From Mobula hypostoma (lineage: Eukaryota), in contig NC_086107.1 in the NCBI RefSeq assembly GCF_963921235.1, positions 97,900,001 through 97,964,000 on the forward strand: a DNA stretch of 64,000 nucleotides. Reading direction: 5' to 3'. Both the position numbers and the translations under genes were made by a program. Positions 1-64,000 of the stretch are shown one piece after another. The notes beneath the pieces are model-generated. The model saw only the letters and a list, made by a program, of their open reading frames with translations. It did no database searches and was not told the origin of the DNA. Numbering within the stretch: position 1 is the first letter of the stretch; the number at the start of each line of letters is the position of its first letter.

Positions 1-75
1 CTCTTGACTTCACCATTGACCTCGCTATGGCCTTGCACCCTATTGCCAACCTGCACTGCTGTTTCCCTGTAGCTC

Positions 76-315
76 TTCAGCGTAGTGGTTAGCACAACGG
101 TTTACAGTACCAGAGACCCGGGCTCAATTCCCAGTGCGGTCTGTAAGGAGTTTGTACATTCTCCCCGTGACCGCGTGGGTTTCCTCCAGTTTCCTCCCAC
201 AGTCCATTGGTCATTGTAAATTGTCCTGTAATTAGGTTGGGGTTAAACTGGGGGATAGTGGGCAGTGTGGCTCAAAAGACCGGAAGGGACTACTCCATGC
301 TTTGTCTCAATAAAT
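76..315 (+). mobile_element. tRNA-derived SINE (V-SINE/HE1-like); related copies at about 2190-2455(-), 5655-5910(+), 18745-19015(+), 25730-26050(-), 28075-28260(-), 41005-41140(+), 43860-44050(-)
   Basis: A-box-like GCGTAGTGGTTAGC, B-box-like GGCTCAATTCCC, V-domain-like GAGTTTGTACATTCTCCCCGTG...GGGTTTCCTCC, AATAAAT tail. Confidence 0.75.
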
Positions 316-1437
316 AAGTACATACATACATACATATATAAATTTATTCTGCACTCACTTATTGTTCTACCATTCTATCTCTGGTGAATCTATGGAATTT
401 GTTGCCATGGGCTGCAGTGGAGGTCAAGTCATTGGGTGTATTTAAGGCAGAGATTGATAGGTATCTGAGTAGCCAGGGCATCAAAGGTTATGGTGAGAAG
501 GCGGGGGAGTGGGACTAAATGGGAGAATGGATCAGCTCATGATACAATGGCGGAATGGCTGACTTCTGCTCCTTTGTCTTATGGTCTTATGATCTCAACG
601 CACCTTTGTAATAGTCTATTGCACAATGGGAGGAGAAGATGTCCAGGATGGGTGGGGTCTTTGATTATGTTGGCAACTTTACCGAGGCAGCAAGAAGTGT
701 AGTCCATGGAGGGGAGGCTGGTTTTTGTGATGTGCTGAGCCATGTTGAGAGCTCCCTGCGGTTCTTTACGGCCTCAGGCAGAGCAGTTACCACAGCAAGC
801 CATGATGCATCCGGATAAGATGTTTTCTGTGGTACATCTAGAAGAACTGGTGTGGGTTTACGGGGATATGCCAAGTTAGGATGTCAAATAGGCGTAAGGA
901 ACATGCAAAAGGTGGCAGGGCACTTGGAATGTGAATCTACAGGGATGTCCATAGTTCCCTGGAGGTGGCATAGATTGGTAGCTGTCAGTATCTGGCCCTG
1001 CCTGGGATAAGGAACACGCAGACAATGGTCTCAGAGCCCAAGAGAACAGTATCTCACCCTTCAACCATTGAAATATTTTTCTCAGCTTGCCTCCTGCCTC
1101 TCTGTCTGAAGTTCTGCAAGGTTCAAGGCCTGCTCCAGGACAAATAGACAAGCCACAAGTTCGGTTTTCTGAGGCATTGAACATGTGGAAGCGAAAGCAA
1201 CATCCCTCCCTCAACAAAGCGGTTAAAAAGTATTGGATGGACAGTCAGTGCCATTCCTCAACCACACGGTTTACACTGTAGGGTGTCTGATGATCCTGCT
1301 AATTCATGTGAAGTGACTAGTTTTCGATCAGGTGCTCTGCAAACCCGGTTGTTCTTGCAATGTTCTTTGTTGCTTTGGTTGTTGAATCTCGAAGCCTGTA
1401 TTTCCATGTAACTGAGGTGGACACTTGTACCTTTCAG

Positions 1438-1492
1438 ATTATCTCTCAGAAGGATGAGCATTGCTGGGTGGGAGAGCTGAACGGTCTACGAG
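1438..1492 (+). CDS. SGSM3: SGSM3 internal exon (SH3 domain; IISQKDEHCWVGELNGLR-G)
   Basis: ctttcag| acceptor, |gtgagt donor; 55 bp ending phase 1; peptide matches the SGSM3/RUTBC3 SH3 domain. Upstream exons lie outside the window. Confidence 0.95.
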
Positions 1493-1629
1493 GTGAGTGC
1501 CTCACATTGCCCTTCAGTCTGTCAGCTTCGTGGATAGTCAACCTGGGTCGATTGAGGGGCGTTCGGGCTTGGGACAGACTCCTGCCCACCTGGTTACAGT
1601 CTGGACAGGTAGAAATTATATTCACAACA

Positions 1630-2575
1630 GCTTCTGCAGATGCCGGAAATCCGGAGCAACAATAAACACACAAAGTTCAGGAGGAGCTCAACAGGTCGGG
1701 CAGCATCTATGGAAGGGAATGAACAGTCAGCGTTTTTGGCCGAGACTCTCAGAAAGAAGGGGGGAGGGGGAAGAAGCCAGAATAAGAAGGTGGGGCTGGG
1801 CAAGGAATACAAGCCGGAAGGTGAGAGGTGAAGTGCAGTGAGGGGGAAGGTAGATGGGTGGGTCGGGGAGGGAGGGGATGAAGTAAGAAGCTGGGAAGTG
1901 AGAGGCGGGAACGGTAAAGGGCCAAAGAAGGAATCTGTTAGGAGAGGAGAGTGGACCATGGGAGAAAGGGAAGGAGAAGGGGCACCAGGGGGAGGTGGTG
2001 GGCAGGTGAGGAGAAGAGAAGAGGTAGAAAGGGAGCCGGAATGGGGAATGGAAAAAGAGGGAAGGGGAAAGGGGAGAGGGTTTTAATTCTACCTTACAGC
2101 TTCTCACTTCATTTCCCCCACCTCACCCACCCACCTTCCCCCCTCACCTGTCACCTGCCACCTTGTACTCGTCCTCGTCCTTCCCCACGCTATTTCATTT
2201 TATTTAGGGATACAGCGTAAAACAGGCCCTTCCAGCTCAGCACCCCACCTGTTTAACCCTTAGCCTAATAACAGAATACTTTGCACTGACCAATTAACCT
2301 GACACCCCGTACGCCTTTGGACTGTGGAAGGAAACCAGAGCACCTGGAAGAAATCCATGCAGCCACAGCTAGAACGTACAAACTCCTTTCAGACCGCGCC
2401 AGAACTGAACTCCGATACCCCAAGCTGTGACAGCATCACGCTGACTGCTACACTTTCTTCTTCTCCCTTCTTTTCCAGTCCTGATGAAGGATCTCGTCCT
2501 GAAACATCGACTGTTATTCCCCTCCATAGATGCTGCCTGACCTTGTTGAGTTCCTCCAGCACTTTGTGGGTGTTG
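1630..2575. mobile_element. Two oppositely oriented Penelope-like element 3' ends interrupted by a SINE
   Basis: 1630-2080 is the reverse complement of the pyrimidine-rich UTR and tail seen at 39000-39350; 2100-2190 and 2455-2575 are the forward copy. Confidence 0.7.
2476..2513 (+). ncRNA. Minimal type I hammerhead ribozyme motif (PLE-derived)
   Basis: CAGTC-CTGATGA-AGGA(TCTCG)TCCT-GAAAC-ATC-GACTG: stems I and II pair, core intact, AUC triplet. Confidence 0.7.
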
Positions 2576-2583
2576 CTCTAGAC

Positions 2584-2663
2584 CAGGGGTTCCCAACCTT
2601 TTCTATGTCATGGACCCTTACCATTGACCAAAGGGTGGGTGGACCCCAGGTTGGGAACCCCTG
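2584..2663. mobile_element. 80-bp hAT (Charlie-type) MITE; relatives at about 3223-3290, 13903-13982, 31899-31966
   Basis: TIRs CAGGGGTTCCCAACCT / AGGTTGGGAACCCCTG; 8-bp TSD CTCTAGAC/CTCTAGAA matching the NTCTAGAN Charlie target. Confidence 0.85.
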
Positions 2664-4559
2664 CTCTAGAAATTACATTGTGGGCCATGACTTACCAGAA
2701 GTTCCCAACATATAGCAGCACTGACCTGTGAATCATTCTGGCACAGAGGCAGCTTGTTGCTGGTGGAGCCGTTCCTTCAGTCCCACTCCCCACTTTACTC
2801 CTCTGCCCCGCAAATTAATCTTCCTCATTTTTAAAATTCGCCTTCTGGATGTTGCTAAGTTCATCATTAAGGAGCTGCTGACGTGCCTCTTTCCTGAACT
2901 GCTGGAGTCCAAGTGCTTTACTGTAGAGTTGCCAGGTGTGTCCACCAGTGCTGGAAAGTGAGGCTGAGATGTGAGATTAATCATAGCCTTGACAGCTGGC
3001 AGAACAAACTCAAAAGACTGAATAGGCTTCGTATGATAATTCACTTTACCAATACCCCACAGGCAGTGAGACCCAGATCCACACTGACCACACGAGAAAG
3101 TTTTTGTCACATACCCTTTTGTTCAAAATCTTAAAATCTGTGCCCTAACCCTCCACCCCCTCTTGAATCACCTGCTGGTGGGAGCTTCAATCTCCCCCCT
3201 CTGAGCCACTCATGATCTAGAGCAGGGGTTCCCAAACTGGGGTCCGTGGACCCCTCAACTAACGGCAGAGCTCCAAGGCATTAAAAAGTTCTAGACTGTC
3301 TACATCAAGTCACCTCTCAGCCTCAGATGAAATCAGCAGATGCTGGAAACACTCAGCAGAACAGGCAGCATCTGTGGAGAGAGAAACAGTTAATGGTCCA
3401 GTTTGACAACCCATCATCCAAACCCTACTCTCAGCTCTCGTCATTGTTAGGAAAGCAGCCACAATCTCTCCCATCCTTACCCTGAGGCTGACCTTGCCCC
3501 CCCCCCCCACCACCCTTTAACCCTCATCCTTCTAAACTCTCTGGAATACCGACCTAGATTGTCGAGCCACTCCTCATAGTTACAACCCTTATCCCAGGAA
3601 TTAGCTTGGTGAATGTCCTCTAAACCAGCAAAGACCTCTTCCTTATTGAGTTGGAAATTGTTACATAACCAGGAAGGTCTGCTGAATGTATTTCAGAAGA
3701 TCCTCTGTTGCTTTGTCAAATAGTCTAACCTTTGTTCCAGACTGCAGTCTCCAAAGTCACCACTGTAACAGCCCATCAGCTTTGCTTTTCTTCCCCCCTT
3801 CTCTCCCTCTCTATCTGCCCATCCGCTTCTCTCCCTTCTTCCTCTCCCACCCTCTCTCCTCTCCCCCTCTCTCTCCCTCCCTCCTTCTCTCCCACTCTCT
3901 CTTTCTCTCTCACTTTCTCCCTCTCACCGTCTTACCTGTAGAATTCCCTCAGTAACATTTGGTATCTCTTCACTGTGCTACTTCTCTGGAGTAATTGACC
4001 TACCATTAGTGTGAAAAGCTGCTGAGGTTTCTGTGACAAATTTGATTTTGTTTGTTCTTTAAACAACGGTCTTCTTTCAGCACATTGAGAGTTTGCAGTT
4101 TGCCCAGTCATGCACAACTCTTCTCTCTTGGCTGGCATCAGAGTCAAAGGTCTTTAACCCACAGACGGCAGACTCACAATGCCCTCCTTTCTCTTCCTCA
4201 CATTCCTGCCTCTCTCTAGTTTTCAAACGTTCTCTTTCCGACATGCCTGCTCACAACCACACTTTGACTTTTGTCTTCTTTAACTTCCTGCAACCCCATT
4301 CTTGCGCCCTCTGACACACCTTGCCCGTTAGCCTGTGAGTAAACCCCTCCCCTCTCACTCATTTCCTCCCCCCACCCCCCGACACACATCAGCCCCATCC
4401 AACTAGCTCCCTCCACTCTTGAGTTGGTCTGTTTCCCCAGCTGAGTCATTCTTACCCTTTAATCCGTTCCCCCTTTGGTCTGTACGTGTGGTCACCCGCT
4501 CCCCACCCGTTAGGCAGCCGGGCAAGGAGGGGGATGCAGGCATAGCCAGGGAGTGGCAG

Positions 4560-6590
4560 AGAGAGATGTTACAAAGTATAGATAGATTCATGTGTTCAGA
4601 CAAACACTTTGTGCTCAACTAGGTCCCTCATGGGAGGCTTAACCAGAAGATTAAAATTCATGAGAACTGAGCAATTGGATTCAGAATGGGTTTGCCTGTG
4701 CTTATTAGACGAGGCATTGAGTTCAGAAGTCAAGAGGTTATGTTGCAACTTTATAAAACCCTGGTTTGGCCATGTCTGGAGTATTGCCTACAGTTCTGGT
4801 CGCCCCACTCCAGGAAGGATGTTGAGGCTTTGGAGAGCTTTACCAGGATGCTGCCTGGTTTAGAGGCCGCAGGCTATCACGAGAGGCTGGACAAACTTTG
4901 GGTTGTTTTCTCTGAAGCTGCAGAGACTGAGGGGAGAACTGATAGAGGTTTATAAGATTATGAGAGGTACAGATAGAGTAGACAGGGAGTATCTTAGAAA
5001 TGTCTAATACCAGAGGGCACGAGTTAAAGGTGAGAGGGGGTAGGTTCAAGGAGGATGTGAGGGGTAATTTTTTTACTCAAAGATTGGTGGATGCCTGGAA
5101 TGTGCTGTCTGGAATGGTGGTAGAGGCAAATACATTGGAGACTTGTAAGAGATGTTTGGATAGGCACATGGATGTAAGGAAGATGGAGGGTTGTGTACAT
5201 TGTGTAGGTTGGAGGGATTAGTTTTTGGGTTTTTTTTAGTTTACTTTTTGGCTGGTTCAGCACAACATTGTGGGCCAAAGGGCCTGTTTCTGTGCTGTAC
5301 TGTTCTATGTTCTGTGTTCTAAGAGACAGGGTAGTGGTTGATGGGACTTATTCTAGCTGGAGATATCTGTGACTAGTGGTGTTCCTCGGAAATCTGTACT
5401 GGGACCTGTTTGTGATGTATATAAATGACCTGGGTGAAAATGTAGAAGGGTCGGAGAGTAAATTTGTAGGTGATACAAGGATTAGGTATAGAACCAGATT
5501 GGTGATGTTGTGAATTGCACAAAAGACTGGCAAAGGGTATAGTGGGATAGAGATTAGTTGCAGTTATGGGCCGAGAAATGGTGGATGGAGCTCAGCCCAG
5601 CCAAATGTGAAATGTTGCACTTTAGGAGGTTGAACATAAAGAGATGGTACATTATCACAGCAGTTAGCGCAACGCTGTTACAGCTGGGGCATTCCGGAGA
5701 TCGGAGTTCAATTCCGGCGCCACTCTGTAAGGAGTGTCCATGCATGTCCCCTGTGGAATGTGTAGGTTTTCACCCGGTGCTCCGGTTTCCTTCCACAGTC
5801 CAAAGACATACTGGGTAGGTTAACTGGTCATTGTTAATCAGGGTTGCTGGAGCGGTGTAGCTCGTAGGACCGAAAGGACCCACTCCGCGCTGTATCACTA
5901 AATAAAAATAATGGAGAGACCCGTAACAGTGTTGATGTGTAAAGGGACCTTCGGGTCCAAGTCCCTCTCTCCCTGGTTGACAGGTGGTGGAGAGGGCGTA
6001 TGGCATGTGTTCCTTTATTAGTTGAGGAACTGAGTTCAAGAATCAGGAAGTTAAATTGCAGCTTTCTAAAACTCTAACTGTATTAGGAGTCATTCCTGGT
6101 TGCCCCATTTAGGAAGGATAGAGATTATTTGGAGAGGATGCAGAAAAGGTTTACCAGGAAGCTGCCTGTTTTAGAAGGAATGTGCTAAAAGGAGAAGTTG
6201 GACAAACTTCAATTGTTTACTCTGGAGACTGAGGGGAGACCTGATAAAGGATTATTAGATTATGAGAGGCAATAGATAGAGAGCCTGCATCCCTTTCAAA
6301 TGTCTAGTACCAGAGGATATGCATTTAAGGTGAGAGGGGTTAAGTTAAAGAGAGATGTGTGGGGCAAGTTCTTCACGCAGAGATGGGTGAGACCCTGGAA
6401 CTCAGATATGATAGCAACTTGAAGAAGGCTCCAAGCTAGACATATGAATGCCCAGGGTATGGACATTATGTAGGCAGCAGGGATTGTTTAGTTGGACATT
6501 TGATTACCAATATAATTATTTCAGGGCAACGCTGTGGGCCAAAGGGCCTGTCGCTGAGCTGTACTGATCTATGTTCTATGTTCTAGAAAC
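4560..6590 (+). mobile_element. Two tandem decayed CR1-type LINE 3' fragments
   Basis: Translations such as VMLQLYKTLVWPCLEYCLQFWSP and TRGHELKVRGGRFKEDVRGNFFTQR; both end in GGGCCAAAGGGCCTG...GTTCTAT tails. Confidence 0.85.
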
Positions 6591-8689
6591 AGGCTCACCC
6601 TATCCATGCTGGTCATTAAGTGCTCATCTGTACCAATCCCATTTGCCAGCGCTCAGTCTGTAGCTTCCTTTGTCTTGGTAATTCAGATACTCCTCTAGAT
6701 ACTACTTAAATGTTGTAAGAGTACCTGTCTCCGCCACCCCCTCAGGCAGTCTGTTCCAGATTCCAGACTCCCTCTGGATGTACAGTAGTGGATCCAGGTG
6801 AGAGGGATGGTGACAACGGTAGATGGAAGTATTTCTGAGGGAAAGCTGGTTGGATATGGGAAGGGCAGGTCAGCTCCGAGGGAGTTAATGGAATTTTATT
6901 GAGGACATAAAATCACAACAAAAAGGGAGCTGCAATAGATCATCTAGCCCTTCGAGCTGATTGTGTATTCATCAGGACCTTGGCCGATCTCCTACCTCTG
7001 TGTCATTTCTCAACATTGTGCACGTGTCCTTTGATTCCCTTAGTGTTCACAAATCTCTTGACCTCTTTTCTGAATGGGGTTAGTCATTTACCCTCTGCAG
7101 TGGTTTGGGATGGAGAATTCCAAAGGTTCATCCTTCGTGTTAAAAAAAACACTTCTCCATATCCTAGTCCCAAGTGGCCAACCTCTTACCTGAGCCGTGA
7201 CATCAAATTGTTGATTCCCCAGCGAGGGATGCCTCCTCCCTGCATCCATCCCTGTAATGAATTAGTAAAGTTTAATGAGTTCTCCTGCCACTCATCTAAA
7301 CTTAAGAGAACACTGGCATAGTCTACTCAATCTCTCCTCACACAGCAAACCTGCCACCCCGGACCCATTTTTCTGAATTTTCATTATACTTTCTTTATGA
7401 CAAGTGCATCCTCTTTTAGGAAAAGAGGCCAAAACTACAAATGATGCTCCAGGTGTGGTCTCACCAAGGTCTGTATAACCGTACAAAGACTCCTTACCCT
7501 TGTCCTCTACGTTGTCTCATAATTAAAGTCAATAGAGCAATTGCTTTCCTAACTACGTGTGTTGGCTTTCAGTGTGTACAGGAAACCTAGGTCTCGTTGA
7601 ACATTAACATGATCCAATCTCTCACTATTTTATAGTCACTCCACATTTTTCCATCTCTCAGATCCCTGGTTTATATTGACAGCAAACTTGAAGATATGGC
7701 ATTTTAACCCACATCCATCATTGGCAATAGATGGGACACAACGAATAGCTGTCACTGATCCCTGCTGTGCCCTACTAGTCACAGCCTGTGAAGTATCCAT
7801 TAATTTCTGCTCTTAATGTCAACCAGTTCTCCTCCTTGTTTGTCCATCACTCCTGAGTCTATGTGCTCTCACCATGTTAGCCAATCTCCTCCTTTGTGGG
7901 ATCTTACCAAACATGCCACATCCTCCCTATTTATTCTCCTGCTGACATCTGCTTAAGTTAGTGCAATGTGATTTTCCTTAAAAAAGGAAATCCACGCCGA
8001 TCCAGCCCTATGCTAGATGTTGTTTTTCCATCCCTCATTTTCCCAACTACCAGTGTCAGATCAGCAGGTCAGTACTTCCCCGGTTCATATTTGCCATCCA
8101 TCACTCCACAGAAACCATTCCAAAATGTGTGGGATTGTGAAACAATAGCTATCTTCACTACCTCCATATCGGCCTCTCCCAAATCTCTGGGACGTGGATC
8201 ATGAGATCGTTGGAATCTGTCTCACTATCTTCTCTAGAACATAGAACAGTACACAATGTTGGCGCTGAACACGATGCCAAGTACATCTCTTGTGCCTGTA
8301 CATGGTCCATATCCCTCCATTCCCTGCATCTGGAACGGCACTGTCACATCTGCTTCCAGCACTCCTCCCTGGCAATCTGTTCTCAGCACCTACCACCCAC
8401 TGTGCAACTAAAAGCCAAACATTGCCTCACACACGTGCCTTAAGCTTCCCGCCTCTCCCCTTAAACGCATGACCTCTGATACTTTTTACCTGATACTAAT
8501 TCCCCTCAGTTCCTCATTCTCACTCGAGTCTTTGTCCATCTGTAGGTTGTTTGCGTCTCCGGTGAAGACGGACACAGCGTTCCTGTTAATTCTTCTGCCT
8601 GTTGCTATTTCACGGTGGATTCAGAGACGGGGGAGAAGGAGTTCGCTTTGATTCTAATAAACTCATCTCTTGAACTTTTCCTCCAACAG

Positions 8690-8739
8690 GCTGGTTTCCT
8701 GCGAAGTTCGTGGAGATCCTGGACGAACGTAGTAAAGAG
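8690..8739 (+). CDS. SGSM3: SGSM3 exon (GWFPAKFVEILDERSKE; end of SH3)
   Basis: ccaacag| acceptor, |gtgagc donor; 50 bp, phase 1 to 0, in frame with previous exon; SH3 GWFP motif. Confidence 0.95.
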
Positions 8740-9026
8740 GTGAGCTCTCTGATGGGACAGCTAAGTTAGTCGTGAGTAGTATCCATACTTGTGTGCCCAG
8801 CACCTACACGCGGTATAACTGCAGTCACGTGCACAGGATACACATCCTTCTCATCCTCTCCTGAGAATGACTTTGCCCTCACTCCAAGGTGAGCTTAATG
8901 ACAAGTCAAGCATGTTTCCATGCTGGGTAACTTTATGAATCTATAAATGCCATTGAGCCACAGCAGGCAGAAGTAGAATTCACCAAGTGAAGGTGTATTG
9001 TGTTTGACTGCAGACTGCTAACAACA

Positions 9027-9880
9027 CAATGTTCCCTCTAAGGTGTGAGCGTGTGCACGTGCACACATCTTTTATTACCAGTGCACAAAGGAAATTAAAA
9101 TGCGCCCAAAAGGTTGTCACCCTCTACCTCATTGGCACATTAAGTATATTTCATGATCGTACACGGTCACATTTCCTTTTCCGGTTTCTGATGCAGGTGG
9201 TGTTGACAACATGGAGTTTGCGATGTTTTGTCTGCAAATTTTAGAACTGGCTTTATTTATACTGATTTTATTGAAGAAATTATTGATTCACTATGTCGAA
9301 TTCCAAAGAAGCATGAAGGGCAAAAGAACTGCTAGTTCACTTAAAGTGGAATGGCTTAATGAGACAGTAGAAACTGCTTCACCGAAAGCTCATGAGGTCA
9401 GGAACATGCAGCTAAGAGAAATATTTCTGTACAATGCAGAAACTGCTGTTACTATGTGTATTGTCACAATGCAAAAGTTGCTGGAGAATTTGCAAGTGGG
9501 AAGAAGCAGAGCAACATTTGGAAACTTGACTTTTCAAGGCGTCATTTAGCAAGCAAATCACATATGGACGACGTTCAAAAGCTCTGGCAAGAAAATCCTT
9601 CATTACCCATTACAGGCCTGCTACGTGTGTTATGTGAGAGGGCAGATGAATGAGAGCGACAACGATCAAACCCAGAGGACATCAAAGTTCTTATTGACAG
9701 TGTTTTGCTAGCTGTTAAAAGGAACACCTCTAGATGTAAAATTCAGTGCGCACATGTTGTTGTCACTGTGCAAAAAATTGCACAGCATAAAATAGTCATA
9801 GTCATAGCCATACTTTATTGAAAATCAGGTTCCGTCGGGATCAATAAAGTATGACTATGACTATTTTTGTGCACACTAGT
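9027..9880 (+). mobile_element. Decayed hAT DNA transposon with TTF/BED-like zinc finger remnant
   Basis: Begins CAATGTTCCCTCTA (TIR-like); frameshifted coding remnant LKVEWL...YCHNAK...RRHLASKSH. Right TIR not found. Confidence 0.55.
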
Positions 9881-10799
9881 CTTTATGAGTCATCACTAGT
9901 CATTATTGTGCAACTCAGGGACATGGACTATATTTTTTGTGTTACTATTTTATTGATATATGTTCTTGCTATCTTATATGTGCTGTATTTTCCTTGTACT
10001 GTGTATGACAGTTAGTACTGTGTTTTGCGTCTTGGCCCCGGAGTAGCGCTGTTTCGTTTGGCTGCATTCATGTGTATGGTTGAATGACGATTAAACGTGA
10101 ACTTGAATTGGAGGGTGAGGCTGTGTATGATTAGTCTACGGAGAGAACATCAGAGCTAGTGACCGGTGAGTGAGAGCAAAGCCAGTACTGGCAAATATCT
10201 CCCTGCAGCCGGCCATATAAAAATGGAATCAAGCACTCTGTGGTGTAATTTAGACTGGAATGGATGGGTTGCAATTAAAAAGTTTATCACTGAAGTCAAA
10301 ATTGGTTGTGTGCTTGACAGTGAGGAGGATGGTCTCAGATGAATGGGCATAGAAGTGCCAGGTGGAATTCACTCTGAAGGAGGGTGTGGTGGGAGGAGTC
10401 AGGGAGGGCAACAAGGCAGGAGAATTCAGATAATGAGAAGCGAATAGGAACAGAGGAACTTCGAAGAACCTGTCCACGTATCACTGAAGGTGGTAGAACA
10501 GGTAGATCAGGTGCTTGGAAAGGGATACAGGATTACATGTATCTGTACCTCAGCCAATAACAGTGAGAGTGACAAGGACATTCTAGAAGCATGTTGAACA
10601 TGAATTAGGCCACAGATACATGAGTTCTGGTCTCTTCAGAGTACAGGAATGACGTGAGAGCACAGGGAGAGTGCAGAGGAGATAAACAAGAATGTTGCTA
10701 GAGCTGGAGAATTATAGAGTGATAGTTGTAGAACACAGAAACAGGCCCTTCGGCCCAACTCGCCCATGCTAACCAAGGTGCTTTTGAGACTCTACTTTT

Positions 10800-12130
10800 A
10801 ACTCAGGTTGACAAGATCATTTGGCAGAGCTTTTCTGCGCATCCTTCCTATAGTGTAGCAACCGGAACTGAACACAGTACTCCAGGTGTGGTCTCACCAA
10901 CACTACTGCTCAACCCTGATTTCCCAATTCTTCATGTCAGGTCCAAAGAAGGCAAGCGTGCCTTTTGCCTTTTTCATCCGGTTATCTACCACATTTAGGA
11001 AACTGTGTACTTGTACCGCAATGTTTCTCTGTTCAACAGTGCTCCCAGAGCTCTGTCGTTTATAGTGTAGATTCTGCCCAGGCGTAACTTCCCAAAATCC
11101 AGCACTTTGCACTTGTCTAAATAAAATTCCATCTGCTATTTCTTTGCTACATTCCCAGTAGATCTAGATCCTGAGACAACATCTTCCCTTTTCACCACAC
11201 CTTTAATTTTGCTGTCATTCACAAACTTAACCATTCATGTCACCTGCCTTCTCATCCAAATCATTAATATGGCAAACGACAGTGGGCCCTGCACCGATCC
11301 CTGTGACACACCACTGATCACAGGCTTCCATTCTGAAAACCAACTCTCCACTACTACCCTCTGACTCCTACCAGCAAGCCAGTTTTGTACTCAGTTACTG
11401 GCTCACCCTGAATTCCACGTGATCTCACCTTTCAGACCAGTCTAGCATGTGGGGCCTTAACAAAAATCCTTTTAAGTTCATGTAGACAGTGTCTGATGTT
11501 CTGCCCTCACCAATCTTTTTGCTCACCTCTTCGCAAAAACTTAATTAAATATGCAAAGCATGAATTCCCACACACAAACCATGCTGACCATCCCTAATTA
11601 GCCTTCCCCTTTCCAAACGTGAGTAGATCCCACCTCTCTAAATTCCCTCCAGTAACTTTCCCATCACTGCCCTGTAGTTCCTTGGCGAGTCCTTCCAGCT
11701 TTTCTTAAACAAAGCACAATACTGACCACTCTCCAGTCTTCCAGTACATCAAATGTGGTTAAGGAAGTTACAAATATTTCTTCCAGGGCCTCTGCAATTG
11801 TTTCCTTTGCTTCCCACAATGCCCTTGTATACATTTGGCCAAGCCTGGCGATTTCATAATATGGATATGTTTCAGTATATCGCTGTCTCTCTTCCCTGAA
11901 TTCACTAGCTTCTGTGACCACCTCCACAACAAATATGAGAAATATTCATTTAACACCTCATCGGTCGCCACACATAGACAACCACAATGATTCTTAAGGG
12001 GACCTATTCTCTTCCTCGTTACGCTTTTGCTCTTAATATAGAATCTCGAGATTTTCCATTACCTTATCTGCCGGGGAGTCTTAGGTCAACTTTTTGCCTC
12101 CTAGTTTCCTTTTAAGTGTACTTCTACTCT
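10800..12130 (-). mobile_element. Decayed CR1-type LINE reverse transcriptase region
   Basis: Minus-strand translations DEVLNEYFS and EIFVTSLTTFDVLEDWRV; multiple stops and frameshifts. Confidence 0.8.
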
Positions 12131-13076
12131 TATAGAATACCAAGAGGGAAGTTGTCCACACTGCAGTTCTGTTCTTATACAATTCTAAATACATAGAGTG
12201 AACAACCAAAAACCGTAGCAGAGAGGACAATAACTCTTGGGCATTAGCTGAAGTTAACTATTAGAAGAGTTCGAGGAGCGTTGAGGAAGCATTTCTTTGA
12301 TTTCTCTGAATTTGGAAGACTTGGAGGAGCCGGATTGGGTTCGGAGGAGCTGCCAGCTACTCAAAGGCATCAGAGTTGGTGAGCAAAGGCAGCGTGCAGT
12401 GTAGCCACGGGTGATTGTCTTGGACATTTCTCTTGCGATCACAAGACCCTGTTGGATATTGTAAGATGCTGAAGGCCTGTTCCCCTTGTTTGGTAGCATA
12501 ACAGGCAGCAGGAAAGCTGCTTAGCCTCAGTTGTAGGGAGGAATGGGCCTCAAGTCACGGGCTTGCCTGCTGCTGCAGTCTGAGAGAGGAGACACCTTGG
12601 CAGTGCAGCGTGGCATCCGTGCTCTGTTGGGGTCTGGACTCTCCCATCGGTGCTGCCCTCCATTGTTCAATCGGTGAAATAACAGGCTAGATTGTGTATG
12701 CCTGTGCACTGCCGAGAACTGTGCCACCAACTTGTGGGAAGTGCAGCTCTGGGTCTTAGGCTATATGTGTGTTTTTATTGCATGACTACGCTTTGTTTTT
12801 GCTCACTTTTTTGAATGTGCTGTGTATGTTTTGCACCTTGCTCCCAGCAGAACATTGTCTCATTCAACTGATTCCATGTATAGTTGAATGATAGTTAAAT
12901 TTGATTTGATTTGACTGACATTTCTACACATTCTTGTTATTTTCTTACTATGCTGTGGACAGGCACCCCGTCCTCTAGATATTCATTTCCACGTTCCAGA
13001 CTCACTGCTTTGTTATGGGAAGCGTTCCCTGATGTGTCTCTGCAGCTGACAGGGTGATTTGTGTTCCCGTTTGCAG

Positions 13077-13229
13077 TATTCTATGGCTGGAGATGATTCA
13101 GTTACGGAAGCTATCACAGATTTGGTACGGGGAACACTTTGTCCGGCACTCAAGGCGATATTTGACCAGGGTTTGAAGAAACCATCCATTCTCGGTGGTC
13201 CCTGTCACCCCTGGCTTTTTATTGAAGAG
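13077..13229 (+). CDS. SGSM3: SGSM3 exon ([51 protein letters not shown]; start of RUN domain)
   Basis: ttgcag| acceptor, |gtaacg donor; 153 bp, phase 0-0. Confidence 0.96.
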
Positions 13230-13621
13230 GTAACGGCAGCTCACCTTAGATTCTAAACGTCTCAATTTGTTAAATATTTCTCAGTGCTTTTGTGCAGAAA
13301 CAAGTTGTAGCTCATTAATTTGTGTTATTTCTTCTCTTTCTCTATTCCTTCTTCCTCTTCCTTATTCTTTTTCCCACAACATTTCTATTTCCTTTGTTCC
13401 TTCTTCCTTTCACCTGTTTTTCAATCTCCCGCTCACTTTCCTCACTATCGTCTCACCTCTTTCCCCACTCCCCTTATTCTTGTCACCTATTTTCATCCCG
13501 TCCCCCTTCTCTACCCTCATACATTTTCCTTACTCTTTAACTCCCGTCCTTGCTTACCCCCTCCCCAATCCTCCTCTTGCCCCCACCCCCCGTCCTCCAC
13601 CGCCCGTTCTTTATCACCTAG

Positions 13622-13692
13622 GCTGCAGGGAAGGAGGTGGAGCGAGACTTTGACTCGGTGTATTCTCGACTGGTGCTGTGTAAGACGTACAG
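13622..13692 (+). CDS. SGSM3: SGSM3 exon ([24 protein letters not shown])
   Basis: Long pyrimidine tract, cctag| acceptor, |gtatgt donor; 71 bp, phase 0 to 2. Confidence 0.95.
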
Positions 13693-14143
13693 GTATGTTC
13701 CGCTGCTTTGTGCAAGTTAGGATTTGTTTTATTGGTAAAACAAACAAAGCCTTGTTTGTATTTAATGCACGCTTTATGTGCTTACTGTAAGAGTCTTTGA
13801 TGGGACAAAGTTAAGAAATTGGCAAGTTAACTTTGTTTGATTGTTACTCACACCATATAGGAACGCTGGATTAACAGACTTGATGTCAGCGTGACTCTAG
13901 CGCAGGGGTACCCAGCATTTTTATGACATGAACCCATACCATTAGCCAAGAGGTCTGTGGACCCCAGGTTATTGAACTCCTGCTCCAGCCCATGTTGCTG
14001 TAAACAGCAGATTTTAATATGTCTTTCTAACAGCAATATTATTCTTCTTCAATTCCATGGCTTTAAATTAATTGGTACAACCACATACTCTGCATGGACC
14101 TGTTCAGTCTCCTTCACTGGCTTTTGTTGCTCCTGGAAGCCCA

Positions 14144-14290
14144 ATTATCCCAGGAGTTCTGACAACCGTCACATTATCCCAGGAATTCTGACAATTATTT
14201 ACATTATCCCAGGAGTTCTGACAACCATTACATTATCCCAGGAATTCTGACAATCATTTACATTATTCTAGGAGTTCTGACAACCATTTA
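14144..14290. repeat. ~30-bp minisatellite, 5 copies
   Basis: Unit ACATTATCCCAGGA(G/A)TTCTGACAACCATTT. Confidence 0.92.
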
Positions 14291-14359
14291 CCTCTGCTGC
14301 TGTAATGAACCAGAGTCTGACTACCCCTCAAATGCAACAGTCCTGGCAATGGTTGTCAA

Positions 14360-14930
14360 GCTAAGGAGTGGTAGTGGGGACAAGCTCCCATGACCTAAAA
14401 GTGCTCCTCACGGCATGCACCTCAAATAGCCTCTGACAACCAAGTCCAACTCCTGGCCTTCTCGTGTGGCTTAGCCGCTAAGCCTGGCAGAACCGTTTCT
14501 ACTGACAGGAGAAGGGGCGAAGGCGGGTCCTGGCACCCTAAAACCAGTGCTTCGGATAGATGGAGCTCATCAGCCTGGGTAGGCAGTCCATCTAAGAGAG
14601 ACAAAACCCTGATTTCAAACCTCTGCTGCTTTGCGGCCATACCCACGCATGGGAAAGGCTTCCGGAGTAAACCCTGAGGATAAATCCGGAGCTGGAGTCC
14701 CTAAGGCAGTCCGACGTTGCCTTCAACCTCGTTCTGGCAACTCTTGCGACGACACTGGTGCCAAGCTGTATCGGCCCTTGCCCTTGGACAACATCGTCGT
14801 AGAGAGGGGAGACTTACTGCATGGGCAACTGCTGGTCTTCCATACAGCCTTGCCCAGGCCTGCGCCCTGGAGAGGACGTAGCAAGACTTTCCATGGTCTC
14901 GCGAGCCTAACGGATGCCACCATCACCAGC
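14360..14930. mobile_element. ~570-bp interspersed repeat (possibly RTE-related); inverted second copy at about 42265-42830, partial relative at about 32740-33010
   Basis: 14400-14900 is the near reverse complement of 42300-42790 (e.g. GGGAAAGGCTTCCGGAGTAAACCCTGAGG versus CCCTCGGGGTTTACTCCCGAAGCCTTCCC). Confidence 0.7.
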
Positions 14931-16159
14931 ACCTGACAATGGTGGCATGTATCACCCATCCTCATCCCTCCTGATCTAAAGGGCAGTTGAGAGACTGTGA
15001 GCTGAATGAAGTTAAAGCGGCAGATCAGTGAAGCAAGTGGGATTTTGTGACCAACCACTTTAATTATCCAGTCATTTAATTACTCAGATTTTAAGTCCCT
15101 GAATGCAGTGGTGGGATTCAAACTAATCTCTGACAAAATGGGCCAGGACTCTGCCTGTCCAATCCAGTAATGTAGCCTTAGCCCTTGCACCATGCCCTTC
15201 TTCCTGTAACCCGTCTATTCTCTCCAAGTACTGGTTCTTGCAGCCACAAGCTCCATCTATCCTCAGATGAATCTGAAATCTCCAAGCCAGTAAATTACAC
15301 ATTACCTTGTGTGTCTAATGCAAACGTGACCACTTAATGATGGTCACTCTTCAAACTTCTTTTATTTTTGGCCTCATCTCTATAAGTCATACTGAGTTTG
15401 TAAAGGGGTAATATTACATTTTGTTGATTTATTCCTGAGGAGCCATGCTGGCAAGGTCAACATGCTTGTTTCTAATTGTCCTTAAGAAAGTGGTGGTAAG
15501 TCACTGCTGTACCTGTGGGAAATATATTTTCACAGTGCTGTTATGTAAGGTGTTTCAGGATTCAGACCCACGTACCACAAAGGAAAGGCAGGTCAGGTAA
15601 TGTGAGAGATTTGCCTGTGTCTTCTCAATAGTGCAGCTTGTGAGAAGGGGTCATGGAACTGGAACTGGTTGATTATTGTCCCTGTCCCACGCACTGAGAT
15701 ACAGTGAAAAGCTTCTCTTGTATGCTGTTCATACAGATCAATTCATTACACCATGCAATGAGGTACAGTTGCAAGAAAAATACCACATTTTATGCATAAT
15801 TAATGCAGGAAAAAAGGTAAAGGGTTCACAAATTTTTTCTTGATCGTGTGAATAGCCAGAGGCTTTTTCCCCATGGCTAACACGAGGGGCACAGTTTTAA
15901 GGTGCTTGGAAGTAGGTACAAGGGGGATGTCAGAGGTAAGTGTTTCACACAGAGAGTGGTGGGTGTGTGGAATGCACTGCCAGCGAAGGTGGTAGAGGCG
16001 GATACAATAGGGTCTTTAAGAGACTCTTAGATAGGTACATGGAGCTTAGAAAAACAGAGGGCTATGCGGTAGGGAAATTCGAGGCAGTTTCTAGAGTAGA
16101 TTACATGGTCAGCCCAACACTGTAGGCCGAACGGCCTATAATGTGCTGTAGATTTCTTT

Positions 16160-17460
16160 TTAAAAATTGTAGAACGAGGTAAAACAATAACAGAATACAA
16201 AATAAAGTGCAACAGCTACAGAAAAAGTCCAGTACAGGTAGACAATAAGGTGCAAGACCATAAGAAGGCATACTGTGAGGTTACTAGGAAACCATTCCGT
16301 CTTAACCACGAGGTAGAATCGGTCCTTGATACCGGGCGTACGTACTTTCAGGCTTTTGTACCTTCTGCCCAGGAAGAGGGAATGTCCAGGCTGTGTAAGG
16401 TCTTTGATTTGCTGGCTGCTGTAGCGAGGCACGAAGAAATGTAATCAGAGTGTATCGAGGGGAGGCTGGTTTCCGTGACGTGCTTTCTTGCGGTCACGTG
16501 CAGAGCAGTTGCCAATATCATGCCCTTGCACGTCCATATAGGATTGGAATTGGTTTATCATTGACATGTGCTGAGATACAATAAAAAGCTTATCTTGCAT
16601 ACTGTTCGTACAGATCATTACACAGTGCGTTGAGATGGAACAAGGTAAAACAATAACAATGCAGAGTAAAGAGTAAAAGGTAAAAGAAAATGTACTGCAA
16701 GTAAACAGTGAAGTATAGAATGATAATGAGGTAGATGGTGTTATCAGGAGTCTAGCTTATCATACTAGCGAGCCATTTAATAGTCTTATTACAATGGAGT
16801 AGAGCTTGTCCTTCAGCCTGGTGGAACGTACTTACAGGCTTCTGCCCAATGGAAGAGAATGTCTGGGGTGGCACCTTGGATTATGTTGGCTGCTAAGGCT
16901 GTGGGAAGTATAGGACAGAGGTGACAGAGGAGAGGCTGGTTTCTGTGAAGCATTGATAAATATTTGGTAAGGATCATCAGGACACGGCCAGTTTCTTTAG
17001 CTTCGTGAAGAAGTAGTGGCATAGCTGAGCTTTCTTCGTTGACATGTCGACGTGGTTGGAGATGTTCACTCCTAGGAGTTTGACGCTGTCAACCCTCTCG
17101 ACCTCAGCACCATTGATGAAGACAGGAACACGTTCTCTGTCCAGCCCCACCATGAGGTCAGTGACCAATTCTTTTGTTTGTTGACATTGAGGGAAAGGTT
17201 GTTGTCATGAAGCCATGTCACTAAGCTCTCTATCTCCTTCCTGTACCTTGACTCATCGTTATTTGAGATACAGACCACAATGGTGGTGACATTTGCAATC
17301 TTGTAGATGGAGTTAAAGCAGAATCTGGCCACGCAGTGAGAAGTGGAGAAGGTGGCTGAGAACACAACCAGCGTTGAGAATAATCATCGCAGATCTGTTA
17401 CTGCCATTCCTTACTAATTGAAACCAATTAGTCACGACAACAAGGATCCAGTTGCAGAGG
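16160..17460 (-). mobile_element. Decayed Rex1/Babar LINE fragments
   Basis: Translations ISNNDESRYRKEIESLVTWLHDNNLSLNVNK, VFINGAEVERVDSVKLLGVNIS and GRRYKSLKVRT. Confidence 0.8.
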
Positions 17461-17737
17461 GAGGCATTGACTCCCAGGATTCAGAGTTTGGGACCAAAGA
17501 AAAAACGGTGATAAATCACTATTTGCACATTGATACTATGGTTTCTTGATGGTGAATAGGGTGCCAATTAAGTGGACTGTTTTGTCTTGGGTGGAATGTT
17601 CTTGGAGCTTCAGTAACCAGGCAAGTGGGAGGTCTCCCATTAGGTTCCTGGTGTGCCTCAGAGATGTGAGAAATCTTTGCCGAATTAAGTGAAGGCACAC
17701 TTCCTACATTAGACCCAGCCAGCCTCTGTATTTGTAT

Positions 17738-18445
17738 GCAACATACACAAAATGCTGGAGGAACTCAGCAAAGAGTACAGCCGACGTTTCGGGCTGAGAC
17801 ACTTCGGCAGAGTTGGAAGGTGGGTGGAGGGGAGGGAGAACCACAAGGTGATAGGTGAAACTGGGGGGAGGGGTGAAATAAAGAGTTGGGAAGCTGATTG
17901 GTGAGAGAGATACAGGTCTGAAGAAGGGGGAATCTAATAGGAGAGGACAGAAGGCCATGGAAGAAAGAAATGGAGGGAGGAGCACCGGGGGAGGCAATGG
18001 GCAGGCAAGGAGATAAGGTGAGAGAGGGAAAGGGGATGGGAAATGGTGAAGGGTGGGGGGGGGGCATTACCAGAAGTTGGAGAAATCGATATTTATGCCA
18101 TCAGGTTGGAGGCTACCCAAATGGAATATAAGGTGTTGCTCCTCCAACCTGAATGTGGCCTCATTGCGACAATAGAGGAGGCCATACACTGACGTGTCAG
18201 AATGGGAATGGGAAGTGAAATTAAAATGGGTGGTCACTGGCAGATCATGCTTTCTCTGGCAGGTGGAGCGTAGATGCTCGATGAAGTGGTCTCCCAATCT
18301 ACGTCGGGTCTCACTGATATACAGGACACCACACCGGGAGCACCGGATACAGTAGATGACCCCCCAACAGACTCGTAGGTGAAGTGTTGCCTCACCTGGA
18401 AGGACCGTCTGAGGCCCTGAATGGTATTGAGGGAGGAGGTGTAGG
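17738..18445 (-). mobile_element. Penelope-like element 3' fragment with GIY-YIG endonuclease, 3'UTR and degenerate hammerhead
   Basis: GVIYCIRCSRCGVLYISETRRRLGDHFIEH...RLEEQHLIFHLGSLQPDGINIDFSNF is a PLE GIY-YIG domain; frameshift in a G-run near 18365. Confidence 0.9.
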
Positions 18446-19619
18446 TGCATTTGTATGACCCCTAACTTGTTGAGGGTGAGGAATTGAGTGATGGTAGTTC
18501 CAATGAATATCAAGTAGTGGAGTTTGGACTCTCCTTATTTGAGATGATCATTACTTGTGAGGTGCAGATGTTACTTTCCATTTGTTGGCCCCATTCTATC
18601 CAGATGCTGGTGCAGGAGGGCGTGTACTGTATCATTGTGTGAGGAGTTGTGAATGTTGTGCAGTCATTATAGTGAACATTTCACCCCTGACATTATGTTG
18701 GCTGGGTGAAGGTTCATCATAAGGTCAGGCATGAGATGTTCACGGTTGCCATGGTAGCGTGATGCCATTAGAGCTCAGGGCGTCAGAGTTCAGAGTTCAA
18801 TTCTGGCACCATCTGTAAGGTGTCTAATGCATGGGTTTCCCCAGGTACTCCAGTTTCCTCCCCCAGTCCAGAGGTGTACCAGGTTGGATAATTGATTAGT
18901 GTAAATTGTCCCGTGCTTAGGTTAGGGTTAAGTCAGGGTTGTTGGGGGGTTGCTGGGGCGTCACAGCTCAAAAGGCCAGAAGAGTTTATTTTCCACATTA
19001 TATCACTAAAATAAAAATTTTAAATCAGGAGGTCCCTTATGATGGGTCCTTGATGAAACAGCCAACATTGATTCAGCCCAGGACCCTTCCCTGAGGAACT
19101 GCTGCAGCAAAATATTGGAGACAAGATGACTGACCTCCAACATCCACAAACAGGTCTTTTTTTACGCAATGCGGGTCCCCTTGCTTGCTGCTGACTTGTT
19201 GTTCCGCGGCTTCTCCACGCCACACTGCTTCAGGTGACATCAGGGGCAGGTGGCCTGGGATCCAGCTATTCCGATCCATATTTAACCAGGTCTGGAGCTG
19301 GGTGCTGCTGGTGAAACCCACAGTAACCAGGTTAATGGTGAGAAGCACATACAGAGTGCTGGAGGAACTCAGCAGGTCAGGCAGCATCTATGGAGGCAAA
19401 TAAATAGTCGACCTTTTGGGCTGACAGTCTTCATCAGGTGAGCTGGTACTGTTTGATGACGTTGTCAGTCAGAATCTTCTTTTTAAGAATTAGAATTAGA
19501 ATTTATTTCTTACATCCATCTCACAACATGAGGGAGTAAAAATCTTTATGTTGTGTCTCTGTCACTATGTACGAGCAATAAGGAAGGGAGATGTGGGAGG
19601 ATATTGCCCAAACACTAAG

Positions 19620-20180
19620 ATTGTATACATAATTGTTCTGTGTGCATGTATGTCGTCAGATACAATGTACAGTCAGATATTCAATCAGAGCAATGTGTAT
19701 TGATAAATCTGATGGTCTGGTGAAAGGAGCTGTCCCATAGCCTGTTGGTCCTCGCCTTAATGCTGTGGTACCATTTGCCAGATGGAAGCTGCTGAAACAA
19801 TTTGTGGTTCGGGTGACTGGAGTTCCCGATGATCCTCTGGGCCCTTTTTACGCATCTGCTGCTATAAATGTCCTGAATAGAGGACAGTTCACATCCACAG
19901 ATGCGCTGGGCTGTCCACACCACTCTCTGCAGTGCCCTGCGATTGAGAGAGGTACAGTTCCCGTACCAGCTGGTGACACAGCCAGTCAGGATGCTCTCAG
20001 TGGTGCCCCTGTAGAAAGTCCTGAGGATCTGGGGACTCGTGCCAAACTTGTTCAGCTGTCTGAGGTGAAAGTGGTGCTGTTGTGCTCTTTTCACCACACA
20101 GTCAGTATGTACAGTCCAGGTGAGATCCTGGCTAAGTGTACACCGAGGAACTTGAAACTACTCACCCTCTCAACTACATT
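19620..20180 (-). mobile_element. Rex1/Babar LINE 3' fragment
   Basis: KRAQQHHFHLRQLNKFG...FYRGTTESILTGCVTSWYGN...LPSGKWYHSIKARTNRL. Confidence 0.88.
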
Positions 20181-21133
20181 TTACTGTCGCTGACACAAGT
20201 TGTGAAATTTGTTGTTTTGTGGCAGCAGTACCATGCAGACATAACAAATCACTGTAAGTTATAAAATAATTCAGTAAATAAATAGTGTTCATGGACCATT
20301 CAAAAAGCTGATAGCAGAGGAGAACATTGAGTGTGGGACTTCAGGCTCCTGTACCTCCTCCCTGGATGGTAGTGATGAGGGGGGCATGTCCTGGATGGTG
20401 AAGGTCCTTAATGATGAATGCCACCTTCTTGATGCAGCCCTTAGCTAAAGTGTGAATGGTGATGATAGAACAGGGGAAGGTAACTCCAACAGGCTGACCT
20501 CTTGGCAAGATACAGAGCTAGCTCTTATTATAATCAGCAGAGGGACCTGAACAAGTCTGAGAACACCCCTGGTCCGGGCATTGGCATCTGTTAGAACACA
20601 AGCGAGATATCATAAGGATGTGCCCAGCACCTGCCCTTTGAGGGGTACCAGTGATCGTCGGACTGATCACTGAGATGGAGGGTTTCTATACGGACAAGAC
20701 TGTGGATGGGACGGGTTTATGTTCCTCGGACTAGAGGAGGCTGAATGGGGACCTGACTGAGATGGTCAAAACCATGATCAGCAGAGGCAGGGTAGATAAC
20801 AGTAAACCGCTCTCCGTTACTGGGTGTCAAAAAAACAAGAGGACATGGGTTTAACATTTAAGGGGAAGAGGTTTACAAGGGATTTGAGTAAAATTGCTCT
20901 CACCCAGAGGGGCTTGTAATCTGGAACGCAGTGAGGGGGTGGTGGAGGCAGGGACTCTCGCAACATCTAAGAAATACCTTGATGATCCCTTGAGTCGCCA
21001 AAGCATAGAAGTCTGGAAATCAAGCGTAAAAGGAATCAGTGTAGATGGGTAATTGATAGTCAGCATGGACGTGGTGCTTCTGTGCGTTTTGACTCAATGT
21101 CTATATCACTTTAACGGGCCTTCATTCTTACAG

Positions 21134-21182
21134 GTTGGATGAAGATGGCAAGGTGCTGACCCCTGAGGAGCTCCTATATAGA
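21134..21182 (+). CDS. SGSM3: SGSM3 exon (LDEDGKVLTPEELLYR)
   Basis: ttacag| acceptor, |gtgagt donor; 49 bp, phase 2 to 0. Confidence 0.95.
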
Positions 21183-22596
21183 GTGAGTAATGGGGAGGGG
21201 GTCAGTTTCTGAGCAGGGAGGGTTTCTGCATGTTGGATTAGATCCTTGGGGTGAGCAGAGGGGAGAAGAAGGGATGTGAGGTAGGAATAGAAGCTGGAGA
21301 GGTTTCAGGTTCTCTGTCGTTAAGGAGTTGGGGCACAAATAGAGGAAGTTAGTGTGGGCCTCCAGTTACTGAGGGAATTGGGGCTGACCAACAGTGACTG
21401 GAGCAGTAGGAGGGTGGGCGATGGATTCTGGCCTTCATACTATTGACTGCAAGTGGCTCTGTGTGGTGTGATTGTCTGCTTCTGGCTTCATAGTTCTCTC
21501 AGCTTTGTCATACTTTTGTAGGTGTCAGCCATCTACCTCCGTCTCTCTCTGGAAGGTGTTTACATTGAGGCAATGGAAAAGTCAGTTTCGACCATAATAC
21601 ATAGGTGCAGAGTTAGGCCATTTGGCCCATCGAGTCTGCTCTGTCACTTTCTTGTGGCTGATGCATTTTCCCTCACAGCCCCAATCTCCTGCCTTCTCCT
21701 CGTTCCCTTCATGCCCTGACTAATTTAACAACTTCTGCCTTAAATATACCCAATAACTTGGCCTGACAATGAACTCCAGAGACTTCCCACTCTCTGACTA
21801 AAGAAATTCATCCTCATCTCCATTCTACTTGATTTTACACATCGAGTTCGGATAATCCCGTAAGTTCCGTAATATTCCTAACCATGTGATTTTCCCCTTG
21901 TCAAGAGCAGTGCAGGCAATTTTCATTCTTATTGGAACAAATTCACTGTTGGCCAAGGGCCTGAAACCTGATGATCTTGGCAACTAGCCGAAGTCGCCTT
22001 TGTGAAATGGCCAGTTCTTTATCCATCCTCAGAATCTGTGGAGCACCAAACAGCACAAAACCCAATCGAGCTTTCGTAGACATAGAACTGACCATTTCTG
22101 CGTAGAGGGATCGACTATAATCACAAGCTAGAGATCACCAGAGTTTAGAAGTCAACATTAACCTGTGGACCCTTGGGTAACCCCCGTAACTGAGGCAGAT
22201 TGTGCAGGTTTGACATTGTTGTTACGTGACCACGAGGCATTTTTCACACTGTGTTCGTTTCCTGGAAATGATGCTTTCTCTTTTAATAGTTGTTTAGCTT
22301 CAGAATTCCCTTGTAGTCTTCATTGGCAATGGTTAGAATATATTCTCTAAGAGACTGTGAAATAGTGCACAGAATATAAGAGCAGGGAGGTTATGCATAG
22401 CACTATAAACCATTAGCTGGTGTACTCTGTATAGTTGTGGTCACTGACAAGAGGAATCATAAACTTGCACTGGAGAGGGCAAAGAGCTGGTTCACTGGGA
22501 TGTTGCTTGAGATGGAACATTTCAGTTATGGGGAGAGGCTGGATTTGTTCGCCTTGAAGCGGAGGAGGCTGAGGCAGTACCATATAGAAGAACATA

Positions 22597-23154
22597 GAGT
22601 ACCGTGCAAAAGTCTTTGGCAAATATATAAAGCCTGGGTGCCTAAGACTTTTGCACAGTACTGTAGTGATCTTATGTATTGCACTGTATTGCTGCCGCAA
22701 TAAAAACAAAATGTCATGACATCTGTGAGTGATGATAAACCTGATTCTGATATGGGTCTCTATTGTGGAATGAGAGTGGGAAGGGGGCAGGGAGAGGGGA
22801 ATCACGGTTGGGAAAAGGGGAAGGGAGAGAGGAGAAAGTGGGAAGCTCCAGAGAGACATTCTGTAGTGATCAATAAACCAATGGTGTGGAATCAAATGAC
22901 CTTGCCTGGTGTCTCAGGGCTGGGTGTGTCTTCACCCACACCACGCCACCTCCCCTGTCCTTGGCACTTCTTCTCTGCCACCTGTCCCACACCCCTGCCC
23001 CCCCCCATGGCACTCCACCCTCACCATTCCCAACATCCTTTGCTCCTGCCAGATTTACAGACTCGCTCTCCGCTACATGTTGACAAATACAGTACTGTGC
23101 AAAAGTCTTAGGCACCCTAGCTATATATGTGCGTAAGACTTTTGCACAGTACCG
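22597..23154. mobile_element. Tc1/mariner-type non-autonomous element with self-palindromic ~65-bp ends
   Basis: TA-flanked; termini (C/G)AGTACCGTGCAAAAGTCTT...AAGACTTTTGCACAGTACCG; interrupts a CR1 fragment. Confidence 0.8.
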
Positions 23155-24299
23155 TAGATAATGTTGTCTACAGAGGCTTTAGAGGGAATCTGGGGAAGAA
23201 TATTTTTCACCCACGTGGCACTTGGGATTTCGAACTCATTGCTTAAGTGGGTGATGGAGGCAGGGTCTCAAATTATCCAAGGAATATTTGGGCGGGCACC
23301 TGGATCCCAAGGCTATGATCCAAATGCTGGTAAGTGAGATGAGTATGTTCAGGTGAAGAAAATGCAAGTGCTGGAAATTTGAAATAAAAACTAAAATCCT
23401 GGAAACAGCATATATGGAGACAGACACCGTGGCACGATATACGTTGGCACCCAAGTGTGGAGGAAAGACGGGCTCTGAAGTAGAGACGGCTACAAGAGTT
23501 TATTCATAATCATTCCACAAGATCATCGGTGGCTTAGCCAAGCCGCACCACAAGAAGTAATATTCTCCAAACTACGACCCCGCAATTAGCGCTAATCAGG
23601 CATCCACTTAAATAATACAAGTAATACAGAATCCCCAAGTCTATCAAAATAAATTTAACCTGTTTAAACAGAAAGCACCAGGAGACTGCATTACAAAGGG
23701 CAAGTCGCTCAAGAAAAAGCACAAGGAACTAAACAATTAACAACTCTTATTAAACAACAATTAACCAAGTCAGGAGCTCTGACAACCTCCTATGGCGCCC
23801 CACACAGGCCCAAAGAGCTCATTACACATAGGGAATGATCCTTTTGCAGCTTATTTTGTGACAAAAGGAATAACTGTGGCTCACAACATGAATGATTTGT
23901 ACCAATGAAGAGGAATTTCTTTAGCCAGAGGATGCTGGATCTGTGGAATTCATTGCCACAGACGGCTGTAGAGGCTAAGCCATTGGATATTTTTAAAGCA
24001 GAGCAGACTCGCTGGGCCGAATGGCTGCTGTGTCTTATGGTTTTATAGTCAGAATGTGAATCAGGTTTAGTATTACTGACATACATATGTCGTGAACTTT
24101 TTTCTGTTTTGCAGCACCAGTGCATTGCAATACATAAATATACTATAAATTACACTAAGAAATACAATGTATATTAAAACATTAAGTGAAATAAGTCGTG
24201 TAAAAATAGTGAGGTAGTATTCATCGGTTGGTTCACTCTGCATTCAGAAATCTGATGGCAGAGGGGAATAAGCCGTTCCAAAAATAGTGTGTGTGTCTT

Positions 24300-24715
24300 C
24301 AGGGAACACACGCAAAATGCTGGAGGAACTCAGCAGGCCAGGCAGCATCTATGGAAAAGAGTAAACAGTCAATGTTTCAGGCCGAGACTCTTCATCAGGA
24401 CTGAAAGAAAAGATGAGAAGTCAGAGCAAGAAGGTGGAAGGAGGAGAGGAAGAGGTACAAGGTGGTAGGTGGTAGGTGAAACTGGGAGGGGGGGTGAAGT
24501 ACAGATCTGAGAGTCAGTTAGTGAAAGAGCGGCAGGGCTGGAGAAGGGGGAATCTGAAAGAGGACAGAAGACCATGGAAGAAAGGGAGGGGGAGGAGCAC
24601 CAGGGGGACGTGATGGGCAGGTAAGAAGATGAGGTGAGAGAGGGAAACGGGAATGGGGATAGCGATGGGGGGGGGTGGGTTTGGATTTCCAGCATCTGCA
24701 GATTTTCTCCTGTGT
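24300..24715 (-). mobile_element. Penelope-like element 3' end with hammerhead core at 24366-24403
   Basis: Minus strand CAGTC-CTGATGA-AGAGTCTCGGCCT-GAAAC-ATT-GACTG followed by the GATGCTGCCTGGCCTGCTGAGTTCCTCCAGC tail. Confidence 0.8.
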
Positions 24716-25085
24716 GTCTTCAGGGTCCTTTGCCTCCTCCCTGGTGGTAGTAATAAGAAGAGAGCCTGTCCTGGGTGCTGGGGGTCCTCCATGACAGATG
24801 CCGCCTTTTTGAGTGGTGTGAAAGTGCAATGAATGGAAGTAGCTGGAGCTGGTACAATGGTACAAGTTAAGTACTTGGACAGATACGTAGAGGGGCAGGG
24901 CTGGCGGAGCACAGGATATGGGGACTGGCTGGCTGAACAATGAGATCAGCGTGTCGTGGTTTGCCAAAGGGCCTGTATCCATGCCGTAATGACGGTCCTC
25001 TGACAATCCGAGCGCACGAGGACCCGACCGTTTGGCTGTTTAAACCCGAGTCTCCACAGAGTACCCAGCTCTGCTTTTCTTTCAG

Positions 25086-25171
25086 GCTGTGCAGTCCGTC
25101 AACGTCAGTCACGATGCTGCCCACGCACAGATGGACGTGAAGTTTCGGTCGCTGATCTGCGTGGGGCTGAA
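25086..25171 (+). CDS. SGSM3: SGSM3 exon ([29 protein letters not shown])
   Basis: tttcag| acceptor, |gtaagt donor; 86 bp, phase 0 to 2. Confidence 0.95.
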
Positions 25172-26332
25172 GTAAGTCACCCTCTCCACTCCTATTTAAT
25201 TAATTTGTTTGTTTATTATTGAGATACAGTGCAGAGTAATCCCGTCCAGCCGTGTCACCTAGCATCCCCCAACTTCCCCCAATACTTTATCTCCAAACAA
25301 GGGAAAACCTGCAGACGCTGGAAAGGCAAGCAATACACACACAATGCTGGAGGAATCAGCAGGCCAGGCAGCATCTACAGTCGATGTTTTCAGTCCAAGA
25401 CCCTTCAGTGTCCTGCACTCTTTTCTGCAGATGCCACCTGGGCTGCTGAGTTCCTCCAGCATTGTGTGTGTATGCGTGTCACTTTATTATTTCCCATCAG
25501 TTACAGTATGTACAGCCTAGTGTCACTTTATGGACAAATGATCTGTCTATGTTTATAAGCTATCTCATGTATTTATTATGTTTTTGTATTATTACTGTGT
25601 TCTTTATCTTTTGTGGGGTTTTTTGCGTGCATCAGATACGAAGTAACAATTATTTTGTTCTCCTTTACACTTATGTACAGGAAATGATGACATTAAACAG
25701 TCTTGAATCATGAAATCAATAGCATAGAGTCGTAGAGAGTGCTAGTGTGGGAGCAGGCCCTTCAGCCCATCGAGACTGTGCCGTCTACCCATCAACCATT
25801 TTGCTCACTCCAACCCTTACTCACAGTATTCTCCCCACGTTCCCGTCAACTGCCCCAGGTTCCACCACTCACCCCTGGGCTGTGCCCAGCTTACGGTGGC
25901 CAGTTGACCCACCAGCCTGAACGATTTTGGGAAGGGGGAGGAAAGCCAAAGCACCCTGGGAAATCCTCGCGGTCACGGGGAGAACATGGAAGCTGCAGAC
26001 AGACAGCCTCCAAGGTGAGGATCAAATCCAAGTCACCAGAGCTCTGAGGGTTCTTCGTTCTGCCCGTAAAGAGCTTCTGCTGCTGCAGAGTTCAGTTCAT
26101 TTTGCAGGATAAGGAACGCTTTCAGTTTACCACAGAGTTATCCAGTACCTGCGGATAACATGCAGTTGAGACTGTCTCTGATTGGAGCACCCTTGTGGTA
26201 GTTTTCCAGTCAAAGTGTGATTTCCAAGATTGTTATTTGGTGTCCAGGGGTCTCAATCTTGCTAATAATTGATGCGTTCACTGTCAAGTGTGTCTACCTG
26301 AGGGGATGATTACCGACCTTGTCTTTCTGTAG

Positions 26333-26455
26333 TGAGCAGGTGCTGCCCCTGTGGCTAGAGGTGCTCTGTTCAAGTATACAGACCGTGGAGAAGTGGTACC
26401 AGCCGTGGTCCTTCCTCCGCAGTCCTGGCTGGGTCCAGATCAAGTGTGAGCTCAG
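26333..26455 (+). CDS. SGSM3: SGSM3 exon ([41 protein letters not shown])
   Basis: ctgtag| acceptor, |gtaag donor; 123 bp, phase 2-2; RUN domain WYQPWSFL motif. Confidence 0.96.
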
Positions 26456-27497
26456 GTAAGAAACTTCCCTTGCACCTGCGCCTCCCTTCTCCTTCACCCC
26501 TACAGCCCCTTGTCTTCCACCCCTGCAATGATACAGCATAGAAAGATATCCGTACTGACCATCGAGTCCCCATCCACAGTAATCCTTTCATCCACACTTA
26601 GTCTTCTGGAGCGCCTTGTGAATCAAGTGATTGCCCAGATACTTCTCAGGTGCCAGAGGAGTATCTGGTTCTAGCACCCTCTGGTTGAAATAATTTGTCC
26701 GTAAGTTTCTTTAAACATTTTTTTCCTTTACTTTAAATGTGTACTCACATATTAAACAGCTCTGCTTTGGAGAAAAGTTTCTATGCATCCCATCTATACC
26801 CCTCATAATTTTATCTCATACTTCTCCCACCCAAAAAAAGGATGCTGTATCATTCCAGGGGGGGAAGATCCCCTTGATCTTGCCTCCATCCAGATTAATT
26901 TCTTTTGTAACTTTCCCCATTTCCAACAGTATTCCACTACCAGACACATCTTCCCTTTCCTACTCCTTCCAGCATTCCAAAGGGACCAATCGCAAAATGG
27001 TTTCCTTCCTCCTCCACCAATCATTCGACTTTTTACTGACCAGTACTACCCCACACATTAGAAGGAGATGCCACACCTATCTCTTCACTTTCCTTCCCAC
27101 TAAGGAGTTCTTCCAGTCTGTGATGCCCACAGTGTGAACATTCAGTCTGTAAGGGTGACCTGTCACTCCCATTGTTCCAATGAAGCTCAACATAGGTTTG
27201 AGGAACAGCATCGATCTTCTGGCTCGGCATGTCTGCGTGATGTTGAATTCAACAATTTCACATAACCAGTTTGTGTCAGAATGGGCAAAACAAAGTCCAT
27301 CTCTCTCCACAGATGCTGCCTGATCCAAAGAGTATTTCCAGCGTTCCCTTGTATTTCATATTTCTAGCAATTGCTGAGTTCTATATCCTACGGTTTGAGC
27401 ATCATCCTTTATTTTACCACTGCCTTCACTTATTTACAAAGATTAGTGAGCAAATCTCATTCTCCTTAGCTGGCACCAACCACACATGCTGCCATGG

Positions 27498-27842
27498 TCT
27501 CCATCCTATCACACACATTCCCTCTGTTCTCCCCATCCTATCACACACATTCCCTCTGTTCTCTCCATCCTATCACACACATTCCCTCTGTTCTCTCCAT
27601 CCTATCACACACATTCCCTCTGTTCTCTCCATCCTATCACACGCATTCCTTCTGTTCTCTCCATCCTATCACACGCATTCCCTCTGTTCTCTCCATCCTA
27701 TCACACGCATTCCCTCTGTTCTGTCCATCCTATCACACGCATTCCCTCTGTTCTGTCCATCCTATCACACACATTCCCTCTGTTCTCTCCATCCTATCAC
27801 ACACATTCCCTCTGTTCTCTCTATCCTATCACAAATATTCCA
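27498..27842. repeat. 32-bp minisatellite, ~11 copies, inside an old PLE-like remnant (about 26870-27960)
   Basis: Unit TCTCCATCCTATCACACACATTCCCTCTGTTC. Confidence 0.95.
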
Positions 27843-28616
27843 TCTTCTCCATGCTCCCCCTTCTAGCTGAAAACATGCTTCATCTCTCACTCTGATGAAA
27901 GGCCACCAACTTGAAACATCTCCCCAGATATCACCCTGACCTGTTGAGTAACTCCGACATTGTCTCCAGTTACTCCAGGGTGTTCCACTGTGAATTGTAA
28001 ACCATCATTCAAACAGATTTTATTGTTTTCTGCCCTTGACTACAGACTTTGAGTATTTTTAAATAATTTTCTTTATTTATTTAGAGATACAGGGCTAAAC
28101 AGCCCCTCCTACTGCCCAGCAACCCACCCATTTAATCCTAGCCTAATCACGGGATAATTTACAATGACCAATTAGCTTACTAACCGGTACATGTTTGGAC
28201 TGGGAGAAGAAACCCACACGGTCACTGGGAGAACGTACAAACTCTTTACAGACAGCGGTGGGAAGGAGAAGAGCTCCATGAATATCCTCAGTAGTTGAGT
28301 TGCCACATTCCACTGAGTAGGGAATCCCAAGGTTTCATAACCCTCTGTACGAGGAATTGCCTCTATCTTTTTACTCTCCCGGCCCACTCCCTTCAACTTT
28401 TGTTCGCACAACTCACCTTCACACCTCTGGTCAGGTTTGCATTGAAGAATACCTGAAGTTAATTAATCAACCACTTACTGTCCAGGTTCTGCCCTCTCCA
28501 CTGTCTACAGGGTAGATGTCCAGAGAGCTCCAGCCTAAGTCATCTCCGCTCAGATTAATCTGCAGGACTAAGATATCACACATTCGCTGAGTAGCTTTTC
28601 TTCCTCTGTCTTGTAG

Positions 28617-28677
28617 AGTGTTGTCCAGGTTTGCCTTCAGCCTTTCACAGGACTGGGAGCTCCCTGTCAAGAAAGAG
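28617..28677 (+). CDS. SGSM3: SGSM3 penultimate exon (VLSRFAFSLSQDWELPVKKE)
   Basis: ttgtag| acceptor, |gtaaaa donor; 61 bp, phase 2 to 0. Confidence 0.94.
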
Positions 28678-28724
28678 GTAAAGGAGGATTTAATAATGGA
28701 CACTGATTTATATTGGCCATTAGA

Positions 28725-28945
28725 GGTGTGTGTGGGTGGGTGTGTGTGTGTGTGTGTGTATGTGCTGTGTGTGGTGTGTGTATGTGTGTGTGTCTGTGGC
28801 AGAGCAAGCTGTGTGGTGTGAGAGAGATTATGTGTGTGTGTGTGTGTGTGTAGAGCAGGGGTTGGGAAGTTTATGAGAGTGTATGGAGGGAGTGCTTGTG
28901 GTGCCAGGTATAGATGGTGAGTGTGTGTGTATGTGTGGGAGAGAT

Positions 28946-28988
<43 letters not shown>

Positions 28989-29081
28989 AGGGGTTGGGAA
29001 GTTTATGAGAGTGTATGGAGGGAGTGCTTGTGGTGCCAGGTATAGATGGTGAGCGTGTGTTTGTGTATGTGTGGGAGAGAT

Positions 29082-29115
<34 letters not shown>

Positions 29116-29200
29116 AGAGCAGGGGTTGGGAAGTTTATGAGAGTATATGGAGGGAGTGCTTGTGGTGCCAGGTATGGACTGTGAGTGTGTGTATGTGTGG
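28725..29200. repeat. (TG)n microsatellites embedded in a 132-bp tandem repeat (3 copies) in the last SGSM3 intron
   Basis: TAGAGCAGGGGTTGGGAAG recurs at 28851, 28983 and 29115. Confidence 0.93.
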
Positions 29201-29349
29201 CACGTTGATCATTGTCTCTCAGTGGGACTGATGTCTGAGCCATATACGGGAGCTGAGTGTTGTTGCTCATCAGACCCCCAGCTCCATCTCACCAGACACT
29301 CCATTCTGAACAGAACAGTTTGCACCTGAACTATTTCTTTGTTCATCAG

Positions 29350-29433
29350 GAGAAAGAGAAAAAGCCTCTGAAGGATGGAGTCCAGGACATGCTGGTGAAG
29401 CACCACCTCTTCAGCTGGGACATTGATGGTTAA
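29350..29433 (+). CDS. SGSM3: SGSM3 terminal coding exon ([27 protein letters not shown])
   Basis: catcag| acceptor; TAA at 29431-29433; characteristic SGSM3 C-terminus [12 protein letters not shown]. Confidence 0.95.
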
Positions 29434-30872
29434 CTAGCCACAGACAATCGCACTCCAAACCCACACTCGCGGTTGGCACTACAGGTGTCTGTGTACATAG
29501 CAACCACCAGCTTTGTATGCACACATCCTAAAGGGAAGGAGACAGTCACCTCGACAAGGAATGTTGCACCATTATGATTCTTAAAACTCTTGGGAACTAA
29601 TATTCTGTTCTTTTCCCTGCTGTCTGTAAAATAAGTTCAGTTACACAGCATCCTTACATAATTCTCATTGGTGGCAATTGGTAACTTGGTTTCACCTGGG
29701 TCGATTGACCTGCACTGTAATCTTTCCCCGTTCCTGTTCCCTTCCCTGCTGGGGGGCACTTTGTGCATCAGATCAGAGCCGGGATTTCCGCCTGTTACCG
29801 CGGAGCTTGGCTCGAGGTGTTATCGTGCCAGGGGTAAGGAAGTGACAAGCAGAGCAGATACAGCACGTCGGTGTGGAGGTGAGCGGGTTTGAAAAGGCTT
29901 TGGGACACAATAAACACTTTACAAGATCACTGAGCCAAGGAAGCAAAACGTAATACTCTTTGCCCTCAAGCAAAAGTCACCAGCTGGCTTCTACCAAGCC
30001 CTGAGTGTTGTTACTGGAAGCCTTCATGAGGAAGCCAGCCCACAGCGAAGGACGCACCTTATCAGTCAGTCCTCTGCAGTAGCTGTGTATGTACAGCTAA
30101 TAAAGATAAAATTCCAGCAGCCTGCACGGTTAGAATGCTTGGAATCCAACACAAACTGTTCAGTTCCAACAAATAGAACCCATGCATAGTATCCAAGCAG
30201 TCCCATAGCATACGGGATAACACTGGGACCCAGGGGAATTACGTGAGACATTTTAAACAGGCTTGTTTAAGCCCGTTGAGTCCCTGATTAAACAGTTTTC
30301 AGAAGTCAGGACCGCTCGGACCTCTGTTGCAGGTGATGCCTGTGTCTAGGGAATCAGCACTCCGTCTTTTCACTGTTACCCCTCAGTTCTAGTGCACCCC
30401 TTCTCCAAGTCTCTGGAGTTTGGACTCTATCCTGGTGCCTTTGGTGGCTTGTTCAGTGTGGGAATGTGAGTCCCGTAGCACTGACAGCATGCCTGCTCAT
30501 GGCTGTCTCCTCGAGACCCCACCTGAAGCCGGTCAACGTCAGCAGCCAGGGACGGTGCAGAACGCTGAAGCAACTGCTGAGGTTGTCAAGTGGCTCAAAA
30601 ACTACTCATCAAAATTGTACCCTTCTCCAGCACACGGAGAGCAGACAGGAGGCGAGTATTATCCCAACTGGAAGGGAACTTCCTTCGGATTTTAACTTGA
30701 GGATTGTATTGCAGTGCAGGTGTGTGGGAAATCAGATCTTAGAGATTAGTCCACAGTTTGAGTCTGATGATAGCAGGTTTTAATTTATTCCTTGTTCTCC
30801 CTGATTTTTATTTGTTCATTACCCAGTCTGTATGTAAAAACTTTATATCATGTGAGCTATTTGTATATAAGT

Positions 30873-30878
30873 AATAAA
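30873..30878 (+). terminator. Probable SGSM3 polyadenylation signal (AATAAA); alternatives at 29909 and 30099
   Basis: AATAAA preceded by TGTA motifs in a T-rich context, closing a ~1.4 kb repeat-free stretch after the stop codon. Confidence 0.55.
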
Positions 30879-32149
30879 GGAACCCTGGTTTACTGGCAGA
30901 GTGCATCAATTCATGTCCCCTTGTGGCAGTGGCTTTCTGACCTGTTGGCTCGGGGAGCATTTGGAGCACACTTGATCTCAGCTGGTTACCGATGGGGTGA
31001 GGGACAAGGTTGGAGCTTAACCCTGGAGTTGAAGCTGTTTCAACTGATCTAAGGGACATTGGCAAGTGCAGGAGAAACGGGTAGGAACCATCCTGGGTCA
31101 CTATAGGAACGGCCAACTGAGCTACCAAGGGGATTTGGCTTTTCCTGCTGAAATCACCAGGTTTAGAAGTGCGGCCCTCAAACTCTTTTAACGCAACAAG
31201 AATCACCAGCTGCTACAAAGCCTGTGGAAGGGGGCTGAATGACCTGCTTCGCTGATGAAACTGTCATGTCCGTGATCGGACTGAGGATGCGGATGCTGCC
31301 TTGCGTTTAATTGCCTGATGTGTTCTGTGTGACTTCATGTAGCGTCAGCCTCAAACTATCCAAGGCACCCACACTCCCACCACTCAACCCCACCAAGGTG
31401 AGTGAAAGAAACCTGTGTCTCATTTGACTTTAACGTTATCCTAAGATTAGTTGTTGAGGTGAGTGACGTTCACAGTGATATTCTCCCAGGGAAGAAGCTT
31501 TTAGCTGGAACTCACAGGTCTGGGTGAGGGGGGCCCAATTGTATGTACTTAATATTCATTGAAGGGTAATTTCAGCTGACTGGCCTAATGCTGTTTGGAT
31601 GTGTGAAAAGGAAGTGGGAGAAATCACAGCACGATTTTATCACTGCAGCCTCAGAGAATGGACTTTGATGTGTAAGGAGCTCATGTCTATGGGAACTTCT
31701 CACCGCAGGCATTTGGTCGGATAGTGTGGCTTCGATCCCAGTCAGGTCACTAAGTATTCTCACCCTTTCTATAGCTCAAGTACTGTAATGGAGTCTACAG
31801 CATAGAAAACAGACCGTTTGGCCTAACTGCCTTTTGCCAGCCAAGATACCCATCTAAGCCAGTCCCAACTGTCCGCATGTGGTCCATATCCCTATAAACA
31901 GGGGTTCCCAACCTGGGCTCCATGGAATAGTAGAGGTCAATGGCATCAAAATGTTGGGAACCTCTGCTTTAAATCTTTCCTATCCATGTATCTGTCCAAG
32001 TGCCTTTTGAACACTGTTAATGCACCTGCCTTAACCCTCTGGCAGCTTGTTCCATACGCTAGGCACTCTCTGGGTGAAAACGTTGCTCCTCGGGTTCCTA
32101 TTAGGCCTTTCCCTCTGCAGGAAAAGGGATTGGATTGTGATTTTTAAGA

Positions 32150-35100
32150 GGCTCAGTCCCATGTGTCACCCGGCTTGCAGTATGTAGGAATTCTGAAACA
32201 CTCCTTGCCGTCACAATGACTACCTCTGCAGGAGCTGCCGCTAGTTTGGATGCTCCAGTGTGAGTGACCACTAAAGACATTGCAGTACATCTGCAAGGCT
32301 GGGAGTTGCAAGCTTATCAGGTTGTTGGAGGTGGTCACCCTGTAGCTCAAGGAAAGGGTGCCCTCCAGACAAAGGGAGCAAGGCTGACGAACAGGGAAAC
32401 CTCAGGATGCATCTCATCAAGGCCATATCTCCAGGCTAGAAAAAGGTAGGAGTGAATGTATCTCTCTTGAGTCCAGTCAGTGCCACCATCACATCACAGG
32501 GGGTGGCTCAGCTACTGGAGTGTAATGGCAGTGGTGGTCAGAGCTTTACACAGTGAGGAGGATGGACAAACCAGGTGTGAATCGAGGATGGTGCATTACC
32601 TCCCTGGTGCTGGGGCCCAGGACGTCACTGAACAGTTGCAGGACGTTTGGGTTTATTGCTTTACTATTGTTGTCACATGTACCAAGTCACGGTGAATAGC
32701 CTGATCTTCATTCAGATCAATTCATTACACAATGCACTGAGGTTGGTTGGCATCCGTCTCTCTGGAAGGACAATCGGTGATGATCATCATCACAAGCCCG
32801 GCCAGAAGGTATGGAGATCCTGAGATGTCCAGTTGTGAAGATCCTCCTCTCAGCCTCACCAGTGTAGTCCGAAGGAAAGCTTATGAAGCAATACGTTTGG
32901 CACCAGCTTGGCTGCAGGAACTGCCGGAAGGATGTTCAATGACGTCCAGCTGCCTTAGGGGCTCCACTCCAGATTTTCTGTCTGGGTTTACTCCCGTATC
33001 CTTCGTCTCTCCCGAGGCTGCCCACAAGGCAGCTCATGAGCACCACACACTGGTGGGCCTGCGTGCTACGTGTGCAGGGGCCAGACCTTCTCCCCGTCCC
33101 TTGTAGTTCAGCCTGAGTCCAAAAGGAGTGCAGTTATTGTAATACCCACAAGAAACTGCAAGGATGCTTTGTAAGCTGTACTGCTGAGGCTTTATCAGGC
33201 ACTGGTGTGACCTCACTTGGAGTAAAGTGAGCAGTTTGGGGCCCCTGATTTAAAAAAGGATGTGCTGACATTGGTAAGGGTTCAGGGGAGGTTCACGAGA
33301 ATGATCTGGGAATGAAAGGCTTATCGTATGAGGAGCAATTGATGGCTCTGGGCCTTAGATTCATGCTGCAGAATCTCATCACTGTGTGGACTCTGACCTC
33401 CTCGTTTAAAACAGATAGAGAGCTTAGTGACGTGATGTCAATGTCAACAAAAGGCCTGGTCATTGACTTCACAAACGGAGACGGTGCACACGCTCCTGTT
33501 TACATCAATGGTGTCGAGGTTGAGAACTTCACGCTCCTAGGAATGAACATCACCAATAAGCCTGTCTCGGTCCAACCATGTTGAAGTCACAGCTGAGAAA
33601 GTTCACCAATGTCTCTACTTCCTGAAGAAGTTTGCCATGGCCCCAGCGAGCCTTGGCAATTTTTATCATTGCATGATGAAAAATACACTATCTGGATGCA
33701 TAACAACACACACACACAATGCTGGAGGAACTCAGCAGGGAAGGCAGTATCTATGGAAAGAGTACAGTCGACATTTCAGGCCAAGACCCTTCGTCAAATG
33801 ATGCCATGCTGGTAGAGGTAAGGAACAAAGAGGGGGCCACTCAAATGACTTGTGTTATATTACAGGTTTCTCAATAGTCAGGAGGAAACAGAGAAGCAAA
33901 TCACAGGAATATATAATTTCAGGTACCTTAGTGTGAAAGGTTCTTAGGAAATGTGTGGGTGTTTTTATGAAGTCTTTTCACAAGAGCTTTTGAAGCTGGT
34001 TTGGTTTGTTGACAGTCCTACAAGAAGGGGGTGTCCTGGACCTAACCTTAGGGAATGAAGCTAGGTAAGTGATTGAACTGTCAGTGGGAGAGCATTTCAA
34101 AGATCCTGACCATTACTCTCTACATTTCAAGGTGGTTATAGGGATGGATAAGATGGACCAGAGGTGGAGGTCCTAATTTTGGAGTAGGAAGACCAATTTT
34201 AATATCAAAAAAAACACTGGGAGAAGCTACTTGTAGGAGGTCTACCTTTCATGGTGGGAATTAATTATGATAATATAATGAGAGTTCTGGGCCAGTAATT
34301 CTTGAAGAGTGAAAGATAAGGCCAGGTTCAAGGAGATCAGAAGCTGGATGAAGAAAAATAAGCCAATAGCAAGTACAGAACTTTGAAATGGGAGGCCATT
34401 CCAGAGCATGGAATGTGTAGGAAATCGGGTAACCATCTAACAATTACAGCACAGAAACAGGCCATCTCGGCCCTTCTAGTCCATGCCGAACTCTTACTCT
34501 CAGCTAGTCCCACCGACCTGCACTCAGCCTATAACCCTCCATTCCTTTCCTGTCCATATAGCTATCCAATGTAACTTAAAATGACAACATCGAACCTGCC
34601 TCAACCACTTCTGTCAGAAGCTCGTTCCACACAGCTACCACTCTCTGAGTAAAGAATAAAGAAAGTAGGGCAAATGAGAGGCATGAAATATTGGAGGATG
34701 TGGTTAATGAAAATTTCAAATCAGTTTATTAGTATGTTAAGGGCAAGAATGAACTAAGGAAAGAGTAGGGACCAAAGAGTAGCCAGAAGATGTGGGTAGG
34801 ATTTTAAAATGTCTTCTCATCTCCATTCTCCAAGGAGAAGGATGTCAGATGTGGATAATTCAGGGAAGATGATGTAGTGAACGTTGACAACATGTTATAT
34901 GAACAGGAGGAAGTGGGCTTACATCAGAATAGATCACCAGGACTGAATGAGCTGTATAGAGGGAGGCCTGCAGTGGGGCCTGATAGAGATGACTAAATCT
35001 TCACTGGCCACAAGTAAGGTGCAAGATGACTGCAGAAAAGCAAATGCACTTTTATTCGAGAAGGAAGACAGGATTTGCCAGGAAACTATACCCAGTCAGT

Positions 35101-35270
35101 CTAACGTAAAATGTTCCAGTGGACAAAGTTAATTTCTGCTTGAAACAGCAGGAATTAATCTAAGATAGTCCACATGGCTTTGTTAAAGGGATATCCTGCC
35201 TGATTAACTTGATAATTTTTTTCTGAAGAAGTAACTAATTGTATTGGTGAGGACATGTGTTTGATCTATT
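32150..35270 (+). mobile_element. Fragmented old CR1-type LINE(s) (ORF1 esterase and ORF2 remnants) with nested insertions
   Basis: SRMVHYLPGAGAQDVTEQLQ (SGNH esterase-like ORF1), EN and RT remnants; nested Rex1, PLE tail and minus-strand CR1 tail (about 34435-34655). Confidence 0.65.
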
Positions 35271-35929
35271 CTACACAGACTGTTAATCCCTGCACATTTG
35301 GCCAACATAATCATGGCTGATACTCTGAATACTGTCTTCCTGCTCTCTCCCCCCTTACTCTTTGATGCCTTTTGTGTCTGGAAATCTACTTCCTTTTGTG
35401 GTAGTGAACTCCACTGGGTTACCACCCTATGAGAGAAGAAATGTGTCCTCACCTCGGTCTAACTGACTTCTAAATGTCTACCCTGTATCCTGAACCCTCT
35501 GATCCTCCTCCCCACCATTCCAAACCCCTTGACCCAGGGGAAACGTTTTCTCCCATTCCAGCCAGAGGTACCCAATGAGATCTCACTTCATTCCTCTAAA
35601 CTTCAGCTAGTAGAGGCCTTGTTGTCCCAATTTCCATATAAAACTAATCCCACCATCTCAGGACTGTCCTGTAATGTAACATAACATCCTTACTCCAGCA
35701 CTCAAAGTTTCATGCAATGAAAGCCAATGTATCATTTTTCCTCTTATGTCTCTATACTTGCTACAAGCCGGAATACAAAGACTCCCTGGCCCCTTGATAC
35801 GTAACGTTTGCCCCTCCATCCCCAGTTAAATAGCATGCTGCCTTCAGCTTTCCCCACCAAAATGGTCAAGTTTGCATTCGTCCACATTAGGCTACATCTG
35901 CTCTGCATTTCCACTCCTCCCTTCACTCA

Positions 35930-36310
35930 TTATGAGCCAAGTCCTATGATGTGGGCAGTCACGGTCTTTCCATGATCATGATTGTTCTTGGCAATTATTT
36001 TTACAGAAGTGGTTTGCCATTGCCTTTTTCTGGGCAGTGTCTTTACAAGACGGGTGACCCCAGCCATTATCAATACTCTTAAGGGAATTGTCTGCCTGGC
36101 ATCAGTGGTCGCATAACCAGGACTTGTGATGTGCACCGGCTGCTCATACGACCATCCATCACCTGTTCCGATGGCTTCACATGACCCTGATCGGGGGGGG
36201 GGGTGGTGCTAGCCAGCTGCTACACCTTGCCCAAGGGTGACCTGCAGACTAGCTGAGAGAAGGAGCACCTTACACCTCCTCTGGCAGAGACCCATCTCCA
36301 CCCCACCACT
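35930..36310 (-). mobile_element. RTE-tail SINE-like repeat; fragments at about 38410-38515 and 52035-52095
   Basis: GAAGTGGTTTGCCATTGCC motif resembling RTE/BovB 3' ends; shared TACACCTTGCCCAA..GTGACCTGCAG and GTAGAGACGTATCTCCA segments. Confidence 0.55.
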
Positions 36311-37329
36311 TATGCACTCCTTCAGTTTGATTAAATCACCCTGAAGCCTCTTCCCATCCTCCTCACAATCTCACAATCCCTCAGAGATTGTTGTTGGCAG
36401 ATTTGGAAGTGGTATTTTTCCTTGTCGAAATATTGCTGGTGCCCAAGCATCGATCCCTGCAGTTCCTGTGTACCACAAAACACCTATTTAATACTACTCC
36501 CGGTTTCCCGTACATCAGACAATTTTCAGTTCCTACCAATATATTACCCTCACTCCGTGCGCTTTAATTTCGCTAACCTCTTCTGTGGGAGTTTATCAGT
36601 GGCCTTCTGAAACCTTAATTGCACCAAAATCCATTTCAGCTCTTGTTCCCGTTCCCCTACACTTTCCCCTCTGTCCTGCAAATTCTTCCCTTTCAGGTAC
36701 TCCATCTAGCCTGTTTTCAAACACTGCAGTTGAAATCTGTCCCCACTTCCCCCTCCAGTGCCATTACAACGACCATTCACCGTGTTAAAGCATGCCCTTG
36801 TTTCGTTTTCCAGTTCTGTCCCCATCCTTTGTGTCCTTGGATCTCATCCCTTCCATAGGTTCTCCCTGTTTACACACTCCACAAGGTCGTCAGATCTCTT
36901 CCCGACCAGCCCGATCCCAGCTTCTCCACACCAGGCACCAGTCCCTCATCCCTGGGAGTACAATAGTAAATCCCTTCTGCACCCTCTCCCAAAACTTCAC
37001 AGCCTGAAAATACAAGTGGACGCATGCTCCATTGTGATTGAGCCTGTCACGCAAATGCTCGCCATCGCACTCGTAATCTTTTCCTCAAAATCCCCGTCAC
37101 TGTCAGTACACTAACTACATACGCATTCTGTATCTCCCCGACCTTGTGGCCTCAGAGATTATCCCGCCTCTTCTCGATCTTCTTAGCGAGACACACCTCC
37201 TCAGTATACCAGCCACCCCATGGGCTGTACCCTCACAGCGGCTGTTGCGGTCCTGACTGCTCACCGCGTCCCTGGACCGTGTCAATACTTAAAAACACCA
37301 GAACATCTGCAAAGCAACACACACAAAAT

Positions 37330-37750
37330 AAGTGGAGGGGCAACACCTTATATTCCACCAACCTGATGAAATAAATATCGATTTCTCGTTCCTGTAAAAA
37401 GAAATTCCCTCCTTCCCCTCTTCTTCTATTCCCCACTCCGGCCTCTCACCTGCCTATCACCTCCCCCTGCGCCCCCTCCTCCTTCTCTTTCTCCTGTGGT
37501 CCACTCTCCTCTCCTGTCAGATTCCTTCCTCTCCAGCCCTTTACTTTCCCCACCCACCTGGTTTCACCTCTCACCTTCTGGCTACCCTCCTTCCCCAAAC
37601 CCCCACACCCCATATTTTCATTCTGGCGTCTTCCCCTTCCTCTCCCGTCCTGAAGAAGGGTCTCGGCCCGAAACGCTGACTGTTTATTCATTTCCATAGA
37701 TCCTGCCTGACCCGCTGAGTTCCTCCAGCATTTTGTGGGTGTTGCTTTGA
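37330..37750 (+). mobile_element. Penelope-like element 3' end with mutated hammerhead (37646-37682)
   Basis: GTC-CTGAAGA-AGGGTCTCGGCCC-GAAAC-GCT-GAC; triplet GCU is not NUH. Confidence 0.78.
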
Positions 37751-39099
37751 ATATCTAGAAGTTGTGCCCTTTAATCAGTGTCCAAGCCATAAATAGCCAC
37801 GGAGGAACGCAGTGATGATTCCAGTAACAATCCCCAGACAGCTTGTCTGTATCTTTTCCCTCCATCTGAAAACCATCCTCTGTGCCTGATCTGTTCAGTT
37901 GTGTTTTTTTTTCTTTCTCTCTCTCTCTCTCTCTCTCTCTCCTCCCCCCCCCCCCCCCACCCCGACCCCGCCTTAACCTCTTTAATCCGCAGGATTCGGT
38001 CTGTTATCTGGCACCGTATCAAACTTTCTTTGGAAGTCCATGTAAACCACATCACAGACCCTCAGTGATTCCCGTGGTAACTTCAAAAACCCGTTGTCAG
38101 ACAGAATTTGCCTCGAACAAACCCACGCCTGCTCTCTCTAGTCAATCCATGCTTATTGGCTTCTGTTTCTGATCCTTGTTTCTAGAACTCTCTCTCCCTC
38201 TGGTTAAAGTGACCGGTCTGCCATTACCGGGTGTCAGGTCTACATCCTTTGACTAAGACGGGGAGTTTTCTCCCGAGCCTGGAGGTGATGTGATGAAGTA
38301 TAATCAGGTTACAGTATAAGGGACATATAGAACTGTGAGAAGTCTCAGGCACGTGTGTATAACCAGAATGCACAGTACTATATTTGTCAACTCGGAGCGG
38401 AGAGCGAGTTTGCGGGAGCTAAGCAGGTGCTACACCTTGCCCAAAGGTGACCTGCAGGTGAGTGGACGGAAGGAGCGCCCTACACCTCCTTTGGTAGAGA
38501 CGTATCTCCATCTCCCCAGATGGGGATCTGAGGGGGGAAGATTTTACAGAGAGGGGTTGATTTCTGGGATACACAGCCAGAGGTGGTGGTGGAATCAAAT
38601 AAAATTATTCTGCTTAAGAGGCATTTAGACCGACACAAATAGGCAAGGGACAGACCTAATGTGGGCAAAAAGGGACAGCATGGATGGGTTGAAGGGCTGT
38701 ACTATTCTGAATGATGTAGTTTACCCATGTCCATCCACGGCCTCCTCTACTGTAAAGATGAAGCCACACTCAGGTTGGAGGAACAACACCTTATATTCCG
38801 TCTGGGTAGCCTCCAACCTGATGGCATGAACATTGACTTCTCTAACTTCCGCTAAGGCCCCACCTCCCCCTCGTACCCCATCTGTTACTTATTTTTATGC
38901 ACACATTCTTTCTCTCACTCTCCTTTTTCTCCCTCTGTCCCTCTGAATATACCTCTTGCCCATCCTCTGGGTCCTCCCCCCCCTTGTCTTTTTTCCCGGA
39001 CCTCCTGTCCCAAGATCCTCTCGTATCCCTTTTGCCAATCACCTGTCCAGCTCTCGGCTCTATCCCTCCCCCTCCTGTCTTCTCCTATCATTTTGGATC

Positions 39100-39192
39100 T
39101 CCCCCTCCCCCTCCCCCTCCCCCTCCCCCTCCCCCTCCCCCTCCCCCTCCCCCTCCCCCTCCCCCTCCCCCTCCCCCTCCCCCTCCCCCTCC
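39100..39192. repeat. (CCCCCT)n hexamer microsatellite, ~15 units
   Basis: Directly visible perfect array. Confidence 0.97.
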
Positions 39193-39227
39193 AACTTTCA
39201 AATCCCGTATTCACTCTTCCTTCAGTT

Positions 39228-39263
39228 AGTCCTGACGAAGGGTCTCGGCCTGAAACGTCGACT
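39228..39263 (+). ncRNA. Intact minimal type I hammerhead ribozyme motif
   Basis: AGTC-CTGACGA-AGG(GTCTCGG)CCT-GAAAC-GTC-GACT: all core nucleotides, GUC cleavage triplet, palindromic ACGT in place of stem III. Confidence 0.82.
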
Positions 39264-40099
39264 GTACCTCTTCCTAGAGATGCTGCCTGGCCTGCTGCGT
39301 TCACCAGCAACTTTGATGTGTGTTGCTTGAATTTTCAGCATCTGCAGAATTCCTGTTGCTTTAGTTTACCCAACCTTGAGATCCACCGTGTAGGGCTGGA
39401 TCGTTGCTAGGGTCTTTGTGCTTTTGGCCTCCATGTATCAGCTGCAGATGGTGGGCAGTCCCACATGATGCTGGAAGAACTCAGCAGGTCAGGCAGCATC
39501 TGTGGAAAGGAATAAACAATCGACGTTCCAGGTCGGGACGTTTCCCTCCGTCGATGCGACCTTTGTGGTTCCAAGTTTCCAACATCCGCAGCTTTTTTTG
39601 TATCCTTCCTCTGCTCCCTGCGCACGGAATCCCTACACCCCTCCGCTCTCCCACAGGTGAACCTACTGGAGGAATAAGTACCTTGGGAAGGTACCGATGA
39701 GCGCATCCCAAATCCCAGACTAGTCATTCTACACCAACAGCCGCTGACTTCACTCGTGTACCCGCGGAGGGTGAATGTTCACGTCTGACGTGCTCCAGGA
39801 GGTGACTGCCTGCGGCCAGAGACAGGGGTTAGAGACAAGAATCCGGGAGGCCTGGGTGCATCGTGCTCCCAAACTGAGCTCGGGAGGGGCAGTCGGGGAA
39901 CGAGTGACAGAGGGAGGCAGGGAGGCATCCGGGAAGACCACAGAACCAGCTCGGCTGCAGGCGGCAGAAGGAGACCGAGTCCGACAGCGACGCTTAAGAG
40001 GCGTCAGCAGCAAGAGGAATGGACAGACACAAACGTCCATTGTCACGGAACAGCTGCGGGACATTTTAAAGCAGGAGGAGGTCAAGGTCCACACTGGCA

Positions 40100-43000
40100 A
40101 AAAGAGAATAAGATCTCTCAGGGCTAAAATGGCGAGTACGATAGGGAATAACTTTAAGGTGATTGGAGGAAAGTATAGGAGGGATTTTTTTTCACAGTGG
40201 CGAGTGTGTGGAACTTGCTGTCATGTGTGGTGGTGAAGGCAGAGACTTAGATACATGGATGAAGGAAAAATGGAGGGTTATGTCGGAGGGAAGGATTAGA
40301 TTGATTTTAAAGTAGGTTTAAAGGTCAGCCGAAGGGCCTGCGCCGTGCTGTAATTTTTTTTCTCTCTGTTCTACGTTCTGTAACACGAATTTAGGGAGCT
40401 TGCTCACAGGTTAAAGAGAAGAACGTCCAAGGTTGCAATCTGTAGATTGCTTCTGTTCCCTGGAATAGGGTCAGGGGAGTGTGTGGCCGAAGGGACGGCG
40501 TGGGCTGGAGAGGTTTGGAATTCTGGATCACCGGGACTGCTTCTGGGGAAGGGGGCTTCTGCACAGGAGGATGGGCTGCATCTGAACTGGGACGGGCCCA
40601 ACGTGCTTGCAGGGGGCTTTGCAGCTGGGAGAGTTTTTAAACGAATCTGTCAGGGGAATGGGAACCAAGTGAGAGGGATATGCAGAGTCACGTAGAGAAG
40701 GAAATCCGTGTGCCCCGAGTCACGCTAACCGCAATGCTATGGTGGCGGGGTTGAAAGTTCAATCTACAGAAAAGGATAATGGTAAACCGGACTTGGTTGT
40801 CACGTCTCGAATTGGGAGAAGGCCGATTTCAATATGTACGGCAGAACCCGGCCAGCGTAGACTGGGAGTAGCTACCTGCAGGAGGGTCTCTATCGAACCA
40901 ACAGGAATCATTCAGAAGTGAAATAACGAGGGTTCAGTGCCAACATGTCCCCGTAAGGGTAAAAGGGGCAAACAGTAAGTTCAAGTAATCGTAAGGGGGG
41001 GGGCGGGGGTAGCGCAACGGTCTACAGACCCAGCGACCCGGGTTCAATTTCCGCCAATCTCCTGTAAAGTGTTTGCAGGTTTCCTAACAAATCCAGTTAA
41101 TCAGTTAAATTGGGGAGTTGCTAGGCGGCGCGGCTCGAAGGTCTCAATCCAGATCTAGATAAAGAAGCAAGAACTGAAAACACTCCCAATGCGGGAGGAG
41201 CTCAGCAGATCAGGAGGGGAGTAAACAGTCGGCATTTCCGGGCGAGCCCGTTTTTATCGGAACGGGAAAAGAAGTGGGTAAAAGCCAGATTTTAAACATC
41301 CTGGAGGATGAAAATAAACAAAGAAAGTATTTAGCAACATACTGACGTCAAGAGGTATAACTGGCGAAAGATTATAGTCATTGGGGCAACCCTTGCAGAG
41401 ACAGAGAACATATGTGAGGTGTTAAACAGACACTCGTCCTCTGTCACATCAAGAGAAAATCTGTAGATACTGGAAATCCGAGCAACGCACACAAAATGCT
41501 GGAGGAACGCAGCAGGCCAGGTAGCTTCTATAGGGAAAAAAAATGTACAGTAGTAGTTTTGGGTCGAGACCCTTCCCCGGTCCTGCTGAAGGGTCTCAGC
41601 CCGTAACGTCGACTGTACTTTTTTCCATAGATGCTGCCTGGCCTGCTGAGTTCCTCCAGCATTTTGTGTGTGCTGTTTGTCCTCCGTACTCACTGAGGAC
41701 TTGGAGAATTTAATGGGAGGGGGAGTGGTGAAATTCCACAATTTGCTACCGTTAAAAACAAGGAGGTATTGGTTGCCTTCAAGGGCTTAAGAGTTGGAGA
41801 AATTGGAGAAATCCCCAGGAGCTGACCTGATCAGATGTGCCCCAGGCTCCTTTGGAAAGCAAAGGAGGAGATGGCTGGCTCTGTGGCAGATAGTTTTTAG
41901 AATCTTTGATGATCACAGACAAGGTGCCAAATGACCAGATTGTGTTGCCTTTATCCAGGATGGGCAGTGAGGAAAAGGCAGATAATTACAATCTCTTGAG
42001 GCTAATGTCAGTGGTAGAGAAATTATTGGGGAAAAAATCTGAAGGACAGATTTAACCTGCACTTGGAAAGGCAGCATTTTATCAAAGATAACCAGATGAA
42101 TCTGTGGCTGAGGTACTGGTGCAGGGGCAGGGGTTCAGGTTCTTTGCCCATTGGGATTTCTTCAGGGGTAGAGGTGACCTGTATGGGAGGGACGGTGTGT
42201 ACTCAAACCAGACAGGAACCGATACCCTGGCAAGGAAATTCGTTAATACTGTTTGACAGTGTTCAAAGTAGGTTGACGTGCATCTGGGACACTGAGCAGG
42301 AGAGAGGACCTCCACTCGTCAGGGTCGACCATGGATATGGTCTCCCGGCCGTCGACAGGGCAGTATGGAAAACAATGCAGCAGGCTCCCCCTCTCCACAC
42401 AGCTGATGAAGCAAAAGGAACAGTGGAGACCGATACAGTTTGACACCGGCGGCCATGCAGGAGTTGCCAGTCAGCATTGAACTCAACGTAGGACTGTCTG
42501 AGGGACTCCAGCTGCAGATTTTTCCCTCGGGGTTTACTCCCGAAGCCTTCCCCATGAGTGGGTTTGGCCGCAAGGAAGCGGGGGTTTGAGATCAGAGTTT
42601 TCCCTGTCCTAGATGAGCTGTCAACCACAGCTGATGTGCCCCGTCTGCCTGGAGTGACTGGTTTTAAAGCCTTTGCACCTTCTCCCATCAGTAGAAACAG
42701 TTTTGCCGGGCTTAGTGGCTAAGCCACACGTGAAGGCCAGGAGCTGGAATTGGTTGTTAAAGGCTATTTGAGGCGCACACCATTGGGAGCATTTAATAGG
42801 TAGTGGGAGCTTGTCCCCATTACCAACTCTGACCTTAACAACCATAAGGAACCTGAGGAGAAGTAAGACGAGGGTCAAAGCAGCAGCCAGCGAGAGAGCA
42901 AGTTTCATAATCAGGATAGCCAGGGACAAGGTGAGCACTGGGAAAGGAATATACATTAAACTCCATTTATTTCAGTGCATGAGTTTTAACAGGTACAGCC

Positions 43001-44600
43001 GATTAACTCAGAGTATGGATTGGCTTTGAGGATTGGGATACTATAGCCATAACAGAAATGTGACCAAGGGAAGGGCAGGACTGTCAGCTCAGTACTCCAG
43101 GAAACAGACGCTACAGGCATGACAGAGATACAGGTAGTGAGGATGGCTAACGCCTTTTTGATAAGAGAACTCACAACAGCCTTTGGCCCAGCATTTAAGT
43201 CGTCCAAACATCAGGTCGTTCCTCACTCTAAGACCCTTGCCATTGGTTATTTGTGTGAACAATTGCAAAAGGCTCGATCAGCAAGTTTACCATGCCACAA
43301 AGTTAGAAGGAACTGTTTGTAGTGAAGAATTTCAGATTACAGTGGAATCTTAATCAGTAAGGGAAGTGGGCCGAGGGGTGGGCGACGGATTTCTGTACAG
43401 GTACTGTGAGTTGATGGCATGTTGGAAGCTTAAAACAGCGTAAGACCCTCGAAATATACTATAACAGAGGGACCAGGAGTACAAATGCATAGTTCATTGA
43501 AATGCACACGCAGATAACGTCTTTTGGTAGTATACCAGCCTTCATCAGTCAGGGCACTGAGTACAGGCATTGGGAATTGTGTTGCAGTTGTATAAGTTAT
43601 GGAAAGGCCACACTTGGTGTACTATAAAGACGAGAAATTCACAAATACCGGAACACACAAAATGCTGGAGGAACTCAGCAGGCCAGGCAGCATCTATGGA
43701 AGTGAATAAACAGTTGACATTTCGGGCCGAGGCCCTTCTTCGGGACTGTATGTGCAGTTTTAGATTAGTTTTATTAGATAACGTGGTGCTCTGTAACAAC
43801 AACCAGCACAGTCCAAATATGCACCGGGGGCAGCCCGCAAGTGTCGCCAAGCTTCCGACACCAGCATAGCACGCCCACAACTTACTAACCCCTACGAATC
43901 CAGATGGTTTCAGAATGTGGGAGGAAACCGGAGCACCCAGAGGAAACTCAAGCAGCCATGGGGAGAACGTACAAACTCTTTACAGACGAGAGAAGGAACT
44001 GAAGCCCGATTACTAGCGCTTGTGAAGCGTTAAGCCAGCCATTGTGCGACCAGGCTGCCCAGTGTTTTGTTAAAGGGAAGACGTGGTTAAATTAGAAAGA
44101 GTGTAGAAAAGATTTACGAGGATGTTGCCGGGGTTGAGGGCTGGAGTTAGAGGGAGAATCTGACCGGGTTAGGCCTTTATTTCTTGGAGCAGAGGAGAAT
44201 AGGATGCGGAATTGTGTAAGACCATGAGAGGCCATAGATAAGGTGGATGGTAACAGTCTTTTCCCAGGGTCGGTGAGGCCACATTCGCAAGGGCCTCGGC
44301 CCAAAACGTCGCCTGCTTGTTCATTTCCATGGATACCCTGAAACGAAGAAGAGATATACCAGGATGTCGCCTCGGATGGAGTGAGTGGTCAGTGATGAGA
44401 AGAGACTTGGATGGTCTGGGTGTGTTTTCCTTGAAGCGGAGGAGGCCCAGGGGGTACCTGACAGAGGCATACAAAACTCCGAGGGGAATTCATATTCGCA
44501 GGAAAGTATACGTATGTAAAAACAGAAGGCCGCCTGAGGGGATCTGAGGAGGTAGATTTTGCCCTGAGGGGTTGTTGGGATCTTTGTGTGGGTGGAGGAG
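40100..44600 (+). mobile_element. Patchwork of decayed CR1-type LINE fragments with nested SINE/PLE pieces
   Basis: DGLHLNWDGPNVLAGGF (ORF1 esterase-like), RT remnants and LGVFSLKRRRPRGYLTEAYK (CR1 ORF2 C-terminus). Confidence 0.65.
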
Positions 44601-44979
44601 GCTGAGAGATGCCGTCTGAAATTGGACTTCACGTCGACAGCCCCTCGATTGTCCGCACGGACAGGTGGGTGAAGGTATTGTTTCTCTCAGTGTGTCCGCA
44701 CCGACACACCGGGATGCACAGGGTTCGAGTGTCTGAGGTGACCGAGTGCCGGGAGAGACACCAGGCTTAACAAGTGCAGTCGTTTGGGGGGTAGGGTCAT
44801 GTCTGAGACTCTGGGGATGTAATAAAACGGACTGGTGAAATTTCAGCTAAGTGTTTGATCAGGAAAATAAAAATCCAAGGATCCAGCCCACTAGTCTGTG
44901 TCGTCCATCAACCGCCCACTAAAAAGGGAATATTTCCCCCACTTATCTGTCTCCCCTCTGTACTCCCCCACCCCGTCCC

Positions 44980-45208
44980 TTTCCCTTTCTTCCGCTCCTT
45001 CCTTTTCCTCCCCCCGTGTATATCTGTTGGTATTTTTGCCGCCTTTCTATTGGTTGTTCCCCGTGCCTTTAAGACATTATGTGTCGGAGGACAGAGGCCG
45101 CCTTTAAGCGCCGCGCTGGAGCTCCGGCCACGTCACCGAGGGGGAGCCGCGCCGCAGCCGAAAGTTCGCACCGAGTCCGGGGAAGTTTGTCCGACTGAAT
45201 CCGGAGAG
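44980..45208 (+). promoter_or_regulatory. KDELR3 CpG-rich promoter/5'UTR with inverted CCAAT box and UPRE-like site
   Basis: CpG-dense; ATTGG at 45049-45053, TTTAA at about 45103, CCACGTCA (TGACGTGG on - strand) at 45128-45135. Confidence 0.7.
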
Positions 45209-45299
45209 ATGAACGTGTTCAGGCTGGCGGGAGACCTCTCCCACCTCCTCGCCATTCTCATCCTGTTGATGAAGATCTGGAGCACCAAGTCTTGCGCTG
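45209..45299 (+). CDS. KDELR3: KDEL receptor 3 exon 1 ([31 protein letters not shown])
   Basis: ATG at 45209; 91 bp; |gtgagt donor; typical ERD2/KDELR N-terminus. Confidence 0.96.
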
Positions 45300-45736
45300 G
45301 TGAGTGGGGAATGGAGGGAGGAGTGAAGAAGTTACTGAGGCAGGAGTGAGTGATGGGGATTCTGGGAGAAGGAGGGGAGTGAGGAGGAATTAGGAGATTG
45401 AGGGGGAGGAGAGGGTGTAAGAGGATATCGTCGTGGAGGGACTGCGATGGATTGAGATAGGTGAATGTGAGAGATGGAGGGAGTGTGACAATGAGTGGGT
45501 GAGAGATGGAGGGAGTGTGACAGACTGAGTGAGAGATGGAGGGAGTGTGAGAGAATAAGTGGGCAAGAAATGGAGGGAGTGTGAGGGAGTAAGGGGTAGA
45601 GTGATGGAGGGTATAGAGTTGGTTACCACGAGGGGTGAGTGGATTAGAGTGAAGAAGGAGGAGATGGTGTGTGAGGGATTGGGGGGGTGTTGGGGATAGT
45701 GAAAGAAAGGCGAGTGTCCCATCTGTCTTCGGGAGG

Positions 45737-46820
45737 GGATGTAGAGGGAAGGGTTGGAGTATTGGGAAAGGAGGTGTGATTTGGGATGTAGAGGGAAAGG
45801 TTGGAGTATTGGAAAAGGAGGTGTGAGTTGGGATGTAGAGGGAAGGGTTGGAGTACTGGGAAAGGAGATGTGAGTTGGGATGTAGAGGGAAGGGTTGGAT
45901 TATTGGGAAAGGAGATGTGAGTTGGGATGTAGAGGGAAGGGTTGGATTATTGGGAAAGGAGATGTGAGTTGGGATGTAGAGGGAAGGGTTGGAGTACTGG
46001 GAAAGGAGATGTGAGTTGGGATGTAGAGGGAAGGGTTGGATTATTGGGAAAGGAGATGTGAGTTGGGATGTAGAGGGAAGGGTTGGATTATTGGGAAAGG
46101 AGGTGTGAGTTGGGATGTGGAGGGAAGGGTTGGAGTATTGGGAGAGGAGATGTGATTTGGGATGTAGAGGGAAGGGTTGGATTATTGGGAAAGGAGGTGT
46201 GAGTTGGGATGTGGAGGGAAGGGTTGGAGTATTGGGAAAGGAGGTGTGAGTTGGGATGTGGAGGGAAGGGTTGGAGTATTGGGAGAGGAGATGTGAGTTG
46301 GGATGTGGAGGGAAGGGTTGGAGTATTGGGAGAGGAGATGTGAGTTGGGATGTGGAGGGAAGGGTTGGAGTACTGGGAGAGGAGATGTGATTTGGGATGT
46401 GGAGGGAAGGGTTGGACTACTGGGAGAGGAGATGTGATTTGGGATGTAGAGGGAAGGGTTGGAGTATTGGGAGAGGAGATGTGATTAGGGATGTGGAGGG
46501 AAGGGTTGGAGTATTGGGAGAGGAGGTGTGAGTTGGGATGTGGAGGGAAGGGTTGGAGTATTGGGAGAGGAGATGTGATTTGGGATGTGGAGGGAAGGGT
46601 TGGAGTACTGGGAGAGGAGATGTGATTTGGGATGTGGAGCGAAGGGTTGGAGTACTGGGAGAGGAGATGTGATTTGGGATGTAGAGGGAAGGGTTGGAGT
46701 ATTGGGAGAGGAGATGTGATTAGGGATGTGGAGGGAAGGGTTGGAGTATTGGGAGAGGAGGTGTGAGTTGGGATGTGGAGGGAAGGGTTGGAGTATTGGG
46801 AGAGGAGATGTGATTTGGGA
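45737..46820. repeat. 47-bp G-rich minisatellite, ~23 copies, in KDELR3 intron 1
   Basis: Unit GGATGT(A/G)GAGGGAAGGGTTGGAGTATTGGGA(A/G)AGGAGATGTGA(G/T)TTG; period 47 (45737, 45784, ...). Confidence 0.97.
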
Positions 46821-46866
46821 CTGGGGTATTTGGTGCTTCTACGCTGATGATTCCTTTTCCTCACAG

Positions 46867-46967
46867 GGATCTCCGGGAAGAGTCAGCTTCTCTTCGCGCT
46901 GGTGTTTACAACCCGATACCTGGACTTGTTCACCTCGTTTATCTCTGTCTACAACACCAGCATGAAG
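46867..46967 (+). CDS. KDELR3: KDELR3 exon 2 ([33 protein letters not shown])
   Basis: tcacag| acceptor, |gtgaga donor; 101 bp, phase 1 to 0. Confidence 0.96.
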
Positions 46968-49820
46968 GTGAGAAGGGTGGGATGGTCAGCAACAAGTGGT
47001 GATGAACAATGGGACACCCCACATTTCTCCTGGAGAGTAGACCAGGCTGCCCACTGTTTAACCACTTCCATCCTTGGAACAGACTCCAAGGAATCTGGGG
47101 TGGAGATTGCAGGCAACCATCCCCTCTCTCATCCACATTCTCTGCCAGTCATCCTTTCTTCCCTTAACTCCTGTCTCTCCAACAAACCTTTGATCAGCTG
47201 CTCCAATATCTGAAACGTTGACTCAGTTTCTCTCCCCATAGGTGCTGCCCGGACGGCTGAGTGTTTCCAGCATTTTCTGTTTACGTAAGGTTTTGGGGGT
47301 AATAGCGGCTAATTCTGACTTGTATGACGTAGCCTCAGCTCTAATAATGAACGTTCCGAAAGTCGAAGAGAAACATACAATCTTGAAGCGATGAAACTTA
47401 AGTGTACCCAAGTGTAAGTTAAGCGTAATGGAGCAGTCAGCAAAAGATATGACATCCATCGGTCCCCAGCTGCAAACTATCACGAATGAAGGCGTAACTT
47501 ATTCCCTTCGCTTTTACCACGCCCCCACTCGTGTGACTAGTTACCATTAGAACCATGATAAACGCATAACACGAAATACAATGCAGATAGACAACAGTTG
47601 TGTGATCCCGACAGGGGTGTCCACAGGACAACGGGAGCATCGTTAAAGTCCTCCGAGAGGAGGAAGATTTGCGGGTTGTGTACTTGTCCCTTTCTACCCC
47701 AGTGAGCTGTGTTGAGATTGAGGGTGAGGCCCAGAGGATGACCCGATTCCTCGCTGGTGTCGCAGGAGATTGGGACAGTGGGCGCAGCTTTCAGGGGTCT
47801 TTGCGCTCGAGCGATCTGTGTCCCTCTGTCCCTGTCTCTCTCTCTCTGCGGTGAGAGAGTCTGTTGGCTCCGAATCGCGGGAACTTGCAGACTGTAACAT
47901 CGAAACAGCGAACTGTTGGTCTCCTCTCTCACTGTGTCAGGAGTGATATCTCTCTCTCTCTCTCGTTAGTGAGAGGGGTTTGAGATGTCGAAGTGTTGGG
48001 ATGGACAGTAGTTTCTGATGGATTCTAGATCATGGTCTCTGGGGTCTAGTTATGGCATGGTGGGTGGTGGGGGTTGATGTTTTTGTGCTGCTGCTTCTGT
48101 GTGGGAGGGGGGCTTTGGGATTCTAATGTTTTTCTGTCATTCATTTTTTTTCCCCTTTCTGTTTCGTGGATGTCTGTGAAGGGTAAGAATTTCAGGTTGT
48201 ATACTGTATACATTTGCTGATTTTAAATTGAACCTTTGAAAGTGAAATGACCATTTGGACTGGAAATGCTCAGTAAGTTGGGTGGCGTCCATGGAGAGAG
48301 AAACAGTTAACATTTCAGATCGATGACCCTTTGTCAGTGTTGGGCTACAAGGGAATGGGGAATGGATGTTGGCCACAATTCTATTGACCAACCAAGCAGG
48401 CTCCAAGTGGTCATCTGCTCTGATCTAATGCCGGACGCTGGGCAGTGGAGCGTGAGGGAGCAGAGATCGCGTGGTCTGTTGTTCTACTAAAGGACACTGT
48501 TGGTCCCCAGGCCCAGCATGAGGTTCACTGTGAATGTTGTGGATTTGGGCAAAATCTGTGGATGACCCAGGGTTTAGGAAGGCGGTGAGCACCCAGGAGA
48601 AGAGATGGGCTGCAGGACTGGGAAGATAGATGAATGAAAGGGGGAGTGGACGATATGGAGAAATTCGCAGCAATTAGGAGGGGAGGGAATATATCACAGT
48701 CCAGACAGGTTTATAGAAAGTGCAGACTTCTTTAATTATGTTTTTGGAATTAGGAGTTTTAAATAAAAATTGAGCTGTTCTTGGACTGTTTTAATGGTGA
48801 AATGAGGGAAGGGGAAATTATACTAAATCCTTCTCAACCCAGAGGAGAGAATTCTGTCCCGGACACCATGTCATGGGTCCGGAATTGCGCATGCAGATCT
48901 TCTGAATGTCCCTGTGGATGAGGGGATTACAGGGAAGAGCAGAGGTACGTTCCCTAAAGCAAAATTTAATAGAAATATTCACAATTTTAGAGTAGCCAAG
49001 ACAAACCGTTCTGTGGGCGCAGTTTCTCTGTAAGCATGTGGGCATCTGTCGTTGAGGTCATAAGAAATTTCTCTTTGCCTTCCCATATTCCGGCCCTTTC
49101 CCACAAAGACATGTCTGAAAGCTTCCAATCATGGCTCAGAAATGGCCTGTATCAGCGCTGGGGATGAGGATCGCGTGGTAAATGTACCTGTGGATACATC
49201 TGAGCCACAGTACTCCCCATCCATTCCCATCTCCAGCAGAGTTACCGCAGGGGCTCAGTGGTCAGCTGCAGCCGCTCAGTTCCATCATCCCTGGTTCTGC
49301 CAGTCTGACAACCAGTCACCAGCTCCTGCTGTCAACTCCTCAACCTACTTTTTCAGCATCCAGAACAGGATGACCGTAAATTTAGTATTTGGCCGACCTG
49401 ACTCATTAAAAAAATTACCGATGGTTACTCCACCAGCCAGTGGAACAGTTTTGTACCCCACTTACCTCAGAATAAAGCAGCCCAAAGATCTGTCGCTCAA
49501 GGGCAGGTACGATTCTACGTGCAACACTCACAAAATGCTGGAGGAAGTCGGCAAGTCAGGCAGCGTCTACGGAGGGAAATAAGCAGCCAATGCTTTGGGC
49601 TGGGACACTTCATCAGGACGCCTTTCAGGGTCTCAACCTGAAATGTTGACTATTTGTTCTTCTCCATAGATGCTGCCTGACTCTGGCATTTTGTGTGTGT
49701 GTGTGTTGCTCGAGATTTCCAGCATCTGCAGAATTTCTTGTCTATCTCTTATCTGATGTTTTCTGGTCGGATGTGATTTATTGTCACATTTAGCTAGTTT
49801 CCAACTTGTTTGTTTTCTAG

Positions 49821-49979
49821 ATCATATTCCTGCTCAGTGCCTACATAACCATCTACCTGATCTACTTCAAGTACAGTTCGACCTTCGACCGGGAGAACGA
49901 CACATTCCGCGTGGAGTTCATCCTGGTCCCCGTCGCTGGTCTCTCCTTTCTTGTGAACCATGAGTACACTGCACTGGAG
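49821..49979 (+). CDS. KDELR3: KDELR3 exon 3 ([53 protein letters not shown])
   Basis: ttctag| acceptor, |gtgaga donor; 159 bp, phase 0-0. Confidence 0.96.
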
Positions 49980-50664
49980 GTGAGAATGGCTCTTCCTTTT
50001 CAGGATGTGCGCACTGTCTACAGTTCTGACCTTCAACGACTGCTCCTCTACGGTGGGGCCGAGCCACAGCCCTTCTGGTGAAGCTGCTCCCGCTGTGCGG
50101 CGTGGAGGGGTGGGACCACAGGATTTATACCCAGTGACGATAAAGGACCAGGTCAGGGTGGTGTCGGACCGAGAAGGGAACCCTTGCCCCCTTAACCCTC
50201 CTCGGTGGTGGAGATCCTGGGTTTGGCTGGGTGGCGGCAGTGGTGTAAAACTACTGCCTTGTGTTTACCATAGCCCAGTAAGTGAATTTTTCATGAATGA
50301 TAAAAAAAATATTTAATTTGTGCTAAAATAGCTTTATTTTACAGTTTGTTGTCTTCTGCCCAAGTTAGTGTGGTCTTTCACTGATTCTGTTATGGTTATT
50401 ATTCTATAATTTATTGAGTATGCCCACAAGAAAATGAATCTCAGGGTTGTATATGGTGACATATATGTACCTTGATAATAAATGTATTTAAACTTTGAGT
50501 TTGCAGTCATAACCGAACATGTAATTTTCACTTAATATATAAACCTTAAAGTAGATGATTTCAGATTTTTCTACAGTATATTTTAATTGCTTGTTTACTT
50601 AACCTGTCTATATTCCCTTCACAGCCATAGGTCTCGTAGGTTAATATCACCAAAAAATATAATA

Positions 50665-51190
50665 CATTTGTCCACGGCCTCCTCTGCTGCCACAGTGAGG
50701 CCACGCTCAGGTTGGAGGATCATCACCTTCCATCTGGGTAGCTTCCAACCTGATGGCATGAACATTGACTTCTCTAACTTCTGGTTATTGCCCCCCTCCC
50801 TCTCCTCCACCATTCCCCATTCTTGTTTCCCTGTCACACCTTCTCTTCTTAACTGTCCCATCACCTCGTCCCCCTTCCCTTTCTTCCATGGTCTTCTGTC
50901 CTCTCCTGTCAGATTTCCCCTTCATCTCTTCCACCATCTTGCCAGCTGTTTACTTCACCCCATCCCCCCCTCCCAGTTTCACCTTATCACCTACTACCTT
51001 GTACTTCTTCCTCCCCTCCCCTCTTCTTATTCCGACTTCTTCCCCTTCCCTTTCCAGGTGAAGGGTCTTGGCCTGAAACATCAAGTACTTACTCCTCTCC
51101 ATAGATGCTGCCTGACCTGCCGGGCCCCTCCAGCATTTTGTGCACATTGCTGTAGATTTCCAGCATCTGCAATACCCCTTTGTCTTTATG
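50665..51190 (+). mobile_element. Penelope-like element 3' end (hammerhead core damaged)
   Basis: FHLGSFQPDGMNIDFSNFW, pyrimidine-rich UTR, GAAGGGTCTTGGCCTGAAAC, standard tail. Confidence 0.82.
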
Positions 51191-52864
51191 TATGTAATAC
51201 ATTTGGCCCTGTTTGTCCGGATCATTGATACAAACCATGACCTCAACATCGATCCCCGTCACAGGGTCACACCTGAAAATGACTCATTTATTGCTACTGT
51301 TCATCTTCTGAACCAATCAAATCCACAATGTTAGCCGTAGAATCCTTTCCTCTGGTCTTAATCAACACTGCATTGTATCTTATCAAAAGGCCTAATGCAC
51401 CACACCTACACTCTTCCCTTGCCATCTGTTTTATGAGTTCATCTATTTTATAATCTCCAATAAATTCAATGGGCATTAATTTTAAGCCTTCTCTTGTATT
51501 CTCCTCGGGTTAAATCCAAAATTTTCCAAATGTCTGTGCTTGTTGCTTTCTGTTTGACACATTGCTACATCTTCCCTATGGACTTTTCTTGCCGTCCATA
51601 ACTATGTCACTTTTTCTGCTGGTGTTTTGAAGGATATACTATGTACTGATTCCATTGTTGGGCACTGTTGGTTTACCATTTAATAGTTTTCGGGTTTTCT
51701 ATGACTGGCACTTAGTCTTTGTGGTCTGATTTATTTTACTTTCATTTTATTTTATTTTATTTTCAAACCCTGGTTTTCCAACTGAATTAACAATTTACAA
51801 ACCTGATATAAAGTGTCATTTTTTTTGACACCTCTCCATGAGAGCTTCTTGACTAGGCCATCCCTTTCACAATATGCAGTAACAGTTTCCTTTGCAATTG
51901 GCTAATCTAGAAAACCGTCTCTTCCAAACTTAATTTCATCCTTTGGACTATTGCTGCTGATTTAGTTTGCTGATCTACAACCCCTCCCCTAATGATTACT
52001 GGCACATCTAATTTATACTATACCCTACATTCATCGTCACCATTACGTGCCGAGTCGTATGACATTGGTAGAGACGTATCTCCACCCTGCCACCCACCCT
52101 GCATTACCCCTCCTGTTTGGGGTCTACCTAATTGACTTTTTGACCCTTGTCCTTTCTTAGCCCCATCCAGACTAAAATTCTCCCATTTTACTGATTTATT
52201 TCCTTCTTTAAAGTTAGGGCTACCTCATTTTCCTCTGCCATTTGATTTCTCAATGGACATTGAACCCATGAACACTACCTCACTACTTAAAAAAATATTT
52301 CTGCATCACTTATTTTAACATAACTATTTAATATACATATAGACACTGTAAATAATTTTCCTATATTTATCATGTATTGCATTGTACTGCTACCACAAAG
52401 ACAAATTTTATTACATGTGCTAGTGACATTAAACCTGATTCTGATTTTGTTTTCTATTTCACCTCTATTCCAAGAATATTCTAGGATATTCAATTCTCAA
52501 TCCTGGCCACCTTGCAACGAGGTCTCAGTAAATGGCTATTAGTGTCCCGTTTATTCCAGTCATGATTATACTTGCTTTATTACACCTGTTGCATATGTTT
52601 GTGTGAAGAGCCAACGGTTCTAACTTCGTAGCTATTCTCTGCTCTGTGAAGGTATTTCTATGTTTTCTAGGCTCCATCCCTCCTGACTTACTCTGGTGAT
52701 TATCCTGCATTGTGTCGTTCTTTTCCTCTAACTTGCAGTTATTCCCCCACCAGGATCTGGCTCTCCCATTGCTCAGTTACAAACAGCCCTGGTTATTCAG
52801 TTCAGTAGGATAGTGGTCCCAGAACAAGTGAAGACAGTTCCAATACAACACACGTCAAAGTTGC

Positions 52865-53320
52865 ACTCTAACTTGACTTCTCTAACTTCCACTAGTGCCC
52901 CACCTCCCCCTTGTACCCCATCCGTTATTTATTTATATACACGCATTCTTTCTCTCTCTCCTTTTTCTCCCTCTGTCCTTCTTGACTATACCCCTTGCCC
53001 ATCCTCTGGGTTCTCCCCCCCCTTTTCTTTCTCCCTGGGCCTCCTGTCCCATGATCCTCTCATATCCCTTTTGCCTATCACCTGTCCAGCTCTTGGTTCC
53101 ATTCCTCCCCCTCCTGTCTTCTCCTATCATTTTGGATCTCCCTCTCCCCCTCCCCCTTTCAAATCTCTTACTAGCTCTTCCTTCAGTTAGTCCTGATGAA
53201 GGATCTCGGCCCGAAACGTTGACTGTACCTCTTCCTAGAGATGCTGCCTGGCCTGCTGCGTTCACCAGCAACTTTGATGTGTGTTGCTTGAATTTCCAGC
53301 ATCTGCAGAATTCCTCGTGT
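52865..53320 (+). mobile_element. Penelope-like element 3' end in KDELR3 intron 3
   Basis: Closely similar to 38835-39355 but without the expanded CCCCCT array. Confidence 0.88.
53189..53224 (+). ncRNA. Minimal hammerhead motif, core intact, weakened stem II
   Basis: AGTC-CTGATGA-AGGATCTCGGCCC-GAAAC-GTT-GACT; GUU triplet; AACGTT palindrome. Confidence 0.68.
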
Positions 53321-53721
53321 TTACAGTTCCAATATGACAGCTTCCCCAGTCCCCTGTGGTCAAGGATGTCCCGCTTCCAGTCTGATTCTGTGGGTGATGA
53401 ATATGAAATTGCAGCCTCTTCCACAGTTGGGGCAGGTCGATAGTTTGTGAGGTGGGAAGGGTTTTCCACCACCGTGTTTTTGCGTGCTTCCGAATCACGG
53501 CCTCAATACCATCCCAAATGCCCTTGTGCTAATTTCTTCCCTTTCAGAGGCAGGAATAAAGCACCTCTTCCAAGAACACCACGCACGAAATGCTGGAGGA
53601 ACTCAGCAAGTAGTATCTGTGGGGGAGGGGGTGAATGAACAGTCAACATTTCAGGCCAAGCCCCTTCATCAACTTAACTTGCTTAGTTCCTTCAGCATTT
53701 TGTGTGAGTTGTTCAGCTTAA

Positions 53722-54125
53722 TATAGTTATAGTCATACTTTATTGATCCCGGGGGAAATTGGTTTTTGTTACAGTTGTACTATAAATAATAAATAGTAAT
53801 AAAACCATAAATAGTTAAATAGTAATATGTAAATTATGCCAGGAAATAAGTCCAGGACCAGCCTATTGGCTCAGAGTGTCTGACCCTCCAAGGGAGGAGT
53901 TGTAAAGTTTGACAGCCACAGGCAGGAATGACTTCCTATGACGCTCTGTGCTGCATCTCGGTGGAATGAGTCTCTGGCTGAATGTACTCCTGTGCCCAAC
54001 CAGTCCATTATGTAGTGGATGGGAGACATTGTCCAAGATGGCATGCAACTTGGACAGCATCCTCTTTTCAGACACCACCGTCAGAGAGTCCAGTTCCATC
54101 CCCACAACATCACTGGCCTTACCAA
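53722..54125 (-). mobile_element. Rex1/Babar-type LINE 3' end
   Basis: KASDVVG...KLHAILDNVSHPLH...RCSTERHRKSFLPVAVKLYN*, then AATAAAGTATGACTAT tail on the minus strand. Confidence 0.85.
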
Positions 54126-55825
54126 TGAACAACATCTGCAGAATCTTTTGCTTACCTGTTACAGGAGATGGCCATACAAGTGATGGTGTCTTAGTTTAAT
54201 AATGGCTGAGTGAGTGTGGGGATGTTGGCCATGGTGAGGTTCTGACATCAGTTTAAATATTCTTCCAAAGAATTTGGGGGTGGGGGTGGAGGGGGCTTGT
54301 ATGGAGACAACGGCGGTGCTGTCTCTCCGGTGCCTTGAGGCACCTGCTCTAGGGAGTGCTTGATAAATTTCTGCTGCTGGTGGTACACAGCCTATTTTGA
54401 GCTGCCTGATTTGGTCTGAGTACATCCTATTGACCTTCAGGACTCTTCCAGCAAGGTAGTAGGGCTGCTATCAAGCTACTCTCACCTGGAGTACACGCTT
54501 TGTATCCCTTTCCCAAGTACCCAAATTGGGGTTCAAGAATGTTGGGTGGTTTTCTTGTCCATTGCACTTATGGGATCTTCAATTAATTTTGAGGGCTCCC
54601 TCCTCCCTGTATACCACCATACTTGCTTGCTGCCTCTGGTGTGTCTCCCTGCTGGTGAGGCAGATGTCCCAGGGGATTGTGGATAATGACATATTCAGCT
54701 CAGTATCTGTCAGGTATGATTAGATTGAACAGGGCTCCTGAGACCAGTCTCTGGACTGATTGGGCTGGATGTGATTTTTACTGTGTCGTGAGCTTGGTTA
54801 CCTCCTCCTGGATTCATGTTCTTCCAGAACTGGATTGCTGACCAATGGGCAAATGTAGTTGTACTTAACTGGATTTTCTTTCCTGAATGATCAAGATGGG
54901 TCTTGAACAATCTGAAGTTTCATGATCACCATTACCAAGAGTAGTTAATTCACTTGTTCTGTCAAGTTCCTCAGCTGCCATAGTGAGAGTTGAATATGCA
55001 TTTGTCTATCTGGTTCACATTGTGTTTTTCCAATGACTGGTGCCCGGGGTCAGTAATGTTTGCATGTCAATATCACTCTGGAGTTAACAGTCTGAATTAA
55101 TGTACTTTGTGGTCTAGTTCATTACTGGCCTATTCCATCACTGCAATGCTTTATGAAACCTGACTTGCTCCAATGCCATCCGCCACACTGTTCCATAAAC
55201 ACCAACTGACCAAGCATAAGCAGCAATGTTACAAATAAAAAACATCAAAACCTGGGTTGAGTTGTAGAGACAATTGTAAGTGATGGTTTGCGATTGTGGT
55301 TCCTTTGTTTGCACACTGATGTTTCAGTGCAAGGATGGCTGTTGAGTTGTATGGAGCCTTTGTGAATGATGTGGACAGTGCAGGGATTTCAGTGATATGT
55401 CCAACCTCCAAGGTGCTTTTTCGTCAGCTAAGCATGAGGAATTCAATGCTGCCATCCTCAACCCCAATCTAGCTTCTAGATCTAGTACATATTTTTTGTA
55501 AATGCCAAACCAGCTGGATCACTATTTATTCCTTTTTTTCCTATGCTGGGTTTCTCATTGTTCTTCGCATTGCTATTGTCAGTTAAATAATATCTACTAA
55601 AATCCCTTTCCGATTTGACCTACTGTTTCAAAAATCTCCAGATCCTTTCTAGCCCTTGGCTCCCTCATTCCCAACTTCTCTCCGAATTCTTAATCAATTT
55701 GGCTCATTCAATCCTCCCTAAATCTAGTGCTGATGGATTTGCTTCAAATGTGAACCTGTGATAGTCTAGTGGAGTCATTGCATGCTGATTTTCCAACTTA
55801 GATTCAATTTTGCCTTAATTTTCAG

Positions 55826-56078
55826 ATTTGTTGGACATTCTCCATTTACCTGGAATCAGTTGCCATACTGCCACAGCTCTTCATGATCACCAAAACTGGT
55901 GAGGCAGAGACGATCACTACTCACTACCTGTTTTTTCTGGGAGTGTATCGGGCTCTATATCTTGCCAACTGGATCTGGCGTTACCAGACAGAAGGGTTCT
56001 TTGATCAGATTGCAGTGGTGTCTGGGGTTGTGCAAACAATCTTCTACTGTGACTTCTTCTACCTCTACATCACTAAAG
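55826..56078 (+). CDS. KDELR3: KDELR3 exon 4 ([53 protein letters not shown]...[11 protein letters not shown])
   Basis: tttcag| acceptor, |gtgagt donor; 253 bp; [10 protein letters not shown] signature. Confidence 0.97.
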
Positions 56079-56783
56079 GTGAGTACCAACCCTCTAAGCT
56101 TTCTTCTGGGTGTGGCCACAACTGAATTCTGTAAATGTCAAATTTAGTGCAAGGGTTGGTAATGCTGTAACTTCCATTGTAAGCTTGAGATACATGTGAG
56201 GTGAAATGCAAATTCAAAATAATTATGCTGCCATACGACCTGGATACAGGCCCTTCGCCTAACCAGTTCATGATGAACAAGGTGCCTACCTGGCTAGTCC
56301 CAATTGACTATTCAACCCATATCCCTCCTTGGGCCTAACCAAGAGCCTTTTAAATGGCAGAAAAGGTTCCATGCTTTCACTAAAGGGACAGCTGTGGACA
56401 CTTTACATGCATCACCACTAATTTGTCAGCACAGTGAGAAAATTAGGGGAGTGGAAGAGTGTAGTAGCCCTGGTGAGTACAGATTGAATCATTACAAAGA
56501 AAAGCTGTGTGAAGCACGCAGAAATAGCCAAAGATTCAAGACTTCCGTTTTAGCCAAAAACCACATTTTAGCAGATATTTTAACTTTTGTTCTTTGTAAT
56601 AAAAATAGCAAATTGAAGACTTGATAATAATTTGTCCCAGAATGGCTTGGGCAGGAGATTCAAATTCAGGACGAAACAACACATGAACATTAGGGTGGGT
56701 GCAAACCTAGGTGTTTAGGGCGTACCGTTCTGTGTGGTCTTCACTTCTTGCTTCTGATTATATATATTTTTTTTATTTTTCAG

Positions 56784-56824
56784 TGCTGAAAGGAAAGAAC
56801 CTGGGCCTTCCCTTACCTGTCTGA
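56784..56824 (+). CDS. KDELR3: KDELR3 exon 5 (VLKGKNLGLPLPV*)
   Basis: T-rich tract and cag| acceptor; TGA at 56822-56824. Total CDS 645 bp = 214 aa. Length, LPxPx end and adjacency to DDX17 identify paralog 3. Confidence 0.92.
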
Positions 56825-58109
56825 GACCAGTGTCACATACCATGCAAGCAACACACCACAGTGCACATGTACAAGTGAAAGATGGGAAGTGGTTTTTAAT
56901 GAAATGGAACTGAAATATGATAAGGAGAGATTGTAACAGAAGTGTGTGGGTGCTGAATGGCATTATTCTTCAACCATGTAATTAGCACAGCGGATAACCT
57001 GCAGTATTGCCAAGTCTTTCTTACCAAAGACCCCAAACCATTTCCTAACCCTCACTATGGGGACACAAGTTCTCTTCCCACCTGACAATTAAAAAACTTA
57101 CTTATAATGTTCAAATGTACCTTTTAATTGTGACCCATGATATATCTGTTTATAATTGTGCAATGAAAGTCCACCTTGAACATAGGACATCTATATTAAA
57201 AAAGTGAAAATCATTTTCCCCAGTTACTTATCTGTACTGCAACACATCCTTACCCCAACCTGGCATAAAAAAATCCAGAAGGAAGATGAGCATTATAAAA
57301 AGATGAATTACATTTGGGAGATATTAAATGATTTACATAGAACCACCATAGGTACAATAGGATTGTTTCATTCTACATGTGACATTTAATTACTATTTTT
57401 CAGTAGCCCTAATTTATTCCACATTACACTAAATACTGTTCCCCTCATTTAGGATCAAAATACTCTATAACTATAACCCAGGGAGCAATTTGCCTGAATC
57501 ACTTACCACTGATGCTTTAACTTAAAAATATTCATTACCAACACCATGAAGACAACAGCCATTATTCCTGGAGTAGAGGGCAGGATAACCCTTAACATGG
57601 GTGGTCCTGCTTTTTGATGGTTGCAGCTACGGCTGGAGTCAGGTTTGCTTCATGAGGTTTACATGGTTCAAGTGTGGCCAACTGTGATCAGAGCAGAACC
57701 CAGACAACTCTGCATTGTCCATCAAGTGCTTCATACTTTGTATTTCTATTATTACTTTTGTAAAAATATTAATATAACCATCACTGTAACTGCCTGAAAT
57801 GTTTGCAGCAACTTTCTTCTTTCCTGATAATATTGCCATGTTATGTAGAATGGTTATCACTTCTAACCCTCTGCAAAGTGCAGAATGAGAATGAAGAGGC
57901 ACTGATGACATGGAAGATTATTGAGGGATATTAGAAGAAAGTGAACCAATTAAGTCAGAGGGGTGTGGTGGAGTCAGGGAGAAGACAGAGCATAATAGGG
58001 AGGGTGGGTAAATTGGTATTTGTTCTGCAATAGACTGTATATTTTGAACCCCACAGTGTTTCGAGTATTTATTTTAATGTTTCCAGGCTAGCTTGCATTT
58101 AGAAAAAGC

Positions 58110-61100
58110 AGACATTCCTTTGGTAAATCTCTTTATTACTGGAAATGCAAAATACAAGAAAACCAGTACAGTATCAAAATAGCACATTATTAAGACTGAC
58201 ACTGGGTACAACTTAACAAGGTGAAACACAGCTTGCCTAAGTTGCTGAGATGCTTCACCAGCTGCAGGATTCCTAGAGTTTAAGAGCAGTCATAGGTGGG
58301 CCTTATCAAATCCCAGAGAAATTTTAAACTGTTTCAATTGCATAGAGCAAATCATCAATAACATCAAAGTCAATTGTGGCACTGTTAAATCCTGCAATTT
58401 GTTCAGTGATGGGGGAACCTCATCAAAACGGGTTTTAAAGTGTGCAGAAATACTATCAGTGTGATGGCCAATACTTCTCACTTTTCCTAGAACCTACTGG
58501 TTCAATCTCTTGGCTGTTTATTTTCTACTGAGCAGAATGTAACCAATTAATGAACATTCAACAACTGACAAAATTACCAAAAAGCATGAGACTCCTAGCT
58601 ATAGCAGAAACTAACTCGGGAAAAATTCCACAGGCTGCAACCAAGCTGCACACAAGAATACCGATAACATGCAAAATGATTTGCAGCAAATAAAACTCAA
58701 GACACTGGTTTCTGTTTGTCTCTCTCAGAGAATGCAGCAGTATTGTGGGAAACATACCATCACACAACTTACTGCGACCACGATTTGCTTTGAACAGGCA
58801 ACTAGCAACTGGTAGTAGTGCTGACAGTCTACTCGGGAAGAAAAAACTTGGTCCCAGCTGCCCAAGGACACCTTCATAAAAGTACTGACATTACAACTGC
58901 TTCACTTCTTTCACACATTAACTTCAGAACAACATCATTTAAATTACCCTGACTGACCACCAACCCCCCCACCTCTTGCTCTAAATCAGAAATATCTACA
59001 GGGGCTACCTCTTGAGTGCAAGTAAAAGGATTGATGCTGGATCCAAGACCAATAAAATTTTGCACAGCCAAATCACCTCCATTTATGGTAATCTGTTATT
59101 GTTACCAACAGGAAAAATAGTGCATTTCATGAACTGAACTTCTCACCCGACAACCACTTGCATCTACACATTTGCAGACATAAAAACCAGATTCACAGCA
59201 ATTCAAATCTTTTACAGGAATAATGCTACTAATTGAAAGCAGAATAATGTGCACACAAGAGACAGTAAAGGTTATTCATTTTGCCGTGTGGCCAGGGATT
59301 ACAGCCCAGTGTTTTTTTAAAAGTTCAAATTTCAACTAATTTGCATCTTTTTGTTATAACTTCCTAATTAATAATGATAGTAAATTTGGACCTATGAAGA
59401 ACTCTAGGAAAGTAGTTCTGAAGCTCTGCCATACAATCTTAACCCTACTTCTAATAAAACTTCCAAAAAATCATTTAAAAATTAAATTCAGCTACAACAG
59501 CTTTTCTATTATAATGCCTCCAAACAAGTGAATGGACTTTAAATGAGCTCATTTATGAAACACCTACCTTCAACGAAACATCCAGCATTCAAACATTTGG
59601 AAAAAATGTCAGTAGCATGAATGGCTAGCAACATAACTAAAAACTGGCCAATTATACTTGAGAAAATAGTCAAATTAACTTGAACATCAATGCAACAGGA
59701 ACAAGCCACTGATACTAAATATGGAAAAATTGTTCAGATAATGGTGGTCTGAAGTATTAGATTGATCCCAATTCTGCAACTTGTCATCTATCAGTTAGCT
59801 TTAGTACCTGAAGGATTGCACAACTGTTCTTGGGTAATGGAGCGAGTAACACGATGGGCACCATAGCCTTGTTGAGTAAATTCCAGTTTTTCAGGTTGTC
59901 AATTTAAAGTATTTGGAAATCACTGAGTTGGACCTCACTGGCATATTACTGCAACAAAACATGTTCACTTTATAAAGGAAACTAGGAATAACTTACATCA
60001 ATGTGAAACTGTTACACCCTTCCCTCCCCACAGGTGCTAGCTGACCTTGTCTTTATATTGGAAATGACCCAAGTATAAAATCAGACAGGCTTGGGTAGCA
60101 TGGGGACTGGTGTTTGGGTGGTGTCAGCTGAATGTCACTTTCAGACTAGCTTACTGTGATGCCACTCCCACTTCCCCACAGGCTGCCACCGTTCTAAGTT
60201 TTGCCTATGTATGGTACTGGTGAAAATTCAATGCACCATCTAGCCGGTCAATAACTAACACCAGCATCTATCACCTCAACCTCCAGGTTAACGTCCAATT
60301 CACCTTTCCACCACTCAGCTTTCCTATCCCCAGCACGTTGTGACAATTTTACAGCCAAGGTGTTCAGTCAAAATGCCTATGCTTGGTAAAATATATAAAT
60401 ATAGAACCAAAAAGATTTTTTGTGAACTTTAGTCCCCCCACTGATGACAAGAGTAGCTATAATAAATTTCAACACTATTAAGAATTTCCACTGTAAGAAA
60501 CCTAAAATGAAGCATAATTTTTGATGGATATGCAAAAACTGAAAAATCTGACAACTTTTTCACTTGTCATATTATAACAATTATTTTCATTTGAAATTTC
60601 TGTTGTCACAATGAAAATAAGGGTCAAATCTGAACCTCTGGCTTCAGATTATATCTGAATTACAGGAATATTCCACATCCTGATAGAATTGCACTATATT
60701 AGCAGAGACACAAAACCTACCTTTTTAAAAGATAAAATTATTTTAAAATATTTCTGGAGAGTGGTTGAACCCAGAGCACCATGGAGCTTGCTTACTCACT
60801 AGGTTCAAAGGGCCAAGCAATAATCCAATGATCTGCCACCAATTCACAGAGTGATCAGCAGCTCAGCTCTGTGCCATGATTTGCAAGTATTCACACTTGT
60901 GCAGATCATCTATCAGTAAGATTTAAGGTGGACTTCAGTAAACGTTTAACAAGTGGATCAATGTCACAAGGTTTGCTGTGCAGCACACTATTGTAACAAA
61001 GTAAAGGTGAATACAACTGTATAATTTACTTTTTTAGTTTCGCTGTTCAGTAGAAAATGGAATTGATGCCTATATCTTTACAAACAGGGGAACAAAACAT

Positions 61101-61123
61101 GAATTTTAGAAAAGCAAAATTAT
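58110..61123 (-). other. Probable ~3 kb DDX17 3'UTR
   Basis: AT-rich with no recognisable TE; ends at a strong minus-strand poly(A) context. Confidence 0.6.
58132..58137 (-). terminator. Probable DDX17 polyadenylation signal
   Basis: Minus strand reads TGTACTGGTTTTCTTGTATTTTGCATTTCCAGT-AATAAA-GAGATTTACCAAAGGAA-TGTCTGCTTTTT: upstream UGUA and downstream GU/U-rich element. A second AATAAA lies at 58068-58073. Confidence 0.62.
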
Positions 61124-61770
61124 TTATTTACGGGTTGTTCCCTGTGAAGGGGGAGGTGGTGGGGGTGGTGGCGTGTACTGGTAGTTTCCCTGGGACATAT
61201 AACCCAACAATGAGTTGCTCTGTTGATATGTTTGAGATAACAGTGGCTGTGGCTGTGGCTGTGGCTGTTGCCCCATCCCGTTCTGCCGGTATTGTGGTGC
61301 TGTCTGTGAAGGCCGCCCTCCACTGGCAGATGTCGTAGCATTGAAATTATTGGAGGCATAAGCCACAGCTTGAGCAGCAGTGCCATAACCAGAGGCTCCA
61401 AATGCAGCTGCCGGGGTTGAGGTTTGGAAAGTACCTGATTTTCCAAATGCTGTCTGGGAAGCAACTCCATATACAGTTTGATTAGTAGCCCCAAAAAGCC
61501 CACTTTGGGTAAAGTTAGGGTACTGGATTGACTGTTGTCCAAATACGGTACTCCCAAAACTGCTTGCCTGTGGAGATCGGAAACTCTGCTTACTTAGAGG
61601 ACCTGTAGCATCACGGGACTCTCGCTGCCCCCCAAACCTGCTCCCACCATCTCCCCTATCTCTGCGGTCCCCATCGAGGTCTCTAAAAGACCGGCCGCGA
61701 CTTCTGTCTCGATCATCTCTGTACATGGTGTTAGGATTGGATCCAGTGGGCCGATAACGGGAACGGCCTC
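61124..61770 (-). CDS. DDX17: DEAD-box helicase 17 terminal exon (GRSRY...YQYTPPPPPPPPSQGTTRK*)
   Basis: Minus-strand cttttccctctttag| acceptor (AG at 61772-61771); low-complexity R/D/G then Q/S/G tail ending in poly-Pro-RK, as in DDX17 rather than DDX5; tail-to-tail with KDELR3. Confidence 0.93.
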
Positions 61771-63262
61771 CTAAAGAGGGAAAAGCAAGTTCAATATAGT
61801 ACTTAGAATGAAATTGTACAACACAACATACCATACAAATCTTAACATCTTTTGCCGCTTTAAACAAAGCTGATCATGCACAAATTCTCCAAGCTTACTA
61901 CGAAGCTCCAAATAACTCTCTGCAACCCCACTGCTTCAGCTCATTCTGTCAGGCACACAAAAATCTATCTGGTAGAGCACAACTGATTGGCTTCCCAGCC
62001 ATAGTACATCAAAATTTGCAAAAGCTCAGCCCATCCAGTGCCAGCAGACAGATGACTTCTAAAATATGAAAGCTCAGGTCTGCTTTTGCACAGAACTGAC
62101 AGCATCACCTATCTGACCATTCCATAATACTGCACATCTGCCCTTTTACCTTAAGGAGAAATGCAAGATTGCTTAGATAATTATGTAATAAAAATTGGGA
62201 AAACAAGCTTTAAACCACGTAGCTTTAAACACAAAACTAATAAAGCCAATTTATTACAATAAACCCAAGTAAAAATGCTGGAAACAGTATGTGCGAAATG
62301 TGAGACAGTTAAAGGATGTGGGGTAGGAAACATTGAAAGGATGCACATTCCCAAGAACTACAGCACAGAAATAGGCACTACACCCCACTATACCTGTGTC
62401 GACCATGATACAAATCTCATTCCACCTGCCTGCACATTGCTCATTCATTTATTGTGTCTAAAATGCTTCAATGCCACAATCATATCTGATTCCCCCCACC
62501 TCCCCTGCCAGAGCATTCTAAACAGTTACCACTGTGTTATAAAAAAGCAACTGCTTTGTACAACTCATTTACACTTTTCCTTTCAGCTTAAATCCATATC
62601 CTCTAGTACTTTAGATTTTCACACTGGGGAAAGACTCCATCTACCACATCTATACCATCAATTTTAACTAGATACCTCACACTGGAAGTTAGCTTTGCTT
62701 CTCTCTCCACAGATACTGCCTTGAGCTGCCCAATATTTCCAGCATTTTATGTTTCTCTTTCAAATCCTTCATGTTGTGTGCAGACTCTGACTATAAGGGC
62801 AAGCTTGGTTTCAGTTTAAAGCTCCTTTCATTTTCAATTATAGGAAGATGCAAGTGGCAAACAAGGATTGCATTTATTTGAGGTAATCTGGTTATTTGGA
62901 ATGTGGAGCTCAGGGAGCTAAAGCGATGGAAATAAATAATTCTATGATAGGTAGCATGTGGGGGTTAGAACTGCACTTGATTACCAAGTTATAAGGAAAG
63001 CGGCATGGGGTAAATAATATTAAAGAACCTAATGGCTGTGGCAGAAACAGCACAAGAACTTCGGAAAGAGGCAGCTATTCTATTGGGATGGGCTTTACCT
63101 GAATTTAGTTGGGACCAGTTCCCAGCAAATTGAATTAGACCCGTCGATAGGCTTTTAACTAAATAGTTGGGGGTACGTGGTTTGCATGCAGGATATTTAG
63201 AAAACTGAAGGAAAAATTTTCAACATAATTGTATAAGGGCTAAGAGCGTTATAAAAGCGAGC

Positions 63263-64000
63263 CTGAAGGCTTTGTGTGTCAATGCAAGGAGCATTCGTAA
63301 CAAGGTGGATAAATTAAAAGTGCAGATTGTTATTAATAAATATGATATAGTTGGGATCACAGAGACATGGCTCCAGGGTGACCAGGGATGGGAGCTCAAC
63401 ATTCAGGAATATTCAATATTCAGGAGGGATAGACAGGAAAGAAAAGGAGGTGGGGTGGCGTTGCTGGTTAAAGGGGAGATTAACGCAATAGAAAGAAAGG
63501 ACATTAGCCCGGAGGATGTGGAATCAATATGGGTAGAGCTGCATAACACTGAGGGGCAGAAAGCACTGGTGGGAGTTGTGTACAGGCCACCTAACAGTAG
63601 TAGTGAGGTTGGGGATGGTATTAAGCAGGAAAATAGAAATGTGTGCAATAAAGGAACAGCAGTTATAATGGGTGACTTCTATCTACATATAGATTGGGTG
63701 AACCAAATTGGTAAGGGTGCTGAGGAAGAAGGTTTCTTGGAATGTATGCAGGATGGTTTTTTGAACCAACATGTCGAGGAAGCAACTAGAGAGCAGGCTA
63801 TTCTAGACTGGGTATTCAGCAATGAGGAAGGGTTAATTAGCAACGTTGCCCTGAGAGGCCCCTTCGGTAAGAGTGACCAAAATATAGTGGAATTCTTCAT
63901 TAAGATGGAGAGTGACATAGTTAATTCAGAAACAAAGGTTCTGAACTTAAAGAAGGGTAACTTTGAAGGTATGAGACGTGAATTAGGTAAGACAGACTGG
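63263..64000 (+). mobile_element. CR1-type LINE ORF2 APE endonuclease domain, open to window end, antisense within a DDX17 intron
   Basis: 246 uninterrupted codons: LKALCVNARSIRNK...DIVGITETWL...RRDR...GGGVALLVK...VGVVYRPP...IMGDFY...ILDWVFSN...GKSDQ. Confidence 0.92.

What the first reader, a model, noticed from the sequence alone, without database searches (positions are those of the whole stretch)
39228..39263. Intact minimal hammerhead ribozyme carried by a Penelope-like element; ~20 related copies in 64 kb
Seen: AGUC-CUGACGA-AGG(GUCUCGG)CCU-GAAAC-GUC-GACU has every hammerhead core base, a 4-bp stem I, a 3-bp stem II, a GUC cleavage triplet and a palindromic ACGU replacing stem III. It lies ~370 nt after the stop of a GIY-YIG ORF remnant. 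Related motifs recur at about 1725, 2476, 17780, 19406, 24366, 25378, 27891, 33765, 37646, 41580, 43711, 44285, 48305, 49590, 49628, 51055, 53189 and 53640. Established: PLE terminal repeats carry minimal type I hammerheads that cleave efficiently as dimers through a palindromic stem III. Inference: at roughly one motif per 3 kb, this genome may hold a very large, unannotated hammerhead population.
Basis: partly seen in the sequence, partly recalled or inferred. Interest (0 to 1): 0.8.

Follow-up and report, generated by a model that had tools for sequence, protein, structure and literature searches.

The report
Minimal hammerhead in dead Penelope-like copy
The motif is a sequence-intact minimal hammerhead ribozyme of the kind already known from Penelope-like jumping genes, sitting in a short dead tail-end copy of such an element in a ray or shark genome that holds about a hundred thousand of them.

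Summary
Window 39227-39264 (+) carries every hammerhead core base, a GUC cleavage triplet, a 5-bp helix I and an ACGU palindrome in place of helix III. It fits the published consensus for minimal hammerheads of Penelope-like elements (PLEs). It lies in a 644-bp, 5'-truncated PLE insertion (38718-39361) flanked by an 11-bp target duplication, 373 nt after the stop of a 45-codon GIY-YIG remnant. Only this copy passes a full descriptor; the others are decayed relics.

Genome-wide, the core pattern occurs 100,750 times against 103 in a reversed control. Rfam models find none in the window.

There is no helix I/II covariation. One older lineage carries a non-canonical core (A6C). The papers I could read report low, dimer- or protein-assisted cleavage, not efficient cleavage. 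No RNA data were available.

Verdict: a new member of a known kind. It is notable for its host lineage (not among the 40 species of the founding paper) and its copy number. The scan noted similar fold-back PLE copies before in another shark-type genome.

The parts
38707..38717 (+). Left copy of the 11-bp target-site duplication (tagtttaccca)
   Evidence: Read directly. The same 11 bases recur at 39362-39372, immediately after the element's tail.
38718..39361 (+). 5'-truncated insertion of a Neptune-like, endonuclease-bearing Penelope-like element (young subfamily 'A')
   Evidence: blastn to the longer copy L024 aligns window 38726-39114 at 96.4% and 39177-39353 at 94.4%. The ends are set by the target duplication and by comparing 3' ends in 40 rows.
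38718..38855 (+). Last 45 codons plus stop of the GIY-YIG endonuclease ORF (MSIHGLLYCKDEATLRLEEQHLIFRLGSLQPDGMNIDFSNFR*)
   Evidence: ORF list. tblastn finds the same tail in other copies. The longer copy L024:3028-4011(-) ends with the same residues and hits Pfam GIY-YIG at E 2.4e-4, 21.8 bits, just under the 22.6 cut-off. On its own the 46-aa piece hits no Pfam family.
39101..39192 (+). Expanded (CCCCCT)n microsatellite inside the element's 3' UTR
   Evidence: Read. Copy L022 has only about two units at the same place. This accounts for the gap in the blastn alignment and for the 373-nt rather than about 300-nt spacing.
39227..39264 (+). Minimal type I hammerhead motif. Helix I 39227-31 / 39260-64. 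CUGACGA 39232-38. Bulged A 39239. Helix II 39240-43 / 39248-51 with loop CUCG 39244-47. GAAA 39252-55. C15.2-G16.2 39256-57. U16.1 39258. C17 39259. Predicted cleavage between 39259 and 39260.
   Evidence: It fits the printed consensus 'NNN CUGANGAH G..C GAAAN Palind NU H NNN' of Cervera & De la Pena 2014, supplementary figure S3.
39265..39326 (+). 3'-terminal region shared by all subfamilies (AGATGCTGCC...CAGCA...GTGTGTTGC). It ends at the 'short' 3' terminus.
   Evidence: Alignments. 23 of the 40 subfamily-A rows lack the extension, and most of them break off at or within a few bases of this point.
39327..39361 (+). 35-nt 3' 'tail' extension, present in only some copies
   Evidence: 17 of 40 rows carry it. 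It matches the 30-40-bp tail described for PLE insertion units (Craig et al. 2021, passages) and the two adjacent reverse-transcription start sites of the Anolis PLE (Frangieh et al. 2024, abstract passage).
39362..39372 (+). Right copy of the target-site duplication
53182..53314 (+). Second subfamily-A copy. The core is kept with a GUU triplet, and helix II has G to A.
   Evidence: blastn to L024 aligns 52875-53314 at 89.5%.
18067..18534 (-). Longest GIY-YIG ORF remnant in the window (155 aa, stop to stop). Its hammerhead relic follows at 17810-17768 (-).
   Evidence: No Pfam hit on its own. It is 72-80% identical to 149 other scored places in the genome.
41505..41653 (.). Fold-back pair: two tail-end copies joined head to head inside their hammerhead regions (41587-41505 on - and 41580-41653 on +). 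Similar pairs lie at 49545-49681 and 25354-25453.
37649..37722 (+). Older subfamily-B relic with an endonuclease-tail remnant upstream (37308-37388). The cleavage triplet is lost (GCU).

Best explanation
Window 39227-39264 is a sequence-intact member of the minimal, helix-III-less type I hammerheads that Penelope-like elements (PLEs) carry in their terminal repeats.

Shown:
- It sits about 300-370 nt behind the stop of the RT/GIY-YIG ORF and 67 nt (short end) or 102 nt (tailed end) before the element's 3' end.
- The element resembles the Neptune clade: it has a C-terminal GIY-YIG and a CX4CX2C linker.
- The local copy is a dead-on-arrival, 644-bp 5'-truncated insertion with an 11-bp target duplication. 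Its motif is intact because the copy is young (94-96% identical to another copy), not because this locus works.

Inferred:
- In transcripts of source elements, two motifs pair through the ACGU palindrome into a shared 4-bp helix III (a double hammerhead). Probably helped by the element's own protein, they cut after C17.
- This would trim read-through or tandem transcripts.
- Cleavage is likely slow and not strictly needed for copying.
For: Motif:
- Every core base, the bulged base after A9, the palindromic 15.2/16.2, GUC and a 5-bp helix I are present.
- All agree with the published consensus. The motif is nearly the same in build as the Acropora Neptune example printed there and fits the features listed in the main text.

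Not chance:
- 1 match against 0 in 100 shuffles in the window.
- 4 against 0 in 264 kb with the full descriptor.
- 100,750 against 103 genome-wide.

Carried by a PLE:
- 11 of 11 loci anchored on the endonuclease (L010-L020) have the module about 300 nt downstream.
- Longer copies give RVT_1 (E 2.1e-5) and GIY-YIG (E 2.4e-4), both just under Pfam's cut-offs.
- Full-length relatives of 920-960 aa score above cut-off for GIY-YIG in both proteins scanned and for RVT_1 in one of the two.
- A CKRNKCYTC linker precedes the endonuclease.
- The PLE insertion signatures are all seen: an inverted 5'-truncated partner, a 35-nt tail at one end only, and target duplications (against Craig 2021 passages).

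Dead copy.

Variation:
- Contigs of four public runs carry the element at very high depth.
- Inside the motif they vary (at 10% or more) only at N7, the last loop II base, 11.1 and H17, all positions a hammerhead tolerates.
Against: - No helix I/II covariation among 48 copies: 71.3% of cells paired against 69.8% in shuffles, and 48 of 500 shuffles reach the observed value.
- All copies descend from one motif lineage, so structure is not independently supported in this genome.
- The four tolerated variant positions are also CpG sites, so mutation bias explains them as well as selection does.
- An older PLE lineage (subfamily C) has C at core position 6. That variant is found 4,105 times, three times as often as the transition A6G (1,294). 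At least one lineage therefore multiplied with a core expected to be inactive.
- The 38-mer alone prefers an extended hairpin that pairs GACG of the core with CGUC at the cleavage site: -11.0 against -7.0 kcal/mol for the hammerhead fold.
- Helix III of the dimer would be only 4 bp.
- Closely spaced intact neighbours are mostly in opposite orientation. By my reading of the first 100 places, about ten inverted pairs lie within 1 kb against one tandem pair, which does not favour dimers in cis.
- In this copy 11.1 is U, giving G-U instead of the usual G-C.
Confidence: 0.8

Rival explanations
1. A hammerhead in form only. The conserved 38-mer acts as an extended hairpin or protein-binding site in the PLE's 3' region (for example for recognition by its reverse transcriptase), or merely hitch-hikes. 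Self-cleavage plays no part in this family's life cycle.
For: - The minimum-energy fold is a rod that buries the core.
- There is no covariation for the hammerhead helices.
- The A6C lineage spread to thousands of copies.
- Hammerhead mutants did not affect insertion by the Anolis PLE in vitro, and no RNA-seq reads ended at its cut site.
- Craig et al. note that PLE clades without hammerheads proliferate well and that hammerheads may 'simply parasitize PLEs'.
Against: - A hairpin does not explain why all the invariant core bases, the bulged base, GUC and the palindrome are kept in the consensus of the two largest lineages (A and B).
- It also does not explain why the same build recurs in PLEs from cnidarians to reptiles.
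- The Anolis motif does cleave with the expected C3/G8 genetics when its protein is present.
Confidence: 0.15
2. It is a non-LTR retrozyme: a non-autonomous tandem repeat with type I hammerheads that is expressed as small circular RNA.
For: - Retrozymes co-occur with PLEs and are related to PLE terminal repeats. One chondrichthyan in a 2026 preprint has them.
- A few same-orientation module pairs 350-720 nt apart exist in other loci: L001, L004, L015, L021.
Against: - This copy is a single insertion with endonuclease coding sequence at its 5' end and a target duplication.
- The copies in the window are dispersed or inverted, not tandem arrays.
- The motif lacks helix III and the loop contacts of canonical retrozyme hammerheads, and no Rfam hammerhead model matches.
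Confidence: 0.03
3. A chance resemblance within an ordinary repeat (a SINE or LINE tail).
For: The downstream part of the module (AGATGCTGCC...) is more widely shared than the hammerhead part. It also occurs in diverged relatives without a core (window 39544-, 3418-, 48337-).
Against: - The counts against controls.
- The fixed place behind a GIY-YIG ORF in 11 of 11 anchored loci.
- The feature-by-feature fit to a published consensus that was defined without this genome.
Confidence: 0.02

Closest known systems
Minimal hammerheads (min-HHR) of metazoan Penelope-like elements (Cervera & De la Pena 2014, PMC4209133; main text parts 1-2 and supplementary file 2 parts 1-2 read)
   Same: - The CUGANGA box followed by one unpaired non-G base.
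- Helix II starting with G.
- GAAA.
- A palindromic 15.2/16.2 with no helix III.
- NUH (here GUC).
- A short helix I (3-6 bp).
- Its place in the PLE terminal region.
- Most copies are single motifs in truncated elements, and some lie close together on opposite strands.
   Different: - The host lineage is not among the 40 species of supplementary figure S3 or in table S1, and the words shark, Callorhinchus and skate are absent from the text searched (supplementary file 1 was not searchable).
- Helix II is only 4 bp, at the short end of the published range.
- 11.1 is U in the dominant subfamily.
- About 100,000 intact cores, against the roughly 4,000 (coelacanth) and 9,000 (Xenopus) called remarkable there.
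- One motif lineage without the 'consensus families full of covariations'.
Neptune-type PLE hammerhead of Acropora digitifera (supplementary figure S3 and table S1 of the same paper)
   Same: Almost the same build: a 3-bp helix I, CUGACGA plus A, a 4-bp helix II starting GGG with a 4-nt loop, then GAAA-C-G-U-C. The element here also has the Zn-finger-like CX2-5CxxC linker that marks the Neptune and Nematis clades.
   Different: Different phylum. I made no RT phylogeny, so the clade assignment rests on the linker alone.
Hammerhead of the Anolis Poseidon element PAc (Frangieh et al. 2024, PMC11167929; passages read)
   Same: A PLE-borne hammerhead lacking helix III. There are two adjacent 3' end or initiation forms that give a 'tail'. 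Cleavage there needs the element's protein and is dispensable for target-primed reverse transcription in vitro. This is the basis of my inferred mechanism.
   Different: In PAc the ORF starts inside the motif (at helix II). Here the motif lies about 300 nt after the stop codon, and I did not see a full-length copy with an upstream repeat.
Non-LTR retrozymes with canonical type I hammerheads (Cervera & De la Pena 2020, PMC7229834, passages; Li et al. 2026 preprint, abstract and results part 1)
   Same: Type I topology, dimer-prone, co-resident with PLEs. Very high copy numbers are possible (up to 120,000 retrozyme copies in axolotl; 28.21 Gbp in the preprint's sample).
   Different: Retrozymes are short tandem repeats with helix III and loop-loop contacts, and they give circular RNAs. 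Here the motifs are dispersed PLE tails. The density is about 29 per Mb.
Rfam hammerhead families
   Same: The same catalytic core.
   Different: No Rfam family reaches its gathering score anywhere in the window. No hammerhead family appears even at E up to 10 in a 301-nt scan around the motif.

Membership tests
PLE minimal hammerhead (min-HHR) | Catalytic boxes CUGANGA and GAAA | tested here: met
   39232-39238 CUGACGA and 39252-39255 GAAA.
PLE minimal hammerhead (min-HHR) | One unpaired nucleotide (H) between positions 9 and 10.1 | tested here: met
A39239. The feature is named.
PLE minimal hammerhead (min-HHR) | Conserved G10.1-C11.1 pair closing helix II | tested here: inconclusive
   This copy and the commonest genomic variant have G-U (U39251). 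C at this place is the majority in the 48-copy alignment and makes up 26-43% of depth in three runs. Published families with G...U exist.
PLE minimal hammerhead (min-HHR) | No helix III; positions 15.2-16.2 palindromic, so that two motifs can share a helix III | tested here: met
   A-C-G-U at 39255-39258. The descriptor requires it.
PLE minimal hammerhead (min-HHR) | NUH cleavage triplet followed by a short helix I (3-6 bp) | tested here: met
   GUC at 39257-39259. Helix I is 5 bp including U-G.
PLE minimal hammerhead (min-HHR) | Lies in the terminal repeat or 3' region of an element encoding RT plus GIY-YIG | tested here: met
PLE minimal hammerhead (min-HHR) | Several consensus families per genome with compensatory changes in the helices | tested here: not met
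   One motif lineage. The covariation score is 0.211 against 0.193 in shuffles, and 71 of 500 shuffles reach the observed value.
PLE minimal hammerhead (min-HHR) | Site-specific self-cleavage (as a dimer or with protein) | not testable with these tools
   No RNA holder was listed, and contigs cannot show RNA ends.
Endonuclease-bearing Penelope-like element, Neptune-like | Single ORF with RT followed by a C-terminal GIY-YIG endonuclease | tested here: met
   L022 and L024 copies: RVT_1 E 2.1e-5 and GIY-YIG E 2.4e-4, both slightly below the curated cut-offs. Relatives P0004 and P0013 both score above cut-off for GIY-YIG; RVT_1 is above cut-off in P0004 only. The copies seen have frameshifts.
Endonuclease-bearing Penelope-like element, Neptune-like | CX2-5CxxC Zn-finger-like linker between RT and endonuclease (Neptune and Nematis clades) | tested here: met
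   CKRNKCYTC in L022:1323-1946(-). The criterion comes from Craig et al. 2021 passages. No phylogeny was made.
Endonuclease-bearing Penelope-like element, Neptune-like | Insertion units with pseudo-LTR or partial tandem, an adjacent inverted 5'-truncated copy, and a 30-40-bp tail at one end | tested here: met
   Inverted pairs. A 35-nt tail in 17 of 40 rows. In L010 and L013 the tailed and untailed ends of an inverted pair are flanked by matching target duplications. I did not see a full-length copy with an upstream pseudo-LTR.
Non-LTR retrozyme | Short tandem repeats (150-450 bp), each with a canonical type I hammerhead that has helix III | tested here: not met
   Dispersed or inverted copies, no helix III, no Rfam match.

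The most novel reading that the evidence does not exclude
This ray or shark genome may hold the densest hammerhead population yet seen in a vertebrate. It has about 100,000 sequence-intact minimal motifs (29 per Mb) and, by extrapolation from a 200-kb sample, some 600,000 relics. All are invisible to Rfam-based annotation. With that many identical palindromic partners in nuclear RNA, motifs embedded in introns and UTRs could pair in trans and cut host transcripts, so the family would act as a genome-wide layer of RNA processing. In parallel, the A6C lineage would show in nature that PLE spread does not need hammerhead catalysis.
Probability: 0.1. Interest if true: 0.6.

Novelty: new member of a known kind. 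Interest (0 to 1): 0.3.

Why it matters
It extends the PLE-hammerhead association to a cartilaginous-fish lineage that the founding survey did not list. It also shows how large such a population can be in a 3.5-Gb genome. Covariance-model annotation (Rfam) misses all of it in this window, so ribozyme counts for such genomes are underestimates. The family offers two natural tests of what PLE hammerheads are for. One is a young, abundant lineage with a perfect core. The other is an older lineage of the same element type with a core change (A6C) expected to abolish cleavage. For this locus itself nothing functional is implied.

Tried and rejected
- Rfam: no family at gathering score in the whole window. 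No hammerhead family at E up to 10 around the motif; the only two hits were weak lncRNA matches.
- A fuzzy regex scan timed out and was replaced by blastn and nhmmer.
- Pfam on the window's own ORF remnants gave nothing significant; longer copies from elsewhere in the genome were needed.
- In-frame TGA in most endonuclease matches: I considered selenocysteine or read-through. I rejected it because the first 22 residues of my query are out of frame relative to the true protein.
- RNA evidence: no RNA holder was listed. The four runs laid are contigs of unknown kind and show no RNA ends. They say nothing on expression.
- Dimer energy: the double hammerhead is a kissing-type fold that ViennaRNA cannot score. 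Cofold gave only an extended duplex.
- Other minimal-hammerhead families: the descriptor found none in 264 kb besides this one.
The blastn identities stand in for it.
- Lunse et al. 2017 (PMC5785218) is not held. Supplementary file 1 of PMC4209133 could not be searched.
- Literature searches for hammerhead + shark + Penelope and hammerhead/Penelope-like/dimers/Callorhinchus found no paper describing these motifs in cartilaginous fishes.

Full report
**The observation**

- The pattern CTGANGA-N13-GAAACGTC occurs once in the 64-kb window and in none of 100 dinucleotide-preserving shuffles.
- I wrote a stricter descriptor. It needs the CUGANGA box, an optional bulge, a helix II of at least 3 bp, GAAA, a palindromic 15.2/16.2, U, H and a helix I of at least 3 bp.
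- This descriptor finds 4 sites in 264 kb (the window plus twenty random 10-kb pieces of the same genome) and none in the reversed sequences. One of the four is this site.
- Helix I is 5 bp if U39227-G39264 is counted.
- No Rfam family reaches its gathering score anywhere in the window. A permissive scan of 301 nt around the motif returns only two weak lncRNA matches and no hammerhead family.

**The copies in the window**

An nhmmer search started from the motif and its 3' flank finds 23 copies, and 27 after one iteration.
- The repeated unit is about 75-110 nt long: the hammerhead-like part plus a conserved 3' part.
The 18th (27891) holds a diverged CTGATGA...GAAAC relative by eye.
- The alignment shows that nearly all are decayed, mostly by CpG-to-TpG or CpA changes.
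- With a relaxed core pattern, 4 window copies pass (2480+, 24399-, 39231+, 53192+). With the full descriptor only 39231+ passes.
- Three pairs are fold-backs: two tail-end copies joined head to head within or next to the hammerhead region (41505-41653, 49545-49681, 25354-25453).

**What carries the motif**

The ORF tail that ends 373 nt upstream (…RLEEQHLIFRLGSLQPDGMNIDFSNFR*) recurs before other copies in the window, at 18073-18192(-), 37308-37388(+) and 50650-50781(+).
- The longest remnant, 18067-18534(-), contains a GIY…YIG-like stretch but matches no Pfam family on its own.
- Searching the window's own 3.48-Gb assembly with it gave 150 scored matches at 67-80% identity, out of 225,456 first-look candidates. 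That figure is not a copy number.
- In 11 of 11 loci anchored on this protein (L010-L020), the hammerhead module follows about 300 nt after the ORF end on the same strand.
- Longer copies (L022, L024) have, upstream of the endonuclease, ORF pieces that hit RVT_1 (E 2.1e-5, 24.7 bits, cut-off 29.6) and GIY-YIG (E 2.4e-4, 21.8 bits, cut-off 22.6).
- Their relatives in the protein collection are 920-960-aa proteins. Of the two I scanned, both score above Pfam's cut-off for GIY-YIG; RVT_1 is above cut-off in P0004 only.
- A CKRNKCYTC motif precedes the endonuclease. Craig et al. 2021 (passages) give a CX2-5CxxC linker as the mark of the Neptune and Nematis clades.
- The closest named relatives of the RT-thumb/endonuclease part are unnamed or mis-named predicted proteins of rays and sharks: Hypanus sabinus, Mobula hypostoma, Rhincodon typus, Stegostoma tigrinum, Heptranchias perlo and Leucoraja erinacea. 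This agrees with earlier notes of this scan that the genome is a cartilaginous fish's.

**The local copy**

blastn against the L024 copy aligns window 38726-39114 (96.4%) and 39177-39353 (94.4%). The gap is an expanded (CCCCCT)n tract at about 39101-39192.
- The 11 bases tagtttaccca stand at 38707-38717 and again at 39362-39372.
- The insertion is therefore 38718-39361: 644 bp, with the last 45 codons of the endonuclease, the 3' UTR with the hammerhead, and the 3' end.
- Comparing 40 subfamily-A 3' ends shows two forms. 17 rows run on for about 35 more bases (…TTGAATTTCCAGCATCTGCAGAATTCC…). The other 23 lack this extension, and most of them stop at or within a few bases of …GTGTGTTGC.
- In L010 and L013, the tailed and untailed ends belong to an inverted pair flanked by matching target duplications.
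- This is the PLE insertion unit drawn by Craig et al.: an inverted 5'-truncated copy and a 30-40-bp tail at one end. It also fits the two adjacent initiation sites found for the Anolis element.
- The window's copy has the tail. The predicted cleavage site (after C39259) is 67 nt from the short end and 102 nt from the tailed end.

**Scale**

- The core pattern CTGANGA-N13-GAAACGTH occurs 50,186 + 50,564 times in the assembly, against 57 + 46 for the pattern read backwards.
- That is 29 per Mb, or one per 34.5 kb.
- The exact 28-mer of the window is the commonest variant among the first 100 places listed.
- A majority 34-mer of the older subfamily, with up to 2 mismatches, occurs 41,227 times against 0.
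- In twenty random 10-kb pieces (200 kb), nhmmer finds 36 module copies, one per 5.6 kb. The window has 26 at the same threshold, about 2.3-fold more. Extrapolated, the genome would hold some 600,000 relics.
- For comparison, Cervera & De la Pena called about 4,000 (coelacanth) and 9,000 (Xenopus) remarkable. The axolotl genome holds up to 120,000 retrozyme copies.

**Comparison with the known class**

The main text of Cervera & De la Pena 2014 defines the PLE minimal hammerhead. Its features are:
- a short helix I;
- an unpaired base between 9 and 10.1;
- a conserved G10.1-C11.1;
- a palindromic 15.2-16.2;
- no helix III.

- The motif here fits every term except that 11.1 is U in this copy and its subfamily. 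Several printed examples also have G…U.
- The Acropora Neptune example (GCU CUGACGAA GGGC UAAC GCUC GAAA C G U C AGC) is nearly the same in build.
- No cartilaginous fish is among the 40 species or in table S1. The words shark, Callorhinchus, skate and Leucoraja do not occur in the text I could search (supplementary file 1 could not be searched).
- PLEs themselves are reported in all vertebrate lineages, elephant shark included (Chalopin et al. 2015, passages).
- A 2026 preprint finds tandem retrozymes in its one chondrichthyan.

**What argues against a working ribozyme**

1. On 48 copies from the unbiased sample, the nine pairs of helices I and II are paired in 71.3% of cells against 69.8% in shuffles (48 of 500 shuffles as high). 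The covariation score is 0.211 against 0.193 (71 of 500). I do not accept it as one, because these are neutrally decaying copies of one motif lineage. It does mean the structure has no independent support from this genome.
2. An older lineage (subfamily C, 68-69% identical to subfamily A through the endonuclease) has C at core position 6 in 5 of 7 sampled copies. Genome-wide, the A6C pattern occurs 4,105 times. That is three times the transition A6G (1,294), so it is a lineage trait and not random decay.
3. The isolated 38-mer prefers a rod in which GACG of the core pairs with CGUC at the cleavage site (-11.0 against -7.0 kcal/mol).
4. By my reading of the first 100 genomic places listed, about ten closely spaced pairs (within 1 kb) are in opposite orientation and one is in tandem. 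Few motifs therefore have a same-strand partner nearby.
5. The variant positions seen at 10% or more in contigs of four public runs are N7, the last base of loop II, 11.1 and H17. All are tolerated by hammerheads, but all are also CpG sites.

**Mechanism**

Shown:
- the motif, its fit to the class, and its fixed place in the 3' region of an RT/GIY-YIG element;
- the dead, truncated nature of this copy;
- the copy numbers.

Inferred from the literature:
- In source-element transcripts, two motifs pair through ACGU into a shared 4-bp helix III and cut after C17.
- By my own nearest-neighbour estimate, not from any call, such a helix is worth only about -1 kcal/mol.
- This fits the low in vitro activity reported and the need for protein in the Anolis element.
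- In that system cleavage was not needed for target-primed reverse transcription.
- Because initiation sites lie 3' of the motif here, cutting at the 3' motif would remove them.
- A role in trimming upstream read-through or tandem transcripts is therefore more plausible than a role in making the template's 3' end.

I put 0.9 on the identity of the motif and its carrier. I put about 0.5 on self-cleavage having a real role in this family.

**Verdict**

- The copy number is exceptional and standard annotation is blind to it.
- The locus itself is an ordinary dead transposon fragment.
- The scan noted similar fold-back PLE copies with hammerheads in another shark-type genome.

Noticed in passing
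window 41505-41653, 49545-49681, 25354-25453; many -/+ pairs in the list: Head-to-head fold-back pairs of tail-end PLE copies, joined within or just upstream of the hammerhead region. RNA read through such a pair would fold into a long hairpin that buries the motif. Genome-wide they look much commoner than tandem pairs.
   Followed up: partly
window 41582+, 33796-; loci L005, L029, L035, L044; genome counts: An older PLE lineage whose hammerhead box reads CUGCYGA (A6C). It is found 4,105 times with the rest of the core intact, against 1,294 for A6G.
   Followed up: partly
window 39327-39361; 40 rows: Two alternative 3' ends of the same subfamily, differing by a roughly 35-nt tail (17 of 40 rows have it). 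In inverted pairs the tail is at one end only.
   Followed up: partly
window 39101-39192: The (CCCCCT)n tract inside the element's 3' UTR has expanded to about 15 units. Copy L022 has about two.
   Followed up: no
window 39477-39544 (-): A related module, about 115 bp beyond the insertion's 3' end, in which the hammerhead part is replaced by a diverged sequence without the CUGANGA or GAAA boxes, while the 3' part is kept. Relatives with the 3' part but a diverged 5' part also occur at 3351-3418(-), 48269-48337(-), 47209-47262(+) and 62682-62721(+).
   Followed up: no
window 39282-39314 and the same region in all subfamilies: The conserved 3' part can pair AGAUGCUG with CAGCAUUU (older subfamilies), giving a hairpin just before the 3' end. 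This is a candidate recognition site for the element's reverse transcriptase. It was seen by eye only and neither folded nor tested.
   Followed up: no
L022 2995-3600 (-): A subfamily-A copy inserted directly behind the decayed 3' end of an older copy, with a possible ATCCAATATT target duplication. This fits the reported tendency of PLEs to land in or beside earlier copies.
   Followed up: no
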